Shown: positions 1 to 64,000, counted from the first letter of the stretch. The stretch is 64,000 nucleotides of DNA from an uncultured Verrucomicrobiota bacterium (GCA_964616045.1 CAZTTU010000001.1:9684-73683); one strand, 5' to 3'. Program-made: numbers and translations. Notes: generated by a model not told the origin, from the letters alone.

Positions 1-78
1 GGCGTGATCCTTCGCCTCAAAATAATCAAGGAAGTCTTGCCGGATTTGACGGCCAGTGCGTTCAGTGAATTGGCTCAT
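1..78 (-). CDS. alaS: Alanine--tRNA ligase, N-terminal 26 codons only (runs off window)
   Basis: Minus-strand ATG at 78-76. It reads MSQFTERTGRQIRQDFLDYFEAKDHA to the window edge, matching the conserved AlaRS N-terminus pattern (E. coli ..AEIRQAFLDFFHSKGH). The ATG overlaps the upstream TGA as ATGA. Too short for the ORF track. Confidence 0.6.
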   Translation of the reverse strand, partial: MSQFTERTGRQIRQDFLDYFEAKDHA

Positions 79-2387
79 TTCTGCGTGGGTACGCGATTGA
101 TGGTGTGAAATATTTGCTGCTTCAACAATTCCTTTCCATCAGCAAATTTCATATTGAAAGTGATGAGCGACTGCATCACGGGCTTAATATCTTCAATTTC
201 AAGAAAGACAGTTTTCTTATCATCGGAAAGTTTAATAGCTTTAATATCCACCAAATCACCCTGCTGTTTTTCGCCGATAATCTTAGTGGGATCATTAACT
301 GAAAATCTTTTTAATCCAGGGTCTTTGGCCCATTGATAATTCCACTGATGGATGGACCAGTTTTGAGTGTCTACGGCTGTAGCAGGATTAACTGGGATAG
401 TAAACGTTATCGCTAGCCCGTTTGATTTCACCTTTAAGTCCTTGGTCATGTAAACGGGCTTCCCAGTATAACGCACCCTGTGGAAAGCCCCATCACGAAC
501 CCCGTTGGTTTGCCAAGCACGCATGCCTGCCAAATATAGCTGACCATCGCTGAGATTAAATCGGGCACGTAAGATGCCGGAATCAAAACGCAATGAAAAT
601 CTGGAGGCTGCTCCTTGGCATTGTGCATCCACATTCTCGTGCATGATTTTAAATAGGATGCACTTACCGTGAGACATGTGCAGCAGATCACCCTTGAAAG
701 GGCCCCATTTATCGCTGGTTACCCATACTTGGGCAGCGCTAGAATTGTCCGCCTGTTGCGGCAGCCAAAGAAGCGGCTTAGCATAATCAGACGGAGATTG
801 CTCCCGATGCGCGGAGGGCAAATGGCCATAAAAACGCCCAGGCTTGATGAGGTTAAGTCGTGAGGTGGGCACCCAAGGGCCCTTGTTATCAGAACTAGTG
901 ATTTCGCCGTTAACGCCGACGCATAAACCACTGCGGGCATGGTGTCCGGTAGCGAGGACCTCTAGATGCTTGCCATCTTGAGTCACCTTCAGCAGGCATC
1001 CATCATGCGGCGTCTTGCCTTCCCCGGGGTTGCTGGCCTTGATGAAATAGAAATTACCTTTGGAGTCAACCTCCAGATTCAAGCAGTATTCGTTGAAGTG
1101 GTTGCTAATGGAAACATCGTTGTTGAAGTTCTCATAAAAGTCTGCCTCGCCATCCATGTTGAGATCGTGGAAGCGCGTAATTTGGTCGCGGCCTAGGACA
1201 TAAATTTGATCGTCCAGGATCTTTAGTCCAAGTGGTTGAAAAAGTCCCGTGGCATACCTGCGCCATGTTAACTCCTTTAATGTTTCATCTATCCCACTCA
1301 CGATCCAGACATCACCCGTCAAAGAGCAAATTGCTGCAGACTTCCCATTTTTGAAAAAGTCAAAACCACTACAGCGAATCCAAGAATTCCACGGATTGTT
1401 TTCGGGGATTGTAATTGTGTCGACCACATACGCTCCGGAAGAGTCCCCCAGCTTGCCAGAGTTTCTGATCGGCTTGCTCCACTTGGTTGGCCCACCCTTG
1501 ATGAGCGCGTCCAGTGGTTGCGTTGAAAACTTTATTTTTTTGAATCCGTTGAATGAGCCCAGATTTTTCTCCGGGCCACTCCATTGGGCGATAATAAATT
1601 GGCTTGTTGGCAAGAGTGACTTGATATCAGCTATGACTCGGCCGCGATCAACCCTCAACTTAACACCCGTGCCGATCACGGCCGTTGCAGTAACAATCCC
1701 ATTTTTTTTAAGTGTTACCAAATCATCTTCAACCGCACTAATTGCGCCATTAACTTCGCAGATGAATAAGCTCATTGGGCTTTTCCCTGGGCTGCGTTTG
1801 ATTTTAAACTGCCGGGTGAAGATGCCATTGGTGTACGCGGGGCTTTCCAAAACACCTGCAGCGCCAACGGTGTAAGAGAGCACTACTCGGTTTCCATGCG
1901 TGTAATGTCCCCGCCATTTGGCCCATTCACGAGGGAGTGGATTTTCGGAATAGACGTTTACAGCATCGATAGTTGGCGGGTTCGGTTCTGTCCATTCGCC
2001 TTGGGGGCCAGCCCAGCCAGGGGTCATGCTGGTTCTAAAAAGAACACGACCCGCCGGTTGTGGCACGCCCTCCAAGCCTCCGCCATCAGCAGGTAGCTTC
2101 AGAAATCCGCCCGTCCAGGCTGCAGCTAAGCGCAGGCGCTCAGTGTCAAAGCAGATAGATGCATTATTATCAAGTCTGATGTTCAAGCCTTTCAAAGCTG
2201 GACGCCACACGCCTTCATCCATCGGCACCTCTAGTCCATATGCCTGGAATGGGCCAATATCCATATCGTCCCACTTTGAATGCTTCACATCTGTTTTCGT
2301 TGCCTTCTTGGGGCTTGCTGGCCCACCCATGCATATCGGTTGGGCGATTGCCAATAGCATAGTTAAAAATGAAAACAAAAAACGCAT
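75..2387 (-). CDS. Secreted beta-propeller protein, PVC-type membrane-bound-dehydrogenase-like domain, no heme motif
   Basis: 780-aa ORF. The internal ATG at 2387 gives the signal peptide MRFLFSFLTMLLAIAQPICMG. The segment GDVWIVSG..RRYATGLFQPLGLKI..DLNMDGEADFYENF resembles the N-terminal domain of PVC heme-binding proteins. No CxxCH is present. Confidence 0.6.
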   Translation of the reverse strand: MRFLFSFLTMLLAIAQPICMGGPASPKKATKTDVKHSKWDDMDIGPFQAYGLEVPMDEGVWRPALKGLNIRLDNNASICFDTERLRLAAAWTGGFLKLPADGGGLEGVPQPAGRVLFRTSMTPGWAGPQGEWTEPNPPTIDAVNVYSENPLPREWAKWRGHYTHGNRVVLSYTVGAAGVLESPAYTNGIFTRQFKIKRSPGKSPMSLFICEVNGAISAVEDDLVTLKKNGIVTATAVIGTGVKLRVDRGRVIADIKSLLPTSQFIIAQWSGPEKNLGSFNGFKKIKFSTQPLDALIKGGPTKWSKPIRNSGKLGDSSGAYVVDTITIPENNPWNSWIRCSGFDFFKNGKSAAICSLTGDVWIVSGIDETLKELTWRRYATGLFQPLGLKILDDQIYVLGRDQITRFHDLNMDGEADFYENFNNDVSISNHFNEYCLNLEVDSKGNFYFIKASNPGEGKTPHDGCLLKVTQDGKHLEVLATGHHARSGLCVGVNGEITSSDNKGPWVPTSRLNLIKPGRFYGHLPSAHREQSPSDYAKPLLWLPQQADNSSAAQVWVTSDKWGPFKGDLLHMSHGKCILFKIMHENVDAQCQGAASRFSLRFDSGILRARFNLSDGQLYLAGMRAWQTNGVRDGAFHRVRYTGKPVYMTKDLKVKSNGLAITFTIPVNPATAVDTQNWSIHQWNYQWAKDPGLKRFSVNDPTKIIGEKQQGDLVDIKAIKLSDDKKTVFLEIEDIKPVMQSLITFNMKFADGKELLKQQIFHTINRVPTQK

Positions 2388-2432
2388 GTCGTTTTCGTAT
2401 GCCAAATATGTCGGCAAATGGCGATAAAATAA

Positions 2433-3989
2433 GTGCTCGGCCTTGCCTGTGTTCTGTCACTGCGCTACAAATTCCCGGCTTTGAAAAAGCAGTTCTACAT
2501 TACGACAGCCATTGACTATGTGAATGGTCAGCCCCATCTCGGTCATGCCTACGAAAAGGTGATCACTGACGTTATTGCGCGGTCGCGGTGTTGTTTGGGC
2601 CAAGAGGTCTTTTATTTGACCGGACTTGATGAGCACGGCCAGAAGGTGCAACAGGCTGCTGAAGCCAGCGGGCAGGATTCCCAAGCCTATTGCGATAATC
2701 TGGCTGCTGACTGGCAGGCTTTTGTCGAAAAGCTCGGTATATCGAATAACGATTTTGTTCGCACCACCGATGACCGCCACAAGGAGGTGGTGGCTGAGGT
2801 TCTTCAGCAGCTGCATGATAAGGGGGAGTTTTATCAGGATGAGTACGTAGGTTTTTACTCAGCCAAACAGGAAACTTTTCTTACCGATAAGGACCGCAAT
2901 GAGAAAGGTGAATTTGACGCGATCTATGGCGAGGTGCAGGAGCTATGGGAAAAGAACTACTATTTTAAGCTCGGGCAACACCAGCAATGGCTCATTGATT
3001 ATATTGAAGCTAATCCGGATTTTGTGGCGCCCGACTATCGCCGTAATGAGGTCCTCGGCTTCCTAAAAAATGAGCAGCTTGAGGACCTCTGTATTAGTCG
3101 CCCGAAAGAGAGACTGGAATGGGGCATTCCCCTGCCCTTTGATCCCGATTACGTTACCTACGTGTGGTTCGATGCCCTGACCAACTACCTCAGCATCCCC
3201 CGTGCACGCGGTGAGGAGACTTCCCTTTGGCCGGCGGACATCCACGTGATCGGCAAGGACATCCTCAAGTTTCACGCCGTCTACTGGCCCATCATGCTTA
3301 AGGCCGCCGGATTGGAATTACCCAAGCAGGTGCTGGTCCATGGATGGTGGCAGAAGGATGATCAGAAAATGAGCAAGAGCACCGGTAACGTGGTTGATCC
3401 GATTGGGGTGATTGATGAGTGGGGATTGGACGCTTTTCGCTATTACGTTGTGCGCGAGTTGGCTATCGGGCCTGATGGCAACTGGACCGATGAGGGGTTT
3501 GCCACTCGTTATGGCGCTGAACTGGCCAATGGGTTGGGCAATCTGGTGAATCGCTCCCTCTCGATGCTCAATCGCTATCGTGAAGGTGTCGTGCCCGCGC
3601 CGCATGATGAGCTTACAGCCGAAGCCACCGCAGCACGGAACAAGCTGGTGGACCAGTTGCGGGCCAATGAGCTGCAGGCGGGCTTACTGACCATTTGGGG
3701 CTTTATCGCGCGTTTAAACCAATATGTGGATGAGACTGCTCCCTTTAAGATTGCCAAAGATCCTGAGCAGGCTGAGCGCTTGGGCGAGGTGCTATACAAT
3801 CTGGCGGAGGGCTGTCGTTTGCTGGCTGTTTGGCTCCAACCGTATCTGCCCACCACCAGCCGCCGCATCCTTGAGCAGCTCAATCTTCCTCCGGATCTGG
3901 TGAACATCGCTGAGGCCGACTGGGGAGCCTTAGCAGAAGGCCACAAGATAAACGCGCCTGAGGCGCTTTTCCCACGACGGGATAAATAA
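2433..3989 (+). CDS. metG: Methionine--tRNA ligase (short form)
   Basis: HIGH-type motif PHLGHAY and KMSKS are present, with FYITTAIDYVNG near the N-terminus. The start is uncertain: GTG at 2433 or in-frame TTG at 2481 (LKKQFYITT). Confidence 0.93.
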   Translation: MLGLACVLSLRYKFPALKKQFYITTAIDYVNGQPHLGHAYEKVITDVIARSRCCLGQEVFYLTGLDEHGQKVQQAAEASGQDSQAYCDNLAADWQAFVEKLGISNNDFVRTTDDRHKEVVAEVLQQLHDKGEFYQDEYVGFYSAKQETFLTDKDRNEKGEFDAIYGEVQELWEKNYYFKLGQHQQWLIDYIEANPDFVAPDYRRNEVLGFLKNEQLEDLCISRPKERLEWGIPLPFDPDYVTYVWFDALTNYLSIPRARGEETSLWPADIHVIGKDILKFHAVYWPIMLKAAGLELPKQVLVHGWWQKDDQKMSKSTGNVVDPIGVIDEWGLDAFRYYVVRELAIGPDGNWTDEGFATRYGAELANGLGNLVNRSLSMLNRYREGVVPAPHDELTAEATAARNKLVDQLRANELQAGLLTIWGFIARLNQYVDETAPFKIAKDPEQAERLGEVLYNLAEGCRLLAVWLQPYLPTTSRRILEQLNLPPDLVNIAEADWGALAEGHKINAPEALFPRRDK

Positions 3990-4025
3990 TTGACCCGATA
4001 AAAACTGCCTGTCAGCTTGATGTGA

Positions 4026-5354
4026 ATGGGAATTTATATCGACAGAAACGGCCAGAGACTTGGCCCATATCCTCTCGACCAAGTTAATCAGTGTTTGGAG
4101 CAGGGCTCATTGTTGCCCACTGATTCCGCATGGCACGATGGCATGACAGATTGGGTTCCCCTTAATCAAATAAATGGGGTCATAATTCCGGGTGATTCAC
4201 CCGCTCCACCTCCGCCTCCAGCGGGGACACCCTCTGCACCACCTTCCGTTATTGAGGGGTCAACATGCCCAGCGTGTCAGGCTCCTATTAATTCGGGTCA
4301 AGCTTTCTGCATGGGATGCGGCGCAAACCTGCAGAGTGGGCAAGCTCCCACTCTGCAAACGACAACCCAATCAGCTGGCAAAAAGAAGCTCCTGATAGGT
4401 ATTGGGGCGGGCGTAGGGGTACTGGCACTCGCAGCTGTCGGGATTTTTGTGATCTATCCAAAGCTGTCAGGTGATGGAACCAATCAAGAATCAAGCGAAA
4501 CAGTCCCGGGCCAATCCAACGAGCAAAAGGCTAAAGTGGATCCACCATTGCCTGATGATATTCGCTCTCTAAAAGCATTCCTGGAGCCTGGAGCCAACCA
4601 GTTGTCCGCCGCTCACAAAACCAAGGCACAATACAAACTTGGCAAACTGCTTCTTGAAAAAGGACACGAAGCCGGAAGTGATGACCTAGAGGATAAGGTA
4701 AAGGCGGATGCATTATACCCGGAGGCGGTGAAATACCTAACGGCGGCTGCTGAAGGAGGGGACGCTGGTGCACAGTATGAGCTTGGGAATCATTTTTCAT
4801 CTGAAAAAGATCTTATAGTTAATGGGAGAAAGGTGGGCCAAATCTCCAGATACTCTGGGAAAGTCTATGATACTAGGCATAAATGGTACATAATGGCAGC
4901 TGAGCAGGGCCATAGCTCAGCAGCTTTCAGTCTTGCCTATAATTACATTAAAGGGAAAACATCAACGACCTCTCTAGAAGAGAGATTATCTGAGGCAATT
5001 AAGTGGTTAACGGTCGCTGCGGAAAACGGAGGCGGGGGGAGTGCATATCTTATTGGAGAATGTTATTATCTGTCTCGGCTTCGTGAGTCGGCTTTTATCA
5101 GTGATTTTGAATTACATAAGATTATCCATGCCAAAAGAGAGCCTAAAAAGGCATGTGTGTGGTTTAGTATTGCTTCAAGGCGAAAATTTAATATCGGGCT
5201 CGATGAGGATTTCCATAAATATGCAGCCGAGGATATCGAGTCCCTTTTAAAGGAGGGATTGCTGACTCAGCAGCAGATTGACGAAGCTGATGCCTTGGCC
5301 GAAAAAATGATTAAGGACAATCCCAAGCTAATCGAACGTTACTCTGGAGAATAA
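4026..5354 (+). CDS. GYF_2 domain / zinc-ribbon / single-TM / Sel1-repeat protein
   Basis: The N-terminus GPYPLDQVNQCLEQGSLLPTDSAWHDGMTDWVPLNQ is GYF_2-like. A proline-rich linker follows, then CPACQ..CMGCG (zinc ribbon) and the TM segment LLIGIGAGVGVLALAAVGIFVIY. Repeated AAExG..AQYxLG motifs are Sel1-like. Confidence 0.7.
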   Translation: MGIYIDRNGQRLGPYPLDQVNQCLEQGSLLPTDSAWHDGMTDWVPLNQINGVIIPGDSPAPPPPPAGTPSAPPSVIEGSTCPACQAPINSGQAFCMGCGANLQSGQAPTLQTTTQSAGKKKLLIGIGAGVGVLALAAVGIFVIYPKLSGDGTNQESSETVPGQSNEQKAKVDPPLPDDIRSLKAFLEPGANQLSAAHKTKAQYKLGKLLLEKGHEAGSDDLEDKVKADALYPEAVKYLTAAAEGGDAGAQYELGNHFSSEKDLIVNGRKVGQISRYSGKVYDTRHKWYIMAAEQGHSSAAFSLAYNYIKGKTSTTSLEERLSEAIKWLTVAAENGGGGSAYLIGECYYLSRLRESAFISDFELHKIIHAKREPKKACVWFSIASRRKFNIGLDEDFHKYAAEDIESLLKEGLLTQQQIDEADALAEKMIKDNPKLIERYSGE

Positions 5355-5606
5355 CCTGTCCGGTAAAATCAAACTGTTACTTGGCGTCCCAAGCGTCGTT
5401 AATCAGCCTGCTTAACTCCGTAACTTTCTTGGTATTGGCATTGTCCCTTGGGAGCCCGAGCCATAACATCTTCCTTTTGCGGCAAAGGATGCCCAAAAGC
5501 AAATAGATGCGTTGCATGAGTCAAGCTTGCTTTGCTCTCAATGTGCTCCTTCACACAAATGCATCTTGAGATGATAAGAATTAGAAAGTATGCTCCGATT
5601 CGATTT

Positions 5607-5629
5607 AGCGGATGACCGCTGGGTTTTTT
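5607..5629 (+). terminator. Candidate intrinsic terminator
   Basis: AGCGG-AUGA-CCGCU hairpin followed by GGGUUUUUU. It lies about 250 nt downstream of the Sel1-protein stop. Confidence 0.45.
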
Positions 5630-5835
5630 ACCCTACTTGGCTGCGTAAATCACACGCCCTGGAACGTAATAATAAGAAAGGGGCCTTGCCTTCGATGCTG
5701 GCCGTCAGGCCTTGACTGGAAGTCGTAAGGCAGAGATTGGGCCCCACCTGGAACACAGTTCCTAGGGCCTGTACAGCGCGGCTGGGCGGGGTAATTTTTT
5801 TGTATCCAACGCCCAGGCACGCTACAGTCACCAGC

Positions 5836-7209
5836 GTGGCTGAGGCAGACCTTTTCAACACCCCGCAACCCGAGGCGAACACACCCCATGCAGGCCGGGA
5901 TGCCCCCGCCAATCAATCCCCACTGGCAGCCCGCATGCGGCCGCGCACGTTGGAGGAGTATGCAGGCCAACAACACATCCTCTCAGAAGGCATGTTGCTG
6001 CGGCGGGCCATTGAGGCGGACCGGGTCCAGTCGGTGATATTTTACGGCCCACCGGGTACCGGCAAGACGACACTGGCCCAGATCATCGCCAATCGCACCA
6101 AGAGCCGTTTTGTAAGACTAAGTGGCGTGGAAAGCAACGTGGCCGAGATGCGACAGGTATTGGCTGGCGCGGCCAATCGACTGGAAAACACCGGCAACTC
6201 CACCCTGCTCTTCATCGATGAGATTCACCGTTTCAACAAGGCTCAACAGGATGTCCTGCTGCCGGATGTGGAGGGCGGCACCGTGCGGCTTATCGGCGCA
6301 ACAACTCACAATCCGTTTTTCTTTGTCAATTCACCGCTGGTATCGCGCTCGCAGATTTTTGAACTCGAGCCCTTGAGCGAGAAGGATACCCTGGGATTGC
6401 TTGGGCAGGCGTTGACCGATGCGGAGCGCGGCCTGGGCCACATGAATATTACAGCGGACGAAGAAGCGCTAAAACACCTTGCCACTGTCTCCGATGGCGA
6501 CGCGCGCAAGGCACTCAATTCCTTGGAAATCGCCGCCCTGACCACCGCCCCAGGAAAGGACGGTGCAATCCAGGTTAACATGGCCGTTGCCGAAGCGTGC
6601 ATCCAGAAGAAAGCGGTGGTCTATGATGGCGATGGTGACGCCCATTACGACACCATCAGCGCGTTCATCAAGAGTATCCGCGGCAGTGACCCCGATGCGG
6701 CGCTATACTGGCTGGCCAAGATGATCCACGCCGGTGAGGACCCAAGGTTTATCACGCGCCGCCTGATGATCTCCGCCGCCGAAGACATCGGCTTGGCTGA
6801 TCCCATGGCGCTTGTGCTCACCACCTCTTGCCATCAAGCCGCGGAATTTGTTGGCTGGCCCGAGGCACGCATCCCCATTGCTGAAGCCGCCATCTATCTC
6901 GCCACCGCCAATAAAAGCAACAGTGCATACACTGCGATCAACGCTGCGCTGGAGGAGGTGCGCAACGGACGCACCATCCCTGTTCCCAAGCACCTTCGCG
7001 ACTCCCATTACAAGGGAGCAAAGCAACTGGGTCACGGCGAAGATTACAAGTACCCCCATGAATACGATGGTCATTTCATAGCCCAGGATTACCTGGGCGT
7101 AGACACGCGGTTCTACAATGCAACCGGGGAAGGCGTTGAAAAAAAAATCAAGGATCGAGTCATTGCTTGGCGGGCACTGCAGGAAAAGGCAAAACAGGAT
7201 GACGACTAA
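5836..7209 (+). CDS. rarA: Replication-associated recombination protein A (AAA+ ATPase)
   Basis: Walker A GPPGTGKTT, Walker B LFIDEIHRF and an MgsA C-terminal region. The ORF track starts at TTG 5737. The in-frame GTG at 5836 gives the typical ..DLF..PLAARMRPRTLEEYAGQ N-terminus. Confidence 0.9.
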   Translation: MAEADLFNTPQPEANTPHAGRDAPANQSPLAARMRPRTLEEYAGQQHILSEGMLLRRAIEADRVQSVIFYGPPGTGKTTLAQIIANRTKSRFVRLSGVESNVAEMRQVLAGAANRLENTGNSTLLFIDEIHRFNKAQQDVLLPDVEGGTVRLIGATTHNPFFFVNSPLVSRSQIFELEPLSEKDTLGLLGQALTDAERGLGHMNITADEEALKHLATVSDGDARKALNSLEIAALTTAPGKDGAIQVNMAVAEACIQKKAVVYDGDGDAHYDTISAFIKSIRGSDPDAALYWLAKMIHAGEDPRFITRRLMISAAEDIGLADPMALVLTTSCHQAAEFVGWPEARIPIAEAAIYLATANKSNSAYTAINAALEEVRNGRTIPVPKHLRDSHYKGAKQLGHGEDYKYPHEYDGHFIAQDYLGVDTRFYNATGEGVEKKIKDRVIAWRALQEKAKQDDD

Positions 7210-7750
7210 AGAAGACAAGGCGTCTGTGCGAGCGAAAATGAGGAAATTACAAATTAATCAGGACGTGCGCGCGACTGGTTCGGCGAGTATTTGCAACAGG
7301 TTAACCGCTCTCACCTTTTGGCACGCCAGTGACACGGTATTGCTCTTTGCCCCCTTGCAGGATGAGCCAGACGTTTTCCTGTTGCCACAGAAAGCGAAGC
7401 GCTTCTGTTACCCGCGCTATAATTCTGACCGGGGCTACGAGGCAGCAACAGCGAATGATCGGAGCGAATTATCCACCGGGAAATTTGGAATATTGGAGCC
7501 ATCTCCGGATGCAATTGAGGTCGCTGCCAGTGAAGTTGATATAATTGTAGTGCCCGGTATGGCTTTTGACAAAAATTGCTATCGATTGGGGCGCGGGCAC
7601 GGGTTCTATGATCAATGGCTCGTGAATTTATCTGGGGTGAAGATTGGGGTTGGGTTTGATCATCAACTGATCGACTGCGTGCCGCAAGAGGCGCACGACG
7701 TAAAGTTGGATGGGGTGATCGTCCCCTCGCGTTCTGTGGGCGCAGTATGA
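7199..7750 (+). CDS. 5-formyltetrahydrofolate cyclo-ligase
   Basis: VVPGMAFDKNCYRLGRGHGFYD is the family signature. ATG 7199 (MTTKEDKASVRAKM) overlaps the rarA stop by 11 nt. Confidence 0.88.
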   Translation: MTTKEDKASVRAKMRKLQINQDVRATGSASICNRLTALTFWHASDTVLLFAPLQDEPDVFLLPQKAKRFCYPRYNSDRGYEAATANDRSELSTGKFGILEPSPDAIEVAASEVDIIVVPGMAFDKNCYRLGRGHGFYDQWLVNLSGVKIGVGFDHQLIDCVPQEAHDVKLDGVIVPSRSVGAV

Positions 7751-7933
7751 CTACCGATCGCGGCGACCAGTGCCCTGGTACTGGAACCCGCGAGGTTCAC
7801 TCCAAGGGCGCTCGGAGACATTTTCCGTATGGGTGCTCCCGCAACCGGCTGAGGAAAGGAGCACGAAAACCCCGCCCCCCAGCAGCAGGCCTGTCATGGA
7901 AAGCAATGCAAATTTTTGGATTATATTTTTCAT
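7751..7933 (-). CDS. Small putative lipoprotein (60 aa)
   Basis: Signal peptide with lipobox-like LLSSAGC. ATGA overlap with the upstream coiled-coil gene (7930-7933). Confidence 0.45.
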   Translation of the reverse strand: MKNIIQKFALLSMTGLLLGGGVFVLLSSAGCGSTHTENVSERPWSEPRGFQYQGTGRRDR

Positions 7934-8613
7934 TTTGGCTGAATATTGCGCCCCGCCTTACCCGAACCATTTGAGCCTGAGACAGGCAAGGGTGCTTTTA
8001 GCTTTCCCGGAGGCAACGGTTTAGGCCGCGAAATTTCCGGGGTTTTAATAATGACAGGCTGTCTCTTTAGGAGCTCAACGAGTTTTCCTGGCGTGTGGCC
8101 AAGTTTCTCATAACCCTCAAGCTTCTTCTGGATTGCGTCGAGTTTGCCGGACTGTTCAGCCACCATCCTGTCAGCATGTTTCAGTTTCTCGGCTATAGCC
8201 TTATTCTCCTTGCTTCTTTTGCTTAACTCGGAAACCACAGATTCATTGGTTGAACTGAGAAATGTAATCTGCTCCATCAATGCGCTTTGGTTTTTATTCG
8301 AATCATCCAATTTGATTTTCAGTTCCTCATACTGCTTTTTGGCACGATCCTTTTCAGCCTCATATTGCTTCCTGGAATAATCACCTTTTTTCTCAGCTGC
8401 GGTCAGCTTGTTTTTGGCGTCTATAATACTTCCCTCTGTCGTCTTGAACTCTTCCTGGAGCTTTCTTAGAGTTGTTACCTTTTTCTTGTCACTTTCTTGT
8501 GCATTTTGGAGGTCGGCTTTGATCTTGGGAATGTTGACGAATTGCAAGATGACACTGGTGCCAAGTGATACAAGCAGCAAAAGTATAAGTGCAATGACAG
8601 CAGCTTTTTTCAT
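7930..8613 (-). CDS. N-terminally anchored coiled-coil protein
   Basis: TM segment AAVIALILLLLVSLGTSVIL, then about 150 aa of K/E-rich heptad-like sequence and a Pro-rich tail. No recognisable family. Confidence 0.6.
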   Translation of the reverse strand: MKKAAVIALILLLLVSLGTSVILQFVNIPKIKADLQNAQESDKKKVTTLRKLQEEFKTTEGSIIDAKNKLTAAEKKGDYSRKQYEAEKDRAKKQYEELKIKLDDSNKNQSALMEQITFLSSTNESVVSELSKRSKENKAIAEKLKHADRMVAEQSGKLDAIQKKLEGYEKLGHTPGKLVELLKRQPVIIKTPEISRPKPLPPGKLKAPLPVSGSNGSGKAGRNIQPK

Positions 8614-8615
8614 CG

Positions 8616-9377
8616 TTAATCAGTTTTCATGACCCTGTCCCCGTTACTAAAAGGAGCAAGAGGAGGGGGGAATCCCTTTTTATATATGGCAATGGAAACA
8701 GTAGGGTTGGCCCGACTGATTTCCACCTTGCCCAGCGCCTTGTTTCCGGTGGCGCTAAAAATTGTAAATCCATCACCCTTCTCAATACCATTGTCTGAAC
8801 CGACATTGATAACGTAAAATTTATTTGCCGAATCAAAGCTCTGGATCGTACCAATCTCGCCAGCAGTTTTTGCTTTTGGGCGAGGCTTTTTCTTGGGGGT
8901 AGGGTTTGATACCGCCTTAAGACTCGCAAGTTCATCAAGCTTTGACTTAACATCCAAAGCTGTTCCCAATATTTCATAATCCGCAAGTTTCCCCTCTAAA
9001 GTTGGCACCTTGTCAGCCAGTTGCTGGGCCAGTAGCAAATCTGAATTTGCCTTTGCTGCAGCTTTTTGGGCCGTTTCAGCGGCCTTGGTTGCATTATCAA
9101 TCAATTCCTTGGAGGTGCTGTTTGCGGTAGTCTGGGAAGCAAGCTGCGCTTTAAGGTTGGTAATCTCTCCGTCCTTGGTTGAGGCTGCGGTTAGGGCGGC
9201 ATCCTTTTCCTTCTTTAATGCCCTTTCACTGGCAGAGGCCGCTGCTACTTTTCCGACTGCGTCATCCTTCGCCTTTTTCATTTCGTCCACCTTGCCGGAC
9301 TTTGAAAGGCCAAAGAAAATTCCGGCACCTGCAGCAAGGATGTTTAGGCCTAGGATAATCTTTACTATATTATTCAT
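8616..9377 (-). CDS. N-terminally anchored coiled-coil protein with small C-terminal beta-domain
   Basis: TM segment IILGLNILAAGAGIFFG, then an Ala/Lys-rich coiled coil. The C-terminus reads GEIGTIQSFDSANKFYVINVGSDNGIEKGDGFTIF..GKVEISR, a barrel-like pattern. The overall layout is reminiscent of periplasmic adaptor proteins (inference). Confidence 0.6.
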   Translation of the reverse strand: MNNIVKIILGLNILAAGAGIFFGLSKSGKVDEMKKAKDDAVGKVAAASASERALKKEKDAALTAASTKDGEITNLKAQLASQTTANSTSKELIDNATKAAETAQKAAAKANSDLLLAQQLADKVPTLEGKLADYEILGTALDVKSKLDELASLKAVSNPTPKKKPRPKAKTAGEIGTIQSFDSANKFYVINVGSDNGIEKGDGFTIFSATGNKALGKVEISRANPTVSIAIYKKGFPPPLAPFSNGDRVMKTD

Positions 9378-9451
9378 TGAACACTCCTTCCATTGACCAA
9401 TTTAACCCCACCGACAAGGGTCTGTCAATATTGTGAGACGGACAAATACGC

Positions 9452-10690
9452 CTATTTGCCCTGATTTGGCTGGAATGGCGGGAGATTGCGGAATGGTGGC
9501 AACGGGGTCGCGCCTCCGCTTGGCGGTGGGATTGCGCTCGAATCCTCTTTGGCAATTAACTCGCTTCGCTTTTTGAGCAGTGATTCAACTGCGTAACCTT
9601 CCACCTGAAACACCCATTTATTAAACCTCTTTTCCGCTTCAAGTTTCTCTTTCAATTTCGCCTGAGCCTCAACCCATTCGCTGTCCAGACGATCTTTATC
9701 CTCCGGTTTCTCGTCGGAACCCGGCGCGCGTTTTTCCGGGAAACTGGCGTTGATATCCAGCTTAAGCGTGTAATCACCATTTAGATTCTTTTTACTTACT
9801 GTGACTAAGTATTTAAATCCGTCACTGGTGCCGACCTCAATTTTTGTTGCATTCTCATCCAGGGATGCGGCCTGTTGCTTATTGGCGATATCTTTAAAAC
9901 TCGGCGAAGAAAACGGAGTTGTAGGTGCGGTGGCTGTGTCAAGCTTCTGGTCTTTCTTTGATCCTGCCAATGACCATTCAGCAGTGCCATTCACATCCGC
10001 TTTAATTATTTTCCAGGAATTGGTTGATTCGGTGCCGGCATAGGACACGGCGATACTGCTTGGGTTGTCTATTTTGAAAAAATCCTTATTCAACCAATCG
10101 CTCGGCGTGGTTGTGGCATTACTAAAGGTCTGGTCAACAACAGCGATGGTCTCACGGTTTCCATTCAACATTATAAACCGTCGATCAGCAAAATCGCCAC
10201 CACCAAAGACTGAGGAATTGCCCGTGTCCCGTGCAGGCGCAATTTCCTTGCCAAGATTCAAAGTGTAAACTGCCTTTGCAGCATCCCCTAAAAGTGTGAC
10301 CTGCGTAGCAGTGTTAATTGCACTTTTTCCTGGCTCCAGTAAATGAATGCGCCCCAATTGGTTGGCGCTAGCCGACACCTGTCGCAAAACCTTCATTTCC
10401 TTGAACTCTTTCACGAAACGCTCGATTCGGTCAGGGTCAGCCGGGAAATCCCTGCCGTTCCCAACAACCCAGGAATCTTTTCCCCGGCTTAAATTGAGTG
10501 TTTCCACGACGGCGCTTGTCTCATTTGCCGCAGAAATCTTAATGGATTGTATCTTCCCAACAGGTAAATCAGCCAGGGGCTCCTGCCCTATAATCATTTG
10601 CGGCTCCCCATTCCCTCCGGTGCTAATCTTATACACTACCACTACAAGCCCAAGGGCAATACACATTGATACTAGTTGTTTGTTTTTCAT
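9452..10690 (-). CDS. DUF4340-like protein (GldG-associated)
   Basis: N-terminal TM segment, 412 aa. It lies immediately downstream of the GldG-type gene with a TGATG overlap, which is the usual DUF4340 position and size. Confidence 0.5.
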   Translation of the reverse strand: MKNKQLVSMCIALGLVVVVYKISTGGNGEPQMIIGQEPLADLPVGKIQSIKISAANETSAVVETLNLSRGKDSWVVGNGRDFPADPDRIERFVKEFKEMKVLRQVSASANQLGRIHLLEPGKSAINTATQVTLLGDAAKAVYTLNLGKEIAPARDTGNSSVFGGGDFADRRFIMLNGNRETIAVVDQTFSNATTTPSDWLNKDFFKIDNPSSIAVSYAGTESTNSWKIIKADVNGTAEWSLAGSKKDQKLDTATAPTTPFSSPSFKDIANKQQAASLDENATKIEVGTSDGFKYLVTVSKKNLNGDYTLKLDINASFPEKRAPGSDEKPEDKDRLDSEWVEAQAKLKEKLEAEKRFNKWVFQVEGYAVESLLKKRSELIAKEDSSAIPPPSGGATPLPPFRNLPPFQPNQGK

Positions 10691-13482
10691 CAGGCTTGTG
10701 TTCTTTTTCTTGTCTGGATTGCCAAACCGACTCCGAAGAGGGTGATGAGAAATGGCATGCCCGCGATGCTATACCATTTGATGCGGTTACGCAGGGATGT
10801 TATGGCGGCAGTGCGTTTTTTCTTTATCCGCCGGATCGATTTTCGGGCTGTATCCTGTGTCTCCTTAAACTTAGCTCGACTATCCTCCAATTTTTTTTGG
10901 TCCTCCTTTGACATTCGAAGGGTGATAACCCTTTGTCCAGTCTGCAAGGCTTCCTGAAACTGCTCTTGCAGCTTCTTTGCCACTTCAGCTTCTTTTGCAG
11001 CTGCCTCCTCCAGGTCCTTCACATGTTTGTCGAGCTCCTCCTGAATATCGGCGGTTGCCTTCTCCTCCATCTCGTTCAGTTTCTCCAAAGGACGGATGCG
11101 GTTGGCCAGCCCTCTTATGCGAATGAGATCCTCATCCCCTGTCATGTAACCAACGAGATTCATAAAGAAATCCAAGTTACTGCTCCGGAAGAAGGGGCCG
11201 CGCAATTGGTCAAGCTGATAAATGGCATCATGAAGAAGATCCACATCGCCCACCAACACCACTGCCGGCGTCTTGCCCTTTAACGCAACCTTTAGTGCTG
11301 CGTCCTTGGGCTTGGGTGTGGTCGAGTTGGTATCCGGGGCAATGGCTTCGGGATCCCCGTCACTAAAGGCCGTCTTAAACGGGCCAGTCAGCTTCAATGC
11401 CAATATATTTGCCTGACTTGTTCCGGTGAAATCCTTGAGGATTTGAGCCTGAGATTTTTGGAAGGAAGGGAAAGGGAATAGTGGCTTGGCTTGACTGCCT
11501 AGAATCATCATAGAATTGGTTGAGCTTTGAAACAGCATGGTTTGGGAGAGCCCCTTATCCTTGGCATTGCCTGTAAACCCGCCAAAATGTATGCCCGACA
11601 GAGTGCCAAGATTTTGTACTACGGGATCATTTTTATTGAAATCATCATCTTGAATATGCACGGCGGTGGGAAACTGTATGCCGCTTTCTTGGGGGCGAAG
11701 GCCGTATGCCTTGTCAGACAGGACCATACGATCCGAGAAGCTCAATCCCCATGCAGATAGGAGTTTGTTGAGAGTAGAACGACTCTCTCCGCCTCCGAAA
11801 CCACCCATGGGACCTTGATCCATCGCATGATGCGGATCAAGGAATACAGCCAGTTTCCCGCCGCCAAGTACATATTGGTCGAGTGCAAATTCAGTGCGAT
11901 CAGATATGTCCTTTGGGTGAATAACAAGTAAAAGATCAGGGGTTTTTTCTTCACCCCGTTCATCAATATAATTGATTTTTTCAGCGCTCATCTCAACTTG
12001 CTTTATATTACTGCGGCCATATTCGCGCATAAGGGCCTGCGCTATAATCCATGGTTGGGCGGGGCGTTGGTTGCGCATCATCTGTGGCGGCATTCCCTGG
12101 GGAAAGCCGCCCATGATTTGCAAGGGAGACATGATGCCAATTACAGGTTTATCTTTTTCCTCGGGAAGTAAACGGGAGATGGCCGCTGAAATATCATACT
12201 CGAGATTTCCTTCCGGACGCAGTCCGCGGATGCGCCCATCTGGCCCCTGTTCCAGCAGATTTACTTTTTCAGTTCTGTCAGCATAGCTCAAGGTCAAGCC
12301 AAGGTAGGCGAATTCTTCCAAGCCAATCTGCATTTTGGCGATCGAGTCATGATCTGCCAGCTCCTGTTCATCAGTGTCGGGTTGGGGGTTTATTCGGTTG
12401 TATAAAATGTCCCCTTTGGCTGCTGTGTCACGGTATTCCTTGAGCAGTTCGTCAACGCGCACCGCATATTGGCGCACGGCCACCTGCACGCGGTCTTCAC
12501 CACGCGTGAAATACAAGCGTGCTTCCAGCTTAAAACTGTCATCTTCATCGCCCCGCGCTTTATTCAGCCGCATGAGTATGTTTTTTGTGCCGCTGGACAG
12601 CGTGTGAATCTTGTTTTCGGTCAAGTCCACCTTTGCGCGAACAGGATGAATTACAAAATTCATGAGCAACAAAATTAAAGCAAGCAAGCCAACTAGTATG
12701 CTGCTTAGGGCAAAGCCCTCGATTTTTTTTGTTTCCTGACCGCTGCGAACAATGGCCGCTGTGGCGAAAAGTGCCAGCGTGATTACCGACACAAAAAACA
12801 CTAGGTCGCGAAGGTGCAACACTCCACGTTGTAGGGGTTCAAAGTGGGTCATCACACTAAGGCCGGAAACTACCGTCACAATACGATCATTGCCGGGGAA
12901 TTGACTTTGAATAAAGTCAGTTACAGGGGGGAATCCAGCAAGGATCGTGAAGAGACATATGACCACCGAGAGAATAAAACTTACAACCTGGTTGCGTGTC
13001 AGGGCTGAGGTCATGCATCCAATGGCCAGATATGCTCCCGACATTAATGCACTGCCGATGTAAGCACACAGGATGGCACCATTGTCGGGCTTGCCCAGAA
13101 AAATGGGCGTAAGCCATATTGGAAAGGTAAGGGCAAGCGCCAAGATTAAAAATGCCCATGAGGCTAGGAATTTGCCGATAACGGCCTGCGCTGGAGTAAT
13201 TGGCAAAGTTAAAAGCAGCTCCAGTGTGCCGGTGCGTTTTTCTTCAGACCACAAACGCATGGCTACCGCTGGCACTAGGAAAAGATAGAGCCATGGGTGC
13301 CACAGGAAAAAGGAGCCTAGCGAAGCTTCGTCCCGCCGGAAAAAATCCTGGCCAACCATGAAGGTAAAGAATCCGGCGAGCAAAAGGAAAATCACCAAAA
13401 ACACATACGCTACCGGTGAGGTGAAGTAGCTGGTGAATTCACGCTTGGCGATTGTGAAAATATTACGGATGGGAGAATTCAT
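10690..13482 (-). CDS. Fusion of ABC-2 type permease (GldF-like) and GldG-like ABC-transport auxiliary domain, with C-terminal coiled coil and TM anchor
   Basis: The first ~250 aa contain six hydrophobic helices (an ABC-2 permease). A large soluble region follows, with the GldG-type pattern (..LLVIHPKD..GGKLAVFLDP..). The coiled coil EELDKHVKDLEEAAAKEAEVAKKLQEQ comes next, then the terminal TM MPFLITLFGVGLAI. Confidence 0.7.
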   Translation of the reverse strand: MNSPIRNIFTIAKREFTSYFTSPVAYVFLVIFLLLAGFFTFMVGQDFFRRDEASLGSFFLWHPWLYLFLVPAVAMRLWSEEKRTGTLELLLTLPITPAQAVIGKFLASWAFLILALALTFPIWLTPIFLGKPDNGAILCAYIGSALMSGAYLAIGCMTSALTRNQVVSFILSVVICLFTILAGFPPVTDFIQSQFPGNDRIVTVVSGLSVMTHFEPLQRGVLHLRDLVFFVSVITLALFATAAIVRSGQETKKIEGFALSSILVGLLALILLLMNFVIHPVRAKVDLTENKIHTLSSGTKNILMRLNKARGDEDDSFKLEARLYFTRGEDRVQVAVRQYAVRVDELLKEYRDTAAKGDILYNRINPQPDTDEQELADHDSIAKMQIGLEEFAYLGLTLSYADRTEKVNLLEQGPDGRIRGLRPEGNLEYDISAAISRLLPEEKDKPVIGIMSPLQIMGGFPQGMPPQMMRNQRPAQPWIIAQALMREYGRSNIKQVEMSAEKINYIDERGEEKTPDLLLVIHPKDISDRTEFALDQYVLGGGKLAVFLDPHHAMDQGPMGGFGGGESRSTLNKLLSAWGLSFSDRMVLSDKAYGLRPQESGIQFPTAVHIQDDDFNKNDPVVQNLGTLSGIHFGGFTGNAKDKGLSQTMLFQSSTNSMMILGSQAKPLFPFPSFQKSQAQILKDFTGTSQANILALKLTGPFKTAFSDGDPEAIAPDTNSTTPKPKDAALKVALKGKTPAVVLVGDVDLLHDAIYQLDQLRGPFFRSSNLDFFMNLVGYMTGDEDLIRIRGLANRIRPLEKLNEMEEKATADIQEELDKHVKDLEEAAAKEAEVAKKLQEQFQEALQTGQRVITLRMSKEDQKKLEDSRAKFKETQDTARKSIRRIKKKRTAAITSLRNRIKWYSIAGMPFLITLFGVGLAIQTRKRTQA

Positions 13483-14220
13483 CTAGGCAGCCTCCTCTTT
13501 GATTGTGTCTGAAACGGTGAGTTCGCGGAAAAGGTCATCCAGTCGCCCTGTCTTGCTCTTCTTCTTGAGTTCGTCCGGCGTCCCGTTGGCAACGATAGAC
13601 CCTCGGTCAATTATGATTGCCCGAGTGCAGGCGGCGTCAACTTCCTCCAGAATATGTGTGGAGAAGATGATTGCCTTGGACTCGCCCAGTCGTTTTATGA
13701 GTTGGCGGGCACCATGCTTCTGATTGGGATCCAAACCATCGGTAGGCTCATCCAAAATAAGAACATCCGGATCATGAAGAAGTGATTGTGCCAGACACGT
13801 GCGATGGGTGAAGCCTTTTGAAAGCGTCTCAATGCTCTGGTGCCGCACTTTACTGAGGGAACATTCATCTATTGAACGATCAACAGCTTCATCCCGTTCA
13901 GCTCCATTTAGGTTGCGCATTTCAGCCGCAAAACGAAGGAATCCCTGAACGGTCATATCCGGGTAAGATGGCGCGTTCTCTGGAAGATATCCGATCAATG
14001 ATTTTGCTTGCTCGGGTGATTCCAGCATATGATGTTCACCCACAATAACCGTGCCGCTATCTGGCGCGATAAAGCCGGTAATCATCCGCATGGTGGTTGA
14101 TTTTCCAGCACCATTGGGACCCAAAAAACCAAGCACCTCGCCCTTCTTGACGGAGAAGCTGACATTGTCGACGGCAACTATCGCACCGAAGGTCTTTCTC
14201 AGGTTTTCTACTTTTATCAT
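13483..14220 (-). CDS. ABC transporter ATP-binding protein (GldA-like)
   Basis: Walker A GPNGAGKST, signature LSKGFTHR, Walker B LILDEPTDGLD. It abuts the permease gene. Confidence 0.92.
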   Translation of the reverse strand: MIKVENLRKTFGAIVAVDNVSFSVKKGEVLGFLGPNGAGKSTTMRMITGFIAPDSGTVIVGEHHMLESPEQAKSLIGYLPENAPSYPDMTVQGFLRFAAEMRNLNGAERDEAVDRSIDECSLSKVRHQSIETLSKGFTHRTCLAQSLLHDPDVLILDEPTDGLDPNQKHGARQLIKRLGESKAIIFSTHILEEVDAACTRAIIIDRGSIVANGTPDELKKKSKTGRLDDLFRELTVSDTIKEEAA

Positions 14221-14444
14221 ATCAGTTCAGTTGCACTGGCAGGCAATGATGCAAAAATTCGGGGACGGTTTATACAATAAATGACGGGAGGGTCAATATC
14301 ACAATTGCCAATCTCAATGGGTTTTTTTGCCAACGAAGCCTGATTTCAGATCATGCGAGCGGAGTGCGTCCCATTCGCAATGCTTCCAGCGGGCGAATAT
14401 TTCAAGAACCTCCTCCACGGAAAAACATCTCTCGAGACAGAGGC

Positions 14445-16220
14445 TCATTCCTTGGAATCCAGATCCTTAATCTTTGCCTCGATCTTGGTCTTGATGCCTG
14501 CATCTATATCCTTAATGGTGAGTGCCTTGTTCAAGTACTCTCGTGCCTTGGCATTGTTATTTAGGGCGTGATAAATCTCACCGAGGTGCAGGAAAATTTC
14601 CGGATCATCTTCCTTGGCGTGCTTCAGGGCCTTGAGTTGCCAACGTAACGCCTCCTTGTGATCGCCTTCGCGGAAAAAAACCCATGCCATGCTGTCCAAA
14701 AAGGCAGGGTTTTCTGGTTGTTCCTTTAAAGCGAGGCCGATGAACTTCTTTGCTTCAATGAGATTTTCATTTCGGTCTGCCCACATGTAGCCGAGATAAT
14801 TCAGGGCCGTGGCGTAGTCCGGCTTGATGGCGATGGATTTACGGAAATATTTTTCGGCATCCTTGTATTTGGCGGCACGCTCGGCAGTGGAGCCCAGTTG
14901 GAAATAGAGAAAGTGTGTCAGGCGATCGGGGTCAGATTTTTTGGCCACTTCCTCTGCTTCCAGCAGGTGCTTGTGCGCTTCGGCAAATTCATCTTTTTGC
15001 AGGTGGATCATAGCCTTGAAATAGGCTTGCTGAAAATTAGGCTGAAAACGGTCCTTGGCTTTCTGGAGCTCTTCGGCCGCATCATCGGGCTTATCATCTG
15101 AGAGGAGCGCTGAAATCAGATCATAATAAACCTGCTCAAGCCGAGGCCGAATCTTGATGGCTTCACGATAATGCTTCACAGCAAGAGAATATTCATCCTG
15201 ATCCATGGCTATGGCCGCACGAAGCTGATGGCCCTGCCAGTTCTTGGGAAACTTTTTGATTAGCGCGTCGAGGTGAATCTTTGCCTGATCCATCTTGCCG
15301 GCCAATGCGTGACCGCGGGCGGTTTCAAGCAGGACGGCCGGATTGTTCGGAAGCAGCTTCAAGAGGCTTTCCATTACCAGCGCGGCCTTGTCGTGGATCC
15401 CGTTACCACGATAGGCACGCGCCAGATTTTCGAGCAAGATTGGTTGCTTAGGTTTGTCTGCCCAAGCCTCATCAAGGAGTTTGCTTATCTTTGGTTTAAG
15501 TTCATCGACAGCCTTTTTGTCCAATTCAAGATAACCGAGAAGCATGATGGCGAGCTCCACCTGATAAGGCGCGGGCACGTCTGTTTGAGTCATTGCCCTA
15601 TCCAGCACTTCACGAATCTGCTTGGTTCGCTTGGCTCCAGCCTTGACCTCCTGGCGGTAAATTTGGACCAGGGATTTGTAGCCAACAATCAGCTTTGGGC
15701 CCTTCCGAATGGCGTTTTCCGAAGCTACCTTGGCCAGTTCAGGCTTTTTTCTTTCAAGATAAGCGGCAGCCAGCAACGCGTGCAGATTGGCGGGGGCATC
15801 AGTATCTTTGGTGGCCTTGATGAGCAATTGAAACAGCTTGTCCTTTTGGCGTGACAGGATGAGAAACTGGACAACCTCCATGACAACCTTTTCGTTGGTG
15901 GGATCTGCCAAGGCAGCTAGGTAAAATTCCTCACTCGCCTCCTTGCGCTCACCGCGTTCACGGTGAGCCACGCCAGCAGCATAGTGCGCCATGGCTCGAA
16001 TGCGGCGCTCCATTTTGGCATCCTCCTCCACCTCTTTTGGTGTGGGTTTCTTGGGTTTGTCCGGCTTCGATGTTGCGGGAGAATCCAGGTTCGCAACAGG
16101 TTGTTGGCTGGCTCCTGTCAATGCCCGCCCAAGAGTCTCCTCGACCGGGGGATCGGCGGGCAGCGCACACCCTGCGTGCAATAGTCCGCCCACGACGACC
16201 ATGATAAGGTTTCGGAACAT
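14445..16220 (-). CDS. TPR-repeat lipoprotein
   Basis: MFRNLIMVVVGGLLHAGC lipobox, then many 34-aa TPR-like repeats (..A..YL..A....P....A...LG..Y). Confidence 0.75.
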   Translation of the reverse strand: MFRNLIMVVVGGLLHAGCALPADPPVEETLGRALTGASQQPVANLDSPATSKPDKPKKPTPKEVEEDAKMERRIRAMAHYAAGVAHRERGERKEASEEFYLAALADPTNEKVVMEVVQFLILSRQKDKLFQLLIKATKDTDAPANLHALLAAAYLERKKPELAKVASENAIRKGPKLIVGYKSLVQIYRQEVKAGAKRTKQIREVLDRAMTQTDVPAPYQVELAIMLLGYLELDKKAVDELKPKISKLLDEAWADKPKQPILLENLARAYRGNGIHDKAALVMESLLKLLPNNPAVLLETARGHALAGKMDQAKIHLDALIKKFPKNWQGHQLRAAIAMDQDEYSLAVKHYREAIKIRPRLEQVYYDLISALLSDDKPDDAAEELQKAKDRFQPNFQQAYFKAMIHLQKDEFAEAHKHLLEAEEVAKKSDPDRLTHFLYFQLGSTAERAAKYKDAEKYFRKSIAIKPDYATALNYLGYMWADRNENLIEAKKFIGLALKEQPENPAFLDSMAWVFFREGDHKEALRWQLKALKHAKEDDPEIFLHLGEIYHALNNNAKAREYLNKALTIKDIDAGIKTKIEAKIKDLDSKE

Positions 16221-16307
16221 ATTAATCACTAGATCCCTTTATTGGGGCACACTCGGCCAAATCGGTTGAGCGTAATATTGCAGGCATGGGCCAAATAAGC
16301 CCAATGC

Positions 16308-16403
16308 CTACCACTTACGTTTCTTGTGGCGATTGGCCCGTGAGGCCTTGCGCCGCTTGTGCTTGTTGATCTTTGTTTTTCGTCGTTTTTTTAACGATCC
16401 CAT
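16308..16403 (-). CDS. 31-aa ultra-basic protein, bS22 / AURKAIP1-COX24-like
   Basis: Hand translation gives MGSLKKRRKTKINKHKRRKASRANRHKKRKW, then a stop. It resembles mycobacterial bS22 ([25 protein letters not shown]..). Below the ORF-track length cutoff. Confidence 0.55.
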   Translation of the reverse strand: MGSLKKRRKTKINKHKRRKASRANRHKKRKW

Positions 16404-16431
16404 ATGTTTTTTCTCTAGTTAGTGAGAGATT

Positions 16432-17316
16432 CTAATATAGCACTTTATTCAGTGGATATTCAATAATTCCTTCAGCTCCAGCTGCTTTCAGGCTGGGAAT
16501 AATCTCCCGTGCGATAGATTCATCAATTATGGTTTCCACAGCGACCCAGCCGGTTTGGCTGAGTTCATTGACTGTGGGATTGCGCAGCGCGGGAAGCTGC
16601 TTGAGCACTTTATTGAGGTTGGCACGTTTAATGTTCAACTTAAGGCCCGCCTTGACTTCAGCGTCGATGGCGCCGCGCAGTAGCAGCGCCATGGTTTCAA
16701 TCTTCTCGCGCTTCCACTTGTTTTTCCATGCATCTTTGTTTGCAATAAGGCGCGGCGTACTGCTCATTAGTTCCTCAACGATGCGCAGGTTGTTCGCTCG
16801 CAGGCTGCCGCCTGTTTCAGTGACCTCCACAATGGCATCGACCAACTCGTGGGCCTTCACCTCAGTGGCACCCCAGGAAAACTCCACCCTGGCCTTTACG
16901 CCGTTTTTTTTCAGCCAACGCTTGGTCAGGCCCACCACCTCGGTCGCGATGAGCTTGCCCTCAAGATCCTTGACCGACTTTATCTTGGATTTTTCCGGAA
17001 CCGCCAGCACCCAGCGTGCGGGTCGTCGCGTCGCTTTGCTGAAAAGAAATTCACCAACCTCATGCACCTTTGAGTTGTTTTCCTCAATCCAGTCTCGCCC
17101 CGTGATCCCGCAATCAAGATAGCCGCGTTCCACGTAAATGCTCATTTCCTGTGCGCGGATGGTTCGGATATCCAACTCATCGTCGTCAACCGAGGGCAGG
17201 TACGACCGACTGCTGACATGGATGTTCCACCCCGCCTTGGCCAACTTGGCCACGGTGGCATCCTGCAGGCTGCCTTTTGGCAACCCAAAGCGTAATTGTT
17301 TCTTTTTACCACTCAT
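16432..17316 (-). CDS. hisG: ATP phosphoribosyltransferase, long form
   Basis: [12 protein letters not shown]-terminus, and a length consistent with the C-terminal regulatory domain. ATG 17316 is preferred over GTG 17337. Confidence 0.9.
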
Positions 17317-17449
17317 CCTAGAGATGAAAAACCGCACCTAGCCCGAAGCCGAAGAAAAGTGTGCCACACTTCTCTTGCTCGCGAGCGGGATGGTTTGACA
17401 CTGATAAGGCGCAAAAGCGAACCTTTTTTCAATTATTTTGTGTACTTAA

Positions 17450-18076
17450 CTATGCCGTTCGCATTGCGCGGCGACCTTTCAAAGTTACTTTTCCCGATGC
17501 AATGGCTGCAATCGCTTCGGGATAAATACGTTGTTCCACGATCTGAATGCGTTCATGCAGACTTTCAGGCGTATCATCATCCATTATCGGTACCGGTTCC
17601 TGGACAATGACCGGCCCGGAATCCACACCCTGATCCACGTAATGAACAGTGGCTCCAGTGACCTTCACCCCATGATCCAATGCCTGCTTCCAGGCCTCCA
17701 AGCCGGGAAATGAGGGTAGTAGCGAGGGATGTACATTCACTACGCGACCTTCAAACTCCCGGAGAAATTCACCCTTCAAAATGCGCATGAACCCCGCCAG
17801 CACTACTAGATCCACCTTGGCCTCGCGCAGTGCGGTGATGTATGCTTGCTCCGCGTCCTCATCGAGTTTCGTGCGGTAATCGCCCGGCGAAATAAACCGA
17901 TGCGCCACTCCCAACCGCTCCGCTCGTGAAAGAATCCCTGCCCCTTCCACGTCACTTAATACAATGGCAACATCCGCCGCGACATCCCCGCGCGCGCATG
18001 CATCGGCCACCGCCACAAAGTTGGACCCCTTGCCTGAGCCCAGTACACCCAACCGAAATGAATTGGAGTCAGCCAT
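17450..18076 (-). CDS. purN: Phosphoribosylglycinamide formyltransferase
   Basis: GVLGSGKGSNF, VLAGFMRIL and NVHPSLLPSFPG motifs. Confidence 0.92.
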   Translation of the reverse strand: MADSNSFRLGVLGSGKGSNFVAVADACARGDVAADVAIVLSDVEGAGILSRAERLGVAHRFISPGDYRTKLDEDAEQAYITALREAKVDLVVLAGFMRILKGEFLREFEGRVVNVHPSLLPSFPGLEAWKQALDHGVKVTGATVHYVDQGVDSGPVIVQEPVPIMDDDTPESLHERIQIVEQRIYPEAIAAIASGKVTLKGRRAMRTA

Positions 18077-18252
18077 GCAAAATTCAACCTACCCCAATCT
18101 TTAGCCCTCCGGCAAACCAGAAGATATATTTAACGCCCACGCGTTTCTCCTGAGGCGGCAGTCGATTTTCAGAAATGCACGCGTACAAGCGGTGGGAGCC
18201 GATAGCTTGAGTGCAGCAGATTGGTTGGAGCATCCGACAGCAACCAACAGAA

Positions 18253-18492
18253 TCAAAATTGTAAAAGTGATTCGATAAAATACTTTAACAAAACTATCAC
18301 CACAACGGCAATTGCAATTGGGGTAAGAAAAATTAATAAACTTGTTTTATCGAATTTATTCATTCTTTGCCCCCGAGACGCAACCACTTCTGCTCGTTCA
18401 TCTGAATCTCCTTTTGGCGAGCTACGCCAATAGCCAGCGCCAAACGCTATGATGCAAAGCAAAGCGAAGATGACGACGTGTTCCTTGGGCAT
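18253..18492 (-). CDS. Hypothetical small two-TM membrane protein
   Basis: MPKEHVVIFALLCIIAFGAGYW ... LLIFLTPIAIAVVVIVLL. It sits in a locally AT-rich patch. No family recognised. Confidence 0.3.
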   Translation of the reverse strand: MPKEHVVIFALLCIIAFGAGYWRSSPKGDSDERAEVVASRGQRMNKFDKTSLLIFLTPIAIAVVVIVLLKYFIESLLQF

Positions 18493-18560
18493 TACTTGCC
18501 ACACCTTACGCCCCTGCTCACACCGCCGCAAACCCGAACTTTCACCACAATAAAAGCGGC

Positions 18561-18816
18561 ATGAACCTCAAACTTTTCGTCGACATCTATAACCGCAAGC
18601 TGGTCAAGAGTGTGACCAGTGATTTTCCTGTGAGTTTGCCCACAATCTTCCGCGAGGACTGGATTGATCTGGAAGTCACGTTGCTGGAACCCACCGGCAC
18701 CATCACCAGTCCGGTAAGTGTGGTGGATGTGGCGGCACTCTCAATCAAGGTGGCCATTGGCAATCCTCAACTAAAAACCATTGCCCACCACGCGACCGCC
18801 GCCTACGCTCACGCGC
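18561..18816 (+). pseudogene. Possible 5' remnant of an unknown gene
   Basis: The first ~75 codons look protein-like (MNLKLFVDIYNRKLVKSVTSDFPVSLPTIFREDWIDLEVTLLEPTG..). The frame then runs out of phase across the amidohydrolase start and becomes low-complexity. Confidence 0.2.
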
Positions 18817-21636
18817 ATGAAATCCACTTCATCGGGCCGAGTGGCGTTGACTCTACTGATTGGCCAGCTGGTTTTTCTTTTCTCCCTTCAATCCGCGCAA
18901 ATCCAGCCGCCAGGTCAGCGCCCGCAACCGCTCGGGGCCCACGCACTGGTGGGCGGCCGGGTCATCGTCAAGCCGGGCACAGTGTTGGAGAACTCCACCA
19001 TTCTCATCCGTGATGGCCGCATCGAGGCGGTGCAAAATACCCAAGCCAAGCTCCCCGCCGACGCCCGCATTTGGCCCATGAAAGGCAAAACAATTTACGC
19101 CGGCTTCATCGACCCGTACCTGTCGCTTACTGAAAAGGCCAAGCCCATCGCCAATCGCTGGACCCAGCCCATCGACGCGCGCGCCGGCGTGAGCTTCACC
19201 GGTGTGCCAACCACCAAGACCGACATGGGCACCAAGGGCCCCGGATATGAAATCGCCGAGGTACATCCACAATATCGCGTGGCCACCGAGTTTTCGCCCG
19301 ACGCCAAGGCCGTGGCAGACCTGCGCGCACTGGGGTTCACCGCCGCTAATTTCATTCCCACCGAAGGCATTTACCGCGGCACAAGTACCTTAGTCCTACT
19401 GGGCGAGGGCAATCCCAACGGGCTCATTCTCAAGCCGGACACCCTGCAGCATCTCGCCTTCAGCACGGCAAAAAACTACCCAAAGAGCCTCATGGGCGTT
19501 ATCGCCGTGGTGCGCCAAACGGTGTTTGATGCGCAGCATTATTTCGCGATGCAGCAATGGGCAGCAAAAAATCCCAACGGCCAACGCCCCGAATACAATC
19601 CCGCACTGGAGGCCCTGCGGCCAGTGCTGGCGCAGAAACAATCAATCGTCATTGAAACCGGCAGTGTGCTGATGCTCGACCGCGCAAAGGTATTGGCGGC
19701 CGAGCTGAAGTTTCAACCCATCCTCGTGGCTACCGGACAGGAATGGCGCCGGCCGAACATGGTGCGCCAGATCCCCTTTCCCTTCATCGTGCCGGTGGTG
19801 TTCCCCGGCAAGCCGGATCTGCCGGAGGAGGATGACTGGGAGCAAATCTCACTGGACCAATTGCGCGCTTGGGATTGGGCACCGGAAATCCCCGCCCTAC
19901 TCCGCTCGCATCAACGTTCCATTTCACTGACCACCCACGGCCTCGCGGACCGCAAGGTGTTTCGCAAAAATATCCGCCAAGCTATCAAGCGCGGCCTCAA
20001 GGAAACTGACGCGCTCGCTGCCCTGACCACTGAGCCCGCCGCGCTCCTCGGCGCCAGCGCGAAGCTGGGTACAATCGAAAAAAGCAAACTCGCAAATCTC
20101 ACCATCGTGGACGGCGGCAGTTGGTTCGATCCTAAGAACGAAGTCAGCGCCGTGTGGGTCGAGGGCCGCCATTTTGCCAACGACAATCCCAAGCCCAAGA
20201 ATGACAAAAAGAACGACGCAAAAAAGAAGCCGGAGGCCAAGCTCGAGCCGCGCGCTGCAAAGACGCCAGGCGATTATCGCGGAGTGCTGAAGGCGCCCAA
20301 GACCGTGATCATCAATAACGCCACCATTTGGACCTGCGGCCCCGCGGGAGTCATTAAAAACGGCTCAATTGCTATCACTGACGGCCGCATTGTTTCTATC
20401 GGAAAAACTGCCTCCGACTCCATCCCGGCCGACAGCATTATCATCGACGCGAAGGGTCGACACATCACCCCCGGACTTATTGACTGCCACAGTCACAGTA
20501 TGATTCTCGGTGGCGTGAACGAAGGCACCCTACCCTCCTCGGCGATGGTGCGCATTGGCGACGTGGTCAATTCTGAGACCGAACACATTTACCGCCAACT
20601 TGCTGGTGGCCTCACCACGGCCAATCTCCTGCACGGCTCGGCCAATCCCATTGGCGGTCAAAATCAGGTAATCAAGCTGCGGCACGGCGCAGCACCAGAT
20701 GAATTGAAGTTCGCCAAGGCCCCGGCCGGCATCAAGTTTGCCCTCGGCGAAAACGTCAAGCAATCCAACTGGGGCGACGAAAAGAAATCCCGCTTCCCAC
20801 AAACTCGAATGGGAGTGCGCACGTTTTTCGTCAACCGCTTCACCGCTGCGCGTCATTATATTAATGACCAAAAAAGAAACCGTGGCACCAGCCCCCCTAT
20901 CCGACGCAACCTCGAGCTGGAAGCTCTCAGTGAAATCATCGAGGCCAAGCGCTGGATCCATTGTCACTCGTACCGGCAGGATGAGATGCTCATTTTTATG
21001 CGCACAATGGAGAGGTTTGGTGTGACCATCGGCACACTGCAGCATGTGCTGGAAGGCTACAAGATTGCCGATGAGATCGCCGCCCACGGTGCAGGCGCAT
21101 CCGCCTTTAGCGATTGGTGGGCGTATAAGTTCGAGGTATACGACGCCATCCCGTACGCCGGTAGCCTGATGCACGAGCGCGGGGCGGTGGTGAGTTTTAA
21201 TTCTGATTCCAGCGACCTCGCCCGCCGCATGAACCTTGAGGCCGCGAAGGCGGTGAAGTACGGCGGCACCAGCGAGCAGGACGCGCTCAACTTCGTGGCT
21301 CTAAATCCCGCCAAGCAATTGAAAATCGACAAGTGGGTCGGCTCGCTCGAAGCCGGCAAGGACGGTGACTTCGTCATCTGGAGCGGCCATCCGCTCTCAA
21401 CCCAATCCATCGTTGATGAAACCTGGATTGAGGGCAAGCAATATTACGACCGCGCCAAGGCAGCCGACCGCGTCAAGGCAATGACTGCCGAGAGGGACGC
21501 CCTCATCGCCAAAGCGCGCAAAAAGGATGATGGCGATAAGCTCGGTGAATCCGCGCGCGCTGCCTTCTTCATGCGCGCGCTGGAAAAAGCCCACTCCTTC
21601 AAAAACTGCTACGAATGCCGAAAGGCCAAGCCATGA
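18817..21636 (+). CDS. Secreted two-domain amidohydrolase family protein (degenerate N-terminal domain + canonical C-terminal domain)
   Basis: ATG 18817 gives the signal peptide MKSTSSGRVALTLLIGQLVFLFSLQSAQ. The N-terminal half has YAGFIDPYLSL (no HxH). The C-terminal half has the canonical TPGLIDCHSHS. Confidence 0.85.
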   Translation: MKSTSSGRVALTLLIGQLVFLFSLQSAQIQPPGQRPQPLGAHALVGGRVIVKPGTVLENSTILIRDGRIEAVQNTQAKLPADARIWPMKGKTIYAGFIDPYLSLTEKAKPIANRWTQPIDARAGVSFTGVPTTKTDMGTKGPGYEIAEVHPQYRVATEFSPDAKAVADLRALGFTAANFIPTEGIYRGTSTLVLLGEGNPNGLILKPDTLQHLAFSTAKNYPKSLMGVIAVVRQTVFDAQHYFAMQQWAAKNPNGQRPEYNPALEALRPVLAQKQSIVIETGSVLMLDRAKVLAAELKFQPILVATGQEWRRPNMVRQIPFPFIVPVVFPGKPDLPEEDDWEQISLDQLRAWDWAPEIPALLRSHQRSISLTTHGLADRKVFRKNIRQAIKRGLKETDALAALTTEPAALLGASAKLGTIEKSKLANLTIVDGGSWFDPKNEVSAVWVEGRHFANDNPKPKNDKKNDAKKKPEAKLEPRAAKTPGDYRGVLKAPKTVIINNATIWTCGPAGVIKNGSIAITDGRIVSIGKTASDSIPADSIIIDAKGRHITPGLIDCHSHSMILGGVNEGTLPSSAMVRIGDVVNSETEHIYRQLAGGLTTANLLHGSANPIGGQNQVIKLRHGAAPDELKFAKAPAGIKFALGENVKQSNWGDEKKSRFPQTRMGVRTFFVNRFTAARHYINDQKRNRGTSPPIRRNLELEALSEIIEAKRWIHCHSYRQDEMLIFMRTMERFGVTIGTLQHVLEGYKIADEIAAHGAGASAFSDWWAYKFEVYDAIPYAGSLMHERGAVVSFNSDSSDLARRMNLEAAKAVKYGGTSEQDALNFVALNPAKQLKIDKWVGSLEAGKDGDFVIWSGHPLSTQSIVDETWIEGKQYYDRAKAADRVKAMTAERDALIAKARKKDDGDKLGESARAAFFMRALEKAHSFKNCYECRKAKP

Positions 21637-22931
21637 AAAAACTGATCCTGTTCCTATTAAGCGTTTCCTCACTCTACGCCGATACGGTGCTGTACAAGGC
21701 CGCCGCCATTCACACGGCAGACAAAGGTACCATTCTCAAAGGCCAAATGATCGTCACCGACGGAATCATTGAGGCCGTAGGCCAAAGCCTCAGGACCACA
21801 CGCCAAACAATAACCGTCGACCTCGGCAAACTGCAATTGTACCCCGGCCTTATTGCCGCCACCACCTCATTGGGCCTCACTGAAATCAACGCCGTGCGCG
21901 CCACGCAGGACACCACCGAGGTGGGCGAATTCACACCGGATGTGGAGGCTTGGGTTTCGGTTAACCCCGATTCTGAACTCATCCCCGTCGCGCGCGCCAA
22001 CGGGTTCACACATGTGCTCGTCGCGCCGATGGGCGGCACCGTCACGGGCACGTCGGGATTAATCAAAACCGCTGGTTGGGGCGTCGAGGACATGACCCTC
22101 AAACCCCGTGCCGCCCTGCACCTATGGTGGCCAGCAATGAAGCTGAACACGCGCCCAAAGGAATCCCTGAGCGATCCCTCAAAATACAAATCACCCAAGG
22201 ACCAAGTGAAGCTGCGCGAACAGAAGCTCAAGAAGATCGATGCATATTTCGACGAAGCCGAGGCCTATGCCAAGGCGCGAGCGGCGGGGTTGGCAGCGTT
22301 CAAAAAAATTCCAGCCTGGGAAGGCATGCTGGATGCAATAAAGGGGAAACAACCAATTATGGTGCATGGGAATGAATTACGCCAGATCAAGGCAGCTGTC
22401 GCATGGGCTAAGCGGCGCAAATACAGGATCATCCTCGCTGCCTCGCGTGATGCGTGGCGGGTTGCAGATTTGTTGGCCAGAGAAAACATCCCCGTTGTAT
22501 TCGACAACGTGTTCACCCTGCCGCAACATGACACCGATCCACATGATGTTCATTTTCGAGCTGCCGGAATCCTAAACAAGGCAGGTGTGAAGGTGGCACA
22601 TAGCGTGGACATGGGCTCTTGGGGTGCCTCTGAAATTCGGAACATTGTTTACTACACTGCGCGTTCCATGGCGTACGGCTTGCCGCACGATGCCGCTTTA
22701 AAGAGCATCACACTTCATCCTTCAGAAATGTTGGGAGTAAGTGGGCGGCTGGGATCCTTGTCACCAAAAAAAGAGGCGACCTTTATCGCAGTGGATGGTG
22801 ATCTTTTTGATGTTCGATCCAACGTAAAGCGAATGTGGATCGAGGGTAAAGAAGTCCATCTAAAGAGTCGACACACCCGTCTCTACGAAAAATATCAAAA
22901 ACGCCCAAAGCCGGCCGGCTTGGGAAAATAA
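21633..22931 (+). CDS. Secreted amidohydrolase-like protein lacking the HxH metal motif
   Basis: Signal peptide MKKLILFLLSVSSLYA. The HxH position reads YPGLIAATTSLGL. ATGA overlap with the upstream gene. Confidence 0.8.
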   Translation: MKKLILFLLSVSSLYADTVLYKAAAIHTADKGTILKGQMIVTDGIIEAVGQSLRTTRQTITVDLGKLQLYPGLIAATTSLGLTEINAVRATQDTTEVGEFTPDVEAWVSVNPDSELIPVARANGFTHVLVAPMGGTVTGTSGLIKTAGWGVEDMTLKPRAALHLWWPAMKLNTRPKESLSDPSKYKSPKDQVKLREQKLKKIDAYFDEAEAYAKARAAGLAAFKKIPAWEGMLDAIKGKQPIMVHGNELRQIKAAVAWAKRRKYRIILAASRDAWRVADLLARENIPVVFDNVFTLPQHDTDPHDVHFRAAGILNKAGVKVAHSVDMGSWGASEIRNIVYYTARSMAYGLPHDAALKSITLHPSEMLGVSGRLGSLSPKKEATFIAVDGDLFDVRSNVKRMWIEGKEVHLKSRHTRLYEKYQKRPKPAGLGK

Positions 22932-22932
22932 T

Positions 22933-23892
22933 ATGCAAAAGATTTCCCGCGATCAAGCCAGGAAATTTGCTTTTGATTGGCGTGATAAGCCGCTTTTGCG
23001 TGTGGAGCCTGGCGAGAAGTTTGAGATAGAGACTTGGGACGCCAGCTCTGGCTTTTTCAAGTCACCCGAAGACAAGGCAATCCCCGCCAATCGCCCCGGA
23101 TTTGATCGCAGTCCGCCCTTGGCAAATCCAATCGCCGGGCCAGTGTATGTAAAAGGCGCGGAGCGCGGCGATGTATTGGCGGTATGTGTTCATGAAATTG
23201 AGGTTGCTGATTACTCTTGGGTGGCCGTGGGGCCCAAGCGAGGGCCATTAGGGGAATCAACACGCTGGCCTGAACTTTCAGGTGAGTACACCACTAAGAT
23301 TTTTTCACACACACCAGGGCCAAGTGGCACCACCATAGATGGTATGATGAATTTTAATGATGCCATCTCTTGGCCAATCACACCGTTTATTGGTACGATA
23401 GGTGTGGCACCTGATCGCGAAGTGTGCACGAGTATTGATGGTCAGGGGTCCTGGGGGGGGAATCTTGATATTCGCGATGTGGGCCCGAGCAACCGGATTT
23501 TGCTCCCGATCTTTCATGATGGAGCCCTCTTCTATCTTGGCGATTTACACGCAAGCCAGGGAGACACTGAATACACAGGCACCGCCGCGGAAACTTGTGG
23601 GACGGTTCGGCTTCAACTGGAGGTTATCAAGCAGAAGAAGCTTCCCTTCATGCGAATCGAAAAACCTGATAGGATCGTGGCAGTGCAGGCCGCGCGCCCG
23701 CTGGAGGTGGCGGTGGATACAGCGACCAAGCACCTCATGGCGTGGTTGATTGATGAATATAATTTTACGCCGACCGATGCCTACTGCCTGGTGAGTACTT
23801 GTCCTGATTTCCGCATCAACGTCTACCAGATGTGCGATATCGCACAGCTGAGTTACGTTGCCGGTGCAGAATTGCCGCGAAAATATCTTTAA
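22933..23892 (+). CDS. Acetamidase/formamidase family protein
   Basis: GDLHASQGDTEYTGTA matches the family GDxHAxQGDGE motif. Length about 320 aa. Confidence 0.85.
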   Translation: MQKISRDQARKFAFDWRDKPLLRVEPGEKFEIETWDASSGFFKSPEDKAIPANRPGFDRSPPLANPIAGPVYVKGAERGDVLAVCVHEIEVADYSWVAVGPKRGPLGESTRWPELSGEYTTKIFSHTPGPSGTTIDGMMNFNDAISWPITPFIGTIGVAPDREVCTSIDGQGSWGGNLDIRDVGPSNRILLPIFHDGALFYLGDLHASQGDTEYTGTAAETCGTVRLQLEVIKQKKLPFMRIEKPDRIVAVQAARPLEVAVDTATKHLMAWLIDEYNFTPTDAYCLVSTCPDFRINVYQMCDIAQLSYVAGAELPRKYL

Positions 23893-23896
23893 AGCA

Positions 23897-23912
23897 CGCG
23901 TTCAAAAACGCG
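23897..23912. terminator. Weak hairpin between convergent formamidase and sodA genes
   Basis: CGCGUU-CAAA-AACGCG, a 6-bp stem. The flanks are only moderately U-rich on either strand. Confidence 0.3.
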
Positions 23913-23934
23913 CTTCAAATCAATTGTGATTGGT

Positions 23935-24549
23935 TTAAGCCTTCGCGGCCTCGTAGTTTGCGCCAACTGTGTCCCAATCCACGACACTCCAAAATGCCTT
24001 GAGGTAATCCGGACGGCGGTTTTGATATTTGAGATAATAGGCGTGCTCCCAAACATCGCAGCCAAGTATTGGAGTACGCCCCTCCATCAGGGGTGTGTCT
24101 TGATTGGCTGTACTGCAAATGCAGAGGTCACCGTCGCTCTTCACACAAAGCCAAGCCCAACCACTACCAAAGCGCGATTTGCCGGCAGTCTCAAATTGGT
24201 CCTTCAAAGCATCAAGCCCACCAAGCTCGGCGGCAACAGCATCATTCAAGGAGCCCGTCGGCTTGCCGCCACCGCCGGGGCTCATCACGCTCCAAAACAT
24301 TGAGTGATTGGCGTGTCCACCGCCGTTATTGCGAACTGCTCCACGAATGCCTTCTGGCACGGCATCCAGATCCCTCACAAGATCGTTGATGCTCTTGGAT
24401 GCCAAGTCGCCGTGACCTTCGAGCGCTGCATTCAGGTTGGCGATGTAGGTTGCGTGATGCTTGCCATGGTGAATTTCCATGGTTTGCGCATCAATGTGAG
24501 GTTCCAGCGCATCGTGAGCGTAAGGGAGTTCAGGTAGTTCGTATGCCAT
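23935..24549 (-). CDS. sodA: Superoxide dismutase, Mn type
   Basis: [31 protein letters not shown] (Mn-type, compare E. coli SodA AGGHANHSLFW) and [21 protein letters not shown] 24549 is preferred over the longer ORF. Confidence 0.93.
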
Positions 24550-24610
24550 ATGGATTTGGGTTGAGGCCGGGAAAGTAGCAATCCGGTGTGCTGCGTGCAA
24601 GCCTCATGAT

Positions 24611-25234
24611 TTAATTGGAAATCATGTTCACGAAATTTCCCAGCAATTTCATTCCAACTTTCTGGCTTTTTTCCGGGTGGAACTGAGTGGCAAACACATT
24701 GTCGCGCCACACCGCTGAAGCAAAAGCTTCTCCATAGATTGTGCGGGTGGCAACAACTGATTCATCCACTGGCCTCGGGAAAAAACTGTGCACAAAGTAA
24801 AAATAACTACCCGTATTGATTCCCTCAAAAATCGGGCAATCTTTCCGGATAATTTCAATTTGATTCCAGCCAATCTGCGGGACCTTGACGGTGTCATCCG
24901 AAAAGCGCACCACGTCACCTTCTAACATGCCCAATCCTGAAGCGCGGGAATTAAATTCTTCACTCCTATTGAACAGCACTTGATAACCGATGCAGATTCC
25001 GAGAAAGGGCTTTCCGGAGCTAATGAATTCTATTGTAGCTGCCAGCAACTCCTGCCCTTGCATTGCATTGATGCAGTCATCAAATGCACCCACTCCAGGG
25101 AGCACAATGGCATCCGCTTTCGCAAGGTTTTCAGGGGATTTTTCCAGACGAACCTGCCCTCCAGATGCCTCAAGCGCCTTCTGTACACTGCGGACATTAC
25201 CCGCGTCATAATCGAGGAGCGCAATCACGGGCAT
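24611..25234 (-). CDS. hisH: Imidazole glycerol phosphate synthase, glutamine amidotransferase subunit
   Basis: IALLDYDAGNVRSV, PGVGAF and PFLGICIGYQ (catalytic Cys). Confidence 0.93.
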   Translation of the reverse strand: MPVIALLDYDAGNVRSVQKALEASGGQVRLEKSPENLAKADAIVLPGVGAFDDCINAMQGQELLAATIEFISSGKPFLGICIGYQVLFNRSEEFNSRASGLGMLEGDVVRFSDDTVKVPQIGWNQIEIIRKDCPIFEGINTGSYFYFVHSFFPRPVDESVVATRTIYGEAFASAVWRDNVFATQFHPEKSQKVGMKLLGNFVNMISN

Positions 25235-25243
25235 CTATTTAAC

Positions 25244-26335
25244 TCAGCTTGAGACATTGGCCAATTCCTTTTCAGTGAGTAGGCGCAATTGGCCACAGGC
25301 TGCGTCGATGTCACACCCCTTTTCACGTCGAAGAGTGACCTTGGTTCCATGGGCGATGAGCGCCAACAGGAAAGCGTCTTGAGTGGGCTCATCAGGCCGT
25401 TTCCACTTGAGGCCGTTCACGCGGTTGTACGGAATGAGATTTACTTTGGCTCGAAGTCGTTTGGTCAGATTGGCTAAGAGTTTTGCTTGATTCAATGAGT
25501 CATTCAATTGGGCTATGAGAACATACTCCAGGGTGATCTTGCCAGTTTTGGCCTGTTGATATTCCTCAATGGCTGCAGTGAGCTCACCCAGTGGATATTT
25601 TTTGTTGACCGGCATAATTTGATCGCGCACCTCATCGGTGGCGCCATGCAAGCTTATGGCCAAGCGGTATTGTTGTGGCTGTTGGGCAAGCCGGCGAATT
25701 TCCGGCACTAGACCGCTGGTTGAAATGGTAATTTTCCGGGCACCAATGTTTGGTCCCCAATCGGCATTCAGGATTTCCAGTGCTGCCATCAGCTTATCGT
25801 AATTTGCCAAAGGCTCGCCCATGCCCATAACGACAAGGTTATTAACAATGCGCTCGGTCACGCCGGATTGATTCTTGTGCCACCTTTCCGTGGCCAGTAC
25901 TTGATCGATGATTTCCGATGGTTCCAAGTCTCGCTTGAACCCATCCAGGCCGCTGGCACAAAATTTACAACCATAGGCACAACCAACCTGTGTGGAAACA
26001 CACAATGTGTGGCGATCGCTTTGGGTGCCATACAACGATTCGCTGGCGGGGATAAGCACACTTTCCACTAATTGCCCGTCGCGCAATTTCCACAGGAACT
26101 TTTGCGTAGTGTCGGTGCCGCCTTGCTTGCAGATAAGCTTGATAGTTGAAAATTCAAATTCTCTAGATAGTTTGCGTTGCAGCAACTCTGTGAGGTTGGT
26201 CATTTCTGGCCAGTTCGCTGCGTGACTGCGTTGCACCCAGTGCAGAATTTGATCTGCGCGATATTCCCGCTCCTCTTGGCTGGAAAGCCATGAACGCAGC
26301 TCGCTGGGCGTTTGAGATGAAATCGGTTTGCGCAC
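25244..26335 (-). CDS. rlmN: 23S rRNA/tRNA (adenine-C2)-methyltransferase, radical SAM
   Basis: CVSTQVGCAYGCKFCASG CxxxCxxC cluster and C-terminal DIDAACGQL. Confidence 0.92.
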   Translation of the reverse strand: MRKPISSQTPSELRSWLSSQEEREYRADQILHWVQRSHAANWPEMTNLTELLQRKLSREFEFSTIKLICKQGGTDTTQKFLWKLRDGQLVESVLIPASESLYGTQSDRHTLCVSTQVGCAYGCKFCASGLDGFKRDLEPSEIIDQVLATERWHKNQSGVTERIVNNLVVMGMGEPLANYDKLMAALEILNADWGPNIGARKITISTSGLVPEIRRLAQQPQQYRLAISLHGATDEVRDQIMPVNKKYPLGELTAAIEEYQQAKTGKITLEYVLIAQLNDSLNQAKLLANLTKRLRAKVNLIPYNRVNGLKWKRPDEPTQDAFLLALIAHGTKVTLRREKGCDIDAACGQLRLLTEKELANVSS

Positions 26336-26336
26336 G

Positions 26337-28445
26337 TTAATCGATTCTGTAGTATTTGTTTGAGTACTCTTGCACCATGCGCCAAGTGTTGAACTTAGGG
26401 GTAATTGTGGTCATGGCGCGGCGCATTTTTTTAATCCATTGGCGAGGCAAACCACTGTTATCCCGATTGTAAAAAGTGGGAATGACTTCCTCTGACAGTG
26501 TCCGAAACAAGTTTTCACTATCTAGTCGATCTTGCTCCTCAAGTTCATCGGGATGCGAATCATCGCCGATGGAAAAGCCATTGGTGCCATCGAAGACCTC
26601 ACGCCACCAACCATCCATGATGCTGCAGTTTAGGCCGCCGTGAGCCGCGGTTTTCATGCCACTGGTTCCGCTGGCTTCAAGCGGGCGACGCGGATTGTTG
26701 AGCCACACATCACAACCTGAAATCATCATGCGACCAATCTGGATGTCGTAATTTTCAATGAAGACGAGATGACCCGTCAATTCACTGTGCTTGGAGAGGT
26801 GCGCAATTTTTTGGATAAAGCGTTTCCCCTTCTCATCGGCCGGATGAGCTTTGCCGGCAAAAATAAATTGCACCGGCCGGTCAACATCCTTTGCGAGTTT
26901 TGTAACTTTTTTCAATTGATCAAAAATGAGCGGCGCGCGCTTATAGGTGGCGAATCGCCGGGCAAAGCCGATGGTCAGCGTGTCGGCATCAAGAAGATTA
27001 TCATACTGGATGAAGCTTCCCTCTCGAGTTTTAGGGTCATCAATCAATCGGTTCCGGGCAAAATCGACCAACTCGCGGCGTAGGCGGCATCTCAGAGACC
27101 AGAGTTCTTCGTCGGAAATGAAGCCTGAATCTCCTGCCTTAATCCAGAATTCAACGCTGTTAATGTCCTCAAAAAATTTTAGGTCTCCATTCGCTCGACG
27201 CTGCCAAAAATCACGGGCGGACCCACTCATCCACCCAAGTGCATGAATGCCATTGGTGATGTGCCCGATTGGTACTTCATCAACGGGCACATTATATTTC
27301 TCCTGCCACATTTCACGACTTACTTTTCCATGTAATTCACTCACACCATTGGCCGCGCGCGCAGTGTTTAACGCCAGCAATGTCATGCAAAATCTCTCGC
27401 TTTCATCTGTCGCGTCAAGTCGGCCTAGCGCCATGAAGCTATTGTGGTCCAGTTTCAAATGTTTCAGATAATGACTGAAAGAATAGCTCATCAACTCTGC
27501 CGGGAAACGGTCATGGCCTGCGGGTACAGGAGTGTGAGTGGTGAAGATGCATTCATCACGAGTCGTCAACAATGCATCATCAAAAGATGTGCCATCGGCC
27601 ATTTTTTCCCGAATTAATTCCAACGCTAAAAATGCCGCATGCCCCTCGTTCATATGAAATACGCCGGGCTCTTCACCAATTGCGCGCAGAAGCTTCACGC
27701 CCCCGATACCCAGAAGAATTTCCTGGTGAATACGTGTCGTGCTGTCGCCCCCGTAAACGCGAAGGGTGAGATCGCGATATTGGGCTGAATTTTCAGGTAG
27801 ATTCGTATCCAGCAAATATAGAGAGCAGCGTCCAACATTGATACGCCAAGTGCGGAAATAGATGGTGTCGGTCGCAATATCGACGGAACAAATCAGCGTT
27901 TCACCACTGGCATCCGTCACGGCATCCATCGGGAGGTTTTTTGGATTAAGCTGGTTGTAGTATTCGCTTTGCCAATTTTCCTGATTTATGGCCTGCTGAA
28001 AATAGCCCTCTCGGTAAAACAAAGTAATGCCGCTAAAATTTAGGCCCAGGTCACTTGAGCTCTTTATATGGTCGCCTGCCAGAACACCCAGTCCACCGGC
28101 AGCAATGGGAAGAGTTTCGTGCAATCCAAATTCTGCCGAGAAATAGGCAACGGCCCGGTTGGTCAGACTCGGGGCCTCCTGCGTGACCCAAGTATCTTTC
28201 GAGTTCATATAGTCCTTGAATTCGGCGAGCACATCGGCAACACGCTGTGCATAGTCTGGATCCAACAGTCGTGCTTGCAGTTCAGTGTCTGACACTTCGC
28301 GCAAAACAGCTACGGGGTTGTGGTAAACATTTTGCCATGTGCGCGGCGAGAGTTCTCCGAAGATGCCGCGAGCATCCTGATTCCACGTCCACCAGATGTT
28401 TCTTGCTAGCTGATTGAGCGCGGCAACTGTTTCAATATTCTCCAT
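26337..28445 (-). CDS. glgP: Alpha-glucan (glycogen/maltodextrin) phosphorylase, GT35
   Basis: EASGTSGMK PLP-lysine motif. Size (702 aa) and N-terminal region are typical of the alpha-glucan phosphorylase subfamily. Confidence 0.9.
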   Translation of the reverse strand: MENIETVAALNQLARNIWWTWNQDARGIFGELSPRTWQNVYHNPVAVLREVSDTELQARLLDPDYAQRVADVLAEFKDYMNSKDTWVTQEAPSLTNRAVAYFSAEFGLHETLPIAAGGLGVLAGDHIKSSSDLGLNFSGITLFYREGYFQQAINQENWQSEYYNQLNPKNLPMDAVTDASGETLICSVDIATDTIYFRTWRINVGRCSLYLLDTNLPENSAQYRDLTLRVYGGDSTTRIHQEILLGIGGVKLLRAIGEEPGVFHMNEGHAAFLALELIREKMADGTSFDDALLTTRDECIFTTHTPVPAGHDRFPAELMSYSFSHYLKHLKLDHNSFMALGRLDATDESERFCMTLLALNTARAANGVSELHGKVSREMWQEKYNVPVDEVPIGHITNGIHALGWMSGSARDFWQRRANGDLKFFEDINSVEFWIKAGDSGFISDEELWSLRCRLRRELVDFARNRLIDDPKTREGSFIQYDNLLDADTLTIGFARRFATYKRAPLIFDQLKKVTKLAKDVDRPVQFIFAGKAHPADEKGKRFIQKIAHLSKHSELTGHLVFIENYDIQIGRMMISGCDVWLNNPRRPLEASGTSGMKTAAHGGLNCSIMDGWWREVFDGTNGFSIGDDSHPDELEEQDRLDSENLFRTLSEEVIPTFYNRDNSGLPRQWIKKMRRAMTTITPKFNTWRMVQEYSNKYYRID

Positions 28446-28530
28446 GTGGGAATCTGAACCTTCGAAGACCTAAAAACCAAGCCGAATTTTATCGCAAAAC
28501 GAAACGGACGGCGTCAGAATCGGCAACTAC

Positions 28531-29226
28531 ATGAACCATGTTTGTTTCATCACAGTTCTCCTAACAGCGCCAGCCACTTTATTTGCCCAAGAAGATTGTC
28601 CATTCGTTAAGCCTAAGCCACCGCCAAAACCCGACATTGAAGAGGTTGCGCCAGGTATTTTTCAAGTAGGCACCGTTCGACTGGAAAAAAATATCGGCAG
28701 AATCAGTTTACCTGTAACCATTAATATGAATGAAGGGCCAATGGAATATTTGGTGGTAACCGGAAAGGGGAAAACACATGAGAGCCTGTTAGTTACGACA
28801 GCGGAGCCCTTTCATTTGCAGGTGGCGATGTTACTTTTGAATTGCAAAGGGAGTGACGGTCACTTGATTCCTGAGGATGACACGAAGCCTGTGCCGGGAG
28901 AGCCTGTAGCCATTGAACTACACTGGAAGGCCAATAAGGAAACTAAAAAGTCGCCAATTGAAGAATTCTTTCAGAGAGCGGATGGTAAGAAACTTGAAAG
29001 GAAACCATTTATTTTTAACGGCTCACGCGTGTTTGATGGCACGTTTCTCGCTCAACGTGACGGGTCTATTGTCTCGCTTATTACGGACAATGCGGCACAG
29101 TTCAATAATTCCCACAAGGGGCGTGACAACGATGATCTTTGGCGCCCCCAACCCAAGGGCTTGCCGCCTTTGGACAGTAACGGCACACTAGTAATTCGAG
29201 TGTTGAACATAGGAAAAACAAAATGA
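28531..29226 (+). CDS. Secreted hypothetical protein, possibly YdjY-like
   Basis: Signal peptide MNHVCFITVLLTAPATLFAQ. The PMEYLVVTGKGKTHESLL segment resembles YdjY-domain proteins common in PVC genomes (from memory, unverified). Confidence 0.5.
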   Translation: MNHVCFITVLLTAPATLFAQEDCPFVKPKPPPKPDIEEVAPGIFQVGTVRLEKNIGRISLPVTINMNEGPMEYLVVTGKGKTHESLLVTTAEPFHLQVAMLLLNCKGSDGHLIPEDDTKPVPGEPVAIELHWKANKETKKSPIEEFFQRADGKKLERKPFIFNGSRVFDGTFLAQRDGSIVSLITDNAAQFNNSHKGRDNDDLWRPQPKGLPPLDSNGTLVIRVLNIGKTK

Positions 29227-29666
29227 GACCGCTAAAGCAATTCTCCATATTTGCTGGCCTCGGCATGCTTATGGCATGCGGACAGGCGAGGGATAGTGCC
29301 GATGATAATTCATCAATCTCCCGCAATCCCCCTCCTCTCCCTCCGACACAAAATGAAAGCGCTGTTCTCCCAGAATCAAAATTGACTGATGTGGAGAAAC
29401 GCGATGAAAAAGGCAATGTAGTGGGGCAATTGGATAATGGCTTGTGGTACCGGCGCGGGGATATGAAGCCCTACACAGGTGTGATTTCTGGTCACTACAA
29501 GAACGGACAAATCGAGTCAAAGCGATGTTATGAAAATGGTGCGCAAGTTGGCACTGAGACCCATTGGTATGACACCGGCCAAAAACGCTGGGAGATGATT
29601 TACAAAAATGGGCAGATGGTTTCAATTAGACAGTGGGATGCCGACGGCAACGAACAGAGCCAATAA
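29223..29666 (+). CDS. Lipoprotein with MORN-variant / YwqK-type repeats
   Basis: Lipobox GMLMACG. Repeated Y.NG....E..W...G pattern (GHYKNGQIESKRCYENGAQVGTETHWYDTGQKRWEMIYKNGQMV). ATGA overlap with the upstream gene. Confidence 0.65.
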   Translation: MRPLKQFSIFAGLGMLMACGQARDSADDNSSISRNPPPLPPTQNESAVLPESKLTDVEKRDEKGNVVGQLDNGLWYRRGDMKPYTGVISGHYKNGQIESKRCYENGAQVGTETHWYDTGQKRWEMIYKNGQMVSIRQWDADGNEQSQ

Positions 29667-29668
29667 TA

Positions 29669-30808
29669 ATGAAAAACATAGCAGCACTTCTTACTCTACT
29701 TGCCTTTACATTGTCCGGGTGGACACAAAAGGACTTGTCCTTTCAAAATGAATTGCAACGCTCAATTGATCGAGGCATTGCGGCGCTGAAAAGCAGTCAG
29801 CATGTTGAGGGCTACTGGACCAGTCCGGATCACCCCGCAGTAACTGCAATTGCCTTGGTCGCCTACCACGGCAACCCGAATAAGCCCAAACAAACCCAGG
29901 AATGGGTTGAGAAAGCCTATGCATATCTGCTTAAACATGCGCAACCCAACGGCAGCATTTACACCCCCGGGAAAGGGCTCGCTAACTATAATACCTCACT
30001 TTGCATGATGGCGATGCTGGCTTCGGGTGATTCAAAATATAATCCTGCCATAATCAAGGCGCGTGGCTACCTAGTAAAACAGCAATGGGATCTTGGCAGC
30101 AAGGGCAAACAGGACCACCCCTTGGATGGGGGGGTTGGGTACGGCAACCGCTATCCTCATAGTGATTTAAACAACACACTGACAGCATTGGAGGCTATAT
30201 ACTACAGTCGACATTTGGTAAAGGATTCACCAGAATCAAAGAATGATTTAAACTGGAAAGCTGCCATTCAATTTATTCAGAACTGCCAAAATCTCCCCTC
30301 CCATAACAAGCAGCCTTGGGTAAGCGGCGACCCCAAAAACAAAGGCGGCTTCATATATTTCCCGGGGAAAAGCATGGCTGGAGAGGTCAAGAGCAGCGAT
30401 TCCGGGCGCACCGCCCTAAGAAGCTACGGAAGCATCAGTTATGCGGGCATGCTCAGTTATGCTTACGCGGAACTAACAAATACTGACCCTAGGGTTAAAT
30501 CGGTACGTGAATGGCTTGCTAAGAATTATACGCTTGAAGAAAATCCAGGAATGGGAGCACAGGGATTGTTCTATTACTATTACCTGATGACCAAGGCGTT
30601 GACGATATATGGCACGGACTTGCTGGAATTGCCTGGCGGAAGGAAAATTGACTGGCGAAAGCAAGTTGCGCTCAAACTCATTGGCGAGCAGGCGCAGGAT
30701 GGTTCATGGCTAAACAAGCAATCATCACGCTGGTGGGAAAACGAGAAACCGCTTGTAACTGCCTATAGTATTATTTCCCTCTGCTACATCCACCGCGGCC
30801 AGCGATGA
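29669..30808 (+). CDS. Prenyltransferase/squalene-oxidase (terpene-cyclase-like) repeat protein, secreted
   Basis: ATG 29669 gives the signal peptide MKNIAALLTLLAFTLSGW. QW-type repeats are present (QNCQNL.., QAQDGSW). Confidence 0.7.
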   Translation: MKNIAALLTLLAFTLSGWTQKDLSFQNELQRSIDRGIAALKSSQHVEGYWTSPDHPAVTAIALVAYHGNPNKPKQTQEWVEKAYAYLLKHAQPNGSIYTPGKGLANYNTSLCMMAMLASGDSKYNPAIIKARGYLVKQQWDLGSKGKQDHPLDGGVGYGNRYPHSDLNNTLTALEAIYYSRHLVKDSPESKNDLNWKAAIQFIQNCQNLPSHNKQPWVSGDPKNKGGFIYFPGKSMAGEVKSSDSGRTALRSYGSISYAGMLSYAYAELTNTDPRVKSVREWLAKNYTLEENPGMGAQGLFYYYYLMTKALTIYGTDLLELPGGRKIDWRKQVALKLIGEQAQDGSWLNKQSSRWWENEKPLVTAYSIISLCYIHRGQR

Positions 30809-31746
30809 ATAACGAGGCTGCAGTTCGCAAACGTTATGCGGCTGGCGCACAGGTTAAGGAGAAGGCTTTGTGTTGTCCGGTTAATTACAACACAAAATAC
30901 CTCAAAGCGATTCCGGAAGAAGTTATCGATCGGGATTATGGTTGTGGTGATCCCAGTCAATACCTGCACGAAGGTGAAATGGTATTAGATCTAGGGAGCG
31001 GGTCCGGAAAAATTTGCTTTATCGCATCCCAAGTAGTTGGGCCCAGTGGGTTTGTGGTCGGTGTTGACTCAACTGATGAGATGCTCGAACTGGCTCGGCG
31101 CAATGCGCCAATTGTCTCGAAAAATATAGGATACGCAAATGTCGAGTTTCGAAAGGGTCGCATTCAGGATTTAGCGTTGGATTTTGAGCAGCTTGATGCC
31201 GAATTGGCAAATGACAGCCCGCGGGGGCTGAAAGGCTTTTTGAAAGCCGAATCAATCGCTGATCGACTACGCCTTGATTCACCGATGATTACTTCCGGCA
31301 GCGTGGACGCGGTGGTGTCCAACTGCGTGATAAATCTTGTCGCACCAAGCGCGAAGCGACAACTATTTTCCGAATTATTCCGGGTGTTGAAGCCCGGCGG
31401 TCGCGCCGTGATCTCAGACATTGTCAGCAGTGATGATGTTCCGATGCGTTTACAGAATGACCCTCAGCTTTGGAGCGGTTGCGTTTCGGGTGCGTTGCGT
31501 GAAGATCGATTTTTGCAAGCATTTGACGCAGCAGGCTTCGGCCAGGTGCAAATTTTAAGACGTGAGGAAGCGGCATGGCAACATGTTGGCGGGATTGATT
31601 TTCGGTCTGTGACAATTAGGGCGCTAAAGCTACATCGGGAAACACACTCAAATATTAAGAACCCAAGGCTGATTGCCCATGTAAAAAAGAGCAACCTGCG
31701 CACGGCGGAGAGTAATTGTTGCTCACCGGAATCCTCCTGTTGCTAA
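30805..31746 (+). CDS. arsM: Arsenite S-adenosylmethyltransferase-like methyltransferase
   Basis: Layout matches known ArsM sequences as I recall them (e.g. R. palustris): N-terminal VRKRYAAGA..CC, YGCGDP, SAM motif VLDLGSGSG, SNCVINL, FRVLKPGGRAVISD, LWSGCVSGAL and a Cys-rich tail CCSPESSCC. Confidence 0.8.
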   Translation: MNNEAAVRKRYAAGAQVKEKALCCPVNYNTKYLKAIPEEVIDRDYGCGDPSQYLHEGEMVLDLGSGSGKICFIASQVVGPSGFVVGVDSTDEMLELARRNAPIVSKNIGYANVEFRKGRIQDLALDFEQLDAELANDSPRGLKGFLKAESIADRLRLDSPMITSGSVDAVVSNCVINLVAPSAKRQLFSELFRVLKPGGRAVISDIVSSDDVPMRLQNDPQLWSGCVSGALREDRFLQAFDAAGFGQVQILRREEAAWQHVGGIDFRSVTIRALKLHRETHSNIKNPRLIAHVKKSNLRTAESNCCSPESSCC

Positions 31747-31749
31747 CAT

Positions 31750-34380
31750 TTATGTGTCAGCTTCATTATCTTCGACTGCCTCTTCTTTTTCACTGGTGAT
31801 GACTGGGGCAATGTCTTGAAGGCGGTCATTCGCATCGAGATTTACCAATCGAACACCCTGGGTATTGCGCCCTGCCTGACGAATGCCGCCTACTGAGGTG
31901 CGCACCATCTGCCCGCCGACGGTGATAAGCATAATTTCATCACCGTCGCGAACCGTAAGACCTCCAACAACCTTGCCAGTCTTGGCGGTTATCTTCATTG
32001 TTTTAACCCCCTTGCCGCCGCGTGACTGAACACGGTAGTCCTCAAAAGCAGTCCGTTTACCAATGCCGTTTTCACCGGCAACAAGAAGGGTCCCGGCATC
32101 TCCCGCAATAGCCAGGGCGACCAAGTGATCTTCTTTCACAAGGCGAATTCCGCGAACGCCCGCTGCAGATCTCCCCATAGTGCGCACGCCGTCCTCGTGA
32201 AAGCGAATACTCATACCACCAGCAGTGACAAGCACCACATCGTCATGACCACTCGTGAACCGTGCCTCAATTAACGCGTCACCTGGCACCACTTTAATGG
32301 CAATAATGCCGCCGCGTCGCACATTTGAGAAATCGCTCAAGGCGGTTTTCTTCACTGTACCATTCCGGGTGGCGAAAAAGATACAATGGTCCTGCTGCCA
32401 AGTTGCGTCCTCCTTGTTTTCGCCATACACCGCCTTCACGCGAATAACATCAGAAATTTTTTCACCATGCTTGAGCTCCAACACATTAGCGATGCTTCGC
32501 CCCTTCGCAGCCCTGCCAAGGTCAGGGATTTCATGAACACGCTCGACATACACGCGCCCAGTGTTAGTAAAAAACATCAGGTAATCGTGGGTGCTGGCCG
32601 TAAATAGATGTTCAATAAAATCGCCCGCATCTTTTTCGGTTGTGCCCTTCCGAGTTTTCATGCCTATCACTCCCTTCCCGCCTCGACGCTGAGAACGGTA
32701 TGCGCTGATATTGGTGCGTTTAATGAGGCCATTATGAGTCAGCGTGATGATCACTGCCTCATTTGCGATGAGATCTTCAATTGACATTTCGCCTTCATCC
32801 GGCGCCAATTCTGTGCGACGTGGCGTAGCATGCTTATCCCTGATAGCTGCCAGTTCGACTTTGATAATGTCGAGCACACGCGCTTCTTTTGCGAGGATGT
32901 CCATCAAGTTCTTTATTTCCTTGATCAACTCGTTGTATTCTGCACGAACCTTGTCAATTTCAAGGCCAGTAAGCTGATAAAGCCGTAATTCAAGTATGGC
33001 ATTCGCCTGTTCTTCACTGAATTCATATCGGCCATTGACCAGCCGCGCCTTGTCGCGAATGAGAATGCCCAACTTTTCCACAGCCTTTCGCGTAAAATCG
33101 TGAGCCATTAACTTCACGCGCGCTTCATCCCGATTGGCAGATTCGCGTATGATCTTGATAAACTGATCTAAATTGGCAAGCGCAATGCGATAACCCTCAA
33201 GGATCTCAGCCCTGCGCTCAGCTTTATCTAGCTCGTACCGAGTGCGACGAATAATCACCTCACGCCGATGATCAATATAACAGTTGATCGCGTCTTTGAG
33301 AGATAGCAACTTGGGGCGGCCGTGATCAATGGCTAGTGCGTTGACGCTGAAAGTTGTGGCAAGTTGCGTGTGCTTATAGAGGTTATTAATTACCACTTTG
33401 GGCACGGCATCGCGCTTGAGTTCGATGACAACGCGCGTGTTTTCATCGGACTCATCCCGGACAGCCGTGATTTCAGAAAGGATCTTTTCGTTTGCCAGCT
33501 CAGCGATCCGGCTAACCAATGTGGCGCGATTTACAATGTAAGGAATTTCAGTAATGACAATTTGTTGCTTGCCCCCCCGCACTTCCTCTATGCCCAATTT
33601 GCCCCGGACTTTCACCGAGCCTCGTCCGGTTTCAAAGTATTCTTGGACGGGTGCCAACCCGCATACAGTGCAACCGGTGGGGAAATCAGGCCCTTTGACG
33701 TGCTTCATTAACTGCTTTAGCGTGATGTCGGGATTATCTATCTGGGCGGTGATGCCGTCGATGAGCTCGCCTAAATTGTGTGGGGGCATGTTGGTTGCCA
33801 TGCCTACAGCAATACCCGTACCACCGTTTACAAGCAGGTTCGGGAAGGCGGATGGAAACACAGTTGGCTCCATGAGGCGCTCATCGTAGTTGGGAACCCA
33901 GTCAACTGTTCCTTTTCCCATGTCATCCATGAGAGTGCCGCCAAGATTTGTAAGGCGAGCCTCTGTGTAACGCATGGCAGCTGGCGGATCGCCCTCCACG
34001 CTCCCGAAATTGCCTTGGCCATCAACCAACGTGTCACGCATGGACCACGGCTGCGCCATATTGACAAGTGTAGGGTAAATCGTTGCCTCACCATGCGGAT
34101 GATAGTTGCCGCTGGTGTCACCGCATATTTTTGCGCACTTGAAATGTTTTTTTGGCGGGTACAGCGAGAGCTCGTGCATTGCATAGAGAATACGGCGCTG
34201 TGAGGGCTTCAAGCCATCCCTCGCGTCCGGCAGAGCGCGCGAGATGATGACTGACATTGAATAGTCTAGAAATGAGTTCTTAATCTCATCTGCGACATTG
34301 ATCAGATCAATTTTTTCATTCGCCGCAAAAAGCGGCGTGGATTCTACTGGGAGTTCTTCTGAACTCTTATTCTTTGCCAT
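31750..34380 (-). CDS. gyrA: DNA gyrase subunit A
   Basis: DGLKPSQRRILY, AAMRYTEARL (active-site Tyr) and C-terminal beta-pinwheel repeats. Confidence 0.97.
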   Translation of the reverse strand: MAKNKSSEELPVESTPLFAANEKIDLINVADEIKNSFLDYSMSVIISRALPDARDGLKPSQRRILYAMHELSLYPPKKHFKCAKICGDTSGNYHPHGEATIYPTLVNMAQPWSMRDTLVDGQGNFGSVEGDPPAAMRYTEARLTNLGGTLMDDMGKGTVDWVPNYDERLMEPTVFPSAFPNLLVNGGTGIAVGMATNMPPHNLGELIDGITAQIDNPDITLKQLMKHVKGPDFPTGCTVCGLAPVQEYFETGRGSVKVRGKLGIEEVRGGKQQIVITEIPYIVNRATLVSRIAELANEKILSEITAVRDESDENTRVVIELKRDAVPKVVINNLYKHTQLATTFSVNALAIDHGRPKLLSLKDAINCYIDHRREVIIRRTRYELDKAERRAEILEGYRIALANLDQFIKIIRESANRDEARVKLMAHDFTRKAVEKLGILIRDKARLVNGRYEFSEEQANAILELRLYQLTGLEIDKVRAEYNELIKEIKNLMDILAKEARVLDIIKVELAAIRDKHATPRRTELAPDEGEMSIEDLIANEAVIITLTHNGLIKRTNISAYRSQRRGGKGVIGMKTRKGTTEKDAGDFIEHLFTASTHDYLMFFTNTGRVYVERVHEIPDLGRAAKGRSIANVLELKHGEKISDVIRVKAVYGENKEDATWQQDHCIFFATRNGTVKKTALSDFSNVRRGGIIAIKVVPGDALIEARFTSGHDDVVLVTAGGMSIRFHEDGVRTMGRSAAGVRGIRLVKEDHLVALAIAGDAGTLLVAGENGIGKRTAFEDYRVQSRGGKGVKTMKITAKTGKVVGGLTVRDGDEIMLITVGGQMVRTSVGGIRQAGRNTQGVRLVNLDANDRLQDIAPVITSEKEEAVEDNEADT

Positions 34381-34390
34381 GTTAGGAAAT

Positions 34391-36940
<2,550 letters not shown>

Positions 36941-37112
36941 CTACGGAAAAGACTGTCTCACCACAATTACTATTCAGGCGCATTTCGCAAAAACAACTCA
37001 ATATATGGCTATGCCTGTGAGGCGCACCACAACATAGGGGGGCTGTTAATAAGATTCCCGATGAGGACTCAAAGATGTCCCGGTTAGCGATCTAACCGAA
37101 AATTATCGCAGG

Positions 37113-37709
37113 CTATCGCTCTGGATTTTCAATAGATTCTGGCAATGCGCTTGGGTCCTCTGGGCTGGAAAAGTTGTGCGACCCCTGAATGCTATCAAAA
37201 TTGAATACACCGACCCCTGCCTCGGGGTTTTCCTTCTCATATAACCCCGCTGGCTCCGTTTGTCCTGAGGTTGGCCCGGAAATTTCAGCATCGTGAGGTC
37301 GGTGCGTTGAGGAGCTGCGGATGTTGTACCCGATGAGGTCTGGCCACCAAAACAAGCCCAAAAACACACAAATAATGCACAAGCTGCCCGTTGGAATAAG
37401 CCACCGCAGTAAGTTGCCCTCCCCTGCGGAGATCACTTTAGGCTGATTAATCACAGGTTTTACAAGATCCTCAGCGATAATTTGCCGCTCGACTTGCGCC
37501 CAATAAAATTCGCGTGATTCCTCAAGAGAAACCTGTTTTTCTCCAAATTTAAGCATTTTTGTTATGTGCTGAATCTCCCGGGCAACAGCCTTGGCATCTG
37601 CATCCGTTTCAACCAGTTCGGCAATTTGACCCGATTTTTCAGGGGAAATCTCCCCGTCCATCCATGCTTGAATGCTTAGTGTATCTTCGTGCTTCATCCC
37701 GTCTCGCAT
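37113..37709 (-). CDS. Anti-sigma factor (single TM, no zinc motif)
   Basis: Follows the ECF sigma gene after 10 nt. It has an N-terminal ..IQAWMDGEISPE.. anti-sigma-like helix and the TM segment WLIPTGSLCIICVFLGLFWW. No HxxxCxxC motif. Confidence 0.65.
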   Translation of the reverse strand: MRDGMKHEDTLSIQAWMDGEISPEKSGQIAELVETDADAKAVAREIQHITKMLKFGEKQVSLEESREFYWAQVERQIIAEDLVKPVINQPKVISAGEGNLLRWLIPTGSLCIICVFLGLFWWPDLIGYNIRSSSTHRPHDAEISGPTSGQTEPAGLYEKENPEAGVGVFNFDSIQGSHNFSSPEDPSALPESIENPER

Positions 37710-37719
37710 TCGATTCGAC

Positions 37720-38319
37720 TTATCTTTGACGCTCTTTCTTCAAAGAAATTAATAAATTTGCCAACCGCCTACGAGCATAAAACAGGCGGCTCATAACCGT
37801 ACCGATAGAGCAATGCATTGCCTTGGCTATCTCCTTGTATTCAAGCTCTTCGAACTCATGCAAGACAAGCACTGTGCGATGTTCGTGGCTGAGTTTCTGC
37901 ATCGCTTTATCAATTTCATCTCGGAGCTCTTCACGTTCCATGGTTTCCGTAGGATTGAACGTCTCCACAGGCGTGTGCCGTTCCACCCCCCCGCTTTCCT
38001 CCTCCATTTGTTCCAATGAATCCGTTTGGCGTCGCTGCTTTTTCCGGAGATAATCCAGGCACAAATTGATGCAAATTCGGGTCATCCAGGTAGTGAAACT
38101 TGCATTATGCTTGAATTGTTTCACCCGCTGCCAACCCTTCACCCAAGCCACCTGTGAAAGGTCAAGGGCTTCATCCTCATTCCGCATCATGCTGAACGCG
38201 CGGCCATAAATCTTATCCCGATGTCGATATACCAATTCCTCATAGGACTCCATGTCGCCTCTTTGCGCCGCTCGTACCAGCTCATCGTCATCAGCGTTAG
38301 ATATATCAAGCTTGGCCAT
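37720..38319 (-). CDS. RNA polymerase ECF-type sigma-70 factor
   Basis: Region 2 (YGRAFSMMRNEDEALDLSQVAWVKGW) and region 4 (EYKEIAKAMHCSIGTVMSRLFYARRRL). Confidence 0.9.
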   Translation of the reverse strand: MAKLDISNADDDELVRAAQRGDMESYEELVYRHRDKIYGRAFSMMRNEDEALDLSQVAWVKGWQRVKQFKHNASFTTWMTRICINLCLDYLRKKQRRQTDSLEQMEEESGGVERHTPVETFNPTETMEREELRDEIDKAMQKLSHEHRTVLVLHEFEELEYKEIAKAMHCSIGTVMSRLFYARRRLANLLISLKKERQR

Positions 38320-38330
38320 CTATATCCGGG

Positions 38331-38996
38331 TCATTCTCTCAGTCGCCCCTTGGTGCTTGGAATCTCGCGACCGATGCGCAGATCTTTTTGGCAGGCGAAA
38401 TCCACTGCTTTCGCCGAAGCCTTAAAAAGAGCCTCCACAACGTGATGTGGTTCCTGCCCGTAAAGTAGTTCGATATGCATATTGCAGCGTGCTTCGTTGG
38501 CGAACCCCTGAAAAAATTCACGAGAAAGCCCAAAGCGAAAGCGACAGGCATCATCCTGTGTCTTTTCGCTTTCCAACACCTTGTAGTCAAGTTTATCCAA
38601 CCCAGCCCAAACCAGACAAGGTCGGCCGCTGAAATCCACCACACAACGCGCCAATGTTTCATCCATTGGCACATGCGCCTCGCCCCAAAGTGGGTTGCGC
38701 GGATCAAAACCGGTGCCATAGCGACGAACGCCACGCTTTTCGCCAAGCGCCTGCCCGTAGGCCTGCCCAAGGGCAATGCCACAATCCTCAACCGCATGGT
38801 GCGCATCGACCTTCAAATCACCAACACACTCTAAATCAAGATCGCAGACGGCATGTCTCGAAAAGAGCGATAGCATGTGGTCAAAAAAAGGTATGCCCGT
38901 GTCAATCGACGATTTGCCCTTGCCATCGATTTTCAGTTTTAAGGAAATTCGGGTTTCTGCAGTGGCGCGGTTAATTTGTGCCGTACGCTCCTTCAT
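38331..38996 (-). CDS. hisB: Imidazoleglycerol-phosphate dehydratase
   Basis: DTGIPFFDHML and VDAHHAVEDCGIALG motifs. Confidence 0.93.
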   Translation of the reverse strand: MKERTAQINRATAETRISLKLKIDGKGKSSIDTGIPFFDHMLSLFSRHAVCDLDLECVGDLKVDAHHAVEDCGIALGQAYGQALGEKRGVRRYGTGFDPRNPLWGEAHVPMDETLARCVVDFSGRPCLVWAGLDKLDYKVLESEKTQDDACRFRFGLSREFFQGFANEARCNMHIELLYGQEPHHVVEALFKASAKAVDFACQKDLRIGREIPSTKGRLRE

Positions 38997-39035
38997 TGTG
39001 TGTAATTATATGCAGTTAGCTGGAAAATCGATTCC

Positions 39036-39980
39036 TTATTCATTTTCGCAAGCCAAAAAACGTTCGGCTTCAATCGCTGCTGCACATCCCATCCCGGCTG
39101 CAGTTATAGCTTGGCGGTACATTTTATCGGAGCAATCTCCAGCAACAAAAACACCTTGCACACTGGTTTGCGCACCCTTAATTCGTGTGATGTAGCCCGA
39201 ATGGTCCATCTCAATTTTGCCTTGGAAAATCTGCGTATTAGGGACGTGGCCGACGGCAATAAAGACGCCGGCACATTCAACCTTTTGCTCTTGGCCAGTT
39301 CGGTTGTTTCTCAGGCGAACACCGGTCACTCCACCCTGTTCAACGCCGAGGATTTCGGATATTTCCGAATCCCATATCGGCTCAATCATTTCATTAGACA
39401 GCACACGATCGGCCATAATCTTAGAAGCCCTCAATTCATTTCGGCGATGCACAAGGTAAACCCGACTAGCAAACCGCGTGAGAAATGCCGCCTCTTCACA
39501 GGCAGAATCTCCGCCGCCCACGACAATGAGCGGTTGATCGCGAAAGATCGGCAACGCTCCATCGCAGGTAGCACAATATGTAACTCCTTTTTTGTCCAGT
39601 TGCTTTTCACTTTCCAAACCAAGGTGCCTATGGCCTGCTCCGCTGGCTATGATGATCGTTTGTGTCGACATTTCATCGCCATCAACCGTGAGGGTGAACG
39701 GCCTAGCGTCGAGATTCACTTTTTCCACTGTGGCGCCAAAATTAACTTTTGCGCCAAAATGTTCGGCCTGTTGTTGCATCCTGATCATTAAATCAGTCCC
39801 ATCAACACCTTCCGGAAAACCTGGAAAATTCTCAACGGTGCTTGTGGTGGTGAGCAATCCTCCGGGCATCGCACCGGTAAGTACGACTGGAGCTAGCTGC
39901 GCGCGCGCAGTGTACAGAGCTGCAGTCAGGCCCGCACACCCGGAGCCAATGATTATGACTTTTTGGATCTCACTTGCCAT
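39036..39980 (-). CDS. trxB: Thioredoxin-disulfide reductase
   Basis: IIGSGCAGLTAA FAD site, redox CATCDG and the NADPH site VVGGGDSACEEA. Confidence 0.95.
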   Translation of the reverse strand: MASEIQKVIIIGSGCAGLTAALYTARAQLAPVVLTGAMPGGLLTTTSTVENFPGFPEGVDGTDLMIRMQQQAEHFGAKVNFGATVEKVNLDARPFTLTVDGDEMSTQTIIIASGAGHRHLGLESEKQLDKKGVTYCATCDGALPIFRDQPLIVVGGGDSACEEAAFLTRFASRVYLVHRRNELRASKIMADRVLSNEMIEPIWDSEISEILGVEQGGVTGVRLRNNRTGQEQKVECAGVFIAVGHVPNTQIFQGKIEMDHSGYITRIKGAQTSVQGVFVAGDCSDKMYRQAITAAGMGCAAAIEAERFLACENE

Positions 39981-40042
39981 GGGGCGCTCACGCTACGCAC
40001 GGGCCATCACGAAGGCAAGAAGAAGGTTAAAGGGGGCGGATA

Positions 40043-43000
40043 TCACTTGGCCAAAAAAACTTCCTCGTTTTTTGGCGCCTGTGCCACATTGTTATCACCC
40101 GTTGAAGCATCAAGTTTATGGCTCGAGTCCCCCCTGTTGTGATCTGAGTGAAATTTCACGCTTACAATACGGCTGACACCTCGCTCCTGCATAGTTACTC
40201 CATAAAGCACACCAGCTGCGGCTATGGTGCGCTTGCTGTGGGTAATCACGATGAACTGGGAATGCGACAAAAACTCCTTTAGTTTATGCACGTAACGATC
40301 AATGTTGGCATCATCAAGCGGCGCATCGAGCTCGTCCAGCACACAGAACGGACTAGGTTTTACTTGATATAGCGAGAACAATAGTGCCACGGCCGTCATG
40401 GTTTGTTCTCCACCGGAAAGCAGGCTAATGCTGCGAAGTTGTTTGCCGGGGGGGGAAGCAACAATTTCCACTCCAGCTTCAAGCACATCCTCATCATCGG
40501 TAAGGATGAGATTCGCCCTCCCTCCGCCAAATAAATCCGGGAACATTTTCTGAAAGTTTGCACGGACCTTTTCAAATGTTTCAGCAAACATCTCACGTGA
40601 TTGCTTGTCGATACGAGCAATGACTTGCTCGAGCTCCGTTTTCGCATTAACTAGGTCATCGTGTTGTTCGTTAAGAAATGTGAACCGTTCTTCGATTTCC
40701 TTGTATTCCTCAATGGCCACAAGGTTCACCGGGCCCATCCCCTCAATCCTCCCCTGTAAATCATTCACGTGAACGCGAATTTTCTCCCAATCAACAGGTT
40801 CTTCGCCGCCTCTTGCTTCTTCTGAGGCAATAGTCTTCTTGGTTGTTTGCCCATTGTCGGTAATATTAATCGTTATGATTTCACCCTGAAATTCCCGAAG
40901 ATTTATGTCGTGTTTCTCGCGTATGCGCTCAACTAGCTGTTCTTGCATCATTTGTTTTTGCGTGATTTCCACCTCAACCTGTCCCTTGCGTTCTTGCATT
41001 TCGACATGTGAGGCACGCCTCTCGCTAAGCTCCATCTCTCGCCGCTCGACTTCAGCGGCCTGCCGATTACGCCCCTCTGCAAGCTCGCCAATTTTTGTGC
41101 TTGTTGATTCACGTTCGATTCGCAGCCGATTAATTTCCTGCCGTGAATCTACATTTTGCGCCTCGAGTTGAACTTTTCTCTCGGCATTCTCGCTCAGTGA
41201 TTTTTGCGAGCGCTCAAGTGCGTGTCGCAATTCCTCCAAGCGCTCTTCCATGACATTTTTTTGACTAAGTAATGAGACCTCACGGTCCTCTGCCTTAGAG
41301 CAGGCTACTCGGGCTTCAGTCAATTCCCCTACGGCGCGTTCACGAAATTCACGATGTTCACAAATGAAGGCATCGTGCGCAGCGTTATCCTCTTTCAGCT
41401 TGCAAACCTCCCTCTCCAGCTTGCGAATCTGCGTGGATAAATCAACCGCCTTCCCCCTTATATCACCGTCTTGCTCGGCAAGCTGCCCCACCTCAAAAAC
41501 TGCGGCGTCTATTTTTTGATTCAGAATCAGCTTGGAATTTTGTAGTGCATTAAGTTCACCTTTTTGGGTAGCAATAGCAACCTTATGATCACTCAATTCG
41601 TCCCGAGCATTTTGTAAACTAGCCTGCAATTCAGTCTGCTCAGCCATAAGTTGCCCCTTAAGTCGACTCGCCTCATCAATGAGGTGCCCGAGGTTTGTAA
41701 GTTGAGACTCCAAGTCATCCACCTGATTTCGCCGCGCCAAGACAGAGCCATGCGCGGCAACACTACTATTGCTACTAGCGCTGGTATATACACCTTGCCG
41801 ACTGAGAGACACCCCACCCAGAGTGACAAAATTAAACCGGCCTGGATTCGAGCGCCAAAGTTCCGTGGCTGTCTCAAGCGTGTCGACAATCACTGTCCGA
41901 CCCAGTAAAGCCTGCAGAAGCGATTGATTACTCTCATCTGTTTCCACCACATGCAAAGCAGCTTTGCCTTTGCCTGGGAGATCACTGGGCGGTATTTCGC
42001 CTCCTCGCTCGACCAGCATCTCCAACGCCACAATGCTTGCGCCCCCTTGCTTGAGCCGCGCAAGGCGAGCAAGCATTTCGTTCGCTTCATCTGGTTTTTG
42101 AGTAAGGATTAGCTGAAGATTGGAGCCCAGCGCTGCACCAATTGCTGGGACATATTCATCGGGTACTCGAATCAAGTCGGATAATGTGCCGATTACTGAA
42201 TCAAATTCCTCGAGGAGAGTTTGAGCTCCTGCGCCAAATCCCTCCTTGGATTCAATTAACTGCTGCAAAACCTCCTTGCGCGATTTTGCCTCAGCTTGCC
42301 GTCGCAGCAATTCATCAAGCCCATCTTCCGCCTCAATCAATTGCCGATTAAGATCAGCAAGGCGTTCCTGCCGCTCCTTGACGGTTCCATGATGTGTTTG
42401 AGCGTGAAGGGAATCATTCTCCGCTCTTTCTTGGAATTCAGTCAAGCTCGCATCAAGCTTGATGCGCTCTTCCTCAAGTTGAACCTTCTCGGCCGAGAGC
42501 TTTTCCAGTCGCGCAACGTTGGCTTGCTTTTGCATTTCCAGCGCATTCAGCTCGTTCCGCGCGAGCATAAGTTGATTGTTAAGCTCATCGGCATCAGATT
42601 GCGCCCCATGGCGAACAGATTGCCGTTCGCAAATCTTAGCATCAAGACCTTCAACGAGCATACTTTTATCATCAACATTTTGTCGCGAACGATCTAATGC
42701 GTGCACGGAATTTGCCCGCTGCTGATTAATACGCTCCAGTTCTGCATCAACTTCTTTCTGGCGCTCCCGTCCCCCAGTGATATCGACCTCAGTGTCAGCG
42801 TGTTGTTCCTTAAGCTCCACCATGCGCTGCATGTTGAATTGCATCCTGTTTTCATGCCGCTCCTCTTGGGATTTCAAATCCATATTCTGCTGCTGAACGG
42901 CATTCACTTGTTTATCCAATGAGCTCAACTCATTTCGAATAGTTTTAAGAGCACCTTCTCCCTCAATAATCAAGGATGAGTGCCCCTCTAAATCCACGCG

Positions 43001-43780
43001 AATTTGATTGGCTTCTTCTTGGATGTTATTGAGATCTGTGTCGATGGCATCAAATTCATGTCGTGCCAATCGAGTTTCCATGTCGCGCAATTCATCCATG
43101 ATTTTCTGATACCGACGCGCCTTGCCCGCCTGCCGCTGCAGTGAGCCGATCTGGCGTTTCACTTCGCGTATGGTATCCTCTAATCGGAGCAAATTCTGCT
43201 CTGTATAATCAAGTTTACGGAGGGCTTCTTTCTTCTGCTGCTTAAACTTTGTGATACCGGCAGCCTCCTCAAAGACCATTCGCCGCTCTTGCGGCCGACT
43301 CTGAATGATACTTGTAATTTGGCCTTGAGCCATGATGCTGTAGCTGTTACGGCCTATTCCGGTGCCCATAAAAAGCTGTTGGACATCGCGCAAGCGGCAG
43401 TTGGCACCATTCAGAAAATATTCACTACCACCATCTCGGTAGACCCGGCGAGTAACAGTGATCTCATTGAATCTCAAATCCACCCCTGCGGCCTTCAAGT
43501 TTTCGTCGCCCACATCACCAATAGTGATCGAAACCTCTGCCATGCCAGTGGGCTTGCGACCGCGCACACCATCTGTTCCGCTAAAAATAACATCAGCCAT
43601 TTCCCCGCCACGCAGCGCTTTGGCAGACTGTTCGCCAAGCACCCAGCGAATGGCGTCAGATATATTTGATTTTCCGCAGCCGTTTGGGCCGATAATCGCC
43701 GTGATGCCCGGCTCAAAATCCAGAGATGTTTTATCAGCAAAAGACTTAAAGCCAATTGCCTTCAGACTCTTCAAATACAT
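40043..43780 (-). CDS. smc: Chromosome segregation protein SMC
   Basis: Walker A GPNGCGKSN, long coiled coils with a central hinge, LSGGEQT signature and Walker B FCVLDELDAPLD. Confidence 0.96.
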   Translation of the reverse strand: MYLKSLKAIGFKSFADKTSLDFEPGITAIIGPNGCGKSNISDAIRWVLGEQSAKALRGGEMADVIFSGTDGVRGRKPTGMAEVSITIGDVGDENLKAAGVDLRFNEITVTRRVYRDGGSEYFLNGANCRLRDVQQLFMGTGIGRNSYSIMAQGQITSIIQSRPQERRMVFEEAAGITKFKQQKKEALRKLDYTEQNLLRLEDTIREVKRQIGSLQRQAGKARRYQKIMDELRDMETRLARHEFDAIDTDLNNIQEEANQIRVDLEGHSSLIIEGEGALKTIRNELSSLDKQVNAVQQQNMDLKSQEERHENRMQFNMQRMVELKEQHADTEVDITGGRERQKEVDAELERINQQRANSVHALDRSRQNVDDKSMLVEGLDAKICERQSVRHGAQSDADELNNQLMLARNELNALEMQKQANVARLEKLSAEKVQLEEERIKLDASLTEFQERAENDSLHAQTHHGTVKERQERLADLNRQLIEAEDGLDELLRRQAEAKSRKEVLQQLIESKEGFGAGAQTLLEEFDSVIGTLSDLIRVPDEYVPAIGAALGSNLQLILTQKPDEANEMLARLARLKQGGASIVALEMLVERGGEIPPSDLPGKGKAALHVVETDESNQSLLQALLGRTVIVDTLETATELWRSNPGRFNFVTLGGVSLSRQGVYTSASSNSSVAAHGSVLARRNQVDDLESQLTNLGHLIDEASRLKGQLMAEQTELQASLQNARDELSDHKVAIATQKGELNALQNSKLILNQKIDAAVFEVGQLAEQDGDIRGKAVDLSTQIRKLEREVCKLKEDNAAHDAFICEHREFRERAVGELTEARVACSKAEDREVSLLSQKNVMEERLEELRHALERSQKSLSENAERKVQLEAQNVDSRQEINRLRIERESTSTKIGELAEGRNRQAAEVERREMELSERRASHVEMQERKGQVEVEITQKQMMQEQLVERIREKHDINLREFQGEIITINITDNGQTTKKTIASEEARGGEEPVDWEKIRVHVNDLQGRIEGMGPVNLVAIEEYKEIEERFTFLNEQHDDLVNAKTELEQVIARIDKQSREMFAETFEKVRANFQKMFPDLFGGGRANLILTDDEDVLEAGVEIVASPPGKQLRSISLLSGGEQTMTAVALLFSLYQVKPSPFCVLDELDAPLDDANIDRYVHKLKEFLSHSQFIVITHSKRTIAAAGVLYGVTMQERGVSRIVSVKFHSDHNRGDSSHKLDASTGDNNVAQAPKNEEVFLAK

Positions 43781-43943
43781 ATAAACCTCCTTCTGGCCAC
43801 CTTAGGGAAAACTCGCAAGGCGCCCCACCCTATATATTGCATCGCCCGCTCACGCCACCCCCAACAAGTAGTGGCTGGCGCGATGCTCGTGGGGAGACCT
43901 AATAACCAATAAATACTGACTTGGCCAGTGAAATCTGAATTAA

Positions 43944-44963
43944 TTATTCAATGATTGCTCGCGCTTCTGCTTGAACACATTCGGCCAATTCATTAGGCGA
44001 AAGAACCTTGGCCTGACTTCCCCAGCTAAGGATCCATCGCTTGATGTCCGCCAAGTGACTCAAGCTCATTCGTAGCTCCACTTCACCATTTTTCAACTCC
44101 TTGATTTCCTGTGTCGGATGCCAATTCTTTTCCCGGATAAGGGGCGCAACATTTTTGTTGAATTTTATTCGTATTTCATATGATTCATTTCCCTTAAAGA
44201 CACCAAATGAACTGGAGAGATAGTTGTCGAGGGAAAAAGAAGCCGGCCGGACAAATACTTTGCCAGTGGTTTCCGCAGCCTCAATCCGCGCGGGAACAAA
44301 GGAGCGTATATCTTGCTGCTTGTAATCAAATGCGTATAGATACCATTCATTGTTGATGTTTGCAATTTGATAGGGGTCAATGGTGCGCTCTTCGGGTTTA
44401 TGATTTGGTTTTTTATACGATATTTTGAGTTGCTTAGATTTGGCAGTTGCCTTGCATATTCTATCAAACAACTCGATCTCCACTTCCGATCCAACTGTGT
44501 GGCGAAAACTCAGAGCCTCGTCCCATTCATTGAGGTGAATATTGACCGCATCAGGAAGTGAATCAGAAATTTTTTTGAAAGCCGCGGAAAGCCGTTTCTC
44601 AAAAACTGTACCCCTATAATTTTGCATGGCCTTTTCGGCTATCAACATGGCAAACAATTCGCCTTCGTTAACCTGCAACATAGGAAAAGAGTCAACTGGC
44701 CTTGTGTATTTGAACCCATTAAAAGCTGCGTCAAATTCGATCGGCAAATCCCAGCGATCGCGCATAAACCGGATATCACGATGAATGGTTTTGGTGCTTA
44801 CCTCCATTTTTTGCGCAAGCGTACTTGCATTTGGGTAGTTCCCACGCCTGACCGATTCGTGTATCTCTACGATCCGCTCCAAAGGGGGGCGAGAGTGCAG
44901 CACGGGCGATTGGCCACGTTTTAATTGGGCTGGATATTTCCTGCTTCCCCTGGCCTTTGCCAT
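43944..44963 (-). CDS. HTH + WYL domain transcriptional regulator
   Basis: N-terminal HTH (NASTLAQKMEVSTKTIHRDIRFMRD). WYL core NNEWYLYAFDYKQQDIRSFVPARI. C-terminal extension. Confidence 0.8.
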   Translation of the reverse strand: MAKARGSRKYPAQLKRGQSPVLHSRPPLERIVEIHESVRRGNYPNASTLAQKMEVSTKTIHRDIRFMRDRWDLPIEFDAAFNGFKYTRPVDSFPMLQVNEGELFAMLIAEKAMQNYRGTVFEKRLSAAFKKISDSLPDAVNIHLNEWDEALSFRHTVGSEVEIELFDRICKATAKSKQLKISYKKPNHKPEERTIDPYQIANINNEWYLYAFDYKQQDIRSFVPARIEAAETTGKVFVRPASFSLDNYLSSSFGVFKGNESYEIRIKFNKNVAPLIREKNWHPTQEIKELKNGEVELRMSLSHLADIKRWILSWGSQAKVLSPNELAECVQAEARAIIE

Positions 44964-44973
44964 GGTCGAATCG

Positions 44974-46104
44974 TCAGGTTTTAAGCTTTGAAAGCAACTC
45001 GGCGTTTGTCGGGTGCTTCTTCAGCGCGCCAATGAGTGTTTCCATTGCATTGACCGGGTCAAGGTCCACCATGGTGCGCCGAAGTTTGTGAATTGCATCA
45101 AGGTGTTCATCGGGGAAAAGTTTCTCCTCCTTGCGCGTGCCGCTCTTTGGAATATCAATAGCAGGATAGAGGCGACGCTCCGCAAGCTTGCGGTCGAGGA
45201 TAAGCTCCATGTTTCCGGTGCCTTTGAACTCCTGGAAAATCAGTTCGTCCATTCGACTGCCGGTATCCACCAATGCAGTAGCCAAAATGGTAAGGGACCC
45301 ACCATTCTCAATATTCCTCGCTGCCGCAAACATGCGGCGAGGAATTTCCAATGCACGCGCATCAACACCGCCAGACATTGTTCGCCCGCTGCCGCCTTTT
45401 ACGTTGTTGTAAGCACGAGCAATGCGAGTGATTGAATCCATCAACAAAAACACATCCTGGCCGCATTCTACCATTCGGCGACAACGCTCAACCATGAAGC
45501 GCGACAGGCGGACGTGAGTTTCCAGATCCATATCATTGGAAGAGGCAACCACCTCGGCCTCAACGGAGCGCTCAAAGTCGGTGACTTCCTCGGGGCGTTC
45601 GTCAATAAGCAACACGATGGTCTTCACATCAGAATGGTTTGTTGTGACAGCATTGCAAATCTGCTTGAGGACGGTGGTCTTTCCAGTGCGTGGGGACGCC
45701 ACAATCAAACCACGCGTTCCTTTGCCTATCGGCGTCACCAGATCAATGATGCGGGTCTCAATTTCTTCGGGTGTAGTCTCGAGTTTGAATTTTTCAAGGG
45801 GATCGATGGTGGTGAGATTTTCAAATCTCGAACATTCGGTGTATTCCTTGAACGGCATTTCGTTCACAGAATATATTTCCTTGAGCTGCGGACTGTGCCC
45901 CTTGTGGGGCGGCACAAGGCGACCCTGAATGAAGCAACCTTCTCGCAAGTAATGGCGACGGATCGTGTCAGGCGTCACGAAAATATCGCTGGGCTTGGAT
46001 TGGAAGCGATTTCCCGGCGAACGGAGAAAACCAAAGCCCTTGTCAGAAATTTCCAAGTAACCTTCGCCCTCTTCTGGCCATTCGGTCCTGCTGCTCTTTG
46101 ACAT
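44974..46104 (-). CDS. rho: Transcription termination factor Rho
   Basis: [17 protein letters not shown]-binding domain, Walker A SPRTGKT and [12 protein letters not shown] 46104 is preferred over the longer ORF. Confidence 0.96.
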
Positions 46105-46276
46105 GATAAATGTTTTTTGTGAACGACGCACAACTACTTGCATTCTACTGCGTCGTGATGATCTACCAGAAATTGCCTCTCAAACTGAACCCGAGAGGAG
46201 GTGCGCACAAAAAACGTTTAGCATGAAGACAGTCGCACTGGCAATACTTTTTAACCAATTCTGCACATAATTAAAA

Positions 46277-47284
46277 TCAACCACTTGGATCCCGTACAGT
46301 AAGCTCAGCCACGATCGCCCTCGATTCTTCCGCTAGTGGCGTGCTGAGATATCGCTCGCCCGTAGACGGGGCCACAGTGACAATCATTTTACCAGCATTT
46401 TCAGGCCGACGGGCGACTTTCAGCGCCGCTGTCACGTTTGCTCCTGAAGAGATCCCACACAGAATGCCCTCTTTTTTGGCCAATTCGCGGGCCATGGAAA
46501 ACGCATCATCGTTGCTTACCCCGATGCATTCGGTTATTTGTTTACTGCCATCTTCACTCTTGATGTGCAAGTTCTCAGGCACAAACCCAGCGCCTGTGCC
46601 TTGAATCTTGTGTGGCCCCGGCGTAAGTTCCTCGCCAGCCAGTTTTTGTGATATTACCGGTGAATCTTCCGGCTCCACGGCAATAGCTTGGAAACTGGGC
46701 TTTTTGGCCTTAATGACCTCTACGCATCCCGTTAAAGTGCCCCCGGTACCAACACCTGCCACTACAATATCAACCCCGCCTCCGGTGTCTTCCCAAATTT
46801 CCAAAGCAGTTGTTTCGCGATGAACCCTTGGGTTTGAAGGATTTTTGAATTGTTGCGGAACCCAGGAATTTTTGGTTTCTTCAGCAAGTTTTTCAGCCAT
46901 GGCAATGGCACCCTTCATTCCCTTTGCTGCTGGAGTCAGAACCAGATCAGCACCGAGCATCGCCAGCAGTGTGCGCCGTTCCACCGACATGCTCTCAGGC
47001 ATGGTGAGAATAAGTTTGTAACCCTTGGCAGCGGCGACAAAAGCCAGCGATATCCCGGTATTACCACTAGTAGGCTCGATAATCACAGTGTCCTCCGTGA
47101 GTGTGCCATCGGCTTCGGCCGCCTCGACCATAGACATCCCAATGCGATCCTTGACGCTGGAAAGTGGGTTGAAAAATTCGCACTTAAGTAACACGGTGGC
47201 ATCAATGCCCTCGGTTATATTATTTAGCCGAACGAGTGGGGTGTTGCCCACAGTCTGCACGATATCGTCATAAATTTTACCCAT
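46277..47284 (-). CDS. cysK: Cysteine synthase A (O-acetylserine sulfhydrylase)
   Basis: [13 protein letters not shown]-lysine motif and [10 protein letters not shown]. 335 aa. Confidence 0.93.
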
Positions 47285-47306
47285 GGTGTGATTTGGTAGT
47301 ACGGGG

Positions 47307-47335
47307 AATTGAGCACATATGTACTCAATTGAGCA
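47307..47335 (-). promoter_or_regulatory. Direct repeat TGCTCAATT x2 flanking a near-palindrome, upstream of cysK
   Basis: Exact 9-nt repeat (plus strand AATTGAGCA) at 47307-47315 and 47327-47335, with starts 20 nt apart. The intervening sequence contains the ACATATGT palindrome. It lies 23-51 nt upstream of the cysK ATG. Confidence 0.3.
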
Positions 47336-47364
47336 AGTGTTTTGAGCTTCGAAATGTTACTAGC

Positions 47365-47404
47365 CAAACAAAAAGTCCCTGCCAGACCGAAGTCCAACAG
47401 GGAC
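47365..47404 (-). terminator. Intrinsic terminator (minus strand)
   Basis: Minus strand reads GUCCCUG-UUGGAC-UUCG-GUCUGG-CAGGGAC followed by UUUUUGUUU. Confidence 0.8.
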
Positions 47405-48600
47405 AAATTGGGGGGTGGGCGTTCGCTTAACTCGCTCTTCCCCGTTGCAACCATTAGGCACCTGCAATTCAGGTCGGTTGCTCCCCGACGCTATTCTCCG
47501 TGACTTGCGGAGTTATCGGCCTCATAGCAGGGCCGCCCAAGTCCTCACGGCACTTGGATCATTGGGTGAGGTTTATTTGCCCGCTTCAGCCAGTGGTTGC
47601 AGCCACTGACCTGCGGACCAGGCCGGGACATGAAAGTGAAACATTCATCTCCGAGCCATCTGGCAAAGGTCGGCCACCACTTTTGGTGGTGCGTTGGCCT
47701 GTGCCACGGGTCTCGCCTCTTACCCCTGAGGTCACCATTCATTCACTTGGCAGCGCTGCATTTTTTGCATCGCCACCGGGGCGGATAGTTTTCACGATCC
47801 TGTCTTGGATCAGTGTCTATCCCGACGGAAACCCCAGCTTTGTCCCTCTTTTCAGAGGATTTCGTCTGGCTAGCCATTTCAAGCTAATTTTTGATTTCCG
47901 CCGCGCTAATTTAACAGTAGGCGACCTGCACCTTTTAGGCAACTGTGTTCAACTCAAGCCTGAAGTGGGCTTGAGCATCTTACTCAATTGCACCCCCCGA
48001 AGGGTTTGCAACCGGGTCGAAACCTGTTCTTAATCACGCCCTATTGCTCCGAAAAGCATCGAGCGTTAACCGCAAACATGCATCAACCGACTCAGGGCGT
48101 CTTCTTTGGAATTTGCGCATTCCGCACCCCTAACCTCCCAAACGCATATCGGCCTTTTCGCGTATCGACAGTGCGCGAACACTATCGTGCATTTGGGTGA
48201 ACTTTGCCATCTCCACATCTGGCTATCCCGCAACTCTACTCAGCCTGCCAGTCACCAGAAGCAACTTTTCTGTCCTGAGCCTAGACGCGGACCAATATGT
48301 TTCAAAGGGGGCAAGCGTATTAGCCCCGCCTGCCCTTTCACCCGGTTTCCCGGGCATTATCATTGGAAGCCTCCGCACGGTAAACGTACCTCGGCTTCTG
48401 TTCTTTCAAGGAACCGTTGCTAGACTAACATATATTCACGGGGCATCCACTAATTGTTTTGAACAGCTTTTTCACACCCATTGTTAAAATGACTGGGTTT
48501 ATTAACAGAAAAACACTGGTATTTGCTCAACGTAACGCACCCTGTGAATTAACGCTGCACTCCCTCACACCGGAAGTGTGATGGCTTGTTAACAAGTGCG
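47405..48600 (-). ncRNA. Candidate large structured non-coding RNA, unassigned family (boundaries approximate)
   Basis: No credible ORF on either strand. The minus strand is about 60% purine in the lines I counted. It carries multiple GAAA/UUCG-capped hairpins and nested helices when read on the minus strand, and a terminator immediately at the 3' end. Confidence 0.45.
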
Positions 48601-48640
48601 TTTTTAGTGAGGTGGTGCGCGAGCATTTTCGCGCGAAAGC

Positions 48641-48736
48641 CTACGCGGCTGCTTTCTTGCCCTTCTGGGCCTTCTTCCGCTTGATATATATAGCGCGCCG
48701 TCTTCGCTTTTGGATTTTATTGGTTTGCTGCCCCAT
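48641..48736 (-). CDS. Possible 31-aa ultra-basic peptide
   Basis: Hand translation gives MGQQTNKIQKRRRRAIYIKRKKAQKGKKAAA, then a stop. A GCGCGA/UCGCGC hairpin follows. No SD sequence, and only 45 nt from the divergent lipoprotein ATG. Confidence 0.25.
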   Translation of the reverse strand: MGQQTNKIQKRRRRAIYIKRKKAQKGKKAAA

Positions 48737-48781
48737 GATTGATCTTTACAGGATTGATTATTAAGTTTTGTTTTTCCAAAT

Positions 48782-49282
48782 ATGAAACGGGTCACCATTT
48801 GCTGCAATGTCTTTTTTTTGATTATTTCAGGATGCAGCAGCCTGAGCACAAGCAAAGTCAGGATGGCTTTATTTGTTGAGCAAGAAAGTGGCCGAGGAGA
48901 GGCGGTTGTGGAGATGAAGGTGTTTAGGGCAAGCCCCAAGGTGTTTTTTGTAGCCTCTAATCCGGTGCTCGAGGTAGGTAAAGGGGTGCTAAATGGAGCG
49001 ATCTTGAGGGAGGGCTCCGACAAGGTGCTTTCTTTAGAGCTCCACTTCACCTCTCGAGGGAAAGCCTTACTTCAAGATATCACAACACGCTATCGCCAGC
49101 AACGGCTGTTTGTGGTGGTGGCTATGCCTGACGAGGCGGATAAGAAGCGGATTGTTTCTCGATGTATAGGTGTGTATTACGTTCAGAAAACAATCGACGC
49201 AAATATGTTCCAATTTACGCCTGACACGAATGAAGCGGAAGCAATTGAAATTGTAAATGGATTAAACAAGGCTCTTCGATGA
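48782..49282 (+). CDS. Lipoprotein with stand-alone SecD P1-head-like domain
   Basis: Lipobox FLIISGC. LELHFTSRGKALLQDITTRYRQQRLFVVV..FQFTPDTNEAEAIEIVNGL parallels EIHFTLDAIGANKFAKITDRH..RLLAVVRV..GQITGIDSMKESHEIAASL in the SecDF of this same window. Confidence 0.6.
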   Translation: MKRVTICCNVFFLIISGCSSLSTSKVRMALFVEQESGRGEAVVEMKVFRASPKVFFVASNPVLEVGKGVLNGAILREGSDKVLSLELHFTSRGKALLQDITTRYRQQRLFVVVAMPDEADKKRIVSRCIGVYYVQKTIDANMFQFTPDTNEAEAIEIVNGLNKALR

Positions 49283-50355
49283 GGGCTGCTCCTTTGATGG
49301 CAGCCCTTGCTGCCACCATCAGTTCTTCCTGCGAAAAAAAGAGCGCTTTGCCTCTTGTCCCCGCAATCAGCAAACCCTCAAGAACAAATGAAACTTTTCC
49401 GAAGAGCCCCGCATTTCAATTTCCCACTGCCAACCGCGAATTACTCCGCACCGGAGGGGAAGAGAGGTTTTTCACGCCTACCAATCCGGGGCGCCCTTGG
49501 AGCAGCGGAGCTTTTGGGTGCGTACGGAACAGTGGCACGCGTTTACATGAAGGCATTGATATTAGGTCAATGAAAAGGGACCATGATGGTGAACCAATAG
49601 ACTGGGTGGTATCGTCACGATCCGGAAAGGTAGTTTACATCAACAGGAACATCTCAGCATCTAACTACGGAAAATATATTGTGTTGTCACATGAAATCGA
49701 GAGACTTCCGATTTATACATTATACGCGCATCTCCGGGAAGTGAAGAAGTCTCTGGCAATTGGAGATGCCCTGGGTGCAGGGGAGGTGTTGGGTGTTCTG
49801 GGGCGGACATCCAACATCAAAGAAGGAATACCCAGAGAGCGTGCCCATTTACATTTTGAAATCGGAGTACGGGTCAACCCCAAATTTAACCAGTGGTTTG
49901 ATAGTTGGTATACGGACGGGAATAATTTTCATGGGGATTGGAACGGGCTCAATTTATTAGGGCTGGATGCCGCCGCAATCTTAAAACAAGCAGATGCCGG
50001 CTCGTTCAGGATGTTAGGGCACTTGAAAGAAGAAATGCATCTTTGTCGGATTCTAATATTTAACAAGAACTTTAATTGGCTGAAGCGATTTCCACAGCTG
50101 ATTGATGACCGCGATCCGGGTAGTAAAAGAACAATTCAGACATGGGAGGTAGATTTGAATTTTAATGGCATTCCTGTGCGAGCAGTCCCCGTTCGAGATG
50201 AAATAAAATCAAGAGGAGCCAAATACAGGATTCTGCAAGTCAACAAAGCAACCCTAAAGAAACACCCCTGCAGCGGTTTAGTTTTCCTTAAAGGCCAACA
50301 ATGGGTGTTCACTTCCAAAGGTCGCCGATTGCTGGACCTTTTGCTTTTTGAGTGA
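49279..50355 (+). CDS. M23 family metallopeptidase
   Basis: HEGIDIRS, YTLYAHL and AHLHFEIG motifs. ATGA overlap with the upstream lipoprotein gene. Confidence 0.85.
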   Translation: MRAAPLMAALAATISSSCEKKSALPLVPAISKPSRTNETFPKSPAFQFPTANRELLRTGGEERFFTPTNPGRPWSSGAFGCVRNSGTRLHEGIDIRSMKRDHDGEPIDWVVSSRSGKVVYINRNISASNYGKYIVLSHEIERLPIYTLYAHLREVKKSLAIGDALGAGEVLGVLGRTSNIKEGIPRERAHLHFEIGVRVNPKFNQWFDSWYTDGNNFHGDWNGLNLLGLDAAAILKQADAGSFRMLGHLKEEMHLCRILIFNKNFNWLKRFPQLIDDRDPGSKRTIQTWEVDLNFNGIPVRAVPVRDEIKSRGAKYRILQVNKATLKKHPCSGLVFLKGQQWVFTSKGRRLLDLLLFE

Positions 50356-50400
50356 GTTCTTACTTGCGGGATCAGGGCCTTGCCAATAGCCTCCCGCGCG

Positions 50401-51570
50401 ATGAACTATGAAATTTCAAAACGCGCCGCCTCGCTTGCCCCTTCCTTGACTTTGGCAATTACAGCCAAGGCTAAGGAATTGCGCGCCGCCGGCGAAGACG
50501 TGATTGGCCTTGGCGCGGGCGAACCCGATTTCGACACGCCTGAGCACATTAAGGAGGCAGCAACCCAAGCGCTGGCAGATGGTTTTACCAAGTACACGCC
50601 AGCATCAGGCACGCCCGAGCTGCGGGCGGCTGCTGCAAGCAAATTCGAACGTGAAAATGGCCTGCAGTATGACCCGCAGCAGATAATCGTATCCTGCGGA
50701 GGTAAACATTCCTGTTACAATGTCATGCTCGCCTGCTGCCAAAGGGGCGATGAGGTCATTATCCCAGCACCTTACTGGCTCAGCTACCCAGAAATGGTCA
50801 CACTTGCCGAAGCCACGCCAATCATTTTGGAGACCACAGACGCCACAGAATTCAAAGTAACACCTGATCAGCTGCGGGATGCAATTACCGATCGAACCCG
50901 AATTTTCATCCTAAATTCCCCCAGCAACCCAACCGGATCTATATATACACCGGAAGAAACCCGGGCACTGGGGGATGTGTGCGTGGAGAAGGGAATACTC
51001 ATCATGAGTGATGAAATTTATGAAAAGCTGATTTACGGTGATGCAAAATTCCAGAGTGTTGCTGCCTGCTCGCCAGAGCATCAGGCTCACACAATTATTG
51101 TACATGGCTTAGCTAAGGCCTATTCAATGACGGGTTGGCGCATTGGATTCACTGCGGCGCCACTTCCGATAGCCAAAGCAATCGGCGCCATCCAAAGTCA
51201 CAGTACCAGCAACCCAACCTCATTTGCCCAAGTTGGCGCAGTGCAAGCTCTAGAAGGACCACAAGATCATTTGGAGATGTGGCTTAGTGAATTCAAAAAG
51301 CGGCGCTCAGTTGCGTTTGAGCAATTGAACGCGATCGACGGGATCAGCTGCGTAAACTCGAAGGGCGCATTTTACCTGTTCCCTAACATTTCAAATACAG
51401 GCATGAAATCAGCAGAATTTTGCGAGCGATTACTGGCTGAAGCCAAGGTTGCAGCCGTACCTGGAATCGCTTTTGGGTCAGATGACTACATTCGGATTAG
51501 TTATGCAACGAGTATGGACAATATTGAAAAAGCCTTAGCTCGCTTGGCACAATTTGTGGGCGCTCTCTAA
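50401..51570 (+). CDS. Aspartate aminotransferase (class I PLP aminotransferase)
   Basis: GEPDFDTP, NSPSNPTG and LAKAYSMTGWRIG (PLP Lys) motifs. ATG 50401 is preferred over TTG 50380. Confidence 0.9.
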   Translation: MNYEISKRAASLAPSLTLAITAKAKELRAAGEDVIGLGAGEPDFDTPEHIKEAATQALADGFTKYTPASGTPELRAAAASKFERENGLQYDPQQIIVSCGGKHSCYNVMLACCQRGDEVIIPAPYWLSYPEMVTLAEATPIILETTDATEFKVTPDQLRDAITDRTRIFILNSPSNPTGSIYTPEETRALGDVCVEKGILIMSDEIYEKLIYGDAKFQSVAACSPEHQAHTIIVHGLAKAYSMTGWRIGFTAAPLPIAKAIGAIQSHSTSNPTSFAQVGAVQALEGPQDHLEMWLSEFKKRRSVAFEQLNAIDGISCVNSKGAFYLFPNISNTGMKSAEFCERLLAEAKVAAVPGIAFGSDDYIRISYATSMDNIEKALARLAQFVGAL

Positions 51571-51572
51571 GG

Positions 51573-52610
51573 CTATTGAACCATCTCGTCAATTGGCCAT
51601 GGGGACTTAATGTCATCATCCAGGTCGGATGGTGCGCCCCCCTCATTCACTATTTTTTCCGCCAACAAGCCGATCATCGCAGCGTTGTCGGTGCAGATGG
51701 AGGGTGAAGCCAAATGGAGGATTATTCCATTCTTATCGCATGTTGCTTGAAGAGATGCACGAAGCGCTCCATTACATGTAACGCCACCAGATGCGGTAAT
51801 GCAATTTAAGCGTTCACGTTTTGCTGCCCGGACTGTTTTCTTGACTAGCACTTCTACGATGGCCGATTGAATGCTGGCGCAAAGATCTGAAATTCTCGAG
51901 TTATCTGAATTAATATCAGGATTTTTTTGAAGGAAATAGCGAACCGAGGTTTTTAAGCCACTGAAACTTAAATCGTCGTTGATTTTGTTCAGCATTGGTC
52001 GGGCGAAATCAAACGCCTTGGGATCGCCTGCCTTCGATAGTCTATCTATTTCCGGACCACCAGGATACTCAAGCCCCAGAAGCTTAGCTGTTTTATCAAA
52101 ACACTCACCTGCTGCATCATCTTGGGTGGTTCCCAAAGTTTCGTGATTCAGCGGTGCAGTAACTTTGGCGATAATAGTGTGACCACCGCTGGCAATAAGC
52201 GAAATATTTGGTTCAAATTTATCCCAGTGAGATTCCGGCGGCTCACCGGCAAACCAAGGCGAATAAAGGTGTGCCTGAATATGATTCACACTTATCAAGG
52301 GGCAATTGAGCGAATAGGCAATAGCTTGCGCTGCCCTCCAGCCAACCATCAATGCGGGAGGTAAGCCGGGGCCACGCGTGGCAGCAACTACATCGAGCTG
52401 TTCGGGGCTTGTGTCCGATTCCCTCAAGGCACGCTCGACGGCGGGCTGTAAGTTTTTCAGATGCTCGCGGATTGCCAATTCCGGCACGACGCCTCCATAT
52501 TCAGCATGGATTTCGATCTGTGATGAAACAACCACAGATTGAATCTGACCATTTATAGTAACGGCTGCGCTTGTTTCGTCACAGGAAGTTTCAATGGCTA
52601 GCAGCCGCAT
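51573..52610 (-). CDS. tsaD: tRNA N6-adenosine threonylcarbamoyltransferase
   Basis: MRLLAIETSCDETSAAV and the HIQAHLYS-type His pair. Kae1/Gcp family length. Confidence 0.95.
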   Translation of the reverse strand: MRLLAIETSCDETSAAVTINGQIQSVVVSSQIEIHAEYGGVVPELAIREHLKNLQPAVERALRESDTSPEQLDVVAATRGPGLPPALMVGWRAAQAIAYSLNCPLISVNHIQAHLYSPWFAGEPPESHWDKFEPNISLIASGGHTIIAKVTAPLNHETLGTTQDDAAGECFDKTAKLLGLEYPGGPEIDRLSKAGDPKAFDFARPMLNKINDDLSFSGLKTSVRYFLQKNPDINSDNSRISDLCASIQSAIVEVLVKKTVRAAKRERLNCITASGGVTCNGALRASLQATCDKNGIILHLASPSICTDNAAMIGLLAEKIVNEGGAPSDLDDDIKSPWPIDEMVQ

Positions 52611-52616
52611 GGTCCG

Positions 52617-53882
52617 TTATTTTTTCCGCAGCTTTGCTCGCAATAACTCAAGGCCTTTTTCGAGTTGCAAATCCTTGGCACCCTTTATGCGAATTCTATC
52701 TTCCTCACTGAGATCATCTAGGCCGAGGGGTGAGCGTTGCCGCATGATGTCGCTTATTTGCTCGGGGGTCATATCAACCATATAATCAGGTTCAATTCCT
52801 TTTCCATGAATAGTACGATGGCTGGGTGTGAAATATTTGGCGGTGGTGAGGCGAATGGCTGAGCCGTCACGCTGAGGTAGGATACTCTGCACAGAGCCCT
52901 TGCCATAGGTCTTTGTGCCCACCAAATCAGCCCGTTTTAAATCTTGCAAGCAACCGCCAACGATCTCGGAGGCACTAGCACTGCCGCCGTTGACCAAAAT
53001 CACCATTGGCAACAAAAATTGCTTATTGGATTCAGCAAACAGTTTCTCTTGCACAACAGCATTACGTCCCTCAGTGGAAACTACCAGCTGATCTTTTTCG
53101 ATAAACATTTCCGTAACACGCACTGATTGCGCGAGAAGCCCCCCCGGATTGTCACGCAAATCCATGACCAGTGCTTTCATTCCGGATTTTTTCATGTGAG
53201 CCAGCGCATTTTTTAATTCAATAGCAGTTTTTTCGGTAAAACCTGTGAGGCGAACGTATCCCATCTGATCCTCTAACAGATCGAAATCTCCGTTCCCAAA
53301 AAGATCACGCACGCTCTTGGTCTCAATGATCTCGCGTGTGAGCTTGATTTTTTTTTCAGTATCCTTATCTCTTTGTATTGTAATAGTAACCTCTGTGCCC
53401 GGCTTCCCGCGCAGCACATCAACAGCATCTTGAGTTGTGAAATCCTTGGTGGTTCTATCGCCGATCCTGATAATTCGATCTCCGGTTAGCAAACCCGCCC
53501 TAGCACTGGGGCCGCCTTCCAAGGGCTTTACCACCGTGAGCCATTTATTGTTTATGCTGATCAACACGCCAATCCCACCGAATTGTTGCTTCGCGTCATT
53601 TTTTAACGCATCGTGCTTTTTTGCCGTCAAATATGAGCTATGCGGATCAAGGTGGGCAACCATGCCCTGCAGTGCTCCCTCAACAAGATCATCATAGCCC
53701 ACCTTCCCTTCATCCACATAATGACGCCTGACCTCCTCGAGAACACGTACAAATTTACCCAACTGGCCAGACATATCCTGTCGACCGCCGGCCTCTGCAC
53801 TATTGAGATAATTTCGAGCCCCAACGTATAGGTTAAGCACGAGCACTGAAATCAACACGGTGTTAGTAATACGTTGCTTCAT
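52617..53882 (-). CDS. S41 C-terminal processing peptidase with PDZ domain
   Basis: PDZ GLLTGDRIIRIG, catalytic GGSASASE and YGKGSVQ. ATG 53882 gives the TM/signal segment MKQRITNTVLISVLVLNLYVG. Confidence 0.9.
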   Translation of the reverse strand: MKQRITNTVLISVLVLNLYVGARNYLNSAEAGGRQDMSGQLGKFVRVLEEVRRHYVDEGKVGYDDLVEGALQGMVAHLDPHSSYLTAKKHDALKNDAKQQFGGIGVLISINNKWLTVVKPLEGGPSARAGLLTGDRIIRIGDRTTKDFTTQDAVDVLRGKPGTEVTITIQRDKDTEKKIKLTREIIETKSVRDLFGNGDFDLLEDQMGYVRLTGFTEKTAIELKNALAHMKKSGMKALVMDLRDNPGGLLAQSVRVTEMFIEKDQLVVSTEGRNAVVQEKLFAESNKQFLLPMVILVNGGSASASEIVGGCLQDLKRADLVGTKTYGKGSVQSILPQRDGSAIRLTTAKYFTPSHRTIHGKGIEPDYMVDMTPEQISDIMRQRSPLGLDDLSEEDRIRIKGAKDLQLEKGLELLRAKLRKK

Positions 53883-53935
53883 AGAATAAAATGTTCGCGG
53901 AGGTGCCAACAAATGGCAAGTGAGGTTTATTATGG

Positions 53936-54613
53936 TTATTGACGGAGCAATAATTCCACTAATACCAAATCTTCGGGCGTAGTCACCTTGGGGTTTTGGT
54001 CTGAACTAGGAACAAGAACCACAGGTTGCCCAATCAATTCACAGGCTCCCGTGTCATCAGTAACCGTGACCCCTTGCCGCCGCACGGCCGCTAATGCCTT
54101 TCTAATAATATTCAAATCAAAAACTTGTGGCGTTTGCACAGCCCAAAGGCTCGTGCGGTCAACATTCCGGCTAATATAGCTGCGGGAGTCTGCAATCTTA
54201 ATAGTGTCGGTGACTTTGCTGGAGGCGACTGCTGCACCTGACTCCTTGGCAGCAATAATTGTTTTGGAAATTAATGATGAACTTGTGCATGGGCGTGCAC
54301 CGTCCTGAATGGACACCATCTTGCAACTTGAAGAAACAGAGGCAATGCCGTTGGCAACTGAATCCTGCCTTTCTGAACCGCCATGAGTCAATGAATATGG
54401 TTTTTTGAGATCAAGATTCCTGGCAAGTTCTTCAAATTTTTCCCGACCATCATCTCGAATGACTATAACGGTCTCGTCGATATCCGGATGTCGATCAAAT
54501 CTTTTCCAGGTGTGACCCACAACAGGCATTCCCGCCACCTCCAGAAACATTTTATCTTGCTCGGTTTCCATTCGGGACCCACGACCGGCGGCGACTATAA
54601 CTGCGGAAGCCAT
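53936..54613 (-). CDS. ispD: 2-C-methyl-D-erythritol 4-phosphate cytidylyltransferase
   Basis: AVIVAAGRGSRM N-terminal motif. Family length 225 aa. Confidence 0.92.
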   Translation of the reverse strand: MASAVIVAAGRGSRMETEQDKMFLEVAGMPVVGHTWKRFDRHPDIDETVIVIRDDGREKFEELARNLDLKKPYSLTHGGSERQDSVANGIASVSSSCKMVSIQDGARPCTSSSLISKTIIAAKESGAAVASSKVTDTIKIADSRSYISRNVDRTSLWAVQTPQVFDLNIIRKALAAVRRQGVTVTDDTGACELIGQPVVLVPSSDQNPKVTTPEDLVLVELLLRQ

Positions 54614-54625
54614 TCAAAACTTTAG

Positions 54626-56344
54626 TCAAAGGGCAGGACGCCAGTCGAGAATCTTTAACTGCATCGAATAACGCCCGCGCCAGGAGTTAATAGTGGGCTG
54701 CGCCGCAATATCAAATCTCCTTCCAGGAAGATCAATCCCAGCAGCGTTCCAATAAACAGCTTCAGCAGAAACTTTCCCATCGGTAACATTCAGCTTGGCA
54801 TGTTGTTTTTCTTTCCCCATCCAACGAATCGGCGCGGCCAATTCCAGCTGGGGAACAACGACTTGCACGGGGCTGACGCCTTGACCTGTCGGCTGCAATT
54901 GATCCAAGGACTTAACTGTCTGGAGATTCAACTCACTTAAGGGGATTTGAGCATCAAGAATTAATGTTGGCATCAAGTCACAACTGCTCAATTGTGATCG
55001 GGCTATCTCATTAATTTGCTTCCTGAAGGCATTGATGTTTTGGGGCTGAATACTCAAGCCGGCTGCCATTGCATGCCCGCCATGCCGATCAAGATGTCTG
55101 TCACATTCACGCAATGCGGCAGCGAGATCAAAACCCTCCACGCTACGCCCTGACCCCCTCATGCCACTAGGCCCACCGCCCAGAATTATTGTTGGCCGAT
55201 AAAACTTTTTTTGCACGCGGGATGCCACAATACCCACTACGCCAATATGCCAATCTGGATCCCCTTGCACAATGGCAAAATCATTCTCCCTGTTAAAGCT
55301 ACTCTGGAGCAAATCAGTAACTTGAAGTGTAATTGCCCTTTCTGTTTTTTGACGTTCTCGATTTCCAAGATCCAACTTCCCCGCCATTTCCTCAGCCACC
55401 TGGGGATCCTTTTCGCGCAATAAATCCATCGCCATGGTGGCACATTTCAATCGACCCGCGGCGTTGAGTCTTGGGGCCAGTTGAAAACCGACTTCAAAAC
55501 CACCAATGGCGCCACTAATACCTGCTGCATTTACTAGTGCCGCAATGCCTATTCGAGTTGTATTATTGAGTTGCTTGAGGCCGTTCACGGCGAGGATCCG
55601 GTTTTCTCGTACCAGTGGAACGAGGTCAGCAATTGTGCCTAAGGCAACAAGATCAAGAACTCTACGGATGTCAAAGGCGTCGAAGCCTGAAAGTTTCGCT
55701 TGACGGCCCGCCTTCAGTAATCCATGTACAAGTTTGAACGCGAGGCCCGCCGAACAAAGCTCGCGATAGTCCGGCTCATCATCTGCTGCAAGCTGGGGAT
55801 TCACAATCGCATAAGCTGGAGGAGGGGGTTCTGACACTTGGTGATGATCAAGAACTATGACATCAATCCCTCGGCCCTGAAGACTCCGTACAATCTCAAA
55901 CGATGTTGAGCCACAATCAGTTGCCAGCAAAATATCCGGCTGATGTTCGCGAAGACAATTATCCACGCCCTCAGCAGTGAGGCCATATCCTTCGTCCATG
56001 CGATTTGGCAGGTAACCGGCCATATTCCAACCAAGCGACCCAAGGCAATCGAGCAGCAATGTGGTTGATGTGACACCGTCAACATCATAATCTCCGAAAA
56101 CAACAACTTGCTCATTTCTTTTGCGCGCCATGAGCAGTCGACTAACTGCAGCCCCTAGATTAGGGATTGCTTCGGGTGGTCCAAGATTTGCCAATTTGGG
56201 CTTTAAGAAGTCTTGGGCAATCTCCGGGTCGGCTAATTTACGATTCACAAGACAGCAAGCAAGCAGTGGCGTCACATCAGTATGATCAGCAAGTTTCTCA
56301 ACGGCAACGGGATTAGGTTCATGCATTTCCCAGTTGTGTTTCAT
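54626..56344 (-). CDS. recJ: Single-stranded-DNA-specific exonuclease RecJ
   Basis: DHH motifs (VFGDYDVDG, LATDCG, VLDHHQ) and the DHHA1 region GGHAMAAG. Confidence 0.95.
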   Translation of the reverse strand: MKHNWEMHEPNPVAVEKLADHTDVTPLLACCLVNRKLADPEIAQDFLKPKLANLGPPEAIPNLGAAVSRLLMARKRNEQVVVFGDYDVDGVTSTTLLLDCLGSLGWNMAGYLPNRMDEGYGLTAEGVDNCLREHQPDILLATDCGSTSFEIVRSLQGRGIDVIVLDHHQVSEPPPPAYAIVNPQLAADDEPDYRELCSAGLAFKLVHGLLKAGRQAKLSGFDAFDIRRVLDLVALGTIADLVPLVRENRILAVNGLKQLNNTTRIGIAALVNAAGISGAIGGFEVGFQLAPRLNAAGRLKCATMAMDLLREKDPQVAEEMAGKLDLGNRERQKTERAITLQVTDLLQSSFNRENDFAIVQGDPDWHIGVVGIVASRVQKKFYRPTIILGGGPSGMRGSGRSVEGFDLAAALRECDRHLDRHGGHAMAAGLSIQPQNINAFRKQINEIARSQLSSCDLMPTLILDAQIPLSELNLQTVKSLDQLQPTGQGVSPVQVVVPQLELAAPIRWMGKEKQHAKLNVTDGKVSAEAVYWNAAGIDLPGRRFDIAAQPTINSWRGRYSMQLKILDWRPAL

Positions 56345-56347
56345 GGG

Positions 56348-57010
56348 TTAAATATTGCTTGCAATGAATTCAAAGGATTCAAGGGTTAACCACCACATCC
56401 ATTTCCAACAAAGGCAAAAATAGATAACTGTGATCAAAACCGAGGCATAGCCCCAAAGCACCAGAACCCCATCGCCCTCGGCTTGTGCACCGGCGAGAAA
56501 CACGATGGCCCAAGCTGGAAATGTGTTTGTGCCGGGAAAGGGAATGGGCAGAGCCATGAGTAGGCCCATCAATAAAATGAGCAGGCCGTTGATATGTGGA
56601 TTGACCAACCCGGGAAGGCTGTTTTTGCCGTGACTGGAAAATCGGTCAATACGGTTCAATATTTTAACGCCCCCGTTAATAATTTTCTCAAAAGTGGTCG
56701 GTGCGAATTTGCGGTCGCCAATATATTTGGGCAATCTCCCGGGCCGATCAATTATTTGGCGGAAAGCCAAGATGATGATCGCCAAACCAAAAGGCGCGCT
56801 GATGCCGGGCAAAATAGGAAGGCAAAACGGCAGGGCTAACACGATGATAACAAGATCCACCCCGTATTCGCCAGCGGCTGCGAGCAATTCGTTGAGCGTG
56901 TGCGGTTTCTTATCGGTCCCGCGCACCATATTGCTCAAGGTATCTGAGAGAGGGGTGTGCATGATAAAGGGCCGGCCGATGTTGCTATGTTCGCGACCCT
57001 TCCGGGCCAT
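56348..57010 (-). CDS. ExoD-family (exopolysaccharide synthesis) membrane protein
   Basis: Polytopic, with LIIVLALPFCLPILPG.. as recalled for the ExoD family. Assignment is from memory of the family pattern. Confidence 0.55.
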   Translation of the reverse strand: MARKGREHSNIGRPFIMHTPLSDTLSNMVRGTDKKPHTLNELLAAAGEYGVDLVIIVLALPFCLPILPGISAPFGLAIIILAFRQIIDRPGRLPKYIGDRKFAPTTFEKIINGGVKILNRIDRFSSHGKNSLPGLVNPHINGLLILLMGLLMALPIPFPGTNTFPAWAIVFLAGAQAEGDGVLVLWGYASVLITVIYFCLCWKWMWWLTLESFEFIASNI

Positions 57011-57132
57011 CCGTGATCAACCAATTGGCAGGAGTTAATTCCCCCAAGTCTGGAGATTACCTCCCAAGGTCTCAGATTTCCGAGATATTTCGACGAAAAG
57101 CCTAAGGTGGGCATCTGATATTGCTGTGTCTT

Positions 57133-58134
57133 TCATTCCGAACCACCCTTAGCTTGCCGAACGCTTCGAATAATTGATGCAATAATGGAAACAAATAATA
57201 TCGCGAGAACCACAATGAGCGGCCCCCATGTTGGCATTTCCCCACCCCATGCACTCTCTAACCAATGTGCCGTGAGCATTTTGACTCCAATAAATGCTAA
57301 CACCAGCGCAAGCCCATACTTGAGGTAATGGAATAATTCTATCGCACTGGCGAGAACAAAATACAGCGACCGAAGCCCTAGTATTGCGAACATATTAGAG
57401 GTGAAAACGATAAAAGGATCTTGTGTTATAGCAAAAATAGCCGGGATCGAATCAACGGCGAAAACAACGTCTGTTGATTCAACTGTCACAAGCACAATGG
57501 CCATTGGGGTTAACAGTTTTTTTCCATCGACAATTGTCGTAAAACGGCCTTCAACAAATTGATCGTGCACAGGGAAAAATTTCCGGGCGAATTTTACCAA
57601 AGGATTTCTTTCTGGTTCAAGGCCATCCTCATCATTGGTAAGGAGCATTTTTAAGCCGGTTAACAGGAGAAACGCGCCAAAGAAATACAGAATCCATTCA
57701 AAGTGATACACTGCAGCCGCCCCAACGCCAATCATGAGCCCACGCATAACAAGCGCACCGATAATGCCCCAGAAAAGAACTCGATGCTGATATTTTGGTT
57801 TTACCTTGAAGTACGTAAAAATGAGCGCAATTACGAACACGTTATCCATCGACAACGATAATTCCAGGATATATCCGGTAATGAATTCAATTCGCTTAAC
57901 ATCCCGAATTTCAGGATCATAAATCCCTGGAATAGTGAAAAAAGCAAAAGCCAATGAGAGGGAAAACCATAGCGCGCTCCAGCAAAGAGCCTCTTTGAAC
58001 GAGATTTTTTGCGGCTTACGATTAAAGATGCCGAGGTCCAGCGCTAGCGCAAAAAGCACCCCAAGAACAAAAACCCCGAAATACCAAGGGCTCACATCCG
58101 GTGATAACTCAAGGCCGTGAGCAAAACAGCTCAT
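57133..58134 (-). CDS. terC: TerC/Alx family integral membrane protein
   Basis: Multi-TM, with E.SLS.DN (LELSLSMDNVFV) and the duplicated TDVVFAVDSIPA motif. Confidence 0.88.
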   Translation of the reverse strand: MSCFAHGLELSPDVSPWYFGVFVLGVLFALALDLGIFNRKPQKISFKEALCWSALWFSLSLAFAFFTIPGIYDPEIRDVKRIEFITGYILELSLSMDNVFVIALIFTYFKVKPKYQHRVLFWGIIGALVMRGLMIGVGAAAVYHFEWILYFFGAFLLLTGLKMLLTNDEDGLEPERNPLVKFARKFFPVHDQFVEGRFTTIVDGKKLLTPMAIVLVTVESTDVVFAVDSIPAIFAITQDPFIVFTSNMFAILGLRSLYFVLASAIELFHYLKYGLALVLAFIGVKMLTAHWLESAWGGEMPTWGPLIVVLAILFVSIIASIIRSVRQAKGGSE

Positions 58135-58140
58135 TTACAT

Positions 58141-60903
58141 TTACGTTGTTATCGCTGCCCCAACAGGCTCAGTGTCAACCGCAGGGGCTGCCAATTCAGG
58201 TCGCTTGCCCCTGTGCCACCAAAGCACAATAGCACAGGCAATATAAATGGAAGAATATGTCCCCGTGATTACGCCCACAAGGAATGTGAAGGCGAAATCA
58301 TTAATCACTGTTCCGCCAAAGAAATATAAAGTGGCAGTTGATAGCAAAGTGGTGCCAGAGGTGATAATGGTACGACTTAAGGTTTGGTTTAGTGACGTAT
58401 TCATCACATCGGCGAACGAGCCGCGTGTACCCATACGGAGATTTTCCCTTATGCGATCAAAAATCACGATAGTGTCATTGATGGAGAACCCAATGATTGT
58501 CAGGGCCGCCGCCACAATCGGCGCGTTGAGCTCTCGACCGCTAAGAAAGAATAGACCTCCGGTCATTAGCACATCATGTAAAATTGCAATTACCGCCCCG
58601 AAAGCAAATGAATATTCATAGCGAAAAGCCACATATATCAAGATTCCAAAAAGAGCCAACATCACAGCGATAAGGGCTGACTTCTGGATTTCCCCACTGA
58701 TGCTGGGCCCAACCATTTCCAGCTTTTTTTGCACCGGTGAGGCGTCGCTATAGAGACGCTTAACATGCTCCTTAACTTTGCCGGCATTGTCCGCGCCATT
58801 AGCACCTAGTGGAAAATCAATCCGAAGCTTCTGCGCCCGTGTGGATAGATCTGTCTGCAATTGAGGCTGAATTTGTGCGCCATCAATTCCCGTTGCCAAA
58901 GATAGCTTTTCGCGGAAAGACCCTGATTCTATATCACTGTTTATATTACTGGACGAACTGGCATTAAAATCCAGAAGCATACTATAGCCGCCAGCAAAAT
59001 CTACGCCCAGCATCTTATCGGAACCCTTCAGGAGGCCGGCACCAAAGCCCACAATGATGAGCCCCCAAGAGGCAATGAACGCCGGCAGCGCGTATTTAAG
59101 AAAATTGATTTTCGAGAGATTCACACTAGGTCGCAGATGCATGAGTCGCTTGGATTTTTCACCACCAATGACCCCCGCCTTTAGCAGCATGTCCATTACC
59201 AACCGGGTAACAACGAGCGCGGTAAACATACTTACTAAAATACCAATCGTTAGTGTCACGCCAAACCCCTTTACCGGCCCCTTACCCATATAAATCAGGA
59301 TAATTGAGGCGATCATTGTGGTGATATTTGCATCAAAAATAGTTCCAAAAGCCTTGTCATAACCAGAAGCAATCGCTCCCCTGAGGGATTTGCCCACATT
59401 CAGCTCTTCGCGAATCCGCTCATATATCAGCACGTTCGCATCAACCGCCATGCCTATGGTAAGCACAATGCCGGCAATTCCGGGAAGTGTGAGGGTTGCA
59501 TCAAACCAACACATAACTCCCAGGAGAAGCACAATGTTCAGGGCTAGCGCGATATTTGCTACCACGCCGGTTAACAGATAATAGATCAGCATGAATATTG
59601 CCACGGCCACAAGGCCCCAGATCGCTGCCCTGTAACCTTTGACAACGGAATCCCGACCAAGCGAGGGGTCCACTTCGCGTTCTTCGAGAATTTGCAGCGG
59701 ATTCTCCATTGGGTTATTCAGGGAAGCAGCTATTTCATGGGATTCCTTCATGCTGTCTATCCCCGTGATCTGCCCCCGTGCATGTATCCGACCATTGATG
59801 GAGGGTGCGCAGATTAGCTTCTTCATTTTCTCACCATCTGCATTAACATCAACCCGGACCACAGCAAGGAGGCGAGCGTCTTGTTCGCCTACCTTGTGTC
59901 TGTCAGTAATTTTCGCAAATTTATTGGCACCTATGGCGTCCAGGGTGAAATGTATTTCAGGCTTATTGGACACGGGATTCCGTCTAACTGTCGCCGATTT
60001 GACATGCTTGCCACTCAGTGCAGTTTTGGCCTCAATGAAATAAGGCGTAGTGAATATTTGGCCATTCTTATCCTCCGTCTTGTCGATCATTCGCTCCGCG
60101 CCCGGGATAAACCTGTCACTTCTGTCTGGAGATTTATTTTCAGGATGAGAAAGCCGAAACTCTACTGTGCAAATATTGGTAATACTGTTTCGTATTGCGT
60201 CCCGCTCCTCTTGTGACAAAGCCGGAATTTGTATGATTATTGAATCACTCCCTAGGGCTTGAATCAGAGGCTCCTTTACCCCCTTCACATCAATACGCTC
60301 TCTAATAACCTCAATGGCTTGATTGAGCTCCTCTTTGGTAATCGCCTTACTACTTGCCCCCTCCTTTGGCTTAAGCTGAGCCGCAAACGCAATGCCCCCA
60401 CTGAGATCAAGACCTAGCTGGATTTTCCCACTGGCTTCGGCCTCGATCTTCTTCAGAATCGTGCGGTTAATTATCTCGATTGTATCAGTTGAAGGCGTTT
60501 CAGAATCCCAAGCTTCTGGGCTAAGACCCAATTCTCTTAACGCCGCAATTTTTAATTTTTCAGCACGTTTCTTTTGGTCCTCATCTCCATCTTTGCCGTC
60601 CTGCCCACCGATTAAATGAGGGAAAATCGTAAGTAGAAAACTCTCGGCCATAACCTCCCTCAAGTCCATGGTCTCGCCAATTGCTTTTGACCAAGCCTTT
60701 AGGGAAAGGCTCTCATTAGGCCCCAAGCCTGCCTTTGCCTGGTCTAACCGCTGGAAAAGCGCAACTGTGTCAGCTTTAGAATTTGTCCGCGCCTTGAAGG
60801 CCTCGACTAGGTCTTGGCCTTGCGGGGGATACCATTGGAAAAAAAATACGACGCCAACGACGCCCACTAAAATCAGTCGACCGAAAATAGGTTTCTTCTC
60901 CAT
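58141..60903 (-). CDS. secDF: Protein translocase subunit SecDF (fused)
   Basis: 920 aa. It has a SecD periplasmic head, two 6-TM RND-like blocks and conserved motifs GMAVDANVLIYERIREE and GFSINDTIVIFDRIRE. Confidence 0.95.
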   Translation of the reverse strand: MEKKPIFGRLILVGVVGVVFFFQWYPPQGQDLVEAFKARTNSKADTVALFQRLDQAKAGLGPNESLSLKAWSKAIGETMDLREVMAESFLLTIFPHLIGGQDGKDGDEDQKKRAEKLKIAALRELGLSPEAWDSETPSTDTIEIINRTILKKIEAEASGKIQLGLDLSGGIAFAAQLKPKEGASSKAITKEELNQAIEVIRERIDVKGVKEPLIQALGSDSIIIQIPALSQEERDAIRNSITNICTVEFRLSHPENKSPDRSDRFIPGAERMIDKTEDKNGQIFTTPYFIEAKTALSGKHVKSATVRRNPVSNKPEIHFTLDAIGANKFAKITDRHKVGEQDARLLAVVRVDVNADGEKMKKLICAPSINGRIHARGQITGIDSMKESHEIAASLNNPMENPLQILEEREVDPSLGRDSVVKGYRAAIWGLVAVAIFMLIYYLLTGVVANIALALNIVLLLGVMCWFDATLTLPGIAGIVLTIGMAVDANVLIYERIREELNVGKSLRGAIASGYDKAFGTIFDANITTMIASIILIYMGKGPVKGFGVTLTIGILVSMFTALVVTRLVMDMLLKAGVIGGEKSKRLMHLRPSVNLSKINFLKYALPAFIASWGLIIVGFGAGLLKGSDKMLGVDFAGGYSMLLDFNASSSSNINSDIESGSFREKLSLATGIDGAQIQPQLQTDLSTRAQKLRIDFPLGANGADNAGKVKEHVKRLYSDASPVQKKLEMVGPSISGEIQKSALIAVMLALFGILIYVAFRYEYSFAFGAVIAILHDVLMTGGLFFLSGRELNAPIVAAALTIIGFSINDTIVIFDRIRENLRMGTRGSFADVMNTSLNQTLSRTIITSGTTLLSTATLYFFGGTVINDFAFTFLVGVITGTYSSIYIACAIVLWWHRGKRPELAAPAVDTEPVGAAITT

Positions 60904-60918
60904 CTATTGATCTTTGAC

Positions 60919-61251
60919 CTACTTCTTTTCGGCTGAATCGTCGTCATCAGTAATGACACGCTCGATGGAGCTCCGGGCTAATTCCACTTTCGAATCGGCT
61001 GATTTTAAAATGATACTATCTTTTTTGACATTAGTAATAGTCCCGACCATGCCGGCAGCAACTACTCGTTGGCCGTTTTTGATTTCCTCCACCAACTTAG
61101 CGTGCTCCTTTTGCTGCTTTTGCTGCGGTCGAATGAGTAATGCGTAAAAAATACCCAAAAAAGCTAGAGGCATAAGGCAGGTGAGGAGCGAAGGGCCGCC
61201 TCCCTTTTTGGAAGCTACCGCAAAAAACATATCTGAAACTAGGTTGTCCAT
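60919..61251 (-). CDS. yajC: Preprotein translocase subunit YajC
   Basis: LLIRPQQKQQKEH...GQRVVAAGMVGTITNV motif. ATG 61251 is preferred over TTG 61266. Confidence 0.88.
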   Translation of the reverse strand: MDNLVSDMFFAVASKKGGGPSLLTCLMPLAFLGIFYALLIRPQQKQQKEHAKLVEEIKNGQRVVAAGMVGTITNVKKDSIILKSADSKVELARSSIERVITDDDDSAEKK

Positions 61252-61305
61252 AAGCAAAAAAATCAAAGACGGAAAATCCTATTGAGAAAGTTCCCTTTTG
61301 CAAGC

Positions 61306-64000
<2,695 letters not shown>

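Follow-up and report, generated by a model that had tools for sequence, protein, structure and literature searches.

A gene for MISL RNA (RF03079), a large structured noncoding RNA of the Verrucomicrobiota, and family-wide elements outside its current Rfam model

OLE, about 600 nt in length, is a large ornate RNA, lineage-restricted and chromosomally inherited; it is encoded in an operon with the gene of a protein partner, oapA, and forms a membrane-associated ribonucleoprotein. 6S RNA, RNase P RNA and tmRNA are transcribed from stand-alone genes with a promoter and a terminator, are usually present in one copy, are inherited vertically and act through their folds. ROOL and GOLLD, with 600-800 nt or more, are large and built of many helices; they are orphan in status and characterised by stable tetraloops and multistem junctions, and they are often found in prophages and close to tRNA genes (PMC5737381). 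ROOL, GOLLD and OLE form RNA-only homo-oligomers (PMC12286853). MISL RNA, a Verrucomicrobia family catalogued in Rfam as RF03079 under the type label 'Gene; sRNA', is among the largest bacterial structured RNAs without an assigned function. The family reportedly came from Weinberg et al. 2017. The main text of that paper does not mention MISL, and the literature on the family is nearly absent, the sole mention found being the Ribonanza paper, in which MISL RNA taken from Rfam was used as a chemical-mapping substrate.

Here, we describe a computational analysis of a 64,000-nt stretch of DNA from an uncultured Verrucomicrobiota bacterium (the window), in which an earlier note, made from the sequence alone, had pointed to positions 47365-48640 as the possible source of a large structured RNA of unassigned family. 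The locus is a gene for a large structured noncoding RNA and a member of the MISL family. The best explanation of the evidence as a whole, to which we assign a probability of about 0.9, is that MISL RNA is encoded here by a stand-alone gene. The earlier note had likened the region to GOLLD, ROOL and OLE, and the likeness stands for size and ornateness but fails for model match and for phage or operon context; MISL resembles these RNAs only in size class, ornateness and orphan status. With ROOL and GOLLD it shares the multi-helix architecture, the tetraloops and the junctions, but it lies in a housekeeping neighbourhood and is seemingly confined to one phylum. Like OLE it is lineage-restricted and chromosomal, but it has no protein gene neighbour conserved across the phylum. 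In its gene organisation, usual single copy, vertical inheritance and presumed fold-based action MISL can be likened to 6S RNA, RNase P RNA and tmRNA, with which it has no sequence or structure similarity by cmscan.

When the whole window was scanned against Rfam 15 at gathering thresholds, two matches were obtained, one to a separate 6S RNA (5627-5796) and one to MISL. With 469.1 bits (E about 1e-142) the MISL match lies well above the gathering score of 274.6, and it is not truncated, spanning positions 1-751 of the 751 in the model. Besides MISL, no family was matched by cmscan on either strand of 47200-48800 at E up to 1; this includes GOLLD, ROOL, OLE, HEARO and raiA as well as RNase P RNA, tmRNA, SRP RNA and group II introns, for the last four of which the earlier note had likewise seen no signature, and ARAGORN called no tmRNA. 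At 155 of the 171 mapped Rfam consensus pairs the window copy has a standard pair (G-C, A-U or G-U), and it has in common with the family the whole model, the helices, the conserved blocks GGUAAGAGGCGAGACCCGU, CCUGCUAUGAGG and GCGUCGGGG, and the phylum. The assignment to no family was therefore wrong, the locus being a clear member of RF03079. An Rfam search had been named beforehand as a check on the proposal, and the confident match that it returned removes the novelty while confirming the RNA. The coordinates of the gene and its elements are collected in Table 1.

Table 1. Features of the MISL locus, numbered from the first letter of the window
Feature	Position	Strand	Basis and remarks
-35-like hexamer TGGATG	48444-48449	-	placed by homology; weak consensus match
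-10-like hexamer TAGTCT	48422-48427	-	putative; predicts a start at about 48415/48414
Conserved 5' box GUUCCUUGAAAGAAC	48400-48414	-	near-palindrome outside the Rfam model; predicted first nucleotides of the RNA
Stem P0 (GAAGCC 48398-48393 / GGCUUC 48371-48366)	48366-48398	-	encloses a variable hairpin; not in the Rfam model
MISL RNA core	47418-48362	-	RF03079 model positions 1-751; pairing and covariation
Expansion 1, an insert of about 75 nt into the third hairpin loop of the model	48219-48293	-	cmscan alignment; 75 nt against 5 in the model
Expansion 2, an insert of about 103 nt that separates model positions 178 and 179	47985-48087	-	cmscan alignment
Long-range helix closing the multi-hairpin 3' domain (47726-47716 / 47571-47564)	47564-47726	-	Rfam consensus structure
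Possible extra helix (GGGG 47443-47440 / C-run 47415-47410)	47410-47443	-	MFE fold
Intrinsic terminator: 13-bp stem with UUCG loop, then UUUUUGUUUG	47365-47404	-	computed in the window; stem 47404-47375

The hairpins quoted in the earlier note are all present at the positions given there and can now be placed relative to the family structure. CCCGG-GAAA-CCGGG (48341-48354) is the first hairpin of the MISL model, and UCCUCU-GAAA-AGAGGG (47844-47859) and the 8-bp stem CUCAAGCC/GGCUUGAG (47953-47975) are also model hairpins; CCC-UUCG-GGG (47995-48004) sits in an insertion relative to the model. A three-tier nested helix had been drawn as well, of which the two inner tiers belong to the Rfam model and covary, whereas the outer tier, CUGGGG/CCCCGG, is outside the model and is not conserved, being paired in 17-78% of sequences. 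The minus strand folds with a minimum free energy of -383.3 kcal/mol (z = -5.55 against shuffled sequence) and the plus strand with -332.8 kcal/mol (z = -3.92). Since the minus strand folds better both than its shuffled versions and than the plus strand, the structure exceeds chance and the polarity is minus, in agreement with what had been read from the loops. The reported purine skew exists but is modest: purines make up 43% of the plus strand of the core, near the 44.9% of the adjoining minus-strand gene cysK, so the skew is not diagnostic by itself.

Collecting homologs in other genomes had been suggested as a further check. An exact-pattern scan with two conserved MISL blocks over 185,579 species-representative genomes returned 74 stretches, corresponding to 73 distinct sites because one stretch (L049) re-reads the site of another (L010). 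All but one of these sites carry Verrucomicrobiota labels, with Verrucomicrobiales, Limisphaerales/Pedosphaera, Opitutales, Methylacidiphilales and 'subdivision 6' represented; the lone other label belongs to a 5.5-kb contig binned as Blastochloridaceae. Fifteen of the 19 loci that were tested against Rfam are full-length MISL above threshold (277-542 bits), and a profile search found 58 full-length copies of 742-948 nt. The closest relative, a Limisphaerales MAG (L002), has an RNA that is 74% identical to that of the window, and the flanking cysK, rho and WYL-domain proteins are 81-96% identical.

The 58 full-length copies and the window copy were aligned with plain MAFFT, that is, without fitting to structure (n = 59). 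In this alignment 80.6% of the Rfam pair cells are standard pairs, a share that drops to 36-42% if the 3' partners are displaced by 1-3 columns, and double compensatory changes occur at 140 of the 171 pairs, compared with 78-98 in the displaced controls. The long-range helix that closes the 3' domain, within which the block GGUAAGAGGCGAGACCCGU lies, is paired in 99-100% of the 59 sequences. Covariation across relatives thus establishes that the MISL RNA and its structure are real and under selection and, together with the full-length Rfam match, bears out the earlier proposal of a large structured minus-strand RNA that ends at an intrinsic terminator.

The core of the window copy is 945 nt long against 751 model positions, a difference that is mostly due to two clade-specific insertions. 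Expansion 1 folds weakly better than shuffled sequence (z = -1.8), and expansion 2 folds with -46.4 kcal/mol (z = -4.9) into two hairpin arms, one of which carries a UUCG loop. The inserts of 14 compared near-clade relatives are of like length and very divergent in sequence, and in these relatives both the apical hairpin of expansion 1 and a tetraloop-capped hairpin of expansion 2 are retained through compensatory changes. The inserts behave like peripheral expansion segments.

The Rfam model begins at GGAUAAU (48362), but conservation runs on upstream. There, 24-99 nt before the start of the model and on the MISL strand, a near-invariant 15-nt box with the family consensus GUUCYUUGAAAGAAC is found in 59 of the 60 loci in which the 5' end is present. 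It carries about 2 bits of information at 11 of its 15 positions and occurs once in the 64-kb window. Folded as a single sequence, the box pairs GUUC with GAAC into a 4-bp hairpin whose loop has 7 nt. Between the box and the model lies stem P0, which is maintained by covariation: among 53 distinct spacers, a helix of at least 4 bp forms from a sequence's own arms in 85% but from mixed arms in 31%, and one of at least 5 bp in 60% against 14%. About 19 different arm sequences are seen, for example AGAGT/ACTCT, ACGGT/ACCGT and GGATC/GATCC. The MFE fold of 48414-48340 consists of the box hairpin, then P0, then P1 (z = -3.8).

The position of sigma-70-like hexamers points to a promoter immediately before the box. 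In 57 distinct upstream flanks, -35/-10 pairs peak sharply at a position where the -10 element ends 7 nt before the box. Although the hexamers of the window match the consensus at 3 of 6 positions each, the same positions in the closest relative read TGGACA-16-TAATTT-7-GTTCC, and we infer from this alignment a sigma-70-type promoter of MISL at 48449-48444 and 48427-48422. The box would not always be at +1, since a sub-clade comprising L018 and its relatives has its predicted promoter about 25-30 nt farther upstream. Two other arrangements were considered and set aside. A promoter called by a scan tool at 48384-48356 (TTTACC-17-GATAAT) has its -35 element in the variable P0 hairpin, and its start would fall inside the covarying P1, which indicates that the conserved GAUAAU is part of the RNA. 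Likewise, the TTGAAA within the box is a poor -35 element: there is no -10-like sequence 16-18 nt downstream of it, and the GAAC that follows is invariant.

At the other end of the gene, the intrinsic terminator described in the earlier note is present, and a GC-rich hairpin followed by a T-run occurs in all 59 distinct MISL 3' flanks, starting 9-15 nt past the end of the model. Three family-wide elements are missing from the Rfam model: the 5' box, P0 and the terminator. A further helix beyond the 3' end of the model is possible. It brackets the final hairpin of the model, and compensatory variants are seen in a few relatives (for example UUGGAA/UUCCAA and UGGGA/UCCCG), but a sequence's own arms pair no better than arms taken from other sequences (4.1 against 4.4 bp), so this comparison is not discriminating. 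Taken from the predicted start to the terminator, MISL would be made as a discrete minus-strand RNA some 1,050 nt long (about 48414 to about 47366), a length that depends on the alignment of the promoter hexamers with those of the closest relative. The original extent of 47365-48640 accordingly holds for 47365-48414, and 48415-48640, lying before the predicted start, is probably promoter or regulatory DNA rather than RNA. The promoter peak, the covarying P0 and the terminator in 59 of 59 flanks together suggest that MISL is an independent transcription unit.

Downstream of the locus and on the same strand are cysK (PALP), rho, a WYL/WCX regulator gene and SMC; upstream and divergent are an unassigned 166-aa ORF, which the earlier note had called a lipoprotein gene, followed by genes for an M23 peptidase, an aminotransferase and tsaD. 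The gap between cysK and the lipoprotein gene had been described as devoid of credible ORFs, and this is correct for ORFs of at least 60 aa; a conserved 31-aa ORF lies at 48736-48641 (minus strand), just outside the region that had been marked. The small basic ORF upstream of MISL is present only in the window and in six other loci. The order tsaD-aminotransferase-M23 peptidase-lipoprotein gene-MISL-cysK-rho-WYL-domain gene-SMC is common to only about 18 near-clade loci. In other clades the neighbours include prolyl oligopeptidase, L25, L9, BipA, HrpB, an SNF2 helicase, adenylosuccinate synthetase (purA) and a symporter, and clustering of the ORFs that flank MISL loci gave no neighbour common to the whole phylum, and with it no candidate for a conserved protein partner gene. 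Neighbouring genes are thus conserved only within clades, and the distribution indicates that MISL is chromosomal, vertically inherited and independent of its neighbours. Some Opitutales MAGs contain two MISL copies on different contigs (L011/L031 and L038/L073).

Several other explanations of the locus can be weighed against this evidence. Were the region a decayed protein-coding gene, the overlapping plus-strand ORFs of 60-177 aa would be its remnants, and weakly similar ORFs are indeed found at the same place in some relatives. The earlier note had judged these ORFs not to be protein-like, and its description of them is accurate at 60 aa and above: the two longest (177 and 105 aa) have no Pfam match, relatives have ORFs of 94-241 aa or none, and such similarity as there is follows from conservation of the RNA on the opposite strand. 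Coding constraint does not produce the compensatory double changes seen in the helices, and a pseudogene has practically no probability. An origin as a mobile-element or phage RNA of the GOLLD or ROOL kind, or as an ORF-less group II intron, would fit the size class and perhaps the paired copies in the Opitutales MAGs. It is made exceedingly improbable by the lack of any match to MISL among 50,697 phage records, 72,556 plasmid records and IMG/VR, by the absence of tRNA genes from the 64-kb window, by housekeeping neighbours with clade-level synteny, and by the failure of the intron, GOLLD and ROOL models to match. MISL could also be a giant cis-regulatory leader, a riboswitch or attenuator of cysK-rho, since it has the orientation of both genes, lies about 80 nt upstream of cysK and keeps this arrangement in the near-clade loci. 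A strong intrinsic terminator, however, separates it from cysK here and closes every family member, unrelated or convergent genes follow MISL in other clades, and a length of 750-950 nt far exceeds that of known leaders, so that we regard this role as very unlikely.

Two further alternatives accept the gene and differ in how it, or its 5' box, would work. MISL might be a conventional base-pairing regulatory sRNA, as its Rfam label and its stand-alone gene with a predicted promoter and a terminator would allow. Instead of one short seed, however, some 750 nt of helices, junctions and a long-range helix are conserved, as is typical of RNAs whose action depends on the fold, such as RNase P, 6S and OLE, and no target can be proposed; we consider this mode of action improbable. 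The box, in turn, could be a DNA operator for a dimeric transcription factor, placed at or just after the start site. Its near-palindromic 7-1-7 layout (GTTC..GAAC), its position at +1 to +15 or about +26 to +40 from the predicted start, and its occurrence only at MISL are consistent with such a site, and its half-sites resemble those of Verrucomicrobia LexA, TGTTC/GAACA with a spacing of 4, which are said to have been described by Erill et al. in 2016. The half-sites of the box are spaced by 7, however, and its conservation is asymmetric, with T6 and T7 invariant while the mirror positions 9-11 vary. Because the outer positions of the box never vary, covariation does not distinguish an RNA element from an operator, and a search for partner columns of the variable positions gave only isolated columns that are confounded by clade. 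A role of the box at the level of RNA is favoured by the asymmetric conservation and by the fact that the box abuts the covarying stem P0, and an operator appears unlikely, though it deserves consideration.

We propose that transcription of MISL would start near 48414 from a sigma-70-type promoter, and that the transcript would open with the box GUUCYUUGAAAGAAC, continue through P0 into the core, which is enlarged here by the two clade-specific expansion arms, and stop at the terminator upstream of cysK. The invariant box may then serve as a specific recognition element for a protein, or may make a tertiary or intermolecular RNA contact. That the folded RNA works in trans, as a scaffold or partner for protein or through a biochemical activity of its own, is a proposal that we hold with about even confidence; action through the fold is the most likely mode, given the conservation of helices, junctions and the long-range closing helix and the lack of a conserved neighbour, and a role as an antisense regulator or cis leader is unlikely. 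Since the gene context indicates no partner protein, ligand or target, this functional reading is a judgement from the general properties of the RNA. More speculative, and rather improbable in our estimation, is a reading of MISL as an RNA machine that assembles itself or is catalytic, in which the box would drive RNA-RNA homodimerisation into an RNA-only assembly or would recruit a dedicated protein.

Overall, the observation made in the earlier note is confirmed, and its interpretation is partly supported. The identification alone is routine, since any standard Rfam scan would annotate the locus. What the comparison of relatives adds is a predicted start together with the invariant 5' box and the covarying P0, two elements that the present Rfam model lacks; a terminator found throughout the family, which fixes the 3' end; and a gene that is chromosomal, vertically inherited and linked to no one protein gene. 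The boundaries from box to terminator define a full-length construct for expression, pull-down and cryo-EM, and they would improve the family model. If the self-assembling or catalytic reading were true, MISL would form, throughout the Verrucomicrobiota, a ribonucleoprotein or an RNA-only complex whose biochemical role is new.

A small open reading frame (ORF) encoding a very basic product lies a little upstream of the MISL RNA (a large structured noncoding RNA family, RF03079) and on the same strand. The ORF is retained, with synonymous changes, in six loci (L018, L040, L055, L056, L065 and L074) of the near clade, the group of about 18 MISL loci that share the gene order of the window, and it was not found in the remaining MISL loci examined. 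Searches of Pfam and NCBIfam with its product returned no match. This ORF may encode an unannotated small protein. In each of the six near-clade loci a clear terminator follows the ORF. The hairpin that follows its stop codon in the window has no U-run, and transcription of the small ORF could thus read through toward MISL in this genome. The rho, WYL/WCX-domain regulator and SMC arrangement is kept throughout the near clade.

Features of the window discussed in this part
Feature	Position	Strand	Description
6S RNA (RF00013)	5627-5796	+	48.9 bits, barely over the gathering score of 46.4
WYL/WCX-domain HTH regulator	43944-44963	-	between rho and SMC
TTCACAA / TTGTGAA (TGTGA-type) motifs, repeated	about 48450-48610	-	window and near-clade loci
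Hairpin GCGCGA-AAAUGC-UCGCGC	48619-48640	-	immediately 3' of the small ORF stop codon
Small ORF, 31 aa, very basic	48641-48736	-	product MGQQTNKIQKRRRRAIYIKRKKAQKGKKAAA

MISL was also encountered in other genomic settings. Two Opitutales MAGs each carry two copies, on different contigs and with different flanks (L011 and L031 in one, L038 and L073 in the other). The Rfam scores of the L011 and L031 copies are identical, and such paired copies could reflect a recent duplication, gene conversion or an effect of assembly. In three loci of the 'subdivision 6' / Methylacidiphilales clade (L004, L015 and L016), a gene for ribosomal protein L25 lies approximately 100-150 nt 3' of MISL on the same strand, followed about 2 kb further on by the L9 gene; these MISL copies are approximately 890-900 nt long and contain expansions particular to them. 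The sole label outside Verrucomicrobiota among the 74 stretches belongs to a full-length MISL on a 5.5-kb contig (L020, CAYTLD010000137.1) from a MAG assigned to Blastochloridaceae (Alphaproteobacteria), a label that is probably a binning error.

The region containing the repeated TGTGA-type motifs also includes TGTGAAAAAG, which is conserved in the window and the near-clade loci approximately 20 nt 5' of the predicted MISL -35 element, and, in the window, a perfect hairpin, UCACAC-UUCC-GGUGUGA. These elements may be transcription factor sites, serving either MISL or the small ORF.
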